Below, piece by piece: positions 1-64,000 of a DNA stretch of 64,000 nucleotides. Position 1 is the stretch's first letter, and each line of letters begins with the position of its first letter. Origin of the DNA: Guillardia theta CCMP2712. Its lineage: Eukaryota; Protista; Cryptophyta. The position numbers and the translations under genes are program-made. The notes beneath the pieces are model-generated. The model was not told where the DNA came from, searched no databases, and saw nothing but the letters and a program-made list of their open reading frames with translations. Location: NCBI RefSeq assembly GCF_000315625.1, contig NW_005434672.1, positions 775,374 to 839,373 of the forward strand. The letters run 5' to 3'.

Positions 1-842
1 ATGTCTGACTTTCCCTTGATGCTCAGCCCTCCAGTGTCGTACACAATGCCCTTTCCAACCCAGCAAACAGTCTGAGCATCCTTTGGCATGTCACTGGGAG
101 TGTAGGTCAGGACAACCAGGGCTGGTCCATGCTCAGCTGCCTTGCCCACGTTCCACAGGCCCCCGAACCCCTTCTCCTGCAGTTCCCTGTCGCGAATGAC
201 CTCCATCGAAACCTTTCCTGTCTTGCAGTCAAGCTGAGCCACTTGCTTCGCTTCATCTATCATCGCATCTGTGTGCATGTAGTTTGTTGGAGTGTCCACC
301 AGCCGGGCAGCCAAGCGAATAGCCCTTGCCATTTCATTTAGTTGACGTACAGTTTCTTCCGACGCGACCTCAAAATTTTGGCCCTTGTGAACGAGGACGA
401 GGACTTGCAAGTCAGGCTTCTTTCGCTGACTGGACTTCATATCAAACAACGGTGGGCATGAACGGGTCACAGCCGCCGAGAGAGCCACGACATGCTCTGC
501 AGGGCATGCAACCACAACCGTCGTGTCTTTGCGGGCCAGCAGTGGCTTCAGGAGAGCAGGAACCTTGTCAGGACGAGCAGGACAGTTGCATCGAGTGTGC
601 TTGGTCGGGAGGCTGATGACTGTCAGCTTCTTACCGAGCAACGGGAGAACTTCGCCAGCATCCGACGCATCCAATCCCTTGACGGCATTGGCGAAGGATG
701 CCTCATCGATCTCAGAGGCAGGAGACACTGCCGACTGAGCTGCCTGGAAGAGAGAAGGAGCCTGGAGGGTTGGAGGAGCGCCGATAACGACGCATGCGCG
801 CTCTTCGAGGCTCCCGCCGCCTGCCGCCGCTCGAACAAACAT
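1..842 (-). CDS. M17 leucyl aminopeptidase family (NPEPL1-like), 5' part; runs off the left edge
   Basis: Manual translation of the reverse complement of 1-185: ELQEKGFGGLWNVGKAAEHGPALVVLTY...VCWVGKGIVYDTGGLSIKGKSD, the M17 GKGIxYDTGG signature. Probable ATG at 842; spliced. Confidence 0.9.
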   Translation of the reverse strand, partial: MFVRAAAGGGSLEERACVVIGAPPTLQAPSLFQAAQSAVSPASEIDEASFANAVKGLDASDAGEVLPLLGKKLTVISLPTKHTRCNCPARPDKVPALLKPLLARKDTTVVVACPAEHVVALSAAVTRSCPPLFDMKSSQRKKPDLQVLVLVHKGQNFEVASEETVRQLNEMARAIRLAARLVDTPTNYMHTDAMIDEAKQVAQLDCKTGKVSMEVIRDRELQEKGFGGLWNVGKAAEHGPALVVLTYTPSDMPKDAQTVCWVGKGIVYDTGGLSIKGKSD

Positions 843-1117
843 GGTGGGGTGAGAGTCGGACAGCCTACAGGGCGAGCTTTTCACTCAACTTCTTTTTGTA
901 CCGGCGCGGCGTACCGTTGCAACGGAAAGTATCGGGATCGTAACCGTCAGTCGATGCGCCCTGAATGGCTCGAGAAGAGGAACGAGAAGGAGGAGAGGGA
1001 CGTAGGCGATGAAGCGATGACGGAGAGCGCAGAGGGACTCCTGCTCTGCGACTGAATCTCAGAGGGCTGAGCGATCCTCCGCCCTCCCCTCCCGGTGAGG
1101 GCACTGGCCCCAGCAAC

Positions 1118-3635
1118 ATGCTTGCCGATCGATGGAAGGGATTGAGACTCCTATGCTTCATCTTACTCTGGCAAGTCATGCCTGGGGCGCTGACGTCAGT
1201 AGGAAACAACGGCATGGATGGAGGAGAACGGGTCATGTTCGTTTCTAAGATCACAAAACTTGTGCGGCGAGGCCCTCGCATGTTCGCAGTTCTGGACGAA
1301 GACAAGTACCTACCCTTGTCGCACCCTCAGGAATGTCCCCGTCCCCCTGGACTACAATTTGAGGAAGGGCAATGGCTGAAGATTGAGGCTCGCAGGAACA
1401 TGGACGCTTCGAAGAACCCTTGGACATGCACTCGCGTCATTTCTGCAGTTTCTCCGCCCTCCATGACACCTCAGTACATCGATAGACCATGGCAGGGCAT
1501 GAATAATCCTACGGGGATGCTTCCACCGCACGCCGAACCAGCGCAAAACGCCTACCAGCATGGAAAGAATGTGTTCCAGCAGGACGTGGGCGGAGCAGAT
1601 GTAGGCTGGAACGAGGGGCAGCCATTGGGCATGATGCAGCAAAGACCTCACGGGTACCCAGCGCCTGGCAGCGTACCCCAGTACGTCGCACAGGATAATT
1701 ACGCTCCACGTGCAGACATGCCGTCCTTTGTTCCATCACCTGGGAAAAGACCCGCCTCCTCCCTCAACCCAGGCTTCCACAGCGGGGCTCGAATGCCGAT
1801 GGGGCTCCGGGGCAGCATGCAGTACGGGGAAGGATCGTTGCAGCCGGTGAAGATGCACAGAGGGAAGTCTTGGGACTCCGGAGGTTACAGGCAGCCGACA
1901 GAGGAAATGTTGGCCGAGGATATAAAAACGTGCCGCAAGTACATGGACCTGATTAGATGCCTCGATAGTTACTTTGCCTCTTCTCCCATCAGCGATCTGA
2001 GCAGCGGGATGGCCTCCCAGATCATTTACAAGATTTCTTGTTTGCTTGTTGCAGATCATAATACTATCGACAAGAATATCCATCATCACAATACGCAGTC
2101 GTTGATGAGTGCCCTGCTGGAGCGATTGAGGTCAGACACCCTTTCACTCTCCTGCGGTTCTATCTGCAGTGTAACATGGGCAATGGGAAAGATATGGCTG
2201 ACTAAGCTGAAGAAAGGAGCTTATGAATTGCAGGAGAGCATAAAGAAGGCGATGGAAGTTCTCGCAACAGAAATGGTCGCGCGCGACCTGAACACTCTGA
2301 CTAGCCAGCAGCTCAGCATGGCGATCTTTGGAATCGCAAAGTCCGGCCTGACTTCCCCTCGGTTTGCTTCAGTCTTTGAGAAGTGCGAAAAAGTGATTTG
2401 CGAGGGAGGAGTCTCCAACTACTCCAATCAGAACCTTGCGAACATGGTCTGGGCGTTCGCCTTCTATGGGTACCAGAGCAATGCTGTGATGACGCACATC
2501 GACGATGAGCTTTCCAGGAGGAACATAAGTGCGTTGAAGCCTGCTGAGCTTTCAATGACCCTCTGGGCGTGTGCACGATATCACCATCCATCCAAATGGC
2601 TTTACACTCGTTTCTCTAGTGAGATGAGACAACGAGGGTTCAGCAACTGCTCTACTCAAGAGCTGGCCAACCTCTGCTGGGCATTGACAGAATCAAGCGA
2701 TGAGTATGGTGATCTCGTCTATGATGTTGCACAGGAAGTTTCCTCTCGTCCTGTGAATCCGAGGAATTCCAAAGACATGCGAAACATCCTCTGCTGCATT
2801 GCGAAGAGCAGGGTGCCTGACTGCGGGCTCGCGTCCGAGGTGGCGCGCGAGCTGGAGGCGAGTGGAAGCACCACTTCAGTGCGAGCTTGGATCCTGACCT
2901 TCTGGGCATTCTCGCACATTGCCTTCATACCTTCCAGTGATCTCCAGCAGTCCTTCGAGACAAAGGTGAGGATGCAAGAGGTGCTTGCTGTGCTGAAGTC
3001 TCCTCCAGGTGCAAGGGGATGCGATTTCCAACTCCACAACCTTCCTTTGCAAGGCCCTTCTTTCCTTTGTCAAGCTCCCCCTGAACCAGCCAAGATTGAC
3101 AGACAGGCTTCTTGATTTGATCAACTCCACCATGCCCAATCAGACGGGAATATCCGCCAGCAATCAGCCCCTAAGCTCGGCTCGCAACCTTCCCACTGTT
3201 GAGGACCTTGCGGAGCTGCTCTGGTGTTGTGCCTACCTCCGCCGACTCGAAATGGCGCCGCAAGTGCTTCAGAATCTGTTGCAGCTCATGTCGGCGCAGA
3301 AGATGCAAGGCACGTCGAGCCGCCACCTGCTCATGCTGGTGTGGTCAACCGGCGTGATGCAAGAAGAAGGGTTCGAGCTAGACGCTATGGGAGAGAACAT
3401 ATCCCTTTCTCTCAACGAGCATCGGTTGCTTCTTGGGGAAAGGATCTTGTCTCTTTCCTCTCGTGACTCACTCCTCCGCCTGCTCGCCGTGCTGCTGCCT
3501 TGCACAGAGCAGAGCAAGTCAGTAATGCTGCAGGAGCACCCAGCTATGTCGAGGCTGTGGACTTCCTTGTCTGAGAGCTGGGCTGAGGATGAAGACAAGC
3601 TGAAGCGCTTGCAGTCTCTCCTTGGCTATGCGTGA
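1118..3635 (+). CDS. Octotricopeptide-repeat (OPR)-like helical repeat protein, probably RNA-binding; P/Q/G-rich N-terminus
   Basis: ORFs 1118..3115 and 3009..3635 joined by an intron near 2965-3014. Consecutive 38-aa repeats YSNQNLANMVWAFA, LKPAELSMTLWACA, CSTQELANLCWAL. Confidence 0.75.
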
Positions 3636-3773
3636 GGCGCGGAATTCCCTGGCTGAATGAAGGAAGGCATGACAAAAACATTTTTCCATACTACTGCCGA
3701 GACGAGATGCAGAGGAGCAGCAGCGGAGGGAGCGGAGGGGCGGACGATCGGAGGAGAGAAGGAATGGTGATGT

Positions 3774-6480
3774 CTACAAGTTTTTAACTCTATAAAGGCG
3801 AAGAAGCCAATGCTGGGAGGTGAAGACTTCTTCGAAGTGCTGCAGCGGCTCTTTGCCTCCCTCCGCAACTTCTCCTCTCACCCGGTCGAACCCAGCGGGC
3901 CTGCCGAATTCGGAGACCTGGGAGGAGAAGCGATGAAAGCTCAGGCGATAGAGCAGCGAGGAGCGGAAGCGCCGGCTCCCCTCCTTCCCTACCCTCAGCA
4001 CGCCCCCAGCTGAGAGGAAAGCATCCTCCGGCTCCTTCAGCTCTTTCCCAGCTGCCCGCACCATCCAGAGGAATTTGCTGATGTCATCACTGGCGAAGGA
4101 CGTCATCCCCCCGAACCTCACGAGCACAAAATTGACTCCCATGTTCCTGCACCTTGCAGCTGCCTGCTCCCGCGTCACACACCCCTCCCTCTCCAGCTGT
4201 TTCTCACCTCCTCCTCCGGCAACGCCATGATGGCTCCCACTGCTGCAACCTGGGAGAGATTGTAGCCGCTGGCGTCGAGGAAGGTGACGCGGTCGGCGAG
4301 GGATGCGAGCTCATGCCCATGGTCCCACCAGCTCAGCACCCGCGCGTCTTTGTCCGTGTTGTCGCGGATCCACGTCATTCCTTCCTCCATGTCCTCAAAC
4401 CGCGTGCGGTTGCCGTCGCTCTGCTAGAAGGTGAGGAGGGGAGGGGGAGGTGGTGAGACGCTCACCTGCCGCCCCGCAAACTTCAAGGTGGAGGGCGCGT
4501 ACACGACGCTGGTGACCCATGAGCAGTGCCAGAGGAACATGATGAACAGGAAGAAGAGGGCGAGGAGGAGGAGGAGGGCAATGTCCCGGTTCGTCGTGTC
4601 TTCCGTCCCTTTCCTGCTCACTTTCTTGGAAGACTGGAAGCTTTCTCACTCACTAGAGCAAGAGCTTGCAGGTTACCTTCACGTGCAGAAAATTCTTGGA
4701 GAGGAGAGAAGAGGCCCCGATCGCCCCGATGATGCACGCGGCCGGTGCGAAGAGGACGATGAAGCGAACCTTGAGAGCTGAGAGGAATAGACTGGAATGT
4801 GTTCTATCAGGAGAAGGAGGTGACAGCGGAGGAGGATGAAGAGATGATCCTCGAGGAGGAGGAGATGGCAGTGGGCAAGGAGGGGGAGAAGGAGGAGGAG
4901 GAGATGGCAGAGGGCAAGGAGGGGGAGAAGGAGGAGGAGATGGTCACCTTGCAAAGAAGTAGAAGATAAGGAGGAACGATCGCTCGTTAGGCTCTGAGAT
5001 GCAGCGGTAGATACCAAGAGGAGCAAGAAAGAGGAGGCAGTGCAAGTCGAAGAAGAAGGAAGACCACGTCGTCGGCTGATTCTCCGAGACTGATGACGTC
5101 ATCGTCTCGTACGCGCTCGACGCATTCATTGGGAGGATCTGCCGCCAGAGCCCCCCTCCTCCCTCTCCCTCCCCCCCTTCCAGCCACCCTGAAGCGAAAA
5201 ACAGGCACAAGGGGAGCGCTGCTGAGAGGAAGGGCAGCGAAAGGAAGGGCAGCGAACGACCCGCGAGTATCCCAGAGGCCCTGCAGAGGAGGAGGAAGAA
5301 GGCTGCATGGGGGATGGCGTGTTCCCTTGTAAGGATCGAAGGGACATGGCGCAAGAAGAGCTGAGTCGAGCTCATGCCCACCAGGTAGACCACCTGGAAC
5401 GTGAAGTTGAAGTCCGCCGCGTCCAACCTGCACGTGCGGTGACGGGGCAGCGGGGGTGAAGGAAGCATGCCTTACCCCTTGAACAGGAGGAACAGCACGT
5501 AGACGGCGAAGAGGTTGAGGAAGAAGGTATGCTCCTCCCAGCTGATCGCCATGGCAAAGTAGAGGAAGCCCGCGAAGACCGAGGAAAGAGTCCGGTTGCT
5601 CCCCTTCCCTCGAGCGACGTGGTAGAACGCAAAGATCATGCAAGAGCACCCGATGCCGACCCCGTCTAGCACTCCACACTCCGTGCAGGAGAGGAGCGCT
5701 GGGATCACGCTAGAGAAGAAAGCAGCGAGGAGCGCCTCTTCGTCGCGACCGCAGATCTGCACTCATGACGCAGTCAATGCCTTCAAGGCAAATGTTTGGT
5801 ATCGTTAGAGTGCAGTTGGAGCGCACCATCTTTCGTTTCTCCTCCTCCTCCTCCTCCTCCTCCTGTATTCTACTTCTCATTCTCCGCCTCCTCCTCACCT
5901 GTCGTGCGAGACAATACGTCCCTCCAACACATGCTAAAGCAGCCGCTGGCCCCATTAAAACCGCGATGTGCAGAGGTTCGATCGCAAGGGAGAAACGCTC
6001 GACGAAGAAGAGCAGCAGGTTGAGAGCGAGTGCCACACCCGGGTAGCAACTCCTCCCTAGATCTCTTCCTGCAGGGTACCATGTCCTCTCGTCCTGCCTG
6101 AGAGCTCGTCAGAGCGGATCCCGAGCTATCGTGCCATGACTCACCAGTCAGAGGGGCTGAAGGGCTTGTCCTTGATCAGAGAAGCGAGTCGGAAGTGGAA
6201 GTACGACTTCGATCCCTTGAGTTCCCATCCTCTCCTGCCAGCTTCAGTCAGAGAGCTTCGACAAGGTCGAGATCGCGCACCTCAACCACCCTACAAGTCG
6301 CAAGCAACATGCGAGGACCATGATCCCGACCAGGATGCTCCGACGGATCCAAGCTCTAGCATGGTTGTCCTCATGCTCTTTTCCACGTTCTCTCCCTTTC
6401 TCCTTCTCCTTCTCCAACCTCCTTCCTCGTCCTCCTCCTTCTCCTCCTCTTCCTTCTCCTTGCTTCACTGCCTTCGCCAT
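3774..6480 (-). CDS. STT3: STT3-like oligosaccharyltransferase subunit, divergent and probably catalytically impaired
   Basis: Exons give DERTWYPAGRDLGRSCYPG, SVSENQPTTWSSFFFDLH, WIRDNTDKDARVLSWWDHGH, DDISKFLWMVR and EEVFTSQHWLLRLYRVK, colinear with STT3; multi-exon. Confidence 0.9.
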
Positions 6481-6821
6481 CGCAAGTGGCCCCAACCGTT
6501 ACCTTGAATCTACTCAGTGATAACCGTCGGAACATTCTATCAAACGAGGTCTTTTTTTGTTACTTGTGTGGGTTCGCCTCAGAGTAATTCATAGGAGATT
6601 GACAGGGACAGCACCCAGTCCCCCCCCCTTCTGCACCCGCGCACCCAGCCGCGCACCCCGGGACGCATCGAAGGGATCCTTCCGCGGCATGACGGCGAGG
6701 ACGTGGTGTTGGAAGAGGAAGAGGAGGAAGAGGTGAGGCGAGAAGGAGGGAAAGCAAGGTGAAATATACGACTCTCTCGATGGTGATGGAGTGGAAGCCA
6801 CGGGCAAGGGCAGTGACGTGC

Positions 6822-9800
6822 ATGTTGGGGTACAAGAGACTGATTCTCCTTAACCTCACTCTCTCACTTGCTCTGTTGTCGCCGGGCTCCCCCAAGTTGT
6901 CCTCCCCAGACTCTCGCTGGGAAGTTCAGACGGAGAGTGCCGAGAAGGGCAGATGCTTGCTCCCGCTGCTCGCATCGAGACTTCGAGGAGGAATGGACTA
7001 TAACCGGTTCCAAGGCCGGGACGACAGGAGGTTCCCCTATGGCGAGAGGCCTTTCCAGCGGGACATGGGATGGAGCGAGCGCGGGAGAAAGCATCCGAGC
7101 AGTGGGAACAGCATCGCCGTCAAGGGGCTGGTGCAGAGCGTGATCGAACAGAACCTGATCGACTACTTCGATGCCTTCGGTTCTGTCAGCAACGTGAATC
7201 TCCTACCGTCGAATCCTCGGTACCCCTCGAGAATGGCGTACGTGAAGTTCCTGGAGCCAATGGATGTGCTGGCAGCGTTAGATCACGATAGAGACACTCC
7301 CAGTTGGAATGCAGGAAGACCAATCCAGATTATCAGCCAAGACCCGCAGTTCCATGAGAACTTGCGAAGAGAGCAGCAAGAGATTGCGAGGAGGAAACAG
7401 GAAGAAAGCAGGATGCGTGAGCAAGAAAAGCAGAAGACTCATGATGAATCTGGCGGGTATGAAACAATCCCTGGCCTCCTTTTCAACTCTTTCTAAACTC
7501 AAACGGCAGTGCGCGAGCGCCTAGGTTGGTGGGTGATTGGGTACAAGTGCTTTCAAGGTGTATGCCTCTTGTTTTGGAATCCGCAGAGAGTGAGCAGGAG
7601 CAGATCCACAGGTCGATACTACTGGATGAACAAGGTGACCAAGGAAACCTCATGGAATCTTCCTCCCCAAGTCCAAGGTGAACCGCAGCCCCCCCTCCAT
7701 GGGTTTTGACATTCGTTGTACAGCAGAGGAAGCTCAAGAAAGCAAGCCGCCTAAGAAGTCTCAGGGTGCTGTGAAGACCCAAAAATCGTCAGCCCCGAAG
7801 CAGCAGAAGAAATCAGCTCAGACAGAGCCGGACTCGAGCTCGAGCGAAGAGGATGGTTGTGACTCGGAGGTGATGGACGTTGATGAAGCCAATGAGCTGA
7901 TGGTTCGTAGGGTTATCTGGGAGAAGGAGACAGGCAGAAGCTTGCGGAGCTGCCGATGCTTGACCGCGAGCTTGTCTCTTCCCTTCTGCTGAGGTTGACT
8001 GTCTAACTGGTGCTTGCAGATCTTGAGTGAGAGGCTGGAGCAAAAAGAAGCGCGTCGCCAAGAGCGACTGCTGATGAAGGGGACCAGGACAAAGCATGGT
8101 TGTTACGATTGAAACGTGACAATTTTCTTGTGAAGAGATTTTAAGGTGAGGGGCTGAAAACGCCAGCAAAAACAGAAAGTCGAGAGACTCCAAGAACCAA
8201 GCGGAACAAGTCTTCAGCTCCTGAACTTCTTGGCGAAAATGTTATCGGAAAGAAGATCCGTGTCAAAATTGAAGAGGACGGTCAGTGGATGCGCAAGAAT
8301 GGCCTTGTGGTGAAGTCATGTTTTATTTACCATGGCATCCTGAGTTCATGTCTTCCTCAGGTTCAAGTGAAAGAGGTTGATGGGTCTCAACAGCATCGAA
8401 TCGTCTGGAACGACGGAACGGACGATTCCTGGCTGGTGCTCCAGGTTGCTTCCTCTTCCTCCCCTTCTTTCTTGTGCTCTAATTCTGAGTGATTGTAGGA
8501 ACACGAAGTCGAATTCCTCGACCAGGAGCCAACGGAAGGAAGGAAGAAGGAAGCACAGAAGCGACCAGCCAAGTCTCGATCAACCCCCGCAAGCAAGGAG
8601 ACTGTGAGAAGGAAACAGCTCGACGTTGAGCATGGTGCTTGACCCTGTGTGTGATTTGAAATCAATTCTCTTCTTTCTTCTTGTTCCTCCTCCTTGTGAC
8701 GCTAAGCCGATCAAGTAAAGCAATAAAGGAGCTACAGGAGGTGTTGAGATAGCCAGATGTTGTCTTGTTTTCTTGTTGAAGTTTGAGCACTTGAGATCTT
8801 CTTATGTCGCAGCAGACAGCGGGACGAGGAAAAGCTTTGTGCCGCAGAAGCGAACCTTGCAAATCAGGACGGAAGATGTGAAGAAGCCCGGGGGGAACGC
8901 GTCGACGAGTCAAGATATGAACCAACCTGAAAGGAGAAAGGAGAAGGGTAAGTCACGATACGAGCTTTCGGACGACTGATACTATCTTTCAGTTGCCCAC
9001 CCCTATGACCAGTTCTTCGAGAAGTTTCGCATTCGAGACGAGTGTTTCCGACGCATGCAGGAGCACATAAGGAAAAATATAAGCATGCTCCTCGAGACTC
9101 ACGGGTAAGGAGCCTCCAACTTCCCCTTCATCTTATTCTCCCCGGCAGAGAGTCCATGCTCCCTGAGTTCCTCATCACGAACGGAGACTACTCTGTCTTT
9201 GAGATCGAAAAGCGCGTCTTGGAGCCTCCAACAGGTGAGCCTCGCTCGCTCCCTCGCCTCCTGACCCCCATGGGCTAGTGGAGGAGGTGGGAAAGCCTGT
9301 CTCGCTAGAGCAGCACTACCTTACCCCCCTAGAGCGACTCGTCCTTCCTCCTTCGAAAATCGCCAGCAAGGTTGAGAAAGAGATGTCAAAGGTAAAAGAA
9401 TTCTACGGCGTCGAGCTGCGTGACAGGTGAGCTTGCAATTCGCCTTCGTCCCCTTTCACATTCGGGTGACCAGACTTTGGGAATTGTGGAACGAGAACGT
9501 GGTGAAGGGCACAGAAGAAGACAAGAAGTGGAGAGAATGGTGAAGACAGAGAGGAGGAGACTGCTTCTCATCTTCCTCCTCCTGCTAAGGTATGGGGAGA
9601 ACTTCCATGAAATAGAGTCGGACGAAGTTCGGGAGGATGCAGACAGGCTGAGAGTTCGACGAGGCACCGAAGATTGGATCGGCCCCAATGCAATGAGAGT
9701 TGTGAGTTGCCTCCTGCAGCTCCAGCTCCTGCCCTTCTGTCTTCTGATTGTTGTGATTGGTGCAGGAGTCAACGGAAGAGGAGACTCGAGGCTTCTTCGA

Positions 9801-12555
9801 GCAGCTCTACTGGTGTAACTTCAGGTTGGTTCCTTGCACTGTGATCCCAGCTGAATTACCTCAGGATCGACGGCAAAGAAATTGTATTGCCTGGCCGCGA
9901 GAAGATTGCTAGGAAGATGCAATTTGCTTATGCCAAGTGAGAGGAGAGGGTAGAAGAGGAGAGGTATAACCTGCTGATGCATGACAGGAGGAAAGAATCG
10001 TTCGCGAAGATCGAGGCCGAGGCACTTGAGAATCGGTAATGTGAATAAGATCGACATGATTGTGGAGGCGATAATTATGAAGATGATGATGATCACACCA
10101 TGCTTATGGGGTGTGACGTCTGCACTTTCGATGACGATGATGATGATACTGGCAAAGATAGAGATGAAGTTGATGTTTAAGAGGATGATGGTGACACCGG
10201 GAGCAGAGAGAAACGATCGCGCTGGGCTTTCTTCAACGAGTCCAACGTTAGTGACTTCCACCTGGTTTCTCTTGTGCGATCTGATCGACTTCCCGCTAGT
10301 ATGCTGGCTTCAAGGAAGTCGAGGACGGGGGCGAAGGGCAAGAGGAGGAGCAAAGTTGGGCCCACATGGCTGCCTTCCTCGTCGATCATCTTCCGGGCTC
10401 AGTGCACCTGCTCAGCCTCCTCGCCGCTCGCCAAGAGGACGACAGGAGGCTCAAGAGCGCCTGCGATTCGATGGTGATGTTTGACTGCGACTACCCGGAC
10501 ACGCAAGTCGTAGCGGAGGTGCAGAGCTCTTGTTCTTGCGTGCCTTCTCTCAGTTCTCTTCGTCCTCTGCAGTTCCAAGTTGACTTGGTGCCCGCAACAC
10601 TGAACATCTTCACATCGAACCCTGAAGCTGCAGTGTGAGTGACATGATGGGCTCGAACCCGAGGCATGACAATCAGCAGGGCCATGCTGCGAAGAATCCT
10701 CGTCTACCTGGAAAAATGGCCGCGCAAACCGCTCCTCATCCTCTATCCAGCTTGCCTGCACCATCTCGTCTACGGTTTCGTCATCCGAGAGGCGGAGGTA
10801 TCACGCGGAAAAAGCAGAGGAAGCAGGTCGCTCATGTGCTCGCTGCAGGTTCCGGCGCAATGGCTAGAGCCTCAGACAATGTGGCTGTGCGATGAAAACT
10901 TGGATGTTGCGGAAGACAAGCTCGTGCGAGAGGTCTATCTATCCCTACTTCTCTCACCTGACCATTTCCTCTTCCCCTTTCTACTTCCCAATGACTCGCA
11001 ATCCAATTGTTTTGCAGGCAGTCAGACGTATCAGAGGGGTGAAAGGTGTAGAGATGATGTCAGGAGAAGTTTTGGAGTTGGACGCAGAGTCATCGACAAC
11101 TTTGCGCATGTCAAAGATAGGAATGGAGGACGTTGACTTGATAGTTCAGCACTGGAATTATGAAACTGACACAACGAGGGATTACGTAAGTCCTGACAAG
11201 AGGCAGTGTCGGAGCATGACCCTCAGCTCTCAGGTTTCCTTCTTGATCGAATGGAAAGTAACCGTGGGCATGTACGTCCAGCACCAGGAGAACACGCGGT
11301 CGCTTGTGGCCTGGGCGATAGAGGGACGGGATGGGTCGATAGAGATGATATTCTCGTTGCCTGAATGGCGGCATAATGGCCTTGCTCGAGCGGCTCTGCA
11401 CCAACTCACCACGATCCTCCTGAACAGTCACAAGCTCCAGAGGTCAACACAGTTGCTATGGAGGAGAGAATGCTGAGGTGATGCTGTCGCAGGCGGCTCA
11501 CAGCTCCGTTCTGCACTATCGCAAACGCCGACTTCGCCATGAAGCAGCTGCTGATGGCGTCTGGTTTCACGGCCGCCAGCGAGCTGCACGTGCTGCAGGT
11601 CCGGGAGACTCCCAAGGGGGAGGAGGAAGGAGGAGATGAGACTTTGGGCTGCAGGTGGGAGACTTTGCGCTGTTTCCCGCCTATCCCGAGGAGATGGAGG
11701 TCGTCTACGTCCCGCAGATCGCCAACACCCTGGTGAGCCTGCCTCATGTCCTCCGCTCCTCTGAGCTCCCTTCGCAGATCCCCCCTTGCGGTGTCCGTCG
11801 GACTGTCTACCATGAGACCCTCGACAACCATCGGCGTCTCTCGCTCGCCGAGAGCATCGAAACTTCGATCAAGTGCGCTCCTCCCGCCGCCTGCATCGCT
11901 CACATCCCTTCAGGGGCAAATCGACGCGAGGGGAACTTGGGCTGCACCTCAAGAGCTATCTGAGGGGGCCGGAGAACCTGGAGAAGGCTATCTCCATAAT
12001 GCAAGGTCGCCATGCTCCACCTCTGCCCTTGCTCGCCCTAATCCTCGTCCTCGTCCTCGTCCTCATCCTCATCCTCATCCTCATCCTCCTTTCCTGCTGC
12101 TGACCTTTGCCCGTGTAGGCGTGATTCCCAACATCACGCGTGAGAACTGCACGGACATCTTACAAAAGGTGCCTTCACTCTATGACGCTCAACCTGACGG
12201 TCGCAGTCGGTTGAGGAGCTTTCGCTGCCCCCGGAAGAGATCTCGGACCCTCACGCCTACTACATCAACAAGTAGAGCCCCTTGCCTCCCGCTTCCCTCA
12301 CCCTCTCTCAGGTGGAGGACCTCGGTGGCCACCGACGGGAAGACTTTCGTGGCAGCGTACGACCACCAGCGGACAGGGAAGTATCTTCGTCACGAGTGGA
12401 TTGAGGTGCTTGAGTCGGGTAGAAGTGCTGCCGCCACTTGACTTGGATTCACTCAACAGGCGTGGATAGAGCATGCTCGAATGTACGACGACGTGGTACC
12501 CAAGTTTCACTACACCCGTGAAGACCTCGTTGAGAAAGGTCTGACGTTCCCTTGA
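6822..12555 (+). CDS. Large multi-exon protein: signal peptide, LRGG, RRM, WW, Tudor-like, unknown region, GNAT acetyltransferase, C-terminal unknown domain (may be two genes split near 10300)
   Basis: RRM IAVKGL...MAYVKFL (7110-7330); WW LVGDW|RVSRSRSTGRYYWMNKVTKETSWNLPP (7525-7670); Tudor-like VIGKKIRVKI...HRIVWNDGTDDSWLVL (8240-8445); GNAT IEMIFSLPEWRHNGLARAALHQL (11340-11410). Junctions I traced splice in frame via short GT-AG introns. Confidence 0.6.
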
Positions 12556-12821
12556 AATTTCATTCATGTAAAACCAAGTTTGCTGCTAATTTAACCATGT
12601 TAATTATGATTCTGAAGTAAAATTGAATTCATACTCTTTCTTCCTTTCCGAGATGAAACAACATCTTCCCCAGCTATCGTGCAACTCCCTGCTACCTTCC
12701 CCTTCAAAGCCTTTGGTGCTGATACCAAACTTGATTCCAATATACCTCAAGATCAGGCAAGACTATCTGATTCATGTATGGTCAAGTGGCCTTCTAACCT
12801 TTTGAGTCACTGCCTGCCTTC

Positions 12822-12935
12822 TCCCTCCCTCGCTCCCTCCCTCGCTCCCTCGCTCCCTCGCTCCCTCCCTCGCTCCCTCCCTCGCTCCCTCCCTCCCTCC
12901 CTCCCTCCCTCCCTCCCTCCCTCCCTCTCCTCCCT
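12822..12935. repeat. (CCCT/CGCT)n microsatellite
   Basis: Visible ctccctcgctccctcc tandem run. Confidence 0.9.
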
Positions 12936-13099
12936 CAAGCACTTCTTGTCCCTCTCTTCAAATGCAGCACCTCTCACTGCTTGTAGGTCCTCACCCCCAC
13001 CCCTACCCCCCAAAGTCCCTGGCTTCACCTCACCCCCACGGTATCCACCTCCTTTCCATCAGTCGAAAGCAGTTAAAACATGCCAGGGGACTGAGGGAG

Positions 13100-13272
13100 G
13101 AGGGAGGGAGGGAGGGAGGGAGGAAGAGACGGGGGAAGGGGGAAGGAGAAGTAGGGAGCACGAGAAGAGAGCAATGCATGGAGGGAGGGAGGGAGGGAGG
13201 GAGGAAGAGACGGGGGAAGGGGGAAGGAGAAGTAGGGAGCAAGAGAAGAGAGCAATGCATGGAGGGAGGGAG
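13100..13272. repeat. Tandem duplication of an ~81-bp purine-rich unit (2 copies plus a partial)
   Basis: ORF 12679 reads GGREGGREEETGEGGRRSRE(H/Q)EKRAMH twice (27 codons each). Confidence 0.85.
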
Positions 13273-14068
13273 AGGGATATCGGAGAATTAGAAGTGGAAA
13301 GTCATCACAGAGTCCTGACAACGGAGAGGATTTATGATTCCAATTCGACTCAACAATGGATGAAACGCCATGAATGGGCGCTTTCGCTGCTGCTACTGCT
13401 GCTGCTACAAACGAGGAGGAGGAGGAGGAGGAGGAGGAGGAGGAGGAGGAGGCGAGTCCTTGACGACGATGAAGCAGAAATTTCACTTGCTCTGCCATGT
13501 CGCGTGTGGTTGGAGCAAATGTGGCCCGATCCGCTAGGATGGCAGATATGTTTCAACAGGCAGATCAAGACGCAAGGCAAACACTGAGAATGAGGTGACA
13601 AAGTCTGTTCCATGCACATCCTCCTCACGCTTCCATTCCTCAGTGCGACGGCGAAATGGCATGAGACTCAGTCCATCAAGACGTTGTCGCGAGCGAATCA
13701 TGGGAGCAGAGAAAGACAAAGGTAGTTGGGCTGTCTGCTGAATATAGCTCCATTGGATCGTGTTGTGACTTGCAACTGGCAACAGCATACTCGAGGAGCA
13801 GGAGGGAGCAGCCCACGAGCTTTTGGTGAGGAGAAAGCAGAAGATGAAGGAGCTGTATGAATCTGAGTACGAAAGGTGAGCTTGGACTTCTTGTTAGCCT
13901 TGACTCCCTTCCTCTGCACGACGAGGTTTTAAATTCTTCTTGCAGATTCTCGAAGGAGCTCAAAGAACAGGGACTTGTATTATCTGAAAAATAAGTGTGT
14001 AAAAATCAGAACAAATTGAACCAGACCATCCGCACATGATTGCGAGAAATGAAGAAACTAGAGTCTGC

Positions 14069-14995
14069 TCAATGATGACTAGATAGCTGTACGGTCTCTG
14101 GATACACTTGGTCCCCGAAGTCGCCCACAATCCCTCCAAGTATATTAACGGCTTTGTTCTGGACACTTCGTCGGAAAAGCAAATTTCGCACATCGACATG
14201 CCACGGGCTTCGATGTCTTGAGCAGAAGCGAGCAATCTTCTCCTCTGGGTCTCCGTAGCTGGGCTGCCGGTAGCAGTTTCCTTCAAGATACTGACATTTC
14301 TTGTGCCTCAAGTCTACATCCTTTGCTGTCTTGTGCATGGAGCAATGAATCATCCTGCGCTGCACAGGGTCGCCGTGCGTCGCTGTCCTCTCACACTCCT
14401 CGGCCTGGCAAACCCTCCGCCTGAGGTCCACGTGTTGGCTCTCGTCCGAGTGGTTCTTGCACCACATGGGAGAGGTGAACCTCGACGTGAAGTTGCTGAA
14501 GCCATGCGTCGCTTTCTCCGAGCAATCCGGAAAAGCGCATTTGGAAGACGAGATTCTCACATCGTCTGATCTTTTATGCGCCCTACAGTACCTAGAGCTG
14601 CTTTCGTTTCGACCATCCCAATACGTTCCTTGTCGCTGACAAGCAGCATGTTGGCAAACAACGTGTTTCTTGTCATGGTGGTGGTTCGACCGGTGCAATG
14701 AGCAGAACAACCTTTTGTATGAAGTGGAATAACCAAAGCTTGCACTGCGTGAGCATCCTTCAGGGTGAATGCATTTTTTGAAGTGCACCTGAGTCTGATT
14801 GACATGACTCCTTGTCCTCCTTCCCTTGCTCCTCACCATTGCCGCTGGCATCGACGAGTTTCTGAGTGCCAATTCTGGCAGGGGTGGAGCCAGCTCCTGC
14901 TTGAGCTCAGCATGAAGAGCTGGAGCTGAAGATGAATGCAAAGCTAGTACGATCGTCTGCATAACCAGCAACCACCCGGCAAGACGCGGATGCAT
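14069..14995 (-). CDS. Signal-peptide protein with five EsV-1-7-type Cys/His repeats
   Basis: Intronless 308-aa ORF; hydrophobic N-terminus; repeats such as CIHPEGCSRSASFG...FCSLH, CQAEECERTATHG...HCSMH and CQYLEGNCYRQPSYG...FCSRH. Confidence 0.8.
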   Translation of the reverse strand: MHPRLAGWLLVMQTIVLALHSSSAPALHAELKQELAPPLPELALRNSSMPAAMVRSKGRRTRSHVNQTQVHFKKCIHPEGCSRSASFGYSTSYKRLFCSLHRSNHHHDKKHVVCQHAACQRQGTYWDGRNESSSRYCRAHKRSDDVRISSSKCAFPDCSEKATHGFSNFTSRFTSPMWCKNHSDESQHVDLRRRVCQAEECERTATHGDPVQRRMIHCSMHKTAKDVDLRHKKCQYLEGNCYRQPSYGDPEEKIARFCSRHRSPWHVDVRNLLFRRSVQNKAVNILGGIVGDFGDQVYPETVQLSSHH

Positions 14996-15655
14996 ATCAT
15001 CGGTTCATTCAACCCTCCCCCCCACTCTCTCGCATTGCGCCCCGCGAGCCTGTGGACCCTCATCCCCATATTTCCTTGACTGAGCCGTGAGCCAAATAAC
15101 CGTTTCGTAACGGATACGACGAAAAGCCGCGCAATGGAGGCAAGAGTTTGGTGAGCACATGACGCGCTTGAAATGATCTTTCCGTATAGCATGCGGCACA
15201 TCCGAGTGTTCCCCCTCTCCTCTTCCAGATGTCCTCCTCTCCCGTCTCGTAGCCTTTCTGTTCTGTCTTCTCTCTATCCTCTTATGGGCTGGTCTCCTCT
15301 CCTCCTCTCCTCCTCCTCTCCTCCTCTCCTCCTCTCCTCCTCTCCTCCTCTGCTGTTGGTCTCTTCTCCCAGTCCATGTTGATTGCATGGTTGGTATCCT
15401 AGAAACATCCATTCTTCGTCTTCTATTCGCTTCAATTTCGCCCCTCCTCTCCCGCCATCACCACTCTTGTTTGCGCTCCTTCCCTGTCACTTTCTCTCGT
15501 TTCTCCCTCTGATGCGGATGCGTGCCTGTTCATACAGTCGTCCGTTCCCATGCCCTTGTTGGGAAGATTTTGTTCCAATCTCTCTGACTTGCCAATCTCG
15601 CAGATCCCTGGTTCGCGAAAGTTCGCGCATCTTGTTACTGACTGCGAAGTGAAAC

Positions 15656-16230
15656 ATGCAAGCTCGTACTTGGCTGATTATCCTTGGAGTTCTACAACTT
15701 TTGGCTGTATTGCTAAATATTTATGGAGAAGATTTTTATTATGTTTGCTTTGTCGTGCTACCGATATCCATCCTGGCAACCGTTTTTCTCGGAATTTCGA
15801 TAGCATTTCAATGGAAGCGTGGAGTCGAAATATTCATTGCGTTGTGCATTGTACTGCTTGTAAGTATTTTACAGGCTTGTCCCTTCGTCTTTCCTCTTTT
15901 TCTTCGTCCACTTCCCCTTTTCTCTGTGACCTTTCCTCCGTCTCATTTTTGTATGTTACCATCTAATTTTGTATCCAGTTGTTGAACTTCTTCCCTCTGT
16001 TCTCGTTGCTCTTCGGCGCGACTTGGGCGGCATGGCATGATATTCTCTTGTATATTGTTGGGGTGCTCTTGGAAGCTGCTTGTATTGCCAGCGGCATATG
16101 GATTCTGTACTATACTGACACGGCAGAGAAAGAAAGTCTTCTGCGACGAAGCCAGAGCAGAGTTAGCAATGTGTTTCGGAATAGCTTTGGACGCGGAGAG
16201 AACGCTGAATATGAAGGAGAGCGCGTGTAG
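15656..16230 (+). CDS. Small multi-pass membrane protein of unknown function (2 exons)
   Basis: ORFs 15656..15985 and 15979..16230 with about 4 hydrophobic segments; GTAAGT donor near 15860 and AG acceptor at 15978. Confidence 0.65.
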
Positions 16231-16314
16231 AATGGTATAATACAGGACTTTGTCTGTGTCATGCTTATTCTTTGCATTCTCTTGTGTTAAGATCTCATGT
16301 CGAGGTGAAAGTGC

Positions 16315-19300
16315 TCACGGAACACATCTGATCGAACCAGCTGAGGTGCCAGCGCTGAGCACTCGGCCGATCTGAGCCAAGGGATGTCAAGCAAAAGAGA
16401 GACAGTCAGGTTGAGTCTTACCACAGCACTCGAAGCGTAACCGCTTCCTCGGAGTGCTTGAATGCAGCGCTCAGCCTTGGAAAACGTTAGTTCCTCTCCT
16501 CACCACGCTCTCCTCATACCTTGGCTGCCGGTACGGTAGCTAGGAGGCCGCCCGATGTCTGCGGGTCGAAGATGAGAGGGTATGCCTCATGCTTCAGCGC
16601 CTCCGCCTCGTTCTCGATCGACCGCTTCAATCGCACGTTTGCGGGTTGCAAGGATGAAAAGATCCCGTTCTTGACACAGTCGATGGCACCAGGCAGCAGG
16701 GGGATCGAGCTGAGGTCCAGCTCCACGTTGGAGCTGGAAGCTTTCGTCATCTCCCACAGGTGGCCAAGCAGACCGAACCCGGTCACGTCAGTGCAGGAGG
16801 TTGCTCCATGCGCCTTGAGGATGTCTGCTCCGGCCTTGTTGGACAGGCACATGCTCTTGAGGGCCTCGGCGATCCACACGCCCTTAGATCGACTGCGCAT
16901 GTCGGCCGCAAACAAAGTGCCAGTGCCGATCGGTTTGGTAAGGACGAGAACGTCTCCATCCTTCATGCCGTTCTTGGTGAGAGCACCATTTGGCCATTGA
17001 ACAAGCCCGTTAATCGAGAACCCCAATGCGAGCTCCGAACCTTCACAGGTATGCCCTCCCACTAGCACACAGTTGCTCTCTGCCAAGACTGTGCATGCTC
17101 CCGCCATCATCTGGTACAGAGTCTCCTCGACCTTCGCCTCAATCCCAAATGGGACGACAGCGATGGCAAGCGCGGTCCTTGGCTCTGCACACATGGCATG
17201 GCAGTCGCTCAAAGCATGGTTCGCGGCAATCTTGCCGAACAGGAAGGGGTCTTTGATGAAGGAGCGGAAGAAGTCGACCGTGTGAACTTGCGCACGTCCT
17301 TGAGGATCTTGCTTGACGATGGCGCAGTCATCGGGAGCGTCCAGACCCACAACAACATCGTTGTTGGGAAACGGAAATTCCTTTCGGATTCTGTTCATAA
17401 CTTTGGAGAGGACTGTTGCTCCTACTTTGGCTCCACAGCCTCCGCACCGCATCGATGCATGGGCGAGCGCAGCCAGAGCTTCTGGACCAGCGGCAACGGC
17501 AACCTGCGAGGGAGGGTCCTCTTCCATCTCCATGAGAGGCAAGCGAGAACTGTATCCTGTCATCCAGGTCCGATCGATCCAGTCTTTGAGCTCCCACAAC
17601 CATGCTCCCTCGATACCCAAAGTGCCTCTGGAAGCCACACACTGGGATGGTTCTCCAGTGCCAATGATCCCGAGAAAGTCCTTCTGAGGAATCCACTTCT
17701 CAAGAGGCTTTCCAAGAATTCTGTTCCGAATATTCCGAGTCAAAGGAGGGCCACCACGGACAGCAAACACTCCTGCCTTGGGACGGGGATGATTTACCAT
17801 GGTAGAGATGTCGCCAACAGAGAAAACATCTTTGGTGTTCACTGACTCAAGAGTCTCCTGAATTTCAATGAAGCCATCTTTATCCAGCTTCAATCCAGTC
17901 TCCTTGAGCCAGGACTGAGCTCCTGCTTGTGTGCACCACACGCACTCGTCGAAGACAACTTGAGTGCCGTCGTTACAGATGATTGTCTTGTTCTTTACTT
18001 CAACCGCTTCTTTGCCAAGCACAAGATTGATGCTTCTTTCCTTCATCAGTTTCATGAAGATATTCTGTACCATCTTGCTGTGAGAAGGCATCACAACATC
18101 ATTTCGGGATACGAGAGTGACGTCAACAAGATTTGGGTCTGCACCCAACTTGCTGAATTCCCGTCGAAGTCGAGACTGCATGCTCAGTGCAAGCTCCACA
18201 CCTCCAGCTCCACCTCCAACAACAGCCAGCCGGATGCCCTCCTTCGCATCCCCTAGAGCTTTCGCCCTCGACACGATATAATCCCACCTTGCACTGAACC
18301 CGTCGATGGGCTTGACGGGCGTCACGTGAGAGTCTTGGATCTGGTTGGCCGAGTCCCCGAGTTTCGGAGCTGACCCGATGTTGATGGACAGAACATCATA
18401 AGGAATGTCTGGCCTTCCCTTGATCCTGATGATTTTCTTTTCCGGATCAATCCCGTACGCTTCACCGTGGATTATTCTTGCCTTCGCGAAGTTCCCAAGT
18501 TTGATCAAATCGATGTGACACTCTTCCTTGGTGTAGAAACCTGCCACGTGCCCGGGAATCATTCCAGAGTAGGGAGTCTCCACGTCCCTCGTTATCAACG
18601 TCACTTGCACGCCTGGCATCGGATCCATGCCGAAGCTCTTCAAGACATAAGCGTGCGCGTGCCCTCCTCCGATCAGTACGACGTCCTTCATGATCGGTTC
18701 GGGGCCCATCTTTCCTTTCATAGACTTCTTGTTCTTCTTCTTGGCAGCAAGGTTGTCAACATGAGGAAGTTTCTCACTCCTCGGCGACCATATCGTTCCA
18801 TTCGCCTTGGAAATCTGCAGCATTTCGAGCCTTCTCGACTTCTCCAACCACAATAGCAGGAAAACCTGGTACTGTACTGAAAGAGGGGCCCCGATGTACT
18901 TGAGTTGGATCGAGAAGAGCTGGGATTGGATCCAAAACCACTCCATCACCTGGATAGGGTGGATGAGCAACCACACAAAGAGGCTGAACAGGACGAGCAT
19001 GGCAGCTGCCCCGAGAGGGAAGCCTCGTAGCTTGCCGAGGAGGCTGGTGCACTTGCTCGCAGTGTGCGCGAGGCATCTCTCAGAGTCTTTCTGGGAACAA
19101 GCTCTGCCATCGCTGCTCTGCGTGCAATGAAAGAAGTCATTGAGCACCGCAAAGCTCCCTGAGATCTGATTTGAGATCCACGTTGACACCTCGGTAACTT
19201 TGTGCACAATACCAGCCTTGTCCAGACCATCGTCTGCGCCCCTGCCTGGACGAGGCAGGGCGAGAGTGAGGCATGTAGTCCATGCCAGGAGGAGCAGAAC

Positions 19301-19324
19301 TTTCGCAATGGAGGTGTTCAACAT
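16315..19324 (-). CDS. selD: Selenophosphate synthetase (SelD) fused to an N-terminal NADH-dehydrogenase-like FAD oxidoreductase, with signal peptide and TM leader
   Basis: 936-aa ORF: LIGGGHAH, VVGGGAGGVE, MRCGGCGAKV, HTVDFF, ANHALSD, GGHT, LTKPIGTG, TDVTGFGLLGHL, DPQTSGGLL. Two short 3' exons end ...GSIRCVP* at 16315. Confidence 0.95.
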
Positions 19325-19559
19325 TGCAAGTCTTGCTGGGCAGTTTGCGATGCTGAGGAAAACTGAAAACTTGTGGAGTGCGACAAGAAGGAGATAAAGA
19401 GGCTAGGACAAAAGAAGATGGCGTGAGGGAGATGGAGGAGGGAGGAGGGAGGAGGAGAGAGAAGGGAGGCGAAAAGAGGAGGACGGAAAGGGGGGGAGAA
19501 GAGGGGCGGGGGAGGGAGGGAGGGAGGGAGGGAGGGAGAGGGGCGGCGAGAAGCGTCCG

Positions 19560-19960
19560 TGTCCGTAAGCTTAGGTCAGCTCTCAGGTGTACGCCTCATC
19601 CTCGGACCGGGCCCGCCCCGCCGGGCGCCGGCGGCCGGGCCCGGGGCCCGGCCCGGAGTTGCCAGTGTGAACATCAGACCGTACACTGGTCACCGGGCTT
19701 AACTTTGAGTAACTTTCAAGATTTGAAGAAGGTCCGATGACGGTCGCCGGGTAGTTTCAAGTTTGGGGGACAGCACTGTGCGGCAGTGCCACGGTGCCAG
19801 GCAGGATTAGGGTCATGGTGGTTCTCTGTGCTGTCTAAGTTTCTCAGGCTTCGAGTCTCGCCTGTGCGACAGTGTCATCAGTCAACTCTCAACCGGCGGA
19901 GGCCACGCCGATAACTCAGTGACTGAGTCAACAAAAGTAGTGCCGGGCGGCCCGGTGGGC
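19560..19960. promoter_or_regulatory. CCGG-rich intergenic island between divergent genes
   Basis: Clusters of ccgggcccgg, gtgactgagtc and cttaactttgagtaa between the SelD start and the 19978 gene start. Confidence 0.45.
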
Positions 19961-19977
19961 CCGGGGTGACGAGTCGC

Positions 19978-21262
19978 ATGTCATGCCGCAAGCTGCTGGG
20001 GCTTGCGATGGTGTTGGTGGCCGTCAGCTCGCAGGAGGAGGCGATGAGAGGAGGAAGATCAGCGGATCTTGCTGAGAAGCTTCCTGGAGCCTCGTGCCCC
20101 TTGAGAGTTTGCGTGAGAAATGTCCTTCGAGGTGGTCAGCGGACTCGGAATCGTGGACAGTCTGCTAGCACCATGGCAGGTTTCCGCCATGATCCTATGA
20201 GTGATGAAACCGACGAGCCAGCTGCTCGTTCTAGAGCTGCTCTGCGGCGCAAGAAAAATCGAGCTTACAGGAGGAGAAAGAGAGAAATGCGGGAGCAAGA
20301 GCTTGAGTTGCGGAAACACGAGGCGCTCCTTGCGGCGATCAGTTGCCTCTGTCCCGGAAGCAAGGTGCTTTGCTACGTCAAAGTGAATGGAGGGTTGAAG
20401 AGCAAGAGTGCGAGGATGTGCAATATTTCTAACGTTGGACAGGATGATGTGCTGGTATGTATCGAACACAACCGTTCGAGACCTGATTCTTTGAGTGAAG
20501 GTTGCCCTGGAAAATGGAAAGCAGCAAAGGATTCCCCGAACGACAGAGTGGATACTTGCTGTAAAGCGCGTAGACGTGAACGAAACCCAACCATCGTCTC
20601 AGATGAGTAGCACACTTGCGGGCCAGAATGCAAGTCGATCGACGAGAGACAAGGCGAAAGTTGATGAGATGCTGAGGAATGCCGGAATCAAGGTTCGTCC
20701 ACCAAAGCACGTGGATGCCAAGAGGTTCATAGAGATAGGACTCCGACGGAAAAGCAAGCGACTCGATCGGAACAGGGAAAGGTTGCTGTGCTTCAACACC
20801 CTAAAGTTGGTTAACTCTGTAGTAGGACAAGAGCAAAGGTAGAGCAGCAACGAATATCCCTGGCGGAAGAAAGAAAGAAAGAACAACAAGAAAAGAAAAG
20901 CATGAGAGAAGCCCGGTTCGTTCGATTGAAACAAGCCAGAACGCTAATCTTGTTGCTAGGCGAGCTGAGAAACAAGCAAAACGGGAGGAAATGTACCAGC
21001 AGAAGAAAGAGCAAGTTTTGAACGATCGAGTGATTCACATTCTCCCTAGCTCGACTTGAACTAACTTTCCACTGTGCAGGATTTCAGAGAAGCTTTTGAA
21101 AATGTAGGCTCTTGCACATTGATCGTCACGATGAGGCTAACGTGATGGCAGTGTGAAGATGTTCTTGATGATTTCATCAGGAAGGACATTAACTTTGATG
21201 TGAGCTGCTTTCTCTCTTCAACAAACCTGTTTGACTATGGTTGGATCTCACAGCGACCCTAG
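19978..21262 (+). CDS. Hypothetical protein with signal peptide, LRGG motif and K/R-rich regions (multi-exon)
   Basis: ORF 19966..20610 MSCRKLLGLAMVLVAVSS...CPLRVCVRNVLRGG, ORF 20495..20842 and downstream exon-like blocks; 3' end uncertain. Confidence 0.55.
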
Positions 21263-21372
21263 TGGAATTCTTGCATCAAAATGGACAAGAGTGCGTTAAA
21301 ATATTTGCTAAACAAGGCAGCAGTGTAGCAATGAAAAGATTAGTATCGTTACTTGATGATCGATGCTTTATT

Positions 21373-22552
21373 TCACACTGCTGCATTAGCTTGTTTTGAA
21401 GAGCTCGATCCCTTTTGTAGATAGTCCGCAGCCTGTCGCGAGTCATCCAAACAGATTGACGGGATCAAGAATGGCAACACCTGCTTGATACCCGGAAGCT
21501 CGAAGATATTTTTCACAAACGGGGTGTGTCGGGCAACTATGATGACATGCGGGATGAAATTTCCAAAGAGATTCATGAATCCAAAAGCCTCCATGAAGAA
21601 GCCTATCTTGGGCCTGTTTGCATGTAAGGAGTGGATGCATGAATGAAAAGCTACCATTTGAAAATGACAAGGAGAAGGCCGAGAAAGAAGAGAACGGTTC
21701 CCCTTAGCTTCTCCTTCTTGAGAAACCTTATGAACAAGTCAAAGTCTGAGTTTTGCACTGCATTGCTCTGCAAAAAGTTGATCTTACAAGTGTTTCATAC
21801 GAGAAAACCCAAGAATCAAAGATGTGCCGGCTAGAAATAACAGCTAACGTGTCGTCAGTAACATGGTTGATTTCTCACAACTTTACATTTCCAACGGCGA
21901 GGAGGCCCCCGTCGAAGAATAGCAATACCCCCAGCATCGTGAACAAGAGCCCCATCCCGGTGAGCCCGATTCCAATCTCTTCGGCGACAAAGTCAGTTTA
22001 GGTGACTCCCCTCCCTACCCTCTCACGCCCCTCCCCGTCCCAACTCCCTCCCTTCCCTCAATTGTCTTTTCCGCTTCGTCGCTCATTCCTAACGTCCTAA
22101 CAGCCTGGCTCCCTATCTACCGCCTCCCTCCCTCCCTCTATCTACTTACCGCCCATCTCCCTCAAACCTTCAGTCTCTCTCTTGTTCTCCCTCCCTTCAT
22201 CCCTTCTCCCGCTCTCTCGCTCTGCGTCTCTGCCTCCGTCGTTTCCTCCGTCTCCGTCTCCGTCTCCGTCTCCGTCTCCGTCTCTGTCTCTATCTCTGTC
22301 TCTGTCTCTGTCTCTGTCTCTGTCTCTGTCTCTGTCTCTGTCTCTGTCTCTGTCTCTGTCTCTGTCTCTGTCTATATTTCCTCACCTGCAACTCCTCTCC
22401 TCTCCTCTCCTCTTCATACGACCTCTCATATCCTCTTCTCTCCTATGCTCTTCTCTCCTATGATCTCCTCTCCTCTCCTCTCCTCTCTTTCCTTCTCCTC
22501 CCCTCCCTTCATGGTGTCTTCACTTACTGTACGTGTCGCCGAACGAGTCCAT
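21373..22552 (-). CDS. GOT1: Got1/Sft2-family vesicle transport protein
   Basis: Spliced translation MDSFGDTY|KIGIGLTGMGLLFTMLGVLLFFDGGLLAVGN...PKIGFFMEAFGFMNLFGNF; long first intron contains a microsatellite. Confidence 0.9.
22243..22373. repeat. (TCTCCG)n/(TCTCTG)n hexamer microsatellite in GOT1 intron 1
   Basis: Visible tandem run. Confidence 0.9.
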
Positions 22553-23595
22553 TGCTGGCAACTTCCTAGCCCCTCATCCCCTCAGTATGACCGTTATGAA
22601 CGTTGAACCGTTACTGGTGTCGTCAACAGTTGAGAACCGTTACAAAGGTCCATTCTTCCTTCCACCCCACAATGGACCCCCCACCCCGTGTCCACCCTTC
22701 CCAGGTCAGGTGTACAGGCAGGACCAGGGTAGGGTGGTGTAGTAGGGGTAGTACTGGTTGCCTCTCGGGAAGTTTGTGAGGTGGGTGGATGGGGTGAAAG
22801 GGGGTGGGTAGGGGTGATGGAAGGGAAAGAGGCACATGGCGACGGAGCGGGAAATGCGGAGTGGGCGACAGAGGGGGAGGGAGGGGAAGGCGAGGAGGGA
22901 GATGGAGGAGGAAGACGACCGAGAGAGGAGGAAGAGAGGGAGAGCGCGATGAGAACATGAAGCAGAAAGAAGCAAAGGATAGACGAGAATGTAAACTAAG
23001 GGATAGGGTGATAGCCGAATAATGGAGAGACGCTGGATGGTGGAGGAGGAGGTGAAAGGATTATGTGGTAAGGAACAGAAACCACGATCGAAGAAATTGC
23101 AAGCATAGACGACAACATATAGACGCAGCAGGTCGAGGCTTGCAAACTTGAGGAACCAATTGAGAGGGGGACATAGACGATTAGGAAAAACGATGCTGTC
23201 TGGCTCCATGAGTAGTAGTAGCAGCAGTAGCAGCAGTAATAGTCATGGTTGGGATCTTTTCTCTGGAGTCACGTTGGAAATCCCTTGAGATCGTATCATA
23301 TGAATGTCTTTCGACAAGTCTGGAAATGTGAATGATTTTCGGTCCAGAGCATTTCTGAGAGGCCCCCTGCATTAGAATAGCTCCAGTTAGCTCAGAGGCT
23401 AGAAATACCATTGAGAGACCATCAGGAGAATTGATGCTCATTGATTCGTGCCGAGATTCTACTCAACATTGTTGTCTAAACGGTCTGTCTTCGTGCAGGA
23501 TTGAGCTGAGTTGGCCCTGACCGTCTCTACGAATTTGCGAGCAGGGAACAGAATTGCTCGATTAGTTCGTGCATTACAGCGCTGTTGTCTTGAAG

Positions 23596-25653
23596 ATGTA
23601 CTTATCTGGCGGAGCTCGGACTGCAGTCACCAACAACCAGACCAGGATCCCCGATGTGCTGGAAAAGATCAAAACTGAATTCGAACAGCTGTCGCAAGAG
23701 ACAAGTTTGCTTAAGAACCAGCGTGATGAATTCCAGAGGATCCGTGAGTCTTGTTGAGCGTGTGTGGTTCGTGTAATCTTGTCCTTTCCAGTGCAAGCAC
23801 AAAAGGAAGAAATGAATCAGATGCAGCAAATCATTCAAGATTTCGATTCTAAGCATCAATCGATCAAACGACAGGTGATTCTTCCGTTGCACTTGATCCA
23901 CATGGTCTTACACAAAATGACAGTATGAAGAAGAAATAGCATGGCTCCGACGTCAGATTGAAGCCTCTGGAAATGTAGTTCAACCGCGCAAAGAAGTCCC
24001 GAACGTTGTGTCGTCAGGAATTGTGAAACAAGAACCTGCTATACATTCAACTGCTCTGCCGACCTTGGCAAGCCTGGGACAAGCAGTACCACACCTTGGC
24101 ATTCTAGGTGCGCAGGTAGCTGCAAACAACGGACAGCTTCCTGGTACCTTGAAACGCTGTTGACCTTAAGTTCCTTCCAGTAACCAGAACTGTTGTAGGA
24201 GCTGCTCAAACATCAGATCCATCCAAGGCGGTGGACTCCAAAGGCCGTCAGCTCGACGACTGGAATGTACTGGCAGCTCTCGTGATGTCCGTGTGAGCTG
24301 GTTGATGACGTGGCTGAGCAGGTTGTGCACAATCCGAATGCCACGAGCAAGATGCACATCGAGCTGTGTCACACGCTGGAGCACGACTCAGTGGTGAGAT
24401 GAAGGAGGACGGGGAGAGAGGGAGGGGAGGAGGAGAGGAGGGAGACGCGAGGGGGGGAGGGGGAGGAGGAGAGGAGGGGGCAAAGGAGGAGGAGGAGGAG
24501 GAGGAGGAGGAGGAGGAGGAGGAGGAGGAGGAGGANNNNNNNNNNNNNNNNNNNNNNNNNNNNNNNNNNNNNNNNNNNNNNNNNNNNNNNNNNNNNNNNN
24601 NNNNNNNNNNNNNNNNNNNNNNNNNNNNNNNNNNNNNNNNNNNNNNNNNNNNNNNNNNNNNNNNNNNNNNNNNNNNNNNNNNNNNNNNNNNNNNNNNNNN
24701 NNNNNNNNNNNNNNNNNNNNNNNNNNNNNNNNNNNNNNNNNNNNNNNNNNNNNNNNNNNNNNNNNNNNNNNNNNNNNNNNNNNNNNNNNNNNNNNNNNNN
24801 NNNNNNNNNNNNNNNNNNNNNNNNNNNNNNNNNNNNNNNNNNNNNNNNNNNNNNNNNNNNNNNNNNNNNNNNNNNNNNNNNNNNNNNNNNNNNNNNNNNN
24901 NNNNNNNNNNNNNNNNNNNNNNNNNNNNNNNNNNNNNNNNNNNNNNNNNNNNNNNNNNNNNNNNNNNNNNNNNNNNNNNNNNNNNNNNNNNNNNNNNNNN
25001 NNNNNNNNNNNNNNNNNNNNNNNNNNNNNNNNNNNNNNNNNNNNNNNNNNNNNNNNNNNNNNNNNNNNNNNNNNNNNNNNNNNNNNNNNNNNNNNNNNNN
25101 NNNNNNNNNNNNNNNNNNNNNNNNNNNNNNNNNNNNNNNNNNNNNNNNNNNNNNNNNNNNNNNNNNNNNNNNNNNNNNNNNNNNNNNNNNNNNNNNNNNN
25201 NNNNNNNNNNNNNNNNNNNNNNNNNNNNNNNNNNNNNNNNNNNNNNNNNNNNNNNNNNNNNNNNNNNNNNNNNNNNNNNNNNNNNNNNNNNNNNNNNNNN
25301 NNNNNNNNNNNNNNNNNNNGCCAGGACGAAGGGCCTGTGCTCATCCTGCAGGGACACTTGAACTCAGTGATCTCGGTGGCTCACTCACCGTCGTCGTTTG
25401 TGTTCGCTACAGGCAGCGGTGAGCGGAGGGGAGGAGGGGAAGGTAGTGGAGAGACGAAGGAAGNNNNNNNNNNNNNNNNNNNNNNNNNNNNNNNNNNNNN
25501 NNNNNNNNNNNNNNNNNNNNNNNNNNNNNNNNNNNNNNNNNNNNNNNNNNNNNNNNNNNNNNNATGAGGGGGGGTGAGATGCATGTGTGATGACGAGGAT
25601 GCGCAGGGGACAAGAGGGCGAGGATCTGGAAGTATCGTGTGACAGACAACTGA
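23596..25653 (+). CDS. TUP1: TUP1-like WD40 transcriptional corepressor, copy A (interrupted by N gaps)
   Basis: Tup_N-like RIPDVLEKIKTEFEQL; DDWNVVHNP...IELCHTLEHDSV; LQGHLNSVISVAHSP...FATGSGD; ends KRARIWKYRVTDN*. Confidence 0.8.
24536..25319. other. Assembly gap (N run)
   Basis: Run of N. Confidence 1.
25464..25563. other. Assembly gap (100 N)
   Basis: Run of N. Confidence 1.
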
Positions 25654-25893
25654 AGTCTGGAGTCTCTGAACTTTGAGACTTCAACTTGATTGTCATCTAT
25701 AAAGCTGTTGATTCATCTAACTAAAACTCCAACATCGCAGATTTCACAAGAAGCAGCTCTCCCTCTCACAATCATAGACCTGTTCCCTACATGTCGCACC
25801 TTGTCGAGTCATTCTGATTTGTCCATCTTATTACAACAAATCTCAGGTTGAAAACCTCGATACGTCGAAGCTACTCAGACCAACATCACTACT

Positions 25894-28499
25894 TCATGTC
25901 TCACGATACTTCCAGATCCTCGCCCTCTTGTCCCCTGCGCATCCTCGTCATCACACATGCATCTCACCCCCCCTCACTCCCCCCCCCTTCCTTCGTCTCT
26001 CCACTACCTTCCCCTCCTCCCCCTCCGCTCACCGCTGCCTGTAGCGAACACAAACGACGACGGTGAGTGAGCCACCGAGATCACTGAGTTCAAGTGTCCC
26101 TGCAGGATGAGCACAGGCCCTTCGTCCTGGCTCACCTGCCCTCCTGCCACGATCCTCCGCGGGTCCCAGAACTGCACCGATCGATCCTGCCCACCACTCG
26201 TCACCCCTCCCCTCTCCCATTCTCCTCCCCCCCCCCCCCGCCTCTCCCTCATCCCCTGCTCCCCTGCTCCGTTTCCCCCTCTCCTCCCCCTCCCCCTCCT
26301 CCCTCACTGACCTTGGACCCGGAGATCAGCCACGATCCTTTCATCGCAAACACAACCGATAGCACAAAGTCCTTGTGCCCTTGGAACGTGTGCTTGCACT
26401 TGGACATCACCGTCCGGTTCCCGGTTGCCGAAAGGTCCCACAGCTGCACCGCCCCTGGTCCTCAGCATCCTCGACCTCCTCTCTCTCCCTCTCTCACCTT
26501 CAAGGTCTTGTCCAGCGACCCCGAGGCCAGGTACTTCACATCCGGCGAGAACGACACCGAGTACACCGAGTCGTTGTGCCCGTCGAACTTGTCAATCAGC
26601 TTGCCCGTCTTGATGTCCCACAGCCTGCCCGTAACCCCTCACTCCTCCTCCTCCTCCTTCCCCTCTGCCTCCTCCTACCTCACGAGCCGGTCTAGCGACC
26701 CCGCCGCGATGTACCGGCAGTCCGGGCTGACCGCCACAGACGTCACTCCGTCCTTCGGCCCGTCGTCGTCCCCAAACGTCAGGATGCACTCTCCTGAAGC
26801 CACGTCCCACAGCTTGGCTCGCTTGTCTCCGCTTCCTGACACGATGTAGCGCCCGTCTGCCCCTCCCCCGTCAGTTCAATCTTGACCCCCCTCCTTCCTC
26901 TCCCCTCCCCCTCTCCTTCCTGCCCCTCCTCCTCCCCTGCCTCCCTTGTCCCCCTCCTCCTCTCCCTCCTGTCTCGACCTGATGAGTAGTCCACCGAGTA
27001 GATGTCCTTCGAGTGTCCCTGCAGCGAGTGGCGAAGCCTCCTCCCTTGTATGTCCCACACCTGCCCTCACACGCCCCCGCTACCCGTCAGACTATCCCTC
27101 CCCCTCCCCGGATCCTCTCTCTCTCACCTTGATCGTCTTGTCCTCCGCCCCTGCTACCAAGTATCGGCTGTCCGGGCTGAAGCACACCGATCGCACGTAC
27201 GAGTCTGTCACAAGTGCCTCCGTCATCCCCCTCTCCCTCCTCCCCTCCTCCTCGCCTCCTCCCCTACCTCCGCACGTCAGGTTGTCCAGCGCCACCTGGC
27301 TGTCCAGTACGCCCTCGTTGCTAAACATCCCCAGGCGCTTGCCCGTCTCTGCTTCGTACAGTACCGCCGTCTTGTTGCATCCTGTCGCCACGTACCTGCC
27401 CCAACCCCCTCTCACTCCCTCTCACTCCTCTCCCTTCCCTCCTCTGCGTACCGTCCGTCGTTGCTGAAGCGCACACAGCATACCTTCGGACCCATGCTCG
27501 TCAGCCTCCTTCCCCTCCTCCTCCTCCTCCTCCACCTCCTCCTCCTCCTCCTCTTTGCCCCCTCTCTCTCCTCCCCCTCCCCCCGTCGCGTCACCCTCTT
27601 CTCCGCCTCCCGGTCGTTGAACCCCACCCTCCCTCATCTCGGAGCTGGGTAGTCGTGCTCCAGCGTGTGACACAGCTCGATGTGCATCTTGCTCGTGGCA
27701 TTCGGATTGTGCACAACCTGCTCAGCCACGTCATCAACCAGCTCACACAGACATCACGAGAGCTGCAAGTACATTCCAGTCGTCGAGCTGACGGCCTTTG
27801 GAGTCCACTGCCTTCGAAGGTTCACCCGCAGACGCTACATGAAACTTCAGGAGAAGGATCATTCATGAAAATCAGATCCATTACTATTTGTTGCGTTTGC
27901 CATTGGGGTATCCCCCATGATCTGGCTATTGGGAATAGCATCGGCCAATGCAGAATGCGCTAGCCACTACAGTCAACGCAGCAAGGGAATTAGGAGCATT
28001 CTTGTGAACACCTGCCGCTGTGCCGAAGCAGCTGGGTAGAGCTGACGATTGGGTCCCTTCAACCTTGGAAGCAACACTCGGCATTCCAGCTCCATCCTTC
28101 CTCGGTTGAACAACTCCACCAGCAGATTCAATCTGCCTCTTTAGCCATTTGATTTCGTCCTCATACTGCAAATGCATCAGTGGCCGAAGTCGAGGACAAT
28201 ATGGAAAGTCGGCACCGTGTTCTTCATTTGGCGATGCTGGCGTTCGAGTTCAGTCAAGGTTTGCGTCATCATATTCAATTCAGCAATCTGAGATTCCACT
28301 GCATCCACGAGCATCAATCAGCATCGTCGGGCACGAGCTCAGCAATCAGCCAATACGTACATTTGCGTTCAAAATCCTCCTTCTGAGCCTTCAACAAGGT
28401 GGATTCTTGACCGAGAGCATCATACTCCGACTTCAACTGCTCCAGGAGGTCCGGTATTCGAGTGCTCGCGCCAGATCGAGCTGCTTGAGTCCCGTACAT
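25894..28499 (-). CDS. TUP1: TUP1-like WD40 transcriptional corepressor, copy B
   Basis: MYGTQ...RIPDLLEQLKSEYDAL; VCCVRFSNDG; YVATGCNKTA; DSYVRSVCFSPDSRYLVAGAEDKTIK; GHKDFVLSV; ends ARIWKYRET*. Confidence 0.88.
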
Positions 28500-29897
28500 C
28501 TTCGAGTCTCGGTTGCCCTTTTTGTCCCTGTCCGTCTGTCTGACGATCTCCACAAAGTTGAGGACAGGGGCAGTGGGCTGGGAATTGATCCTTTTAATTT
28601 TTGAAAATCTTCAAGTCCTGCCAGAATGGCGATTTTGACCCCTCAACGCACCAAAACGCTCCTCCCTGGTGATAATACGTCAGTTGATGCAAAGAAAACG
28701 CCCCTCAGTCCTGACTTTTTCGGATTTGCAAACAACAAGCCACACAGTAATGCATTTGCTACAGGAGAAATTTGAGATTGACTTTCGAGATGAGTTGACC
28801 GTCATAAACCATGTCAACAAGTGACTTTCATCCTTTCATTACTCCCTTTCAACAGACACTAGCAGCACCTGAACCTGGTGCAGTTACCCTACTCAACCCC
28901 TTCCGTCTCCAGCGTCCAGCTACTCCCTCTCTGCTACGCGCTCCTGGTTTTTCTATACAAACATGCTCTTTCAACCTGGTGTGGACATGCATACTTCTCC
29001 ATGATCCTCTCGTTATAGTTGGCAATGGCTTTGCCACCTCACATGCCCACATTTCCCGACTCTGCAATGTGATCTCTGTTTCCCTCTTGATCTTCTGCAT
29101 TATCCTTCGTTGCACTCCAAACTCCAACTTGTTCTTCCTCTTACTCGTTCTCTGAATCCCTGCGGCCCTGACCGTTCTCTCGTTGTATCCATCGAAACCC
29201 ACTTCAATGACATGGTGCTCATGCTCATGCTTTTCCTCCTCCTGCTGCTCCTGCTGCTCCTCCTACTGCTCCTCCTACTGCTGTTCCTATTTATCCATCA
29301 TCTCATCCCCATAATGCTGACCCTGATCCTGACGCCTCCTTCCTCCTTCAAGGCCATTCCCTCCCGCCTCTTGCCCATCCCGTCGTCCTCGCTGTGCAAT
29401 GTTTTACTTATTAATTTGACCCCACCCTCATCAGTGTCGTGATCCCATTACACCTCACCCTACCCTACCACATCTCTTGCCACCACCCTCATAACATCTG
29501 GATGATCAAGAATCCACCCCACCATAGAAATACCTGTAAAATACCCACCAAATTTCCCGGTCAACTACCCCAGTCTCTACGATCACCCCATGAATCTCTA
29601 GGACTACCCAGCTCATGACACACGGACCCATGTGTTCCGTGAGAAAAGGACTCAAGGCAGGGTGGGTAGTTTGACGAGATTGGGGGTGTATAGCTGGTAA
29701 AATGGACCGGTGGGGGTGGTTGGGGTTGTATGAGGTGCTGACCCATCAATCACTGGGGTGGGGTACCTAAGTACCCGGTAATAATACTTGATTTGGTAGG
29801 GTACTCGGTAGCAAATGTACCCTTCCTGGTATATGTAGGGGTGGTATGTTGCAATTTAGCCAGGGCACAGGGGGTACCGGTTAGGTAACTGTTCAAG

Positions 29898-29939
29898 CCT
29901 GATTGTCCTCGTACTGATGTTAACTTAACTTTGAGTAAA
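29898..29939 (+). repeat. Dispersed ~43-bp non-coding element, copy 1
   Basis: cctgattgtcctcgtactgatgttaacttaactttgagtaaa is nearly the reverse complement of 43277-43319. Confidence 0.85.
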
Positions 29940-30210
29940 GAAGTTCAAGATCACCATCATTCCGATCAGATCCGAGCCGTGGTTCCGGTCCTGTTGCCAG
30001 CCTGATCAGTGAGGCCGAGCGGCGGCGGCCCGGCTCCCCGGCAGTCAGACTCCGCCGATCATTGATGATATGATAGTCAGGCTAAACCGGGCCCGGTACC
30101 GGGCCCAGGGCCGCTGTGGCCACTGCGTCACGGGAAATCTTCAAGGCAGGCTTTATGACATGAGGGTGTCAAAGTATCGGAGTGCTCAGCGGACCTTGCT
30201 GTCTCTACTA

Positions 30211-32970
30211 TCATCCCAACTCCAGCTGTTCCAAGGCAGCTAGAGCATTGCCATGCAGCGACGGGACAGGCGAAGGAACATAATGCCGCAAGATCTCAGC
30301 TGCTCCTAAACGGATAAACTCCGCCCTGTTCTCTGCACACTTCATCGACAAGTTGCAGATGGCACCAGCCACAGGGGAAAGCACCTCTGGAACCTGGTAG
30401 GAGTCACTCAACAAGTCCTTCAGTCAGATAAAGCACCTGAGAGGTTGAGAGCAGGTGAACAAGGACCGGCAGAGCCCCCCTTTCTCTCGCCTCCTTCTTG
30501 TTCGCCTCGTGGTTTGCACAAACATTGCAAATTGCACACGAAGAAAGACGTTGAACTGAAAGATCCTGCGAGCCAAAATCGTTAGATCAGCCAAGAGCCC
30601 ATCCGGCAGAAGTAGCTACCGGCGATCTCAACATCTTAACAAGGGGGAGGATGGCTCCATGCTCGGAAATCAGCTTCTTGTTGTTGTCGTTGCGAATTGA
30701 GCACTCGGACAGCGCTCCAGCCGACTAAAAAGCTCCTCGTGAGACAACAAGACAGTGACGAAGGAATTTGGACCTGAGATTGTGCAAATGTATCCGGCGC
30801 ATATAACAAGGTGATGAGATGTGGTATTGCCCCAGCATCAGCCACTCGCTGCTTGTTCATGTCGTTGTCCACACACAAAGACCACAGCGCTCCAGCAGCC
30901 TGGGCGGCAGCTGCTTGGTTGTCCGATTTCAACACATCAACCAACACTTCCAAAGCTCCAGATGTTGCAATGATCTGACCAGATATGTAAGGCAATCTCC
31001 CCAAGAAACTAGATGTTTGAAATCACCTCTTTCGAGTTCATATTCGCAGCAAGGTTGCATAAGCATGCAGCAGCTGCTGACTGCATGAAAGGTACTTCGG
31101 GCGATCTGTTTCAAGAAAGAATGCGTGAGAGACTTCCACAGGTGGGACAGCCCTTACGGGTTCTTGAGCATATCGATAAGCGAAGGAAGTCCACCAGCCT
31201 GCACAACGAGCTCCCTATTCGGATCTGTCTCTGAACATATATTACACAGCGCTGCTGCTGCCTTCGCTTTCTCTGCAATTGCAGCCGTCAAATGCAGAAA
31301 ACAACAGGTTGCATAGGAAGAAGTATGTCATACCAGTGGCATCTGGAGAATTCAGCATCATCATGAGGCCCTCAATGACACCGGCTGGTGGAATGCCCTT
31401 GTACAAGGAACCATCATCATCACCAAGATCATCATCATCACCCTGGAATTATTTCAGCATTTGGCAGTCATTCAGAAACAAGAAGTGAGTCAATAAGGCA
31501 CTGAAAAACGTCAAACGGGCTGTACCTCATCATTGTAAGATTCCTCTTTTTCGTCAAAGTTTTCTTCTCTCTCAGCAGTGTCTTGGTTTGTCTCCTACAG
31601 ATCCACAACATCAGGCATCTCAAGCAAAATTAGCAAGACCAACCTGGACCTCAACCGATTCCTCCGCTTCACTAACAGGCGCTGGCTTAATTGCAGTCTT
31701 GTTTACATGCTGAGGGACTGGCTCTTTCTTAGGAGGCTGTGCCTCACTCTGACCACCTCCACCCATGGCCGTCCTGAGCTGATTCTCGTTGCTGAACTGA
31801 TTCATGTAGTTCATCACATCTGAGGTGACAACCAGAGTGCGGCGAGTTGCCGTTGCAAGTTGGGGGGCAAATTTGACTTCCCATCTGTTGCAAAAGGAAG
31901 CCCCATCAACCATAACAGTAGCAATTACCATCGAATCCTTACTTGCGCTGACGATGCTCCTCGCTCTCCTTAGTGTCCTCCTTCTTTCCCAGAGACGGTA
32001 CCTAACGTGTCACTTCAGTGCCACTTCAAGTCGTAGGAAGCAAGTCACAACCGTCGGCACATAGGAGCCGCCAGGCTTCACATCCCACTTATACTTTCTG
32101 TTTGCATGAGAGTCGTCCGACGAAGCCCCACCTTTTGGAAGCGGAGAAATTGCCGGTTTCTTCGACGAAAGTGTCACCATAGTGAAACACTCGCAACACA
32201 AATTACGGTTTCAATGCTAATCTGAGATATATCCGGCCTTCCGATGCATGGTCCATTGTAATCAGATACAAACCATGCTTGTTTCCCCAACGCTAGAATG
32301 CAGATAACGACCTGGATACCCTTTACAAAAAGGGAGATGAGGGGTGAAGCGTTTGACCTGCTTCATGTTCTTTGCTTCGTACAGGTCGTCTGCTGCAAAA
32401 TTATTGATATCCTTGACGCCAAGTGTTCTAACCTGTGAAATCATCGATCAATCAAAAAGAATGTGAAAAAGCAAAAATACAGCATCGCTGAAAGATTGGA
32501 TGTTCTCTCTTTGTGCAAAGGGCATTTCAGAGGAGTTGATTTTCTTCACAGCCTTCGGACTTATTCTATTGACCTTGAGGACAAGAAGTCATTGTGTCGT
32601 CATTATCGAACTGGAAACATACCAATTCACAAAGAACCTTGCCGGACTTTAAAGCCGGTTGAAGGTTAGTAGGGTCTAGCTCTACTCCAAGCAATTCATG
32701 AATCCAAGCACACACTTGTTCAACTTCTGAGCCCTGGGTTCAAGTACATGCCTCAGTGCACTCTCAAGTGACACAGACGCGATCGATTACATTGTATCTT
32801 CCCTCATATGCCCCCGTGGATGGCGCTTTCGAGGGAGTCCCTGAGCCCGCATCGCTTCCATTTATCTGCATGGCTGTGTCATGCTTGCGAATCAACATGA
32901 TATAGATCTTCACATTGAGGGATGATAGTCCTTGATCAATAGAAGCGGATTGACTATCCATATTCTGCAT
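30211..32970 (-). CDS. Calponin-homology (calponin/transgelin-type) domain plus C-terminal armadillo repeats
   Basis: LKSGKVLCEL, KINSSEMPFAQRENIQSF, TLGVKDINNFAADDLYEAKNMKQV; ARM repeats AAGALWSLCVDNDMNKQRVADAGAIPHLITLL and VAGAICNLSMK. 5' end uncertain. Confidence 0.8.
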
Positions 32971-34264
32971 GGCCTTCTGTTGCTTCAGGAATCGCTCGGT
33001 GCTGGAGTATTTGACAAACTGATTTGATTTCCGCCGTTTCTAATCAAATCCGAAGTAACCCAGCAATCTGTACCACAAGAGGTGAGCAGGACATGATGAG
33101 ATTAAGTCATATGTCCGGGCACACCCATCAAAAGTTTCTACACACGACGATTCACTGTATGCATTCGCTCAACATAACACCAAAGCCAAGCCAAGCAATA
33201 GGAGCAAAGCATGATTATATTTGTGTTATTTCTACTCTATACCTCTGCAGATCAATCAACATGGCAATCTATTCGAATTTTTATCCTTCATGTTACCGTG
33301 GATTTTCAAAAAAATCCTCTGTCCATCCGAGAGTTTCAGACCTACTGCAACTTTGACGAATTATCCAAGACTAATGTATCTAAACAGCATGACTGCATGT
33401 AATAACATAAATCCAGCACAACAGACCTCGTCATTGATCTCCCACAACCTTCAACACTCTGCCAAATTTTTGAATATCCTTCACCAGGTGTTCGATTCCA
33501 GTACCATTCACCGGGATGCCTCCACATACTCACAAACTTCTTCTTCTCCACATCAGTGTTTTCATCATTCTGTCTCTTGTTCCTGCCTCGCCGCCCTCGT
33601 ATCTCCTCCTTCCATCCCCTCTCGCCACCTTCTATCCTCCGCTGTCTCGCGCGCCATGTTGGCAGCTACGGTGTAGGGTTCCTAGGACCCTCCTAGTGGA
33701 AGAAGTCCATGGATTCATACAACCAAACCTATAAGGGTCCTAATACCGTATATCATAGTCTATGGTCTTAGTAAACGCAAGCATTCTAATAAAACCCACT
33801 GCTAGCACCAATCCATTAGTGAGGTACTAGTATGCCTACAACCCTCCTAAGGCCCCTATCTGAGTTCAATAAAAATGAATTTGTATCACAGGTGGAGGGT
33901 GGGTACTCAAGGGTAGGGTAGTATTGTCATACTCATCAGAGGGAAAGGAGGGGTAGGTTCCGAGGGCAGACACCTCCGAGCCTGGGTTGATAGAGCTGTG
34001 AGGGGGGGTACTCGGAATGGAAAGATATCATTTTTAATTTCCTGTAATTGATATTTGGAATTTTCATGAAGGAAATTCGAAATTACTCTATATTTGCCTT
34101 GTCCAGTGAAATTCAAAATTTGAGTCCCTGTCTTGTAGGGTTTGAAATTAAGTATGTTTATTTTAAATGATGATTTTTGAAACACGGGGAGCCCACGACA
34201 GCCCGGGGCCCGGAACAACTTTCCTAGTCACTGATGATGCCGCCATGAACTAGACTAGCATGCG

Positions 34265-35559
34265 ATGGTATGGCAGGGACATGGCTACGACGAGGATGCA
34301 CCTAGCGCTCTCATGTCTTCCTTCATCCAGGTCGACTTCGGCTCCATGAGCTGATCTCAGTCAGTCGGCGAGTCGATGCTGTCCCACAAGAACCGAGAGG
34401 ATGCGCTGCTGGGGGGTCCCAGGTAAGGCGAGCGAGCTCCTGAGGCCCAAGTTGATGGCCTGTGCCCAGCAGCTCTTACCTCATCGGATGCCTGCTCGTT
34501 GCCTTCATCGTTGCCCTGTGTGTCTGGACTTTCATCATTCATTGGATCATTGTGTTCCCGGAGCTGCTCGAGGTGAGTGCGGGAAAGGTTTTCATCTGCG
34601 TGCTCAATCGCAATATCGCAAGCTGGGAGTGGTGCCCGCGGTCTCCATCACTGGATTTCACCATTTTCTGCACGGGTATGTTGCCTTCTGCGAAGCTTTC
34701 TTCCTCGTGTTCTGCTATCCTGTGAGTTTTTTCCTTCACAGCTGCCTCCTGTTCAGCCTCTACAAGGCCGTAATGACGGATCCAGGCTACGTCAAGATCC
34801 CCGGAGCAGCCAGGAGGTGAAGGAGGATGAAACTTCTTGTTTCATCGAGCCTGCAACGATGATGAGGTGGCTGATGTGGCTGCTGCAGCGCGGAGAGGGA
34901 GGCATTCCAACCCGACTTCTGCTCCAAGTGCTTGGCTTCTCGCCCGCAGCGAGCACATCACTGCAGCACGTGCAACCGATGTGTGAGGAAGATGGACCAT
35001 GTAACGAGCTGTGATTGCCGCACAGCAGCATCTGACACCCTCTCTTGCCCCACGCCCTCCCCACAGCACTGTCTGTTCGTCAACAACTGCGTCGGCCAGG
35101 GCAACTACAAGTTTTTCCTCCTCCTCCTTTTCTACACTATCGTAGGAGGGGCGTACAACGCGTTCTGCGACTATGTCTGTATCGTGTGGGCCCATGGGTC
35201 CATGGACGAGTTCTCGAGGAACATGGCGTTGGCGAACGCGGTTGCGATCTGCATGATTTCCTTCATCCTCCTTCCCCTTTTCCTGATCCACATGTACTTG
35301 ATTTCTCGTGACACGACAACCATCGAGGCTCTCAAGGGCGAGACCGGGAAGTACAACAATGGCAACACGCTGAGAAACTTCAAGAAGGTCCCACCCCCTC
35401 CCCCTCCTCCCCATCCCTCCCTGCCTTCCTCCTCCACCTCCCACCTCCTGCATGTGATTGACTGGCTGACGTCAGGTGTTCGGGAACATGCTATGGATGT
35501 GGCTCTCGCCCTTTCACCCTCCCTCTTTGGAATCTGTAGATCTCTTCTCATCCTTATAA
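34265..35559 (+). CDS. DHHC palmitoyltransferase
   Basis: RPQRAHHCSTCNRCVRKMDH|HCLFVNNCVGQGNYKFF (DHHC split by an intron), TDPG, TTIE, four TM segments. Confidence 0.92.
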
Positions 35560-35584
35560 TGTGACTGCATACATTTCCCCAAGC

Positions 35585-37279
<1,695 letters not shown>

Positions 37280-37946
37280 CGTGGTAGGAGCAGGGCCGAA
37301 ACGAAAGTTACGGCGATGGCGTAGAAGGTGGCGAAAGAGGGAACGCGGCGTGCGGAGTCGGAGAAGGAGAGAGGCAAGTTGACAGGAGAGCAGGAGAGAG
37401 AGAGAGGCAGGGATGCTCGTGGTAAGAGGCGGGTGGGCTGAGCAGGGTCTTGGAGCAGGGAAGAGTTGGCGGCGGGAGAGGAGAGCGGGCAGGAGATTGA
37501 ATTCGGGCAGGTTGGTTTTTGATTTTCAAGTTTGAGGGTATATATAGAGGGCGAGTCGCCGCTCCGAGGGGCCGAGTGCGGCAGTGCGGCAGCAGTCACT
37601 TAGTGCCGGTCGGCCCGGCAGTCCGATCCGATCATCGGACTCACCGGCGGTGCTCAGCCTGCAGTGCAGGCTCGACAGTCCAGTGCAGTGCAGCCTGAGA
37701 GGTAGTCGCCTCAGTGGGGACCGTGACTCTCTCGCTGGTCGGGCGATGGAGCCGCGCGTGGCACGCCGAGGAGGGCCGCTCAGTGGGACTCCGGAGGCCC
37801 GCCGGCCCGGGATGGGAGCCTCGGAGACCCGCCAGCCTCCGGGGCAGGCTTCGCCGGGGAGAGGAGATGCGGACGGACCGTTGGTCAGGACTACAAAGCC
37901 GAGGTCAGAGGCGAGGGGATGACTCTAAGTGCTCATTTATAGCATG

Positions 37947-39670
37947 TCAACGAGACTCGGCGACGGTGAAGCAGCCTGGCAGTGCTGCTAGCTGCTTAAT
38001 CCAGGACAGCCCCGTCCTGCTCCATAGGTCAGAAGAGACGCCCCGGGCTACCACAGGGTCCTCGTTACCTCAACGCCGCAGTCCGCGATCACAACCTTGG
38101 CAGCCGTCTTGCCGCTGGAGGATCCCACAGCCTCGATGGCTTTCACTACCTCCATACCATCCTCGACCTCGCCGAAGACGACGTGCTTGCCGTCCAGGAA
38201 GGGCTAATGCATGGTGTCAGACCCAGCAGCCAGTGGGCCCTGCCCTTACCGTTGGGACGGTGCAGATGAAGAATTGAGAGCCGTTGGTGTTGGGACCAGC
38301 GTTGGCCATGGACAGGATCTGACAGAATTGTGAGAACATCGGTGCAGCTCCAATACTCCACCTCTCCACTCCTCCTTCGCTTCTCCTACTACTTCTCTCC
38401 TCTAAATTTGCTTCTCCTTCTTACTATCGTTCACTTCTGTTTTCGCCTCTCCTTCTCCTCTCCTTCTCCTTCTCCTCTCCTCTCCTCTCCTCTCCTCTCC
38501 TCTCCTCTCCTCTCCTCTCCTCTCATCTTCGTTCAAACCCTCCCTCCCTCTCTTCCTCGCACTCACTCCTGCTTTGTCGTGCTTGAGGTCGAAGTTCTCG
38601 TCGGCAAAAGTCTTGCCATAGATCGATCGTCCGCCCGTGCCATCCCCATTCGTGAAGTCTCCTCCTTGGCACATGAACCCTGGGATCACCTGCTCTGTCG
38701 TCACTCCTCCCATCCCTCCCTCGTCTCCTCTTCTCCTCTCATACCCTGTGGAAGGTGCAGCCCTTGTAGCCGTACCCCTCCTCCCCAGAGCAGAGCTTCC
38801 TGAAGTTCTCAACCTGCAGCACGAACAAGGCTGTCAGAACAGGAACACAGCTCGAAGCCTGACGCCTCCTATCGCACCGTCTTGGGCGCAGCGTCCTTTC
38901 TTAGCTCGATCTTGATTCTTCCAGCCTTCTCTCCTCCGATCTGTGGAGAGCCTCTCATATCTAGCCCGATCTTGGCTAAGGCTTCGTTACCTCGATGTCG
39001 AACCAGACTCGAGGGTTGTAAACAGCCTCCACACCTCCCCTCGCAAACGTCAGCTCAAGTTCCTGCAGGGCTGCTGTCAAACTAGCATCCCCATCAAGAC
39101 TAGGGCCAACCTTGGCGGGGTTCTCAGCGATCATGGCAAAGGCTTCATCGAAGGACTTTCCGAGGCAGCTCTCCCCATTTACACTGTTTGACCGGTGAGG
39201 TGGGCAAGTGTGCGAAGAATTCCTACCGCAGCAAGTAATCACGGATAGAGATCTTGTTCTCGAGGTTGAAAAGGTTTGCCTGGTCTGCGCTAGCCTGTCG
39301 AAGGATTAAGAAGAGAAGGAACGAGCTTTTGCAAGACCTTGTCGATCTTCTTGACGAGGATCCCCTTGGCCTGAGAGTCGTTCTCTTCAAAGACTAACCC
39401 CATCGGCTTCTTCATGGTCACGGTGTAGGCCTCAAAGCGGGAGTCAAAGGCAGCCCTCGCCTTCGCCTTTCGCTTCTGCTCCAGCAACTTGAGGGCCTCG
39501 GCTGCATTGCGCGCCTGCTGCATCGAAGTGGAGAACACACCGCACCGAGCCCTTGGTCTGGCGATGCTCTTCAAGGGGCGGCTCGGAGAAGCAAGGTTGA
39601 AAGTTGGTGACCATGCCGATGCCGAAGCAGCCAAGCTCGCTAGAAGGATGACGACGTCTCTCCGGATCAT
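37947..39670 (-). CDS. Plastid-targeted-type PDZ-like domain plus cyclophilin PPIase fusion
   Basis: Signal peptide ending ASA|W; [10 protein letters not shown]...[15 protein letters not shown] (PDZ-like); VWFDIE, FHR|[38 protein letters not shown]. 3' end approximate. Confidence 0.85.
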
Positions 39671-40683
39671 CTACAACTCCACCATCAGTTGTCACCCTGA
39701 ATCTCAGTACGCAGAAAACTTGTAACGATGCAGATTGAATTCGAAAATTTCAGAGCTCGCTGTTCGCTTCGTGTCTACCTTCTGTCACAGCAAGCATCGC
39801 ATCCACATAAACACCTCCATGGCATCCTCTTTTCCCGCCCATGCTCGCTATCTAACGCCTCGTCCTCTTTCGCATGTGGCGCCTTTATATGTTTATGGGC
39901 CCGCCTCTCTACAGCTGAAGAGCCCCAGTAACTGAGCCGCCTAATAATCGTACGGTACTCCCGGGGGCAGACGGTCTGGCCGGCAGTTTTCAGCGAAGTT
40001 CCGAAGTTTCCGGATCACGAAGTTCCGCTAGAATCCGATGGCATCGGACAGATTCACTTTAGAGTTAGGGGCGTTGACTCGATGATCACGGGTTAGTAGT
40101 CGGCCGGGGGCCGCCACAGTGAGTCACTGGCTTGAACGGCCGCGGCCCGGCCCGGCCGGGGCCGCGCGCTGCCGGGCAGGCAGTGCCGCGCAGTGCGGCA
40201 ACCGTTGACTCTGAACCGTTCAACGGTTGGCAAGTTGGTGGACCGGGCCCTCATGCGGCGGCTCGGAATGCATCGTTTATAGACAGTTCAATCACGGTGA
40301 TATAATCATGTTGAATCATGTTGAAGCTCGGATAGGCGAAGCCTCCGAGAGGAAGTCGGATTGTGCGTAGCCAGTAGTGTTTGTATAGAAATATATCTTT
40401 CAGAATCTCGCCCCAGGCTTGATTCCGGGGCCGAGTGACCGAGCAGTTAGAGCGTGAAGGCGGATGACGTCATCATATCCAAGATCATGCCGCTGTGCTG
40501 CTGAAGAGTCACGGACTCGGGGCGAGTCACTCGTAACTTCAGCATCGCAAACTTCGCGTCTGCGTTCTCGTTCTCATCGCTCAACGACAAGATCAAGCGG
40601 TCCGTTGGCATCTCAAACTACCAGGAAACCTCATCCCTCATCCCACAGCAAACTTCCGCGGCGCAAGCGACCTTTACACCATC

Positions 40684-41500
40684 GTGGTCGTTGTTGTCCA
40701 CCACCACCATCATCGCGTCCTCTATCTCTGGCGCCTTCCTCCTCTCCGTCGGGCTCGCGTTCGTGTTGCGCAAGAGGAAGGGCATGGCCAAGCCGCTGAA
40801 AGTAGACGCGAGCCTGGCGGGCCCTTCCCCTCCCCCGGGCCTCCATCGCCGGTGCTGCAGGGCAACTCAGAGGCCGAAACCTCCACCCTCTGGTTGGGGC
40901 CAGACCAGATCGTCAACCTTACCTTGCAGATCATCACAAGCCCGAACCGCCACCGGTCTGAGCTGAGCTCCGCGTTGCCTGCTGAGGGGACCGACAGCAA
41001 CAGCATTCGCATTGACATCCCCTCCCGTGACTCGCCTGACGCGACCGCCCGAGATTCACGAGACATGGACGAGATCACTCAAGTCGTTGCCATCCCTCCC
41101 CAGCTGCTCCACCAGCACCAGCACCAGCACCAGCACCAGGAGCATCGGCAAGTGCTCATGCCGCAGCAGCCTCAGCAGCAGATCACATCCCGAAAGGTCC
41201 AGCAGATCGAAGTCTTGCCGCTTGAGAACGAGGAGGAGAAGGGAGGAAAGAGAGAGGAAAGAGGGAAGAAAGAAGAGAAGGAGGAGGAGAAGGCAATTCA
41301 GCATGTGGAGGGGCTACAAGAAGCGGAAAAGATAAAAGAGACACTAGAGGATGGAGGGGAAGGGGCGAGGAGCGAGGCAACACCGAGCGAAGGTAAAGAG
41401 CTTGAGAGTACCGGGATCTCAACAAATTCGTCATCGTGCCGGAGAATGTGTGCGGGAATGAAATCTTGCCGCCGCAGTGACTCCTCCTCACGCATGTGCG
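40684..41500 (+). CDS. Possible single-pass membrane low-complexity protein (uncertain)
   Basis: TM-like IIASSISGAFLLSVGLAFVL followed by RKRK (ORF 40691) and a Q/E-rich ORF 40684; no clear start or splice model. Confidence 0.3.
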
Positions 41501-42180
41501 AACATCTCTCGTGCGTCCGCTTAGATCTGTTGCAGTGCGGCCAGTGCCCTTTTCGAGTCTTGGCAGTACAGGAGATACCACCCATACTTTGCATTCTCTG
41601 TTGTCCAGGAGGGGTTATACTTCAGAGAGCTAGCCTGAAACGTCAGATCCCTTGCCGTGCTGTCTTTGTTATGGAAAGTGAAGACCATAGCTCCTCTTGC
41701 TGCCCACTCCTGGCCTGGAAAGAGCATGGAGTTCATGACCTAGCAAGCAGTTGTAACCCGGCTTGTGGTGCTCGAGACGGTAATGAACGATTTCATAAGT
41801 TATGTCTCTTTTTCTAGTCTCCATGTTCGGAGTAAACTACATGAAGTGACCTCGTGATCCCATAGCGACGGGACACGTTCATGCTGACCCATCAACCCTC
41901 TTCAGATCCTTCTGACGTATCCAAGTGCCAGAGACTAACACACATCCTTGCACATCTACTTCTACTCGGCATATTCGCATCGCGCACGTGATCAATACTA
42001 TCTCGCTGTCAGCATCACTGCGTTTGTGATAGACCAGATGTGCGCACCCGCATAGAACGTACAGCAACAGGAACTTAAATTGTGGATTAGAAATTTTACC
42101 TTTCACTTATCAAAGGTTTATTTTCTGTTTTCCAACAGGTATCTTTATCAATTTTTTCATGTTTCAGCACTATCAGTCGA

Positions 42181-42693
42181 TTACAAATACAGGGTGAAGA
42201 TCGGAGCAACTGCCCTGCCTTCCTCGCCTCTCGTGATTTGAACTCCGACCTGACGATTTCGCAGTCTTCGTGAGATGTTTCTTCTCTCTGAATTTGAGAC
42301 CTGTCCCGCATCATTGAGTCTGCTGTTCAACGAGTTTGTGCGAGGAAGAGTTAATTCACGGCTTGGCTGCTCGCCAGCTGCACTCCCAGTCTCTATGCAA
42401 GACACTGAATGTCTCCTCCTAGTGTTCGATCGCCGGGAGCCGGCTGTCGGAGACGTAGTCTCGAAAGAAGGCTGATCATCATCTCCTCTCGGAGCAGGTC
42501 GCAAGAATCTTTGTGGTGGAGGATGCAAGGCTGCGTATCGCTGAGAGACCTTCTCCTCCTTGTGGACCTTCGGCAGCGTCATTTCGATCTCGACCTCTTC
42601 CTCCAGGGCGAGCTCAATGTCGGTGCAAACCATGCACATCTTCTTGCTGCTCTCCGGCACCTCACGACGCTCACGTTGCTCGCGCACAGTCAT
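42181..42693 (-). CDS. Hypothetical protein, 170 aa
   Basis: ATG-initiated ORF with a tttataaa motif about 110 nt upstream; no recognised domain. Confidence 0.4.
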   Translation of the reverse strand: MTVREQRERREVPESSKKMCMVCTDIELALEEEVEIEMTLPKVHKEEKVSQRYAALHPPPQRFLRPAPRGDDDQPSFETTSPTAGSRRSNTRRRHSVSCIETGSAAGEQPSRELTLPRTNSLNSRLNDAGQVSNSERRNISRRLRNRQVGVQITRGEEGRAVAPIFTLYL

Positions 42694-43276
42694 GCTTGTC
42701 TTGAATGTCTTGATGTAAACTTTGTTCCTGTCAAGCCCTCTCCTGCTGTCTGCCGTGTAATGTTCCTCGCGTCGTTCCTCGCGTCACCACCTCCTCTCAG
42801 GCTTTATAAATCACACGACCACCCCAGTACCCACCATTCTTCTGGTCTATCACCGGGTAGTCCCGGGGTCACCACTGCGACTGTCCCGACACTTGCGGTG
42901 GTGTCCTCCGAAGGAGCCGCTGAAGGGGCTGGAAGGATGCAGTATGAGGGCGATGAGTTAGGGGAGTAGTATGGGGGCTTACAGGATAGTTCACTTGCGA
43001 GGCCCACGGACCGCCCGGTATCAACTACCGTGATTGTTTCTGTAAAAGAGCCGTTTCGTCATGACCGTGGAAAGTTCGGCGCCTTCTGTGACTGTTCTTC
43101 ACGTGACTGACCGCGTGACCACCGCATCCTCTCATCACTTGGTCTGTTCATGGTTAACTTGTGCGCCCCCTTCAAGGCCCGGATGATCTCGGACCCGGAG
43201 TACCAAACTCGGGCCCCCGCCGGGGCCGGCTTGAAGCCCCGGCGGAACTTCAGCCCGGCGGGAACTTGGTTAAACT

Positions 43277-43360
43277 TTTACTCAAAGTTAAGTTAAAAAT
43301 CAGTACGAGGACAATCAGGATAAACTAATAACAGCCTCTTTTACTCAAAGTTAAGTTAAA
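43277..43360 (-). repeat. Dispersed ~43-bp element, copy 2, plus a nearby partial direct copy
   Basis: tttactcaaagttaagttaaaaatcagtacgaggacaatcagg (43277-43319); ttttactcaaagttaagttaaa repeated at 43339-43360. Confidence 0.85.
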
Positions 43361-43400
43361 ACTTGGTTAGTCCGATCAGGTCCGACGGGCGGCCGATGCC

Positions 43401-44413
43401 ATGAGTATGGGCATGCTGCAAGAGTCGAGTTGGCAAGGGCAAGGAGGGAGCCGAGGAGGAGGATGGGGAGAGAGGGGGGCGGGTGTAAGCAGAAGAATTT
43501 TAACAGATCTCAGAGGTAGGGGATGGCGTATGGAGCATGAGAGCTTGCCGTCACGAGCTTCCATTGCTGTCTGTCCTCTTTCATCTGTGGGCTCCTCTCG
43601 AGCGAGGGAAGGGTTGCGCTTGAGGGGCGGGAGCATGATGAATCTTCCCGCCTTGGCAGCTTCTCTTGAGTTCTGCATCTATGGTCTTGTCTGGGCTTCA
43701 TGCTCGATTGCTACCTTCAGGTGCGCGCACTCCGACGAGCCTGGGAGCATGTCGGCAGTCTCTCTGCAAGTCGCTCTGTCTGTGATCGTGGGGATGATGC
43801 TGGCGGGCTTGTCGGACAACATTCCTGTCATGGAGACTGTCCTGCATCTACCAGAGGTCTCCAGCCACTCCAGCTCCACAGCCTCTCCGCCTGACTCCGC
43901 TGTTCAGATGACCGTTGTTCGCTCGCTCGGGTGTGTGGTGCTTGCGATCGAGTTGTTGTATGTGAGCCTCCTCCTTGTTCCTCGGCAGCGCGTGTGCGCG
44001 CTGGGTTGACGCAACGTGCAGGCGTTCGGGCCCCTCGGCCTTGATGGCGAGCGGTTCTATCAAGCGCTGGACCCTCTCATGACTTTCCTCGTGGGCAACT
44101 TGTTCTTTAGCGGAGAGAAGGCGAGTTGGCTGCCTTTTGCCACCTGGGGGGCTGAGCGACTGCGCAGGTTGCGAAGAGGGTGAACACAGGGATTGTCCCC
44201 GTCATGCTCGTCACTGCCGCCTTCCCTTCCTCGAGCGTCGTCTACCAGTTCATGGCCGCCGTCTCCATGCTATTGGGTCCCCCGCTCCACTTCTACAGAC
44301 GTCGTTGGGACTTTCTGACTCTGCAGACTCTGACATGTGTGGCAGTTTACCAGCAAGTGGATAGCCTCGAGGGAGAGGACACGAGGCTGAAGGGAGCTGG
44401 AGGGGCGGGCTGA
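43401..44413 (+). CDS. LRLRGG-motif multi-pass membrane protein of unknown function
   Basis: VCPLS...GLRLRGGSMM followed by several hydrophobic exons; short introns include a probable GC-AG intron at 44121-44167. Confidence 0.6.
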
Positions 44414-44502
44414 GCAACGAGTCGTGGGATGTGTACATAGAGGATGATGAACTCTCATCAGGCATGTATGATAATAGAGGTCAGTCTCTGCCATGACATG
44501 CA

Positions 44503-47142
44503 TCAGTTTGATGGGGCGAGGAAGCCCAGCATCGTGTTTGTGTCCTTCAAGTCTTTGTCGACGATGTCCGTGAGATGTCTTATCCCCTGCAAGAAACGTA
44601 GTGAGATGACAAGGAGCGTCGGGGAATGTTACCTTCAGCCTGTGCTCCAGAAACTCGTCCAATCGCTCAAGAGCTCCCTGATTCAGCATGTTCACAGGCT
44701 GCCAGCTCAGAGCACGGAGGACGAGGGGCAAGGAGAGCAGGGAGGAGGGGACACTGTCGTCCTAGTACCTCATCGCATGCGCTGGAAGGGATTGCCCGTT
44801 GCTTCAATCTCTTCCTATCCTGTTGATCGCCCAGGTCAGTCAAAGACTTGAGTCCATCTTCGAGTACCTGCATGCGCAGCTCGGCCATCAGCTCCTCCAG
44901 CCGCTGAAGTTTCTTCTGAAGCATCGCAGACCCTGAAAGAACGAGGAAAGTCAGGAGCGTCCTCTTGGGGAGCCCTCGCCGACCTAACAACTGATGTAGG
45001 TGATCGCTCCTGTCATTGAGGATCTAGAATATCTTCGGGTTATCCTTGGTAACTGCATGCGGTCCACCCTCACCCGTCTCTCTTCTTCTTCTTGCCTGCT
45101 GGGCATAGTTGTTGGCTGCCGTTGCATCTCAAGTTTTCGCATGATCTCTAGCGTCCGCCTTCCCAGCTCAACCTGGCATCGAGCTATATTAGCTTGGTTC
45201 CAAAGATTCGTATTCATGCATACCTGCTTAGCTCGTCTCTGCGCAAGCATCTTGGGGAACTCGACAGCCTGAAACTCTCTCATGCGATTTACTTGCTGCT
45301 CGAAGCTCTGCAAAGACAGTCACAAATCTTTGGATGAGCGGACAAGCCTTTCAACCTGCAGCACCGCGTTCTGCTCAGCAATCTTGTCGTCTTGCATTTT
45401 GACCCTCCGTAGGAGCTGGTGGAAGCCTACGATGGGAAGGACGCAATACTTGTAGGGATTGGGATTTTCCTGCAGCACTTTGAAAACATCGAGAGGAAAG
45501 TCACTTCTCACCTGAAGTTTTGACTGGAAAAGAGGATCATTAGGAGAAGACAAAGCTGTCTGATTGAGGCCATGGCGCTCATCGGCTGGAAGCCTCATTT
45601 GTGCCTTTCACAGTTGTCGATTAGTATGCTTATCGGCATCTTCATGCTCATCACCTGCGTCAAAGGCTGCAGGACGTAATGCCTCAATCTGCAATGTGAG
45701 TTGTCAACGTCTGGTTTCCATTCTGATGTTTTCCATTGATTCTCTACAGTGTCCGGCATCTTGTCCATGACTTTTTGAGGATCACGGTTGTCTACCGTCT
45801 CAGCTGAAAATCGTGGCATCAGGGCAGCTTTCACCATGTTTTGATCCTGTGCCACGTCAGTAAAATCCCACACAGGTTGAACAATCACATTTGCGTTCAA
45901 AGTAGAAATCTTCTTCTCTACGTCTGCTGGCCCGAGATTGGGATTCTTGAGCTCATTTACAAGGTTGTCATACGGACGAAAGCGTCCCTCCCTAGCCATT
46001 TTACCATTCATGGTCAAGACTGCTGGGTCCCATGGGTTCCATGATATGAACTGAACGTTCAAAGCCTGATACACTTCTGCTGCTTCTTCACTAAGAACTT
46101 TCTGACCAACATCTTGACCAGCCTCGTTTCTTTCACGCTCATTGATGATGTGGCTCCCAAGGAAATTGCCCATCCCTTCAATCGGTTGCACCAGGAATGC
46201 AAGATCTCCAGCATGATGCTGCGCCACGGCCTTGGTGAGAAATGCACAAGACGCATCAACAAAGGATTGTATGAAATTACCTGTTGTGGGACACTCCACG
46301 CAGCTGATGCATTAGTTCCACCTGAGACGTGAAGTAATCATATCGATATACTAGAAACATGGAGTGAAACAGATTTGAGTAGAGAATAGGTACCGGCAGC
46401 AGGATTTGACGCGCCACCCAAGCCTTCACATGGTCAGGTGTACCACCAGCCAAACAAAAAGAATATACCTGTGGATGCTCCGAACCCTCCTCCTGTCGAC
46501 GCCCCGAAACCTCCTCCTGTCGACGCCCCGAAACCTCCTCCTGTCGACGCCCCGAACCCTCCCCCTGTCGACGCCCCGAAACCTCCTCCTGTCGACGCCC
46601 CGAAACCTCCTCCTGTCGACGCCCCGAAACCTCCTCCTGTCGACGCCCCGAACCCTCCCCCTGTCGACGCCCCGAAACCTCCCCCTGTCGACGCCCCGAA
46701 CCCTCCCCCTGTCGACGCCCCGAAACCTCCCCCTGTCGACGCCCCGAACCCTCCCCCTGTCGACGCCCCGAACCCTCCCCCTGTCGACGCCCCGAACCCT
46801 CCTCCTGTCGACGCCCCGAACCCTCCTCCTGTTGACGCCCCGAAACCTCCTCCTGTTGACGCCCCGAACCCTCCTCCTGTCGACGCCCCGAACCCTCCTC
46901 CTGTTGACGCCCCGAACCCTCCCCCTGTCGATGCTCCAAAGCCAAAGGAAGAAGTTGGCTTTGCTGCTCCAAACGTGGATCCGGCCGCGGAGGAGCCGAA
47001 CCCTCCTCCTGTCGACTGGTTGGCTCCAAACCCAGCTCCGAATCCTTCGAGAGAAATCAATTTCCAAATGTAGCGACAGAGAGTTCAAATGAAATGTATT
47101 CCCAACACCAGGCTCGACCTGCCTCCAAGTACCAAACTGCAT
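44503..47142 (-). CDS. NUP54: FG-nucleoporin, Nup54/Nup57-like
   Basis: N-terminal GGGFGAST repeats; ENPNPYKYCVLPIVGFHQLLRRVKMQ; C-terminal coiled coils ending GIRHLTDIVDKDLKD. Confidence 0.8.
46470..46925 (-). repeat. 24-bp coding minisatellite, 19 units encoding GGGFGAST
   Basis: Counted from ORF 46434..47060: 152 aa = 19 x 8. Confidence 0.95.
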
Positions 47143-48234
47143 CGCGAGTAACCTCGCTCAGCCGTGACATCATTCTCTTTCTCTGCTCTTTTCTCTAGAA
47201 CACCTTGAGCCAAGTCTCTCTCGCTCCCTCTCTATCTATCAGTCTGCATTCTGAGTAAATTCAGCCCACGCACGTGATCCAGGGATTGGAAAGCTCGTCC
47301 TTCGTCACCGCCACCTCTGTTGGCTTCAATCCTTCACTGCCTCCATACACATTCCAACTGCTAGTCTATCAAAAATCATTCTATTGCTGCTCATGTCATC
47401 CGTTCCTACCATCGCCACTGCCGCTTGCATTACTGGATCCCAAGCACATGGCAGTTTTGCCCCACTCGTGTCGTGCCCCTACACTTGTTGCCTCGTTCGC
47501 TCCTCCCGTCTCACTCCTTCTGATGTCTCACTATCTCGCTTGCTTGCTGAAACTGTTCTACCCTCTCCCTCCTCTCTCCCATCCTCCTCCTCCCCACTCC
47601 TCCGGCATACCTGCTCCGAAGTTCATTGCCGCTCTTCCAACCACCCCTACTCCCCCTTCTGCTCCAAGCCCCAGATGCGAACTACCCTACGGTCCTTGGG
47701 GCTTTCTACGAGATACCCCCTACCTCTCATTAGAACCTAAAATGACCCCACAAATGCCAGTCAATGGACCCCTACCTTTTTCAATCACCCCTACATCAAC
47801 CACCCTACCGTGCCCTCCAAATTTTTGAAACCATGAGCGGGGATGAGGGTGACTGACCGGTATGAGGGGGATGAGTAAGACATAGGTGGGATGAGGGCAC
47901 CATCCAGAAATAGAGCAAATCGGCTGACTACCCCTCAAAGTCTGGTCTACCGTACCCCTGCTTTGTACATGTACTCTACCATGCTTGGATGCCAGGGATC
48001 GAAAACCAGTGCAGACGACTGGGGACGGGAAGGAGCAGAGGAGGGAAAAGCAGCAAAAGATCTTGTTCGATACGTACAGCAGCAGTCTCTAGCAAGAGGG
48101 GGAGAGGGAGCGCAGGAAAGTCAACCATTGAGGGGATTTTCCTCATTTCATGTTGAAGTGCGGTCAGACAGGATTGTAGTTTGTCTGGGCTGGAATTTCT
48201 TGTTGCAAAATATTGACCATGTTTTCTAGCAGGT

Positions 48235-51096
48235 ATGAACATTGTCTACGTACCGGCTGCCCAGGCACCTGAGGTATTGACGTGAAATGTGGCCAAATTC
48301 CGACTGAGCGTGGAAACTTGCAGGGCTACTACACATTCGAGTTACCCCTGATCCGTCGGAGGAGCTCGAGGAGCAAGAAAGCTCTTCTTGCCGCATGTGG
48401 GTCAGTCGCTATAGCCGCATGCGTGCTTTTGCTTTCCGGGGCAAGCACGAGGATGGAGGCGTTGACCAAGTGGGCAAAGACGTCGATTGTTGGCGACGCA
48501 AACATGTTAGCAACTTGGCGCAAGAGCAGAAGCAGCTTCTTGATGCAGCTCCCTGAGGAGTACCCGGAATCAGTCAAAAAGGCCATGAACTTCAGCCAAG
48601 ACCCCTGCGATAACTTCTTCGAGTTCTCTTGCGGAAGCTGGGTAGCACAGGCCCAGATCCCTCCCTCGCAAGGCGGGATTGCAATGGCGTGGGACGAGGC
48701 CGAAGACAAGTCATACGAGACCCTGCACTCGTTGATGTTGAAAGATTATCCTCAAGACTCCAAGTTTCGCAAGGTTCAGGATTGGTTTCATTCCTGCATG
48801 GATACGGAAAGGGTTGAGAGTTTGCATGCCCAACCCTTGCGTCCGTGGTTGGCGGTGGTAGACGGGATCAAGAACCATGAGCAACTTTGGGATGCCATGG
48901 TGAAGTTGCAGCTCTGGAGCATTCCAACTCCCATCAGCCTGCAGGTGACTACCGATGAGAAGGACCCGTCGGTGAACGACCTCTTCCTCGATGCTGGCGG
49001 GCTGATCCTGCCTGACGCCACCTACTACGATGATGAGGATGCAGACTCAGTCGCGGCCATGCAGTCTCTGAAGGAGTATGTCCATCGCATCGTGAAGCTT
49101 TCGGGTTACTCTGATGTCGAGGCGGAAGAGGCTGCCAACAGAACTCTTGAGATCGAGATGGCCTTCTCTGAAGCACAGTTCGAAGAGCCCGCCAAGGACC
49201 TTGACGACGGTTTCGACCATTACAACCTGACCCAGCTGGAGCAAAACTCTCCGCACATCCCCTGGGCCAAGTACTTTGCCGGGCTCAAGGCGGGTTGCGA
49301 GAGAGCAGGGGTCACATGCCTGTCAGATTTGAACGAGGGGAGGAAGAAGATCGTTTTAGACTCTCCTGTCTTCTACAGCACCCTCTCAGAAATGTTTGCC
49401 AACAATTCTGCTGAATACTGGGTCCCATACTTGCGAACGCATGTGATCTACAACCTGTCGCCGCTGCTCTCCTCCAACTTCCTGAACGCCACGTTCAAGC
49501 TGGATGCCGAGCTCGAGGGCACGGAAACTTTGCCGCCGCGATGGAAGAAATGTGTCGCAGCTGTCAAACACGCTCTGCCAGGGTTGACGGATCAGCTTTA
49601 CATCCAGTCGGTCTTCCCACCCAAAGCCAAGCAAGACGCTGAGCAGATGATGGAGCAGCTCCGAGATTCTTTTATCGAAAACTTGGAGCATGTGTCGTGG
49701 ATGGACAACGAGGCAAGAAGCCAGTGGAGGCTGTTGTTGTGCGTGACAAGCCATCCTTGCAGACCAAGACTGCTGCGTTGGAGAAGGCCAAGAACATCGA
49801 GTTCAACATCGGCTCCCCCTCTTCGTGGTGCTTGATTGTGTTTCTGTGAATGCCGTGGACCAGCAGTCTGACGTTGCGCAGGTCAAAGATTTTGCAAGAC
49901 TACCCCGTCTCGGCGCAGAGCTACTTCAACAACAGCATGCAAGCATATCATCGCCAGCAGATCCACATGCTCAGCAAAGTGGACAAGAAGGTAGACAGGA
50001 AAGAATGGAGTATGCGTGCTAGCACTGTAAATGCATACTACGACAACGGCGTCACGTCTCTCTTTGTGCCAGCAGCAGTGCTGCAGGTAGGCAAAGCCCA
50101 GACAGGGAGCGATGTTGACGCTGGTGCAGCCGCCCTTCTTCAGTGATACCTACAAGGCCGTGCGAAACTTTGGGGGGATCGGGTAGGAGGATGGCAGCCG
50201 GCAGCCATGGATCTGACGCCTCGTGGCAGCTGTGTGATGGGACATGAGTTCACACATGGCTTCGATAACACGGGGAGAAAGTTCGACGCGCACTCTCGCA
50301 TGCGGGAGTGGTGGCAGAAGCCTGTAGTGTCGGTAGACTGCTGCTCTCTTCTTGTCTTGCAGGTTGACCTTGCTGAGCAGCGCTTCCGGGAACACTCTCA
50401 CTGCATCGAGAAGCTCTACGACAACTTCGAGATCGCGGGCGAGAACGGTAAGGCCCCAGCCGCACATGAGGACGTTTGCTTATGGCCGGGCAGTCGATGG
50501 GAACGGGACGCTGGGGGAGAACATCGCAGACATGGGGGGGCTGAAGATTTCGCTGCGAGCATGGGAGCACTTGCACACACAGGTAACTTTGACGCGCATG
50601 TGCGAATTGTGAGTCACCAGGATGGCAGACACACGGCGCTCCTCCGAGCCTGCAAGAGCAGCGACTCTTCTTTGTCAGGTACCGTCGAGGAGAACGAGGC
50701 CCGCCGTCCTAACTGCTCTGCTCTGCAGCTTCGCTCAGAACTGGTGCGACAAGAACAGGCAGAAGGCTGAGGAGCAGGTGCCTTTCCCACCTGGTGCCTC
50801 GTCGATCCTCTAACGTTGACCCGCCCCAGACCGTCTTGACGGACGAGCATAGTCCCAACATCTTCCGTGTCAACGGGCCCGTGTCTCAGAACCCTGACTT
50901 CGCCCAGGCCTTCGGTTTGCGTTTCTTGCCCGATCCGTCTTGCACTGAGCATGAGGCTGCAGGATGCCCCGTTGGTTCGCCCATGAACCCCAACCACAGG
51001 TGTGTCCTCTGGAAGGACGTTGCGCCCTCCGAGGAGCTGCTCTTCCGCAAGCTTGAGAAGGACCGCAAGCTCCGAGCCTTGCGGTCGGACAGATAG
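48235..51096 (+). CDS. Peptidase M13 (neprilysin/endothelin-converting enzyme family), type II membrane anchor
   Basis: [28 protein letters not shown] (HExxH), [37 protein letters not shown]. Confidence 0.95.
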
Positions 51097-51981
51097 ATCA
51101 TCAATAGTCACTCCCCGCCGCTGCTCTACCATCAGTCCTTGTCTTCCTCACCAGATCTTGATGCTTCTGGAGGCTGAGTCCCCGGCTTCCGAAGCTGGGC
51201 TAGGCTTCTGTTTCAAGCTGTACATATGTATCTTGCCTTGAGGTTACTTAACAGTAATGAAAGTCACATTCACTGTAACGGGGTGGGCGGGGCCGTGCTG
51301 AGCCACAGCCTGTATCATGAACGGTGCCGGACTCGGAGGCTCATCAGGACAGGCTGCCACACCATGGCAAAGATTCATTCGGCCGCACTCGCGCCGGCAC
51401 GGTGAAGCTGCTGGGGCACCGGCGCCGGGCCCCGGGGGTCTGCCTGGGCACTGCCTGGGGTCGCGCAGGGGGTCGCGCCGCCGTGCCACGGTGTAGGTTG
51501 AAGGTGGGATGAGGGCTCCATACTGTTGACGAAGCCAGTTGAAGTCGAAGAGTTGGATCAGTCATCTATAACCGTTTTCCGTTACTCAAGACGAGGCGGC
51601 TTTTCGTGAGGAATGGCGGGTCAGTGCGCGGGGAGAGGACAGGAAGGGAGAGGGAAAAGGCGATGCCCGCGCCGAGATCATGGCGGGAGCCTGTAGGTCA
51701 CAACCAGAAACAAAGAATCTCCCCCCCTCGATAGCTCACCACTTGTCTCGCTCCTCCGCTGGTTAGGTGGAAGCCTCAAGCTTGCCGAGAGAGCAGGAGG
51801 GCTTGCCTCGAGTGCCTGCCCGCTATCGAGACACCAACGACCACTCGACCCGTTACTGACTCGAACACCAGAGAAGAAGTGCATCGTGTGAGTTCTGGGA
51901 AGGATGAGAGCCAGCTTTCCTGTTGCGTTCAGGCCTTTCGCCTGTGACCACCTTTCAACCTGATCCCGGCGTTGAGATGAC

Positions 51982-54900
51982 ATGAGGGAACGGAAAAAGC
52001 TCTTGTTCCTCGTATGTGCAAGCATCCTGTGCGTTGCACGTGCGCCATCACCTATCCTTCCCCAGCATATAACATCCGCTGATCCCTTCAACCCGGAGGC
52101 AGCATCGAGCTGGACCAATCAGGTTTATCCGCCTCAGTTCCAGGACAAGAATGGGCGGTGGCTTTACCTGCCGTCAGTGGGGACGCAGCCTTACATCTCG
52201 ATCTTCATCATCCAGTCGAGCGCCTGCGGCTACATGTATGTGAAGTCCAAGGCTGAACTCCCGACGTTGGGCTCGAGGATCCGACTTAGCGCCAACCTTG
52301 ACCTCGTCTTTTCTGTGCAGAAGGTATTTGATGGGGCGAAGCAACCTGCTGGGTCTGTGCTGGATTCTAGCGCAGCGTTTGCTTATGTCTGCAGCGCCGA
52401 CGGGAAGTCGTACAAGCTGAACAATGCTCCTGGACGATGGACGCTGGATTTGTTGTTACCGGCTCAGTATGGCCTTCCAGACCTCTCCGACACCGGTGTG
52501 GCGGCTCCGCCACAATTCTACGAGGTCGACACATCTCTGAATGCGACAGATCCTTTCCTTGTGTGTCCCAGAGCAAGCAACTGTCTAGCAGACACCCAGT
52601 TCGTATGTGACAAGTTCGGTTCAGACCTCTACTTCGCGATCCATTGCTCATGTCGACCGACCGAGTCTGCAAAGTCTTGGAACGGCTCGTTGATGAGCTT
52701 CTCTGACTCAAGTGACATCGTCGGTGCTCTCCCCCTTCGGGTGTGGACTTCTACTGCAAACACCGTGATAAGGTATACCACGGACGGCACCGATCCAAAT
52801 GAGGACTACGGGAATCTTGTTTATTCGGGGGATACAATATGTTTGAGCCACAGTGGGATCATCAAAGCTGTCAGCTACTTTCCAAGGATGCTGGGAGAGA
52901 CCGTGAGAAGGAGCAGGATCGCTCAGACCCCTTACACCATGATTCGGATGGTGGAGCCGAGGATGAGGATCTTGCCAGTGGGTCACTACCAAGAAATGCT
53001 TCAGCTTGTGAACGAGCCTTGCCCGCTGGATGGCAGCGGAGGTTATCTCTCAGTGCAGTTCGTTGATAGCTACAGGATTATGCGCAGCACAGGGTGCCCT
53101 ACTTATCCTGTCTCTGCAGGAACAGGGCCGGCTTTGGCTACTTACAGGAGCTGGGAATTTCACTTCCCATCGATTCCGACATTGATGAACGAATCGATGT
53201 TGGTTGTGAACCTTACAGGCATCATCGGGATTGCGATCAACGGAGTCCCCATGTTCGCTGCGCCGGATTCGCTCCAAGACTCTTCGTACCAGGAGGAATT
53301 GAGCCTCCGTGACAGTTGCGGAGGCTTGCCCTTCACAGTATCATGCGAGGCATCTTCCTGCTCGGACCCATCGAGTTTCAGCTACACCCTTGAAGGGCTG
53401 TATCACTATCGACCTTTTTCTCCTTGTCTCTTCACCAACGAATCGGATGGCCATTCTTCTCTTCTGGGCTTCAAGCTCGACGGGATCCCAGTCTACGGTC
53501 CCTTCCAGTCTGTGAATCAGTTTCCGAGCGACTTGGACGAATGCGGCGGGCATGTAGATCCTGTCCACAAGTTCTATCACTATCACGCCGTCCTTGACAG
53601 ACCTCAACTGATGAGTTGCTTCAAGGGATGTGTCACCGCAGACATGATCGTTCATCTGAATCCGCTCCTGGCTCAATCCCTTGGTTCACACTGCGTGCCT
53701 GCTGCAGTCCAGCATGTTCAGGCCTACACTTCCTTCCTCCATCGCCAGATTCCTGGGGCAGTGCTAGAGTCATCGCTGCTCTTCCCGGGGAACTACTCCA
53801 GCTACATGAGCGTGGAGATCTCGTGCTCGTCCTTCGAAGGGGTCGGGGTTGTTGTCTACAACGTGACCGGCAGCAAGTACCTCCGATGCGAGGCGATGGA
53901 CTGCGTCAAGGTAGTCGGGGAAAGCACGAGCGGGCGAGCTATCGGAAGAGCTCAGGTCGTTGTCTACGACAGGGCGGTCGTGTCTGCTCGGTGTGAAAGT
54001 CCAGGGTTGGAGCCAAGTCGCGTCTTGGCGACGCAGGAGCTCAAGGTTTACGACGTTGCGTTCAACCCACTGTGGGAGTCCACGAAGGGGCTGTGGAACT
54101 TCACGGATCGATCGACGTATCATGGGCTCTATCAGCGACAAAGGTCCATCGTGCAGGGGGGATGTACAGAGCTGTACGACACCGTCGTCTCCCCGTCGCT
54201 GGTGCTGGACTTGACCGGCAGGATGGGCGACCTCCTCTTATCCCCTCCGTCGTGCATCACGACAGCCCCTGTGTGGAATGCTCAGGACCAGCCCTCCCTC
54301 TTCAACATGACCTCCGACATGCTGGGACTGAGCGGCCTCGTCTTCGATCAAACCATCGCTGTCAACGGCCTCGTTGTCCCGTCGTCTGCCAGTGACCTCG
54401 TGGCCTCTGGGAAGCTCCCTCGCTCCTCGATGACGCTCGAGCTCTGGGTCGGTGGGGTGGACCTCTCCAAGGGCAGCGGGATCTTCTGTGGGATCGTGTC
54501 GTTGCGGCCTGGCTTCCTGGGGAAGGGTTGGTATGTGGGCTACGACGTGGTGAGAGTGGGAGTGGAGGACTTGGTTGAGATCTACTTCTCCATCTCCTCA
54601 GAGGGGAGCGATGTCCATGGGAGGGGAGGGCTGCGGACGGTCAGGAAGCGGTACCCGAGCTCGCTCCTCTCCGGATGGACCCATGTCGTGTGTGTTTACG
54701 ATGCATCTGAATTATTTTTGTACATTAACGGGGAGCTAGATGCAGTCCAGAAAGCATGCGATTCGGACTTCTGCGGGAATATAACTTACCCTGTCATCGA
54801 CAATCTATTCATCAAAGAGAATGTATACTTCTCTGTCGGAAAGTTACACCTTAACAACAAGAATGTATGGCTCAACGGCGTCTTCGGCTTGTTGAGGATC

Positions 54901-55930
54901 ATGGAAAGTGTCCTCAACCCAATGCAGATCAAGGCCTCGTCTATGCGGATCAACTACAAGCTTGACATCTCTCCGTGTCCAGTCGGTTCCTACGGGGACT
55001 ACGAGGGAGTCAGACCTTGTCTTCCCTGTCCTGTCGGTTACTTCTCCTCCCTTGCCGGCCAGTCTCAGTGCTCACCCTGTCCTCCTGGAAGTTACGCGGA
55101 CGAGACCGGGCTGGTGGCCTGCAAGGCATGTCCTGACGGCGTCATGACTCCTTCAGCCGCGTCCACCAGTCTCGCCAAATGTACAGGCCCAGCCTTCTGC
55201 GGGAACTTTCTGGACAACTGCGACCTGCATGCCTCCTGCCACGACGTCCCTGGTTCCTTCGAGTGTGCTTGCAGCCAAGGGTTCGTGGGGGACGGGGTGA
55301 CTTGCGATGCGGTCTGCGGCGACGGGCTGGTGGTGGACGGAGAGGAGTGTGACGATGGCAACACGTGGGACCTTGACGGCTGCAGCTCCAACTGTTCGCT
55401 CGAGGGGGGTTACACCTGCTCGGCCGTTGGAGGGATCGGGAGCTGCTTGTGTGTCCTGTCCTCCAGTGAATGCTGCATGCGGGAGTATTGGGGCTGTCTG
55501 TCAAATCGTCTTGCTTGCGACTCGGATTGCTTTCAGAATCTCAACGTCTGCTTTCAGAAGAATTCAAACTCTCTCTCGTACAAGGTAAGAACCTCTCTTG
55601 ATCCCGTTCCTCTTCTCTCCTTCGACCTTGGGTTCAACTTCCTCCACGTCTACCTCACTACTTCTTTGCCCTTCCCCTCCTCCTCTCCTTCACGTCTTCT
55701 TGACTTTGTCTGCACAGGACAACCAAGCTTCGGCTGGTCCGGGGCTGATCCAGTGGGAGTCCTTGTTCCGGTCCAACTGTGACCCTGGGAGGATGAAAGT
55801 CTGTTACGAGACGTTCTCTTACTGCAAGTTCTCGACGAGCTCGCTCGCTTCTCCTGCGGCTCCCTCGTCGTGTCCTTCAGTCGACTGTGTCGACGGGTAC
55901 GCCAAGTGCATTAACACGGAGGCATGTAGA
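51982..55930 (+). CDS. Large secreted multidomain protein: chitobiase/Fn3-like, YHYH, LamG-like, Cys-rich repeats, EGF-like, Myxococcus-type Cys repeat
   Basis: Signal peptide; IRYTTDGTDP; IGIAINGVPMF...GLYHYR...HSSLLGFKLDGIPVYGP...DLDECGGH...YHYH; WTHVVCVYD...LYING; CPVGYFS...CPPGSY; CGDGLVVDGEECDDGNTWDLDGCSSNC. One intron at about 55585-55717. Confidence 0.85.
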
Positions 55931-56193
55931 TAGCAAGGTGGGGGGGAAGGAGCCATTGTACTTTTGTTTACAGTTATTCTTAGTCTTATCAGAGTTGTTG
56001 GGGTTCACAAATCTAATTCTTTCCAATGTGAATAGATTATCTTTACAACATTTCCACACCACCGAAACTCTCCCCCACGTTGCCAGTCAGCCCCAACAGC
56101 CCTCACCCTCCCCAGCTTCCTGCCGTGTCTACCTCGTCCTAATTCGCCTGCTCCTCTACAACCCTCACTGCCCAGTCTCGGTATTCTCCTCGC

Positions 56194-57430
56194 CTACTTC
56201 GACTTGTTGGTCTCGAGAGTCGATCGTTTCACCCTGCTGAGAGGGCTGATCGAATCGTCGAAGATATACCGGAAGATCGCTCCCGGCCAGGACTTGCACT
56301 GAGGGAGGTCATCGTAGAATTCGGGAGCAATCTTGCGCAGCTGAACAGGAGGCATTGTGTTAGCGAGCAGGGAAGAGGAAGAGGAGGAGGAGGAGAGGAG
56401 ATACAAGGCAGTCAAGAAGGAGGACAGAAGAAGAGACAGATGGATAGATACAGAGACAGACGGGGAGGGAGAGAGAGGGAGGAGGAGGAGAGGTAAGAGC
56501 AGGTGAGGACTGAGAGGAATTACCTTGGGCAAGTTGCTCCAAGGGATGTTAGGGAAGTCATGGTGTTCGTTGTGATATCCAACGTTGTATGCTAACCAGT
56601 TCAAGGCCCCGTAGTAGGAGTACGTCTCAGCGGTTCCTTCCATCACGTAGTGCTCTGCGATGAAGTGCCCTGCTGTCGGGTGGATGCTTCCCGCGAAGAA
56701 TGTGGAGAGGAGGAAGTAGAGCATGACCTTGATACCGAACATGTACATCATACCCAGGTCGAAGGCGATCTGCCAAGCATCGGCGTCAACGCGTGTTTAA
56801 GAGCAGCAAGCATGTTTCAACAACCTGCACGGCCCAGTTCAAGGCGATCCACGAGTCCTTGGGAACCAGGGACGGCTTCACGCACATCGGCCTGAAGGCG
56901 TATGCGAAGATCTGAAAGAACATAAAGACGGCTTTCTTCACCGTGTGCTCCAAGTACGAGTGAGAGGTCTTGGTGATCAACCATGCCTCCAATGCAGTCG
57001 GAATATCCGTGTCGACACCATCCTCCCCTTGATATCTATGATGTTCCATGTGGTACGGCTTGAAAGTAATGCTATATGGGATGCCAATCGGCAAGTTCGC
57101 AATGATTCCGCACAGCTTGTTGTGTTCAGACTTCTTGAATCCCAAGTTGTGTGAGAGCTCGTGGATGGCGAGGAAGAGCGAGTGATTGATCGTGGCACCA
57201 ACAACGTAGACGACAACCAGGTAGGCGACCCAAGACCATTCCAGAGTGAATACAGAAAGAGCTACCTGAGCTCCGACGGAGAGCATGACGAGGTACTTGG
57301 TGAGAGGCTCATGGCGCATGAGCTGCTTCACCTCAGGATGGGCCTTAAGGATCTTCTCCTTCCTCGTCGCATGAGGCTCTGACTGCTCGCTCCTAAAGAA
57401 GTCTCCTCGTCGCTGCCCGCCGCCGCCCAT
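56194..57430 (-). CDS. DES1: Sphingolipid delta-4 desaturase (DES1/DEGS family)
   Basis: EPHATRKEKILKAHPEV; His boxes HELSH, HMEHH, HNEHHDFP; two introns. Confidence 0.95.
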
Positions 57431-58440
57431 GCCGGTCTGCTCTTGCGTGGGTGGAAGTGAAGGTCTACCCGAGGGGGTAGTGTCAGATTGAGGGTAGGTA
57501 GGGGTAGTCAATGGTAGGGTCACTCAAATACATGGTGGGAGGTTGAGTCAAATTCCAATATGAGATTAGGTGGCTCAAGTGGGGTCCTAATGGTAGATGA
57601 GGGGTAGGGGTACTGTTAAGTGCCTCTATCAAAGGGTTGCTGGGTATCGTGGTCATCGATGACCTCCATAGGGGTGGGGGTCCTACCTCCTGACGCTCAA
57701 GGCGAAGGTGCCAGGGAAATCAGGGGGTTAGATGGGGTGGGGTGGTGAAAGTCCAGGGTAGGGGTGAATTTTCGGTCAAATGATGGGTAGTAGGTTGTGT
57801 AGGCTGAAGGGATAATGAGATTTATGAGGTAGGGGTCAATATTCTTCTTCTGAGACTGTTGAAGTGTGGGGTACACAAGAGTAAAATAGGGGGTGAGGGT
57901 ATTATCGACAGGGGTACAAAAAGGATGTAATTGCGATCTGGGGTGGGTGGTATAGGTTTCTGTCAACCGCCACGTTTCAGATTTCAAATTCTCCATTGCC
58001 ATTTTGATTCAAAATGATTTGAAATAATCTACCGGGAAATTGTCTTTCTAATTTCAATATTCAACAAAACATTACAAAATATATGAAATTTTCTTAATTC
58101 TGTTCGTTTGCCTTAATTATGTCCACAATTTAGCTTAATTTCAACTCATTTTAACAGTCTGAGGCGGACCCAAGTCTCGATCCCCTTTGGGGGATGCATT
58201 TATTCAAAGTACCGGTCTAAATGAGCGACAGAAAGGGGGTAGATCAGGTGGGTTCCGAGGGTCCCTTGCCCCGATCGAAGCGACAATGGCGGGAAAATAG
58301 CGAGGAGGCGAAACGAGGACGAGGAGACGAACGCAGGAGCAGAGGAGAGAAAAGCGAAACATTGGAAGTTTTTTTGAACCTGATTCAGTCGAGGTGAGAT
58401 GAAAGCCTTGCTCTGAGGACTTTGGCTTGACAAGGCGGAC

Positions 58441-60850
58441 ATGGTGCCTGAAAGGATTTTGGCTGCCACGGCCTTCACTGTGATAACATCATTGGTAGAC
58501 ACGACCCCTCTCTTCTCTCGTGCGGATTCGTATAGCAAGATATATTTGATGCCTGTGGAGGTGTGATATGATGGTTATCGGACGTGCCGTGAAGAAAGGA
58601 ATGCTCAGACTGTTAACCGTCTCTTTGCTCCTTGGTTGGGGTTCGTCGCTCAGTCATCAGGATCTCCATCGAACCAGCAACCGAGATCCCGCTTGTCATG
58701 CAGGCACACAACTACCCTTCCTCTATGTCTGATGTACCTTGATTCTTTTCACTTCCCCAATGACTACCTCCCACTTTCCTTGCTCGACTTTTCCTGTACG
58801 TCCCTTCCCCCCCCCGCTTTCCCTCCCCCCCACCTCCACCCCCTCTCCTTCGTCCTTGTTCTCGTCCTCGTCCTCTTTCCCAGCAGCAAATCTCCTCGCA
58901 TCTCCCCCCTCACTCTCCCCTTTTCTATCACTGCCTTCTGTCATACATGCGAGATATGACTCTTCTGTCGCTCACAGGCGATGCTCGTCGAGCTCATTCA
59001 ATGAGTTTCTGCCTTCCTTCTCCCACCGACAGAGCCAGGCGTCTCGACGTCTCAGGATCATACCCTCCTCCTCCCTCCTCCGTCCCTCCTCCGCCTCCTC
59101 CGCCTCCTCCGCCTCCTCCGCCTCCTCCGCCTCCTCCGCCTCCTCCATCCTCCTCTACACATCCAGGTAACACTAACTGATCTGCGATGAAACCGGTTGA
59201 ACCAGCATAGGGCTGCGAGGGGGCTGCAAGAACGAGACTGCGGGAGTTGAGGTGAACGCAGTCGATGGTAGTGTGCCAAGACTGACTGGAGGAGACGCAG
59301 GAGTTGTGGTGGCAGAGCCTGCCAGGAGGGAGGATGAATCCGATCTACTGGTGGTGGAGAGTGAAGGAGGGGGGCCCGTACACCAAGTACGGCACATACC
59401 ACATCAACCCGCTGTGCAAGATAGTGGCGGTGAGCAGAGCCAGTCGGAGAGGGAGCGTACTGATGTGCTGCCTTCGTTGCAGTTCTCTATGAAGAACATG
59501 CTTCACCTTCAGGCCTGTGCGCTCATCGGTCAGTTCTCGAAGCTCCTGGACAAGGGCCTCCGTCCAGTCGTCACGAGTGAGAACTGGTGGGACATCTGGT
59601 ACTACAGCATCTTCTCTGTCATTCACCTCCGGCAAATTTTCTATATCCTGCAAGATCAGCGGCCGATACAGTTCGAGCAAGACGACCTCGAGCTCTACGA
59701 GCTCGTCTTCCAGGTGTTAGCTACATCTGGATCTTTTCCCTCCTTGCGCTTGTGCTTGTTGTCATCGTCATCCTTGTCTTTGTCATTATCGTTGATCTCA
59801 GTGCTCCTGATTCCATTGCAGAACAATCAGTTCTCTCCTCGTCAGTTCGACAAGCTCCGGGCGCTTGCCAGGTAACAGCAAACTGACGTGATGACGTCAT
59901 CTCATCTTCTCCTGCCAGCAAGAGGCAGGCCAAAGCCGGAACGCTTCTAGTTCCTCCTGGTCAGGCGATCCGAGAGCTGACCATCGTCGTCAAGGGAGAG
60001 TGCGAGGTTATGGTGGGGGGCCACCGAGCGAACGTGATCCGTCCGGGAGGCTTCCTGGGGGAGTTGGAGTTCCTGCAGGTGGGGAGGAGGAGAGAGTAGT
60101 TGTCTCTGCTTGTCGATGGTGAACAGAGTGGCGGCAGGGGGAGGAGAAGGAGAAGGAGAAGGAGGGCGTTCACGAAGCAAAGCTGCCGGAGGGGAACAGC
60201 ACGTTTGACATGCTTGTCCGCGCGAGGTCGCAGATCACCTACTTCTCCTGGAACTTCGAGGTGCTCGAGAAGTTTCTGAGGAAATCGGAGAACAAGCAGG
60301 TGAGGTGAGGGCGGGCGGTTGCTTTCCGCTAATGACAAGAGGAAGATCGCCCTGAGACTGGAAGCCATCTTGGCGAAGGAGCTTGCAAACAAAGTAAGGA
60401 TGATGATGATGGTGGTGATGATGGTGGTGATGGTGGTGGTGGTGATGATGATGAAGAGGAGGAGGAAGAAGATAATGATGAATAATGAGATAATTGAGAA
60501 GGCCAAGATGTCGATCAGGGAGTTGATGATAGTGATGATGATTACGGTCACGGAGTCGAATATGGTGGAACAGGAAGGGGGAAGCTCTGATTGTGAGCAT
60601 CCAGGTGCTCGAAACCGAGTCGGAGACGGATCGGCCGAGCATGCCGCAATCATCAGCCGAAGACATCTTCGACTCCTTCAAATCAAGCTTACAGGGCAAC
60701 AGGTGCCCGGCTCCTCTCCTCTCGAATGCACCAGCTGACTGAGTGGCAGATCAACGTCATCCATCCTGTGGAAGAAGATGTCAGAATGGTGCGACATGTT
60801 CCCTTTCTCTCAAACTCGCTCTGACTGCAGGTCAGGTTTACAAGCGGATA
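58441..60850 (+). CDS. Popeye-domain (cNMP-binding-like) membrane protein
   Basis: TM segments then RPIQFEQDDLELYELVF...FSPRQFDKL; ELTIVVKGECEVMVGGHRANVIRPGGFLGELEF; ITYFSWNFEVLEKFL; LEAILAKELANK. Both ends approximate. Confidence 0.7.
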
Positions 60851-60975
60851 ATTGACTTTATTGATTGATGAGCTGTATGACAAGTGTATATGTAAGACAA
60901 CAAGAGCTCGAGATCTCCGAGCTCTTCATGCATGAATGTGCTGTGTGGACTGGATAGTTGGAACCCTTCAGAGGG

Positions 60976-62806
60976 TCAGCGTGCTGCCCCATGACAAGAT
61001 GCGGGCAAGTGCATCTGCAAATTCTAATCAACTCAACCTTGCGGACAAGTCAAGGATCACCGCTCGATGATAGTCTCCTCTCGGGGTCCATTTTGATCAT
61101 TTCCCCCACGATCTGGGCAAGGCCGTCCTGCCCGGGGTCGGAGGCAGAGAAGGAGAAGTTTTGCCTGAGAGAGGAGGGTGAGGAAGAGTTGTGGGAGGAT
61201 GAAGGTATGAGGGGGCCTACCTCAGCAGGTGCCAGTCGTTACCGTTGCCAGGAAGATCTTTCAGGTTCTTCAACATCTAAGAGCGATCGTGAGTAGGCGC
61301 TAGAGACGAAAGGAGGGAGTGCAATGGGCGGGGTCGGTAGGTTACCTGGAAGATGATAAGGCCGGCGGAGAAGACGTCAGACTTGCAAGTGGCTTGACTG
61401 TTCAAAATCTCTGGCGCGAGGTATCGCCGGTCCCCCTCCTGATCCTCCCACTCGTCCTCGCGGATGCACAGGCCGAAGTCTCCGATCTTGATCCCGACCT
61501 CGTCGCACAGGAAGAGATTGTCGGGCTGCCGGAGGGTCCTTGTGAGAAAATGCAACAGAGAAGAGGAGAAGCGGGTCAACCTTGAGGTCAAGGTGCATGA
61601 ACTTGTAGCCATGGATGTGCTCTAGGCCGGCGAGAAACCCTGACGCAAGAGAGAAGACCTGACAGCTGGTGAGACTGCTGCACGAGCAGGCGCTCGATAG
61701 TCTTACTCGTCTCGTCGACATTGGACAGTCCAAGGACTCCAAAACCTTGGCGAGGTTCCCTCCTGAGGATAACTTCAGCATAAACACATGTGGAACAGGC
61801 GCTGGCTGACCTTGACATAACTCCATCACGATGTAGAAGTACCCACCGTCTTGCCATGCTCGCTCGTAGCTGCAACGACACGAATCAGACGGGCAACGTG
61901 CCGGTGGCAACAGATAGCCAATGGTAGTCGGCTCGCTACCTGATAACATTCCTGTGCGCTTTGATGGAGCTCATGGACGAAATCTCTCTGATGAAGGTAT
62001 CGCGATCTCGAGAGCCGCGAAAGGTTCTTGTCGATCGCTTCAGGGCAAACATTTCCTTGGTCCTTTCACACAACCAAGTCAGCAAACACGAGCTAGACTC
62101 CCAGCCTCTCCTCGCATTACCTGTAATGGCGAGCACTCCACACCTCGCCGAACTGTCCCTTCCCGAGTAGTTCCACACACTGATAGTGGTTGTCGTACTG
62201 CAACATCGAGCTGGCTCTCTTCAGCATCGGCGTGTAGTCCTTCCTAGAGTACAATGAATTCGATCGCTTCCGCGTTGCCTGCCGCTTCACAGAAATCTCT
62301 AAAGGATCTGGGAAAGTCTCTTTCCCATCTCCAACAGGGGTATGGCAAGCGTCTTCATACTCCATGGCAAAATCAGCGCAGGTGTGAAGAATAAGCTCGC
62401 TGTCGGGCTTCTGGCTGTTGGCAGACTGAGGGAACTGCTGATCATCCATGAAGATGTTGGCGTGCGGCGACACGACGACTGCGCCTTTCCTGAGGTGCAT
62501 CTGGTTGGGAATCTGCACGCGGAGGTCCACACCTCTCTTGAATGGAGATTCTTTGCTCACTGCCTTGTGGAAGTGCGTGAAGTGAAAGGATTGATCAGGG
62601 GAGGCTTGATCTGGTGTGTCAAGCATCCTGGTTTTCTCTGCTGAAAGGTCGTCGTCCATGCTGTACGTGTGCAGCCTCTTCAGCGGCGGAGTGAGGGAGC
62701 TTGTCATGTCAATTATAGACTCATTGCAAAGACGCAGAGGAGATGCTTCGTTGCTGGACTCACTCTGCATGCTTGTATCCATGGACACCATTTCCATGGA
62801 TTCCAT
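60976..62806 (-). CDS. Wee1/Myt1-family CDK-inhibitory kinase
   Basis: LGKGQFGEV, FALKRS, HLDLK|PDNLFL, KIGDFGL, EGDRRYLAPE, SDVFSAG, LPGNGNDWHLLR; S/T-P-rich N-terminus. Confidence 0.9.
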
Positions 62807-63199
62807 TGTGGACAACACCACGGTTGAGACCGGATTCTGGTCAGGAAGGATCTATGCGGCGATGATGCTGGTAAAGCAGCGACAGACTCTGATATTGATT
62901 GACAGCGAGGAGACGGACGTCACTAATTAAGCTAAATGACTGTCCGTGATGAGAAGAGTGAGGGAAAAGGTGTTGTCCAGGGAAAAGGGCGAACGGGGTA
63001 AGGATTGGCAAAGGGAAGGCAAGGTGGAAAGATGCGAGCAGTAAGAGAGACGGGGTCGAAAAGACAGGAATAAAAGGAGGAGACTCGGGGGGGTTCCAGG
63101 GGAGGGGTCGCGGTAGCAGGCGATGGGAGGAGAGGGGAGCGAGGGGGAGGAGCTGGGGGCGGGGAGGGTGCCGGGGCAGGAAGCGTTCGATCTTTAGGA

Positions 63200-64000
63200 A
63201 GAGGGAGGGGTGGTCTTGAGACTGATGCGTGGTAGGGTAGTCCCTAAGTACTTCGAATTCATCCTAGGGTACTTTGTGGTATATTAAGGGGTGGGTTAAA
63301 TAGGTAGAAACTACGGGTGAATGAGGAAACCGTTGTAAGTTTCATTTGAAATTTCAGGGGTGGGGGTACTTTTCGTGATCATGGCACCAGTGGGGTGAGT
63401 TGAACGAATAGCCCTCTTGTGGGTGGGGTAGGCTGGAGAATACAAATAATATAAAATAGCTCATGGACCTTCGGGTAGGGTACTGATGTCGAGGGGTACG
63501 ATAGTATGTGGATCCTTGAAATGTGCTTCCCTGTGTGGGTAGGGTCCTCGGATGTGGTAAAAGTACGGGTGGTACTTCATTTGAAGGGGTAGACAAAATG
63601 CTGTAGTGGGTAGGATTATGATACACCGGTAGTCACAACATTTTGCAGTTTGTAGAAGGGGTAGATAAGAAGACCATTGAGACTCTGAGTAGGGTGGGTT
63701 ACAGATCGGTGTACAAATACCCAGTTCTATCAGTTAAAAACTGCTGAAATTGGAGGGTGGGAGATCAAAATTACAGGGTCTCCGTTGAGTCTACCTGCTA
63801 CAGGAGGTAGGAGGTAAACATTGCCCGCTAAAATTATCACGATGGGTGGTGTTCTTTGTGGTTATGAGGGTACACAGGAGCAACAGAGGGGTCAAGGAAG
63901 TACAGGGAGGATTCTTGACTACCCCTGCTTAGTCGCAGTGAATTTTCCTAGGTGGGTGGTATTGGTTGAATTTCGGTGGGTGGGGTCTTCAGGTTGTTCG
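63200..64000. other. GGGT(A/G)-rich non-coding block upstream of the kinase
   Basis: Dense gggtag/ggggta/gggtgg words and no credible ORF; similar blocks occur elsewhere in the window. Confidence 0.5.

What the first reader, a model, noticed from the sequence alone, without database searches (positions are those of the whole stretch)
3774..6480. Pseudo-STT3: catalytic acidic residues lost, acceptor-binding motifs kept
Seen against canonical STT3 motifs: IHEFDPYFNYR reads LKGSKSYFHFR (Asp to Lys, about 6190-6222); SRSVAGSYDNE reads SCTECGVLDGV (Arg to Cys, Glu to Val); WGGY reads WEEH; WWDYG reads WWDHG; DNNTWNN reads DASGYNL. SVSE, WWD and the DxxK motif (DDISK) are retained and the exons read open. 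Inference: a catalytically dead or re-specialised STT3 that may still bind N-x-S/T sequons, for example as a scaffold or sequon-reading chaperone.
Basis: partly seen in the sequence, partly recalled or inferred. Interest (0 to 1): 0.7.

Follow-up and report, generated by a model that had tools for sequence, protein, structure and literature searches.

The report
Expressed STT3 paralogue lacking catalytic residues
The alga Guillardia theta keeps, transcribes and conserves a third copy of the enzyme that attaches sugars to proteins, but this copy has lost the residues that hold the metal and the sugar donor while keeping those that grip the target peptide, so it is probably a non-catalytic relative whose job is unknown.

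Summary
Window 3774-6480 (minus strand) holds a nine-exon gene of about 710 codons. Transcript contigs from three runs show all eight GT-AG introns removed, and no frame in 3000-8000 can encode EFDP or DNE.

Lost, by alignment to yeast and human STT3:
- D47 to K and E45 to G
- R159 to C
- N167 to G and E168 to V
- G209-G210-Y211 (of the WGGY motif) to E-E-H
- Y519 and Y521 to H
- DNNTWNN to DASGYNL

Kept: D166, the SVSE Glu, R404, WWD and the DK motif.

The genome is Guillardia theta CCMP2712. It also has two STT3 genes with canonical motifs. I found no Ost1, Wbp1 or Ost2.

A metagenome relative (96% nucleotide identity) gives dN/dS 0.36 over 362 codons, the same as the neighbouring gene. A Hanusia phi transcript fragment (69% identity in exon 4) shares C, D-G-A and WEEH. 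The changes are therefore older than the split of the two genera and are maintained.

Best reading: a selectively maintained STT3 pseudoenzyme whose donor and metal site is dismantled and whose acceptor clamp is intact. Loss of activity and peptide binding are inferred, not shown. No orthologue was seen beyond Hanusia, but the searches were exon-limited. Exons were never joined, so no full-length search or fold was done.

The parts
6281..6480 (-). Exon 1: ATG at 6480, Gly/Glu/Arg/Lys-rich cytosolic tail, then TM1 (…CCLRLVGWL)
   Evidence: Joint 6233/6280 in contigs of X1, X2, X4. First in-frame ATG after an upstream stop. Hydrophobic segment at aa 48-66. The 5' end beyond about 6444 is not covered by the long contigs.
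6145..6234 (-). Exon 2: EL1 start. LKGSKSYFHFR replaces IHEFDPYFNYR, with Lys (6207-6209) at the place of catalytic D47 and Gly at E45
   Evidence: Joints 6233/6280 and 6096/6144. Register. No EFDP-like coding in any frame of 3000-8000.
5899..6097 (-). Exon 3: rest of EL1 (WYPAGR = WYPLGR) and TM2-3
   Evidence: pieces 5900-6096. Pfam STT3 17.1 bits. The Hanusia fragment P0278 runs across the exon 3/4 junction.
5476..5756 (-). Exon 4: SCTECGVLDGV (5658-5690) with R159 to C, D166 kept, N167 to G, E168 to V. WEEH (5529-5540) replaces WGGY
   Evidence: Ungapped alignment to yeast Stt3 143-228. Pfam STT3 35.3 bits, above the 24.5 cut-off.
4948..5427 (-). Exon 5: divergent TM8-9 region with a Gly/Glu insert, then EL5 SVSENQPTTW (5064-5093) with the catalytic-loop Glu kept
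   Evidence: Glu = STT3A E351.
4677..4791 (-). Exon 6: TM11 with KVRF (4761-4772), so the pyrophosphate-binding Arg (yeast R404) is kept
   Evidence: X4 piece 4677-4791. (aligned to STT3A 398-428).
4466..4633 (-). Exon 7: charged loop and last TM (…FLWHCSWVTS…)
   Evidence: Joints 4633/4677 and 4420/4466. Hydrophobic segment. 0 nonsynonymous and 2 synonymous changes against L007.
4208..4420 (-). Exon 8: lumenal domain start. WWDHGH (4313-4330) keeps WWD, with Y519 and Y521 to H. DASGYNLS (4253-4276) replaces DNNTWNNT, and an N-x-S sequon is kept at the yeast N539 place
   Evidence: ungapped to yeast 487-555. 0 nonsynonymous and 5 synonymous changes against L007.
3774..4163 (-). Exon 9 with stop TAG 3774-3776: lumenal domain with the DK motif DDISKF (4071-4088) and the C-terminal FEEVFTS…RLYRVK
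   Evidence: E 2e-27 to human STT3B; D582, D583 and K586 kept. Joint 4162/4207.

Best explanation
This is a real, spliced, expressed and selectively maintained paralogue of STT3, the catalytic subunit of oligosaccharyltransferase (family GT66). It is found in Guillardia theta and its sister genus Hanusia.

It has become a pseudoenzyme.
- The donor and metal half of the active site is dismantled. The Asp that binds both the metal and the acceptor carboxamide is now Lys. The Glu of the DxE metal motif is Val (Ala in Hanusia). The conserved Arg before that motif is Cys. The Tyr that contacts the first GlcNAc is His. WGGY is WEEH.
- The acceptor half is intact. WWD and the DK Lys, which read the +2 Ser/Thr, are kept, as is the EL5 SVSE loop that clamps the peptide. 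The membrane fold and the C-terminal lumenal domain are also kept.

N-glycosylation itself is most likely done by the two paralogues with canonical motifs in the same genome.

The likely mode of action is therefore non-catalytic: an ER-membrane protein that can still dock N-x-S/T peptides, or partner proteins, but cannot transfer glycan.

Shown here: gene structure, transcription, the substitutions, their conservation in a second genus, purifying selection on exons 5-9, and the presence of two paralogues with canonical motifs.

Inferred: loss of transferase activity, retained peptide binding, and ER location.
For: Gene structure and expression
- Splicing and expression in three runs from at least three studies.
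- No alternative coding for EFDP or DNE.

Residue mapping
- Ungapped alignments to yeast and human STT3.
- Register of exon 2.
- Roles of D47, D166/E168, R404, Y521, WWD and K586 are taken from the review PMC7226087.

Degree of degeneration
- Of 71 covered columns that are at least 95% invariant in 25 canonical STT3, only 42 are kept.

Selection
- dN/dS is 0.36 on 362 codons against L007. The split is 15 synonymous to 18 nonsynonymous changes, with binomial P = 0.0046 against neutrality.
- The neighbouring gene gives 0.35-0.44.
- Exons differ by 3.0% and introns by 8.8%.
- Exons 7-8 have no amino-acid change.

Conservation in a second genus
- Hanusia phi EP00960_P036755 (P0278) is 69% identical in exon 4.
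- It shares C at R159, D-G-A at the DNE place, and WEEH.

Paralogues with canonical motifs
- C108 is an intact 764-aa ORF identical to GUITHDRAFT_78856.
- C130 carries every canonical motif seen, but its C-terminal part is interrupted by runs of N.

An open frame of about 710 codons at 25-45% identity to any STT3 cannot be a neutral relic.
Against: - No activity, binding or localisation data exist.
- D166, the SVSE Glu and R404 are kept. Two conserved Glu and a His appear in WEEH, and a Lys appears at D47. A rewired, perhaps metal-independent, active site cannot be excluded.
- Selection was measured only on exons 5-9 and against one very close relative.
- The exon 2 register is not statistically supported on its own.
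- Expression is low: 3 raw reads in the sampled 6% of X19, and contig depth 5-22.
- No orthologue was seen outside Guillardia and Hanusia, so the function may be minor or lineage-specific.
Confidence: 0.65

Rival explanations
1. It is a re-specialised but still active GT-C glycosyltransferase. Lys at the D47 place stands in for the divalent cation. The new Glu-Glu-His of WEEH, together with D166 and the SVSE Glu, forms a rewired site. This site might use a different donor (for example a monophosphate-linked sugar) or a different acceptor atom.
For: - D166, the SVSE Glu and R404 are kept.
- The derived residues C, G and WEEH are identical in Guillardia and Hanusia, as expected if they are themselves under constraint.
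- From general knowledge, not tested here: basic side chains replace the metal in some metal-independent glycosyltransferases.
Against: - The position of E168 varies (V in Guillardia, A in Hanusia). That fits a site that no longer matters better than a tuned one.
- Four separate donor or metal contacts are lost together (D47, R159, E168, Y521).
- 41% of otherwise invariant STT3 positions are changed, which is typical of relaxed catalytic constraint.
- Two acidic residues at the WGGY place should repel a pyrophosphate. This is my recollection that PglB Y196 contacts the donor phosphate, and it was not tested.
Confidence: 0.2
2. It is a transcribed relic on its way to loss: a former catalytic STT3 made redundant by the two other paralogues, with no function of its own.
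For: - Low expression.
- Heavy loss of invariant residues.
- Orthologues were seen only in Guillardia, a near-identical metagenome relative and Hanusia.
- Exon 9 alone shows 9 nonsynonymous to 5 synonymous changes.
Against: - An intact frame of about 710 codons across nine exons at 25-45% identity to any STT3.
- All eight introns are spliced correctly.
- dN/dS of 0.36 equals that of the neighbouring gene, with P = 0.0046 against neutrality.
- The frame and the derived motifs are preserved in a second genus at 69-76% identity.
Confidence: 0.1
3. It is an artefact of assembly or of the exon model, and the true mRNA encodes a normal STT3.
For: - The 5' 36 bases of exon 1 lie in a GGA repeat that the long contigs do not cross.
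- Exon 2 cannot be placed by score alone.
Against: - Contigs from three runs join exactly these exons with zero differing letters.
- The Hanusia transcript crosses the exon 3/4 junction in the same way.
- No frame in 3000-8000 encodes EFDP or DNE.
- The metagenome contig L007 has the same exons 5-9.
Confidence: 0.03

Closest known systems
Classical eukaryotic STT3 (yeast Stt3, human STT3A/STT3B; PDB 6c26/6ezn, 6s7o, 6s7t)
   Same: - Same family and layout: an N-terminal multi-TM domain (Pfam PF02516) followed by a C-terminal lumenal domain.
- Same SVSE-type EL5 loop, R404, WWD, DK motif and C-terminal FEEVFTS…R.YRVK.
- Exon 9 scores E 2e-27 against STT3B.
- Identity is higher to this type than to the genome's own paralogues: exon 9 mean 0.39 against 0.28, exon 5 mean 0.26 against 0.18.
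   Different: - D47 to K, E45 to G, R159 to C, N167 to G, E168 to V.
- WGGY to WEEH, Y519 and Y521 to H, DNNTWNN to DASGYNL.
- 29 of 71 covered invariant positions are changed.
- No Ost1, Wbp1 or Ost2 partners were detectable in the genome.
The two other STT3 of the same genome (GUITHDRAFT_78856 on C108, intronless; a second, intron-bearing gene on C130)
   Same: Same family and same genome. These are presumably the working oligosaccharyltransferases.
   Different: - They carry all catalytic motifs that can be read.
- They have the DGNTWNH/SVAEHQ signature shared by 120 of 120 best relatives from many protists.
- In a FastTree of the family that clade is well supported (0.96), and no exon of the pseudo-STT3 falls inside it. 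The pseudo-STT3 is therefore not a recent copy of either gene.
Engineered catalytically dead STT3A/STT3B (WWDYG to WAAYG)
   Same: A precedent that an STT3 without transferase activity can still do something. Dead STT3B still stabilises MAGT1 and supports dengue virus propagation (PMC5516256).
   Different: Those mutants destroy the acceptor-binding WWD and keep the metal site. The natural protein here does the opposite: it keeps WWD and DK and loses the metal and donor side.
Other degenerate STT3 seen here (Logan contig L008, GC 71%; protein P0072)
   Same: Divergent STT3 with altered motifs.
- L008 has HEYEP, AFHPE, WLDYGY and DLSALNPSH.
- P0072 has QELDP and WCDYGY.
   Different: - The substitution patterns are different. 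Both keep an acidic residue at D47 and both alter WWD.
- There is no special similarity to the Guillardia protein beyond family level: 46% in exon 9, the same as classical STT3.

Membership tests
STT3/AglB/PglB (GT66, Pfam PF02516 + PF21436) | Significant match to the STT3 membrane-domain profile | tested here: met
   Exon 4 scores 35.3 bits and exon 5 24.7 bits against the 24.5 cut-off. The six-frame genome hit is 46.6 bits. The Hanusia fragment scores 54.9 bits.
STT3/AglB/PglB (GT66, Pfam PF02516 + PF21436) | Multi-TM N-terminal domain followed by a soluble lumenal C-terminal domain | tested here: met
   Hydrophobic segments are found in exons 1 and 3-7 and none in exons 8-9. Exons 8-9 align to the lumenal domain of yeast and human STT3. 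TM number was not counted rigorously because the exons were not joined.
Catalytically competent OST subunit | EL1 Asp (yeast D47, PglB D56) that binds the metal and the acceptor carboxamide | tested here: not met
   Lys at 6207-6209. There is no acidic residue in the six residues before YFHFR, and no EFDP is encoded in any frame.
Catalytically competent OST subunit | DxD/DxE metal motif (yeast D166, E168) | tested here: not met
   D166 is kept, N167 is G and E168 is V. Hanusia has A at E168.
Catalytically competent OST subunit | EL5 TIxE/SVSE Glu (STT3A E351) | tested here: met
   SVSE at 5082-5093, aligned to STT3A 348-351.
Catalytically competent OST subunit | Donor contacts: Arg on TM11 (yeast R404) and Tyr after WWDYG (yeast Y521) | tested here: inconclusive
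   The Arg is kept (KVRF). Y521 is His. So one of the two is met.
Catalytically competent OST subunit | WWD motif and DK motif that read the +2 Ser/Thr | tested here: met
   WWD = yeast 516-518. DDISKF = D582, D583, K586.
Catalytically competent OST subunit | Transfers glycan from a lipid-linked oligosaccharide to Asn | not testable with these tools
   Needs an enzyme assay or complementation.
Pseudoenzyme (inactive homologue kept by selection) | Clear homologue of an enzyme family with essential catalytic residues replaced | tested here: met
   See the rows above. 29 of 71 covered invariant positions are changed.
Pseudoenzyme (inactive homologue kept by selection) | Expressed as a correctly processed mRNA | tested here: met
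   Eight introns are removed in contigs of three runs. There is also a Hanusia transcript fragment.
Pseudoenzyme (inactive homologue kept by selection) | Purifying selection on the coding sequence | tested here: met
   dN/dS 0.36, P = 0.0046, on exons 5-9 only. Exons 3-4 are 69-76% identical to Hanusia at protein level. Exons 1-2 were not tested.
Pseudoenzyme (inactive homologue kept by selection) | Active paralogue present to carry the ancestral reaction | tested here: met
   C108 (a complete 764-aa ORF) and C130 carry the canonical motifs. Their activity is assumed from sequence. C130 is partly masked by runs of N.

The most novel reading that the evidence does not exclude
It is a natural 'sequon reader': an STT3 that has shed glycan transfer but kept the N-x-S/T clamp. 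It would bind sequons on unfolded chains in the ER lumen without modifying them. It might shield sites from the two active STT3s, or hand clients to another route. In a cryptophyte that route could be import from the ER lumen into the complex plastid, or ER-associated degradation.
Probability: 0.15. Interest if true: 0.8.

Novelty: new variant of a known kind. Interest (0 to 1): 0.55.

Why it matters
STT3 is among the most conserved enzymes of eukaryotes, and its active-site residues are treated as invariant.

Here nature has performed a separation-of-function experiment. It keeps the acceptor-peptide clamp, dismantles the metal and donor site, and maintains the result under selection. The resulting protein could serve as a tool or model for sequon recognition without catalysis. 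It also points to a non-catalytic role for OST subunits, of which only engineered examples were found in the searched literature (PMC5516256).

The finding also refines the count of 'three Stt3' given for Guillardia theta (PMC4973528). Only two of them look like enzymes, in a lineage that seems to lack the accessory OST subunits.

The case is limited. It is known so far from two sister genera, at low expression, and with no functional data.

Tried and rejected
Step left out
- Exons were never joined into a spliced protein. All searches went exon by exon by reference. No full-length search, Pfam score or structure prediction was done.

Exon 5 search
- Exon 5 was searched against 1.84 billion cluster representatives. 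Only canonical STT3 matched, at the SVSE region, plus one spurious repeat protein (P0001).
- The search did not return the Guillardia protein itself. A blank there says little about orthologues.

Exon 8 search
- Exon 8 was searched in metagenome contigs. All 17 loci were fetched through the shared pattern DARVLSWW; those that read on carry DGNTWN-type or other canonical motifs. None has WWDHGHE.

Attempt to reach full-length relatives
- I aligned the exons as separate rows to a long backbone. MAFFT scattered the fragments and the alignment was unusable, so it was not searched.

Trees
- IQ-TREE timed out.
- In the FastTree with exon rows the exon rows sit on long branches near the root. Only their exclusion from the DGNTWNH clade is used. 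The grouping of exon 9 with L008 is not trusted, because it involves non-overlapping fragments.

Other checks
- Exon 2 against the PDB gave no hit at E 10.
- The look-up of encoding contigs for the Hanusia fragment found nothing on record.
- Literature searches for a natural inactive STT3 found none. The library is limited to open-access papers.

Ideas considered and set aside
- A scaffold of a multi-subunit OST: no partner subunits were found.
- A recent duplicate of a paralogue in the same genome.

Full report
**What is there**

On the minus strand of window 3774-6480 lies a nine-exon gene. Three-frame translation and exon mapping gave a provisional model. Transcript-derived contigs from three public runs (X1, X2, X4, from different studies) then fixed it.

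The exons are 6480-6281, 6234-6145, 6097-5899, 5756-5476, 5427-4948, 4791-4677, 4633-4466, 4420-4208 and 4163-3774. They are separated by eight GT-AG introns of 43-156 bases. All eight introns are missing from the contigs, with no differing letters.

The runs are labelled only 'RNA? (a guess)'. Contigs that lack all introns of a single-copy locus can only come from mRNA. Contig depth is 5-22, and the raw-read run X19 gave three reads in the 6% sampled, so expression is low.

The long contigs stop in the GGA repeat of exon 1. The ATG at 6480 is therefore inferred: it is the first in-frame ATG after an upstream stop. The exons sum to 707 whole codons plus three split codons.

**It is an STT3**

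- Pfam PF02516 is hit above its cut-off by exon 4 (35.3 bits) and exon 5 (24.7 bits), and PF21436 is hit weakly by exon 8.
- Against solved structures, exon 9 scores E 2e-27 (human STT3B), exon 8 2.7e-15, exon 5 1.6e-10 and exon 4 3.6e-6.

**The motifs**

Ungapped phmmer alignments give direct residue equivalences.

| Exon | Equivalence |
|---|---|
| 4 | position + 135 = yeast Stt3: C = R159, D = D166, G = N167, V = E168, WEEH = W208-Y211 |
| 5 | SVSE Glu = STT3A E351 |
| 6 | KVRF Arg = STT3A R405 (yeast R404) |
| 8 | position + 485 = yeast: WWDHGH = 516-521, DASGYNLS = 534-541; an N-x-S sequon stays at N539 |
| 9 | DDISKF = D582, D583, K586 |

Exon 2 is too short to score alone. Local alignments place YFHFRLASLIKDKPF on YFNYR…GF of three canonical STT3. 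The flanking anchors LRL (TM1) and WYPAGR fit with at most one residue of slack. This puts Lys at D47 and Gly at E45. In any register no acidic residue lies within six residues upstream of YFHFR. No frame of 3000-8000 encodes an EFDP- or DNE-like motif.

According to the review PMC7226087:
- D47 binds both the metal and the acceptor carboxamide.
- D166 and E168 bind the metal.
- R404 binds the donor pyrophosphate.
- Y521 binds the N-acetyl of the first sugar.
- WWD and K586 read the +2 Ser/Thr.

The pattern here is therefore one-sided. Donor and metal contacts are mostly gone: D47, E168 and Y521, plus R159, whose PglB and AglB counterparts lie in the metal sphere. Acceptor contacts are kept: WWD, DK and the EL5 Glu.

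Of 71 covered columns that are at least 95% invariant in 25 canonical STT3, 42 are kept and 29 changed.

**Genome context**

The intronless ORF on contig C108 is 100% identical to GUITHDRAFT_78856 of Guillardia theta CCMP2712, which identifies the genome.

A six-frame Pfam scan finds exactly three STT3 loci:
- C108 is a 764-aa ORF with all motifs canonical.
- C130 is intron-bearing and every motif that can be read is canonical, but its C-terminal part is interrupted by runs of N.
- The third is this gene.

This matches the '+++' for Stt3 in Lombard 2016 (PMC4973528, Table 1). That table also lists no Ost1, Ost2, Ost3/6, Wbp1 or Swp1 for G. theta. My own scans found no Ribophorin I, OST48 or DAD, and only sub-threshold thioredoxin-like hits for OST3/6. 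The caveat is that these are exon-by-exon six-frame searches with no eukaryotic positive control.

**Origin**

The 120 best relatives of C108 all carry the signature DGNTWN(H/M/F), and most carry SVAEHQ. They come from many protist groups. Plant- and animal-like STT3 carry DNNTWNN and SVSEHQ.

The pseudo-STT3 has SVSE. It is more similar to the classical type in exon 5 (0.26 against 0.18), exon 6 (0.31 against 0.23) and exon 9 (0.39 against 0.28), and equal in exons 3, 4 and 8.

In a FastTree the DGNTWNH clade is supported at 0.96 and none of the exon rows falls inside it. The rows otherwise sit on long branches, and I draw no further conclusion from the tree. The gene is therefore an old, fast-evolving lineage, probably derived from a classical-type STT3, and not a recent copy of either working paralogue.

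**Orthologues and selection**

*Close relative (L007).* A word search with exon 9 found P0151 (92% identical) on an ENA marine metagenome contig (L007, 3722 bases). That contig is about 96% identical in DNA to window 1421-5154 and holds exons 5 (part) to 9 with the same introns.

- Exons differ at 3.0% of sites. Introns differ at 8.8%, plus a 37-base gap in intron 5.
- Nei-Gojobori counts over 362 codons give Sd 15, Nd 18, dS 0.061, dN 0.022 and dN/dS 0.36. The probability of so few nonsynonymous changes under neutrality is 0.0046.
- The neighbouring gene gives dN/dS of 0.35 and 0.44.
- Exons 7 and 8 have seven synonymous and no nonsynonymous changes. Exon 9 is looser, with 9 nonsynonymous and 5 synonymous changes.

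*Second genus (Hanusia phi).* A word search with exon 4 found a 134-aa fragment of Hanusia phi (EukProt EP00960_P036755).

- It runs across the exon 3/4 junction as in the spliced Guillardia mRNA.
- It is 76% identical over the 34 aligned residues of exon 3 and 69% identical in exon 4.
- It has C at R159, D-G-A at the DNE place, and WEEH.
- The key changes therefore predate the split of the two genera and have been kept since. The E168 position itself is free to vary between V and A.

*Wider searches.* No more distant orthologue appeared in the exon 5 search of 1.84 billion representatives or in metagenome contigs. These searches are weak evidence of absence. The first did not even return the Guillardia protein, and the word search cannot see full-length proteins from an exon-sized query.

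**Interpretation**

The best-supported reading (0.65) is a maintained pseudoenzyme. It has the STT3 fold and the peptide clamp, and a disabled metal and donor site. It works beside two STT3 with canonical motifs in a lineage that seems to use STT3 without accessory subunits.

Engineered dead STT3B still has non-catalytic functions in human cells (PMC5516256). Those mutants, however, kill WWD, which is the opposite of the natural pattern here.

A rewired active enzyme (0.2) is not excluded. It would use Lys instead of the metal and new acidic residues in WEEH.

A functionless relic (0.1) fits poorly with the open frame, the correct splicing, the dN/dS and the conservation in Hanusia.

An artefact (0.03) is contradicted by independent transcripts and a second genome.

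**Limits**

- Selection is measured only on the C-terminal half, and against one close relative.
- Activity, binding and location are untested.

I found no description of a natural STT3 of this kind in the searchable literature. That library is open-access only.

Noticed in passing
G000 contigs C108:11715-12914 (L001 ORF 1441-3735) and C130 about 139-143 kb (L006, minus strand): There are two STT3 genes with canonical motifs in the same genome. One is intronless (764 aa, = GUITHDRAFT_78856). The other has many short introns. Both carry the DGNTWNHEH/SVAEHQ signature that 120 of 120 best relatives from diverse protists share. The C-terminal part of the C130 gene is interrupted by runs of N.
   Followed up: partly
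L008:3-2241 (Logan SRR15274653 contig, GC 71%): This is another degenerate STT3, from an unrelated GC-rich organism. It has HEYEP for HEFDP, AFHPE for SYDNE, WLDYGY for WWDYGY and DLSALNPSH for DNNTWNNTH. A frame break lies between 1622 and 1675. Divergent STT3 paralogues with altered motifs may be commoner than assumed.
   Followed up: partly
P0072 (669 aa): This STT3 has QELDP, a normal FDNE, WCDYGY in place of WWDYGY, and DNAAWNST. Of 81 invariant positions, 17 are changed. The source organism is not known.
   Followed up: no
G000, whole genome: Six-frame Pfam scans find no Ribophorin I (Ost1), OST48 (Wbp1) or DAD (Ost2), and only sub-threshold OST3/6-like hits. This agrees with Table 1 of PMC4973528. 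Guillardia may run STT3 without the usual accessory subunits.
   Followed up: partly
window 1118-3635 (+): A convergent neighbour gene (ORFs 1118-3115 and 3009-3635) has no Pfam match. Its transcript contig overlaps the 3' end of the STT3-like gene (3400-3798) at about 15 times higher depth in run X1. It gives dN/dS 0.35-0.44 against the metagenome relative.
   Followed up: partly
window 4792-4947 (intron 5) and 6386-6463 (exon 1): Intron 5 is a CCTCC-rich tandem duplication. It is 13% diverged and 37 bases shorter in the relative L007. Exon 1 encodes a GGA-repeat Gly/Glu/Arg/Lys tail that read mappers skip as a repeat.
   Followed up: no
window 6759-7496 (+): This ORF has an RRM_1 domain (25.5 bits) and lies divergent from the STT3-like gene. 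The shared upstream region is about 280 bases.
   Followed up: no
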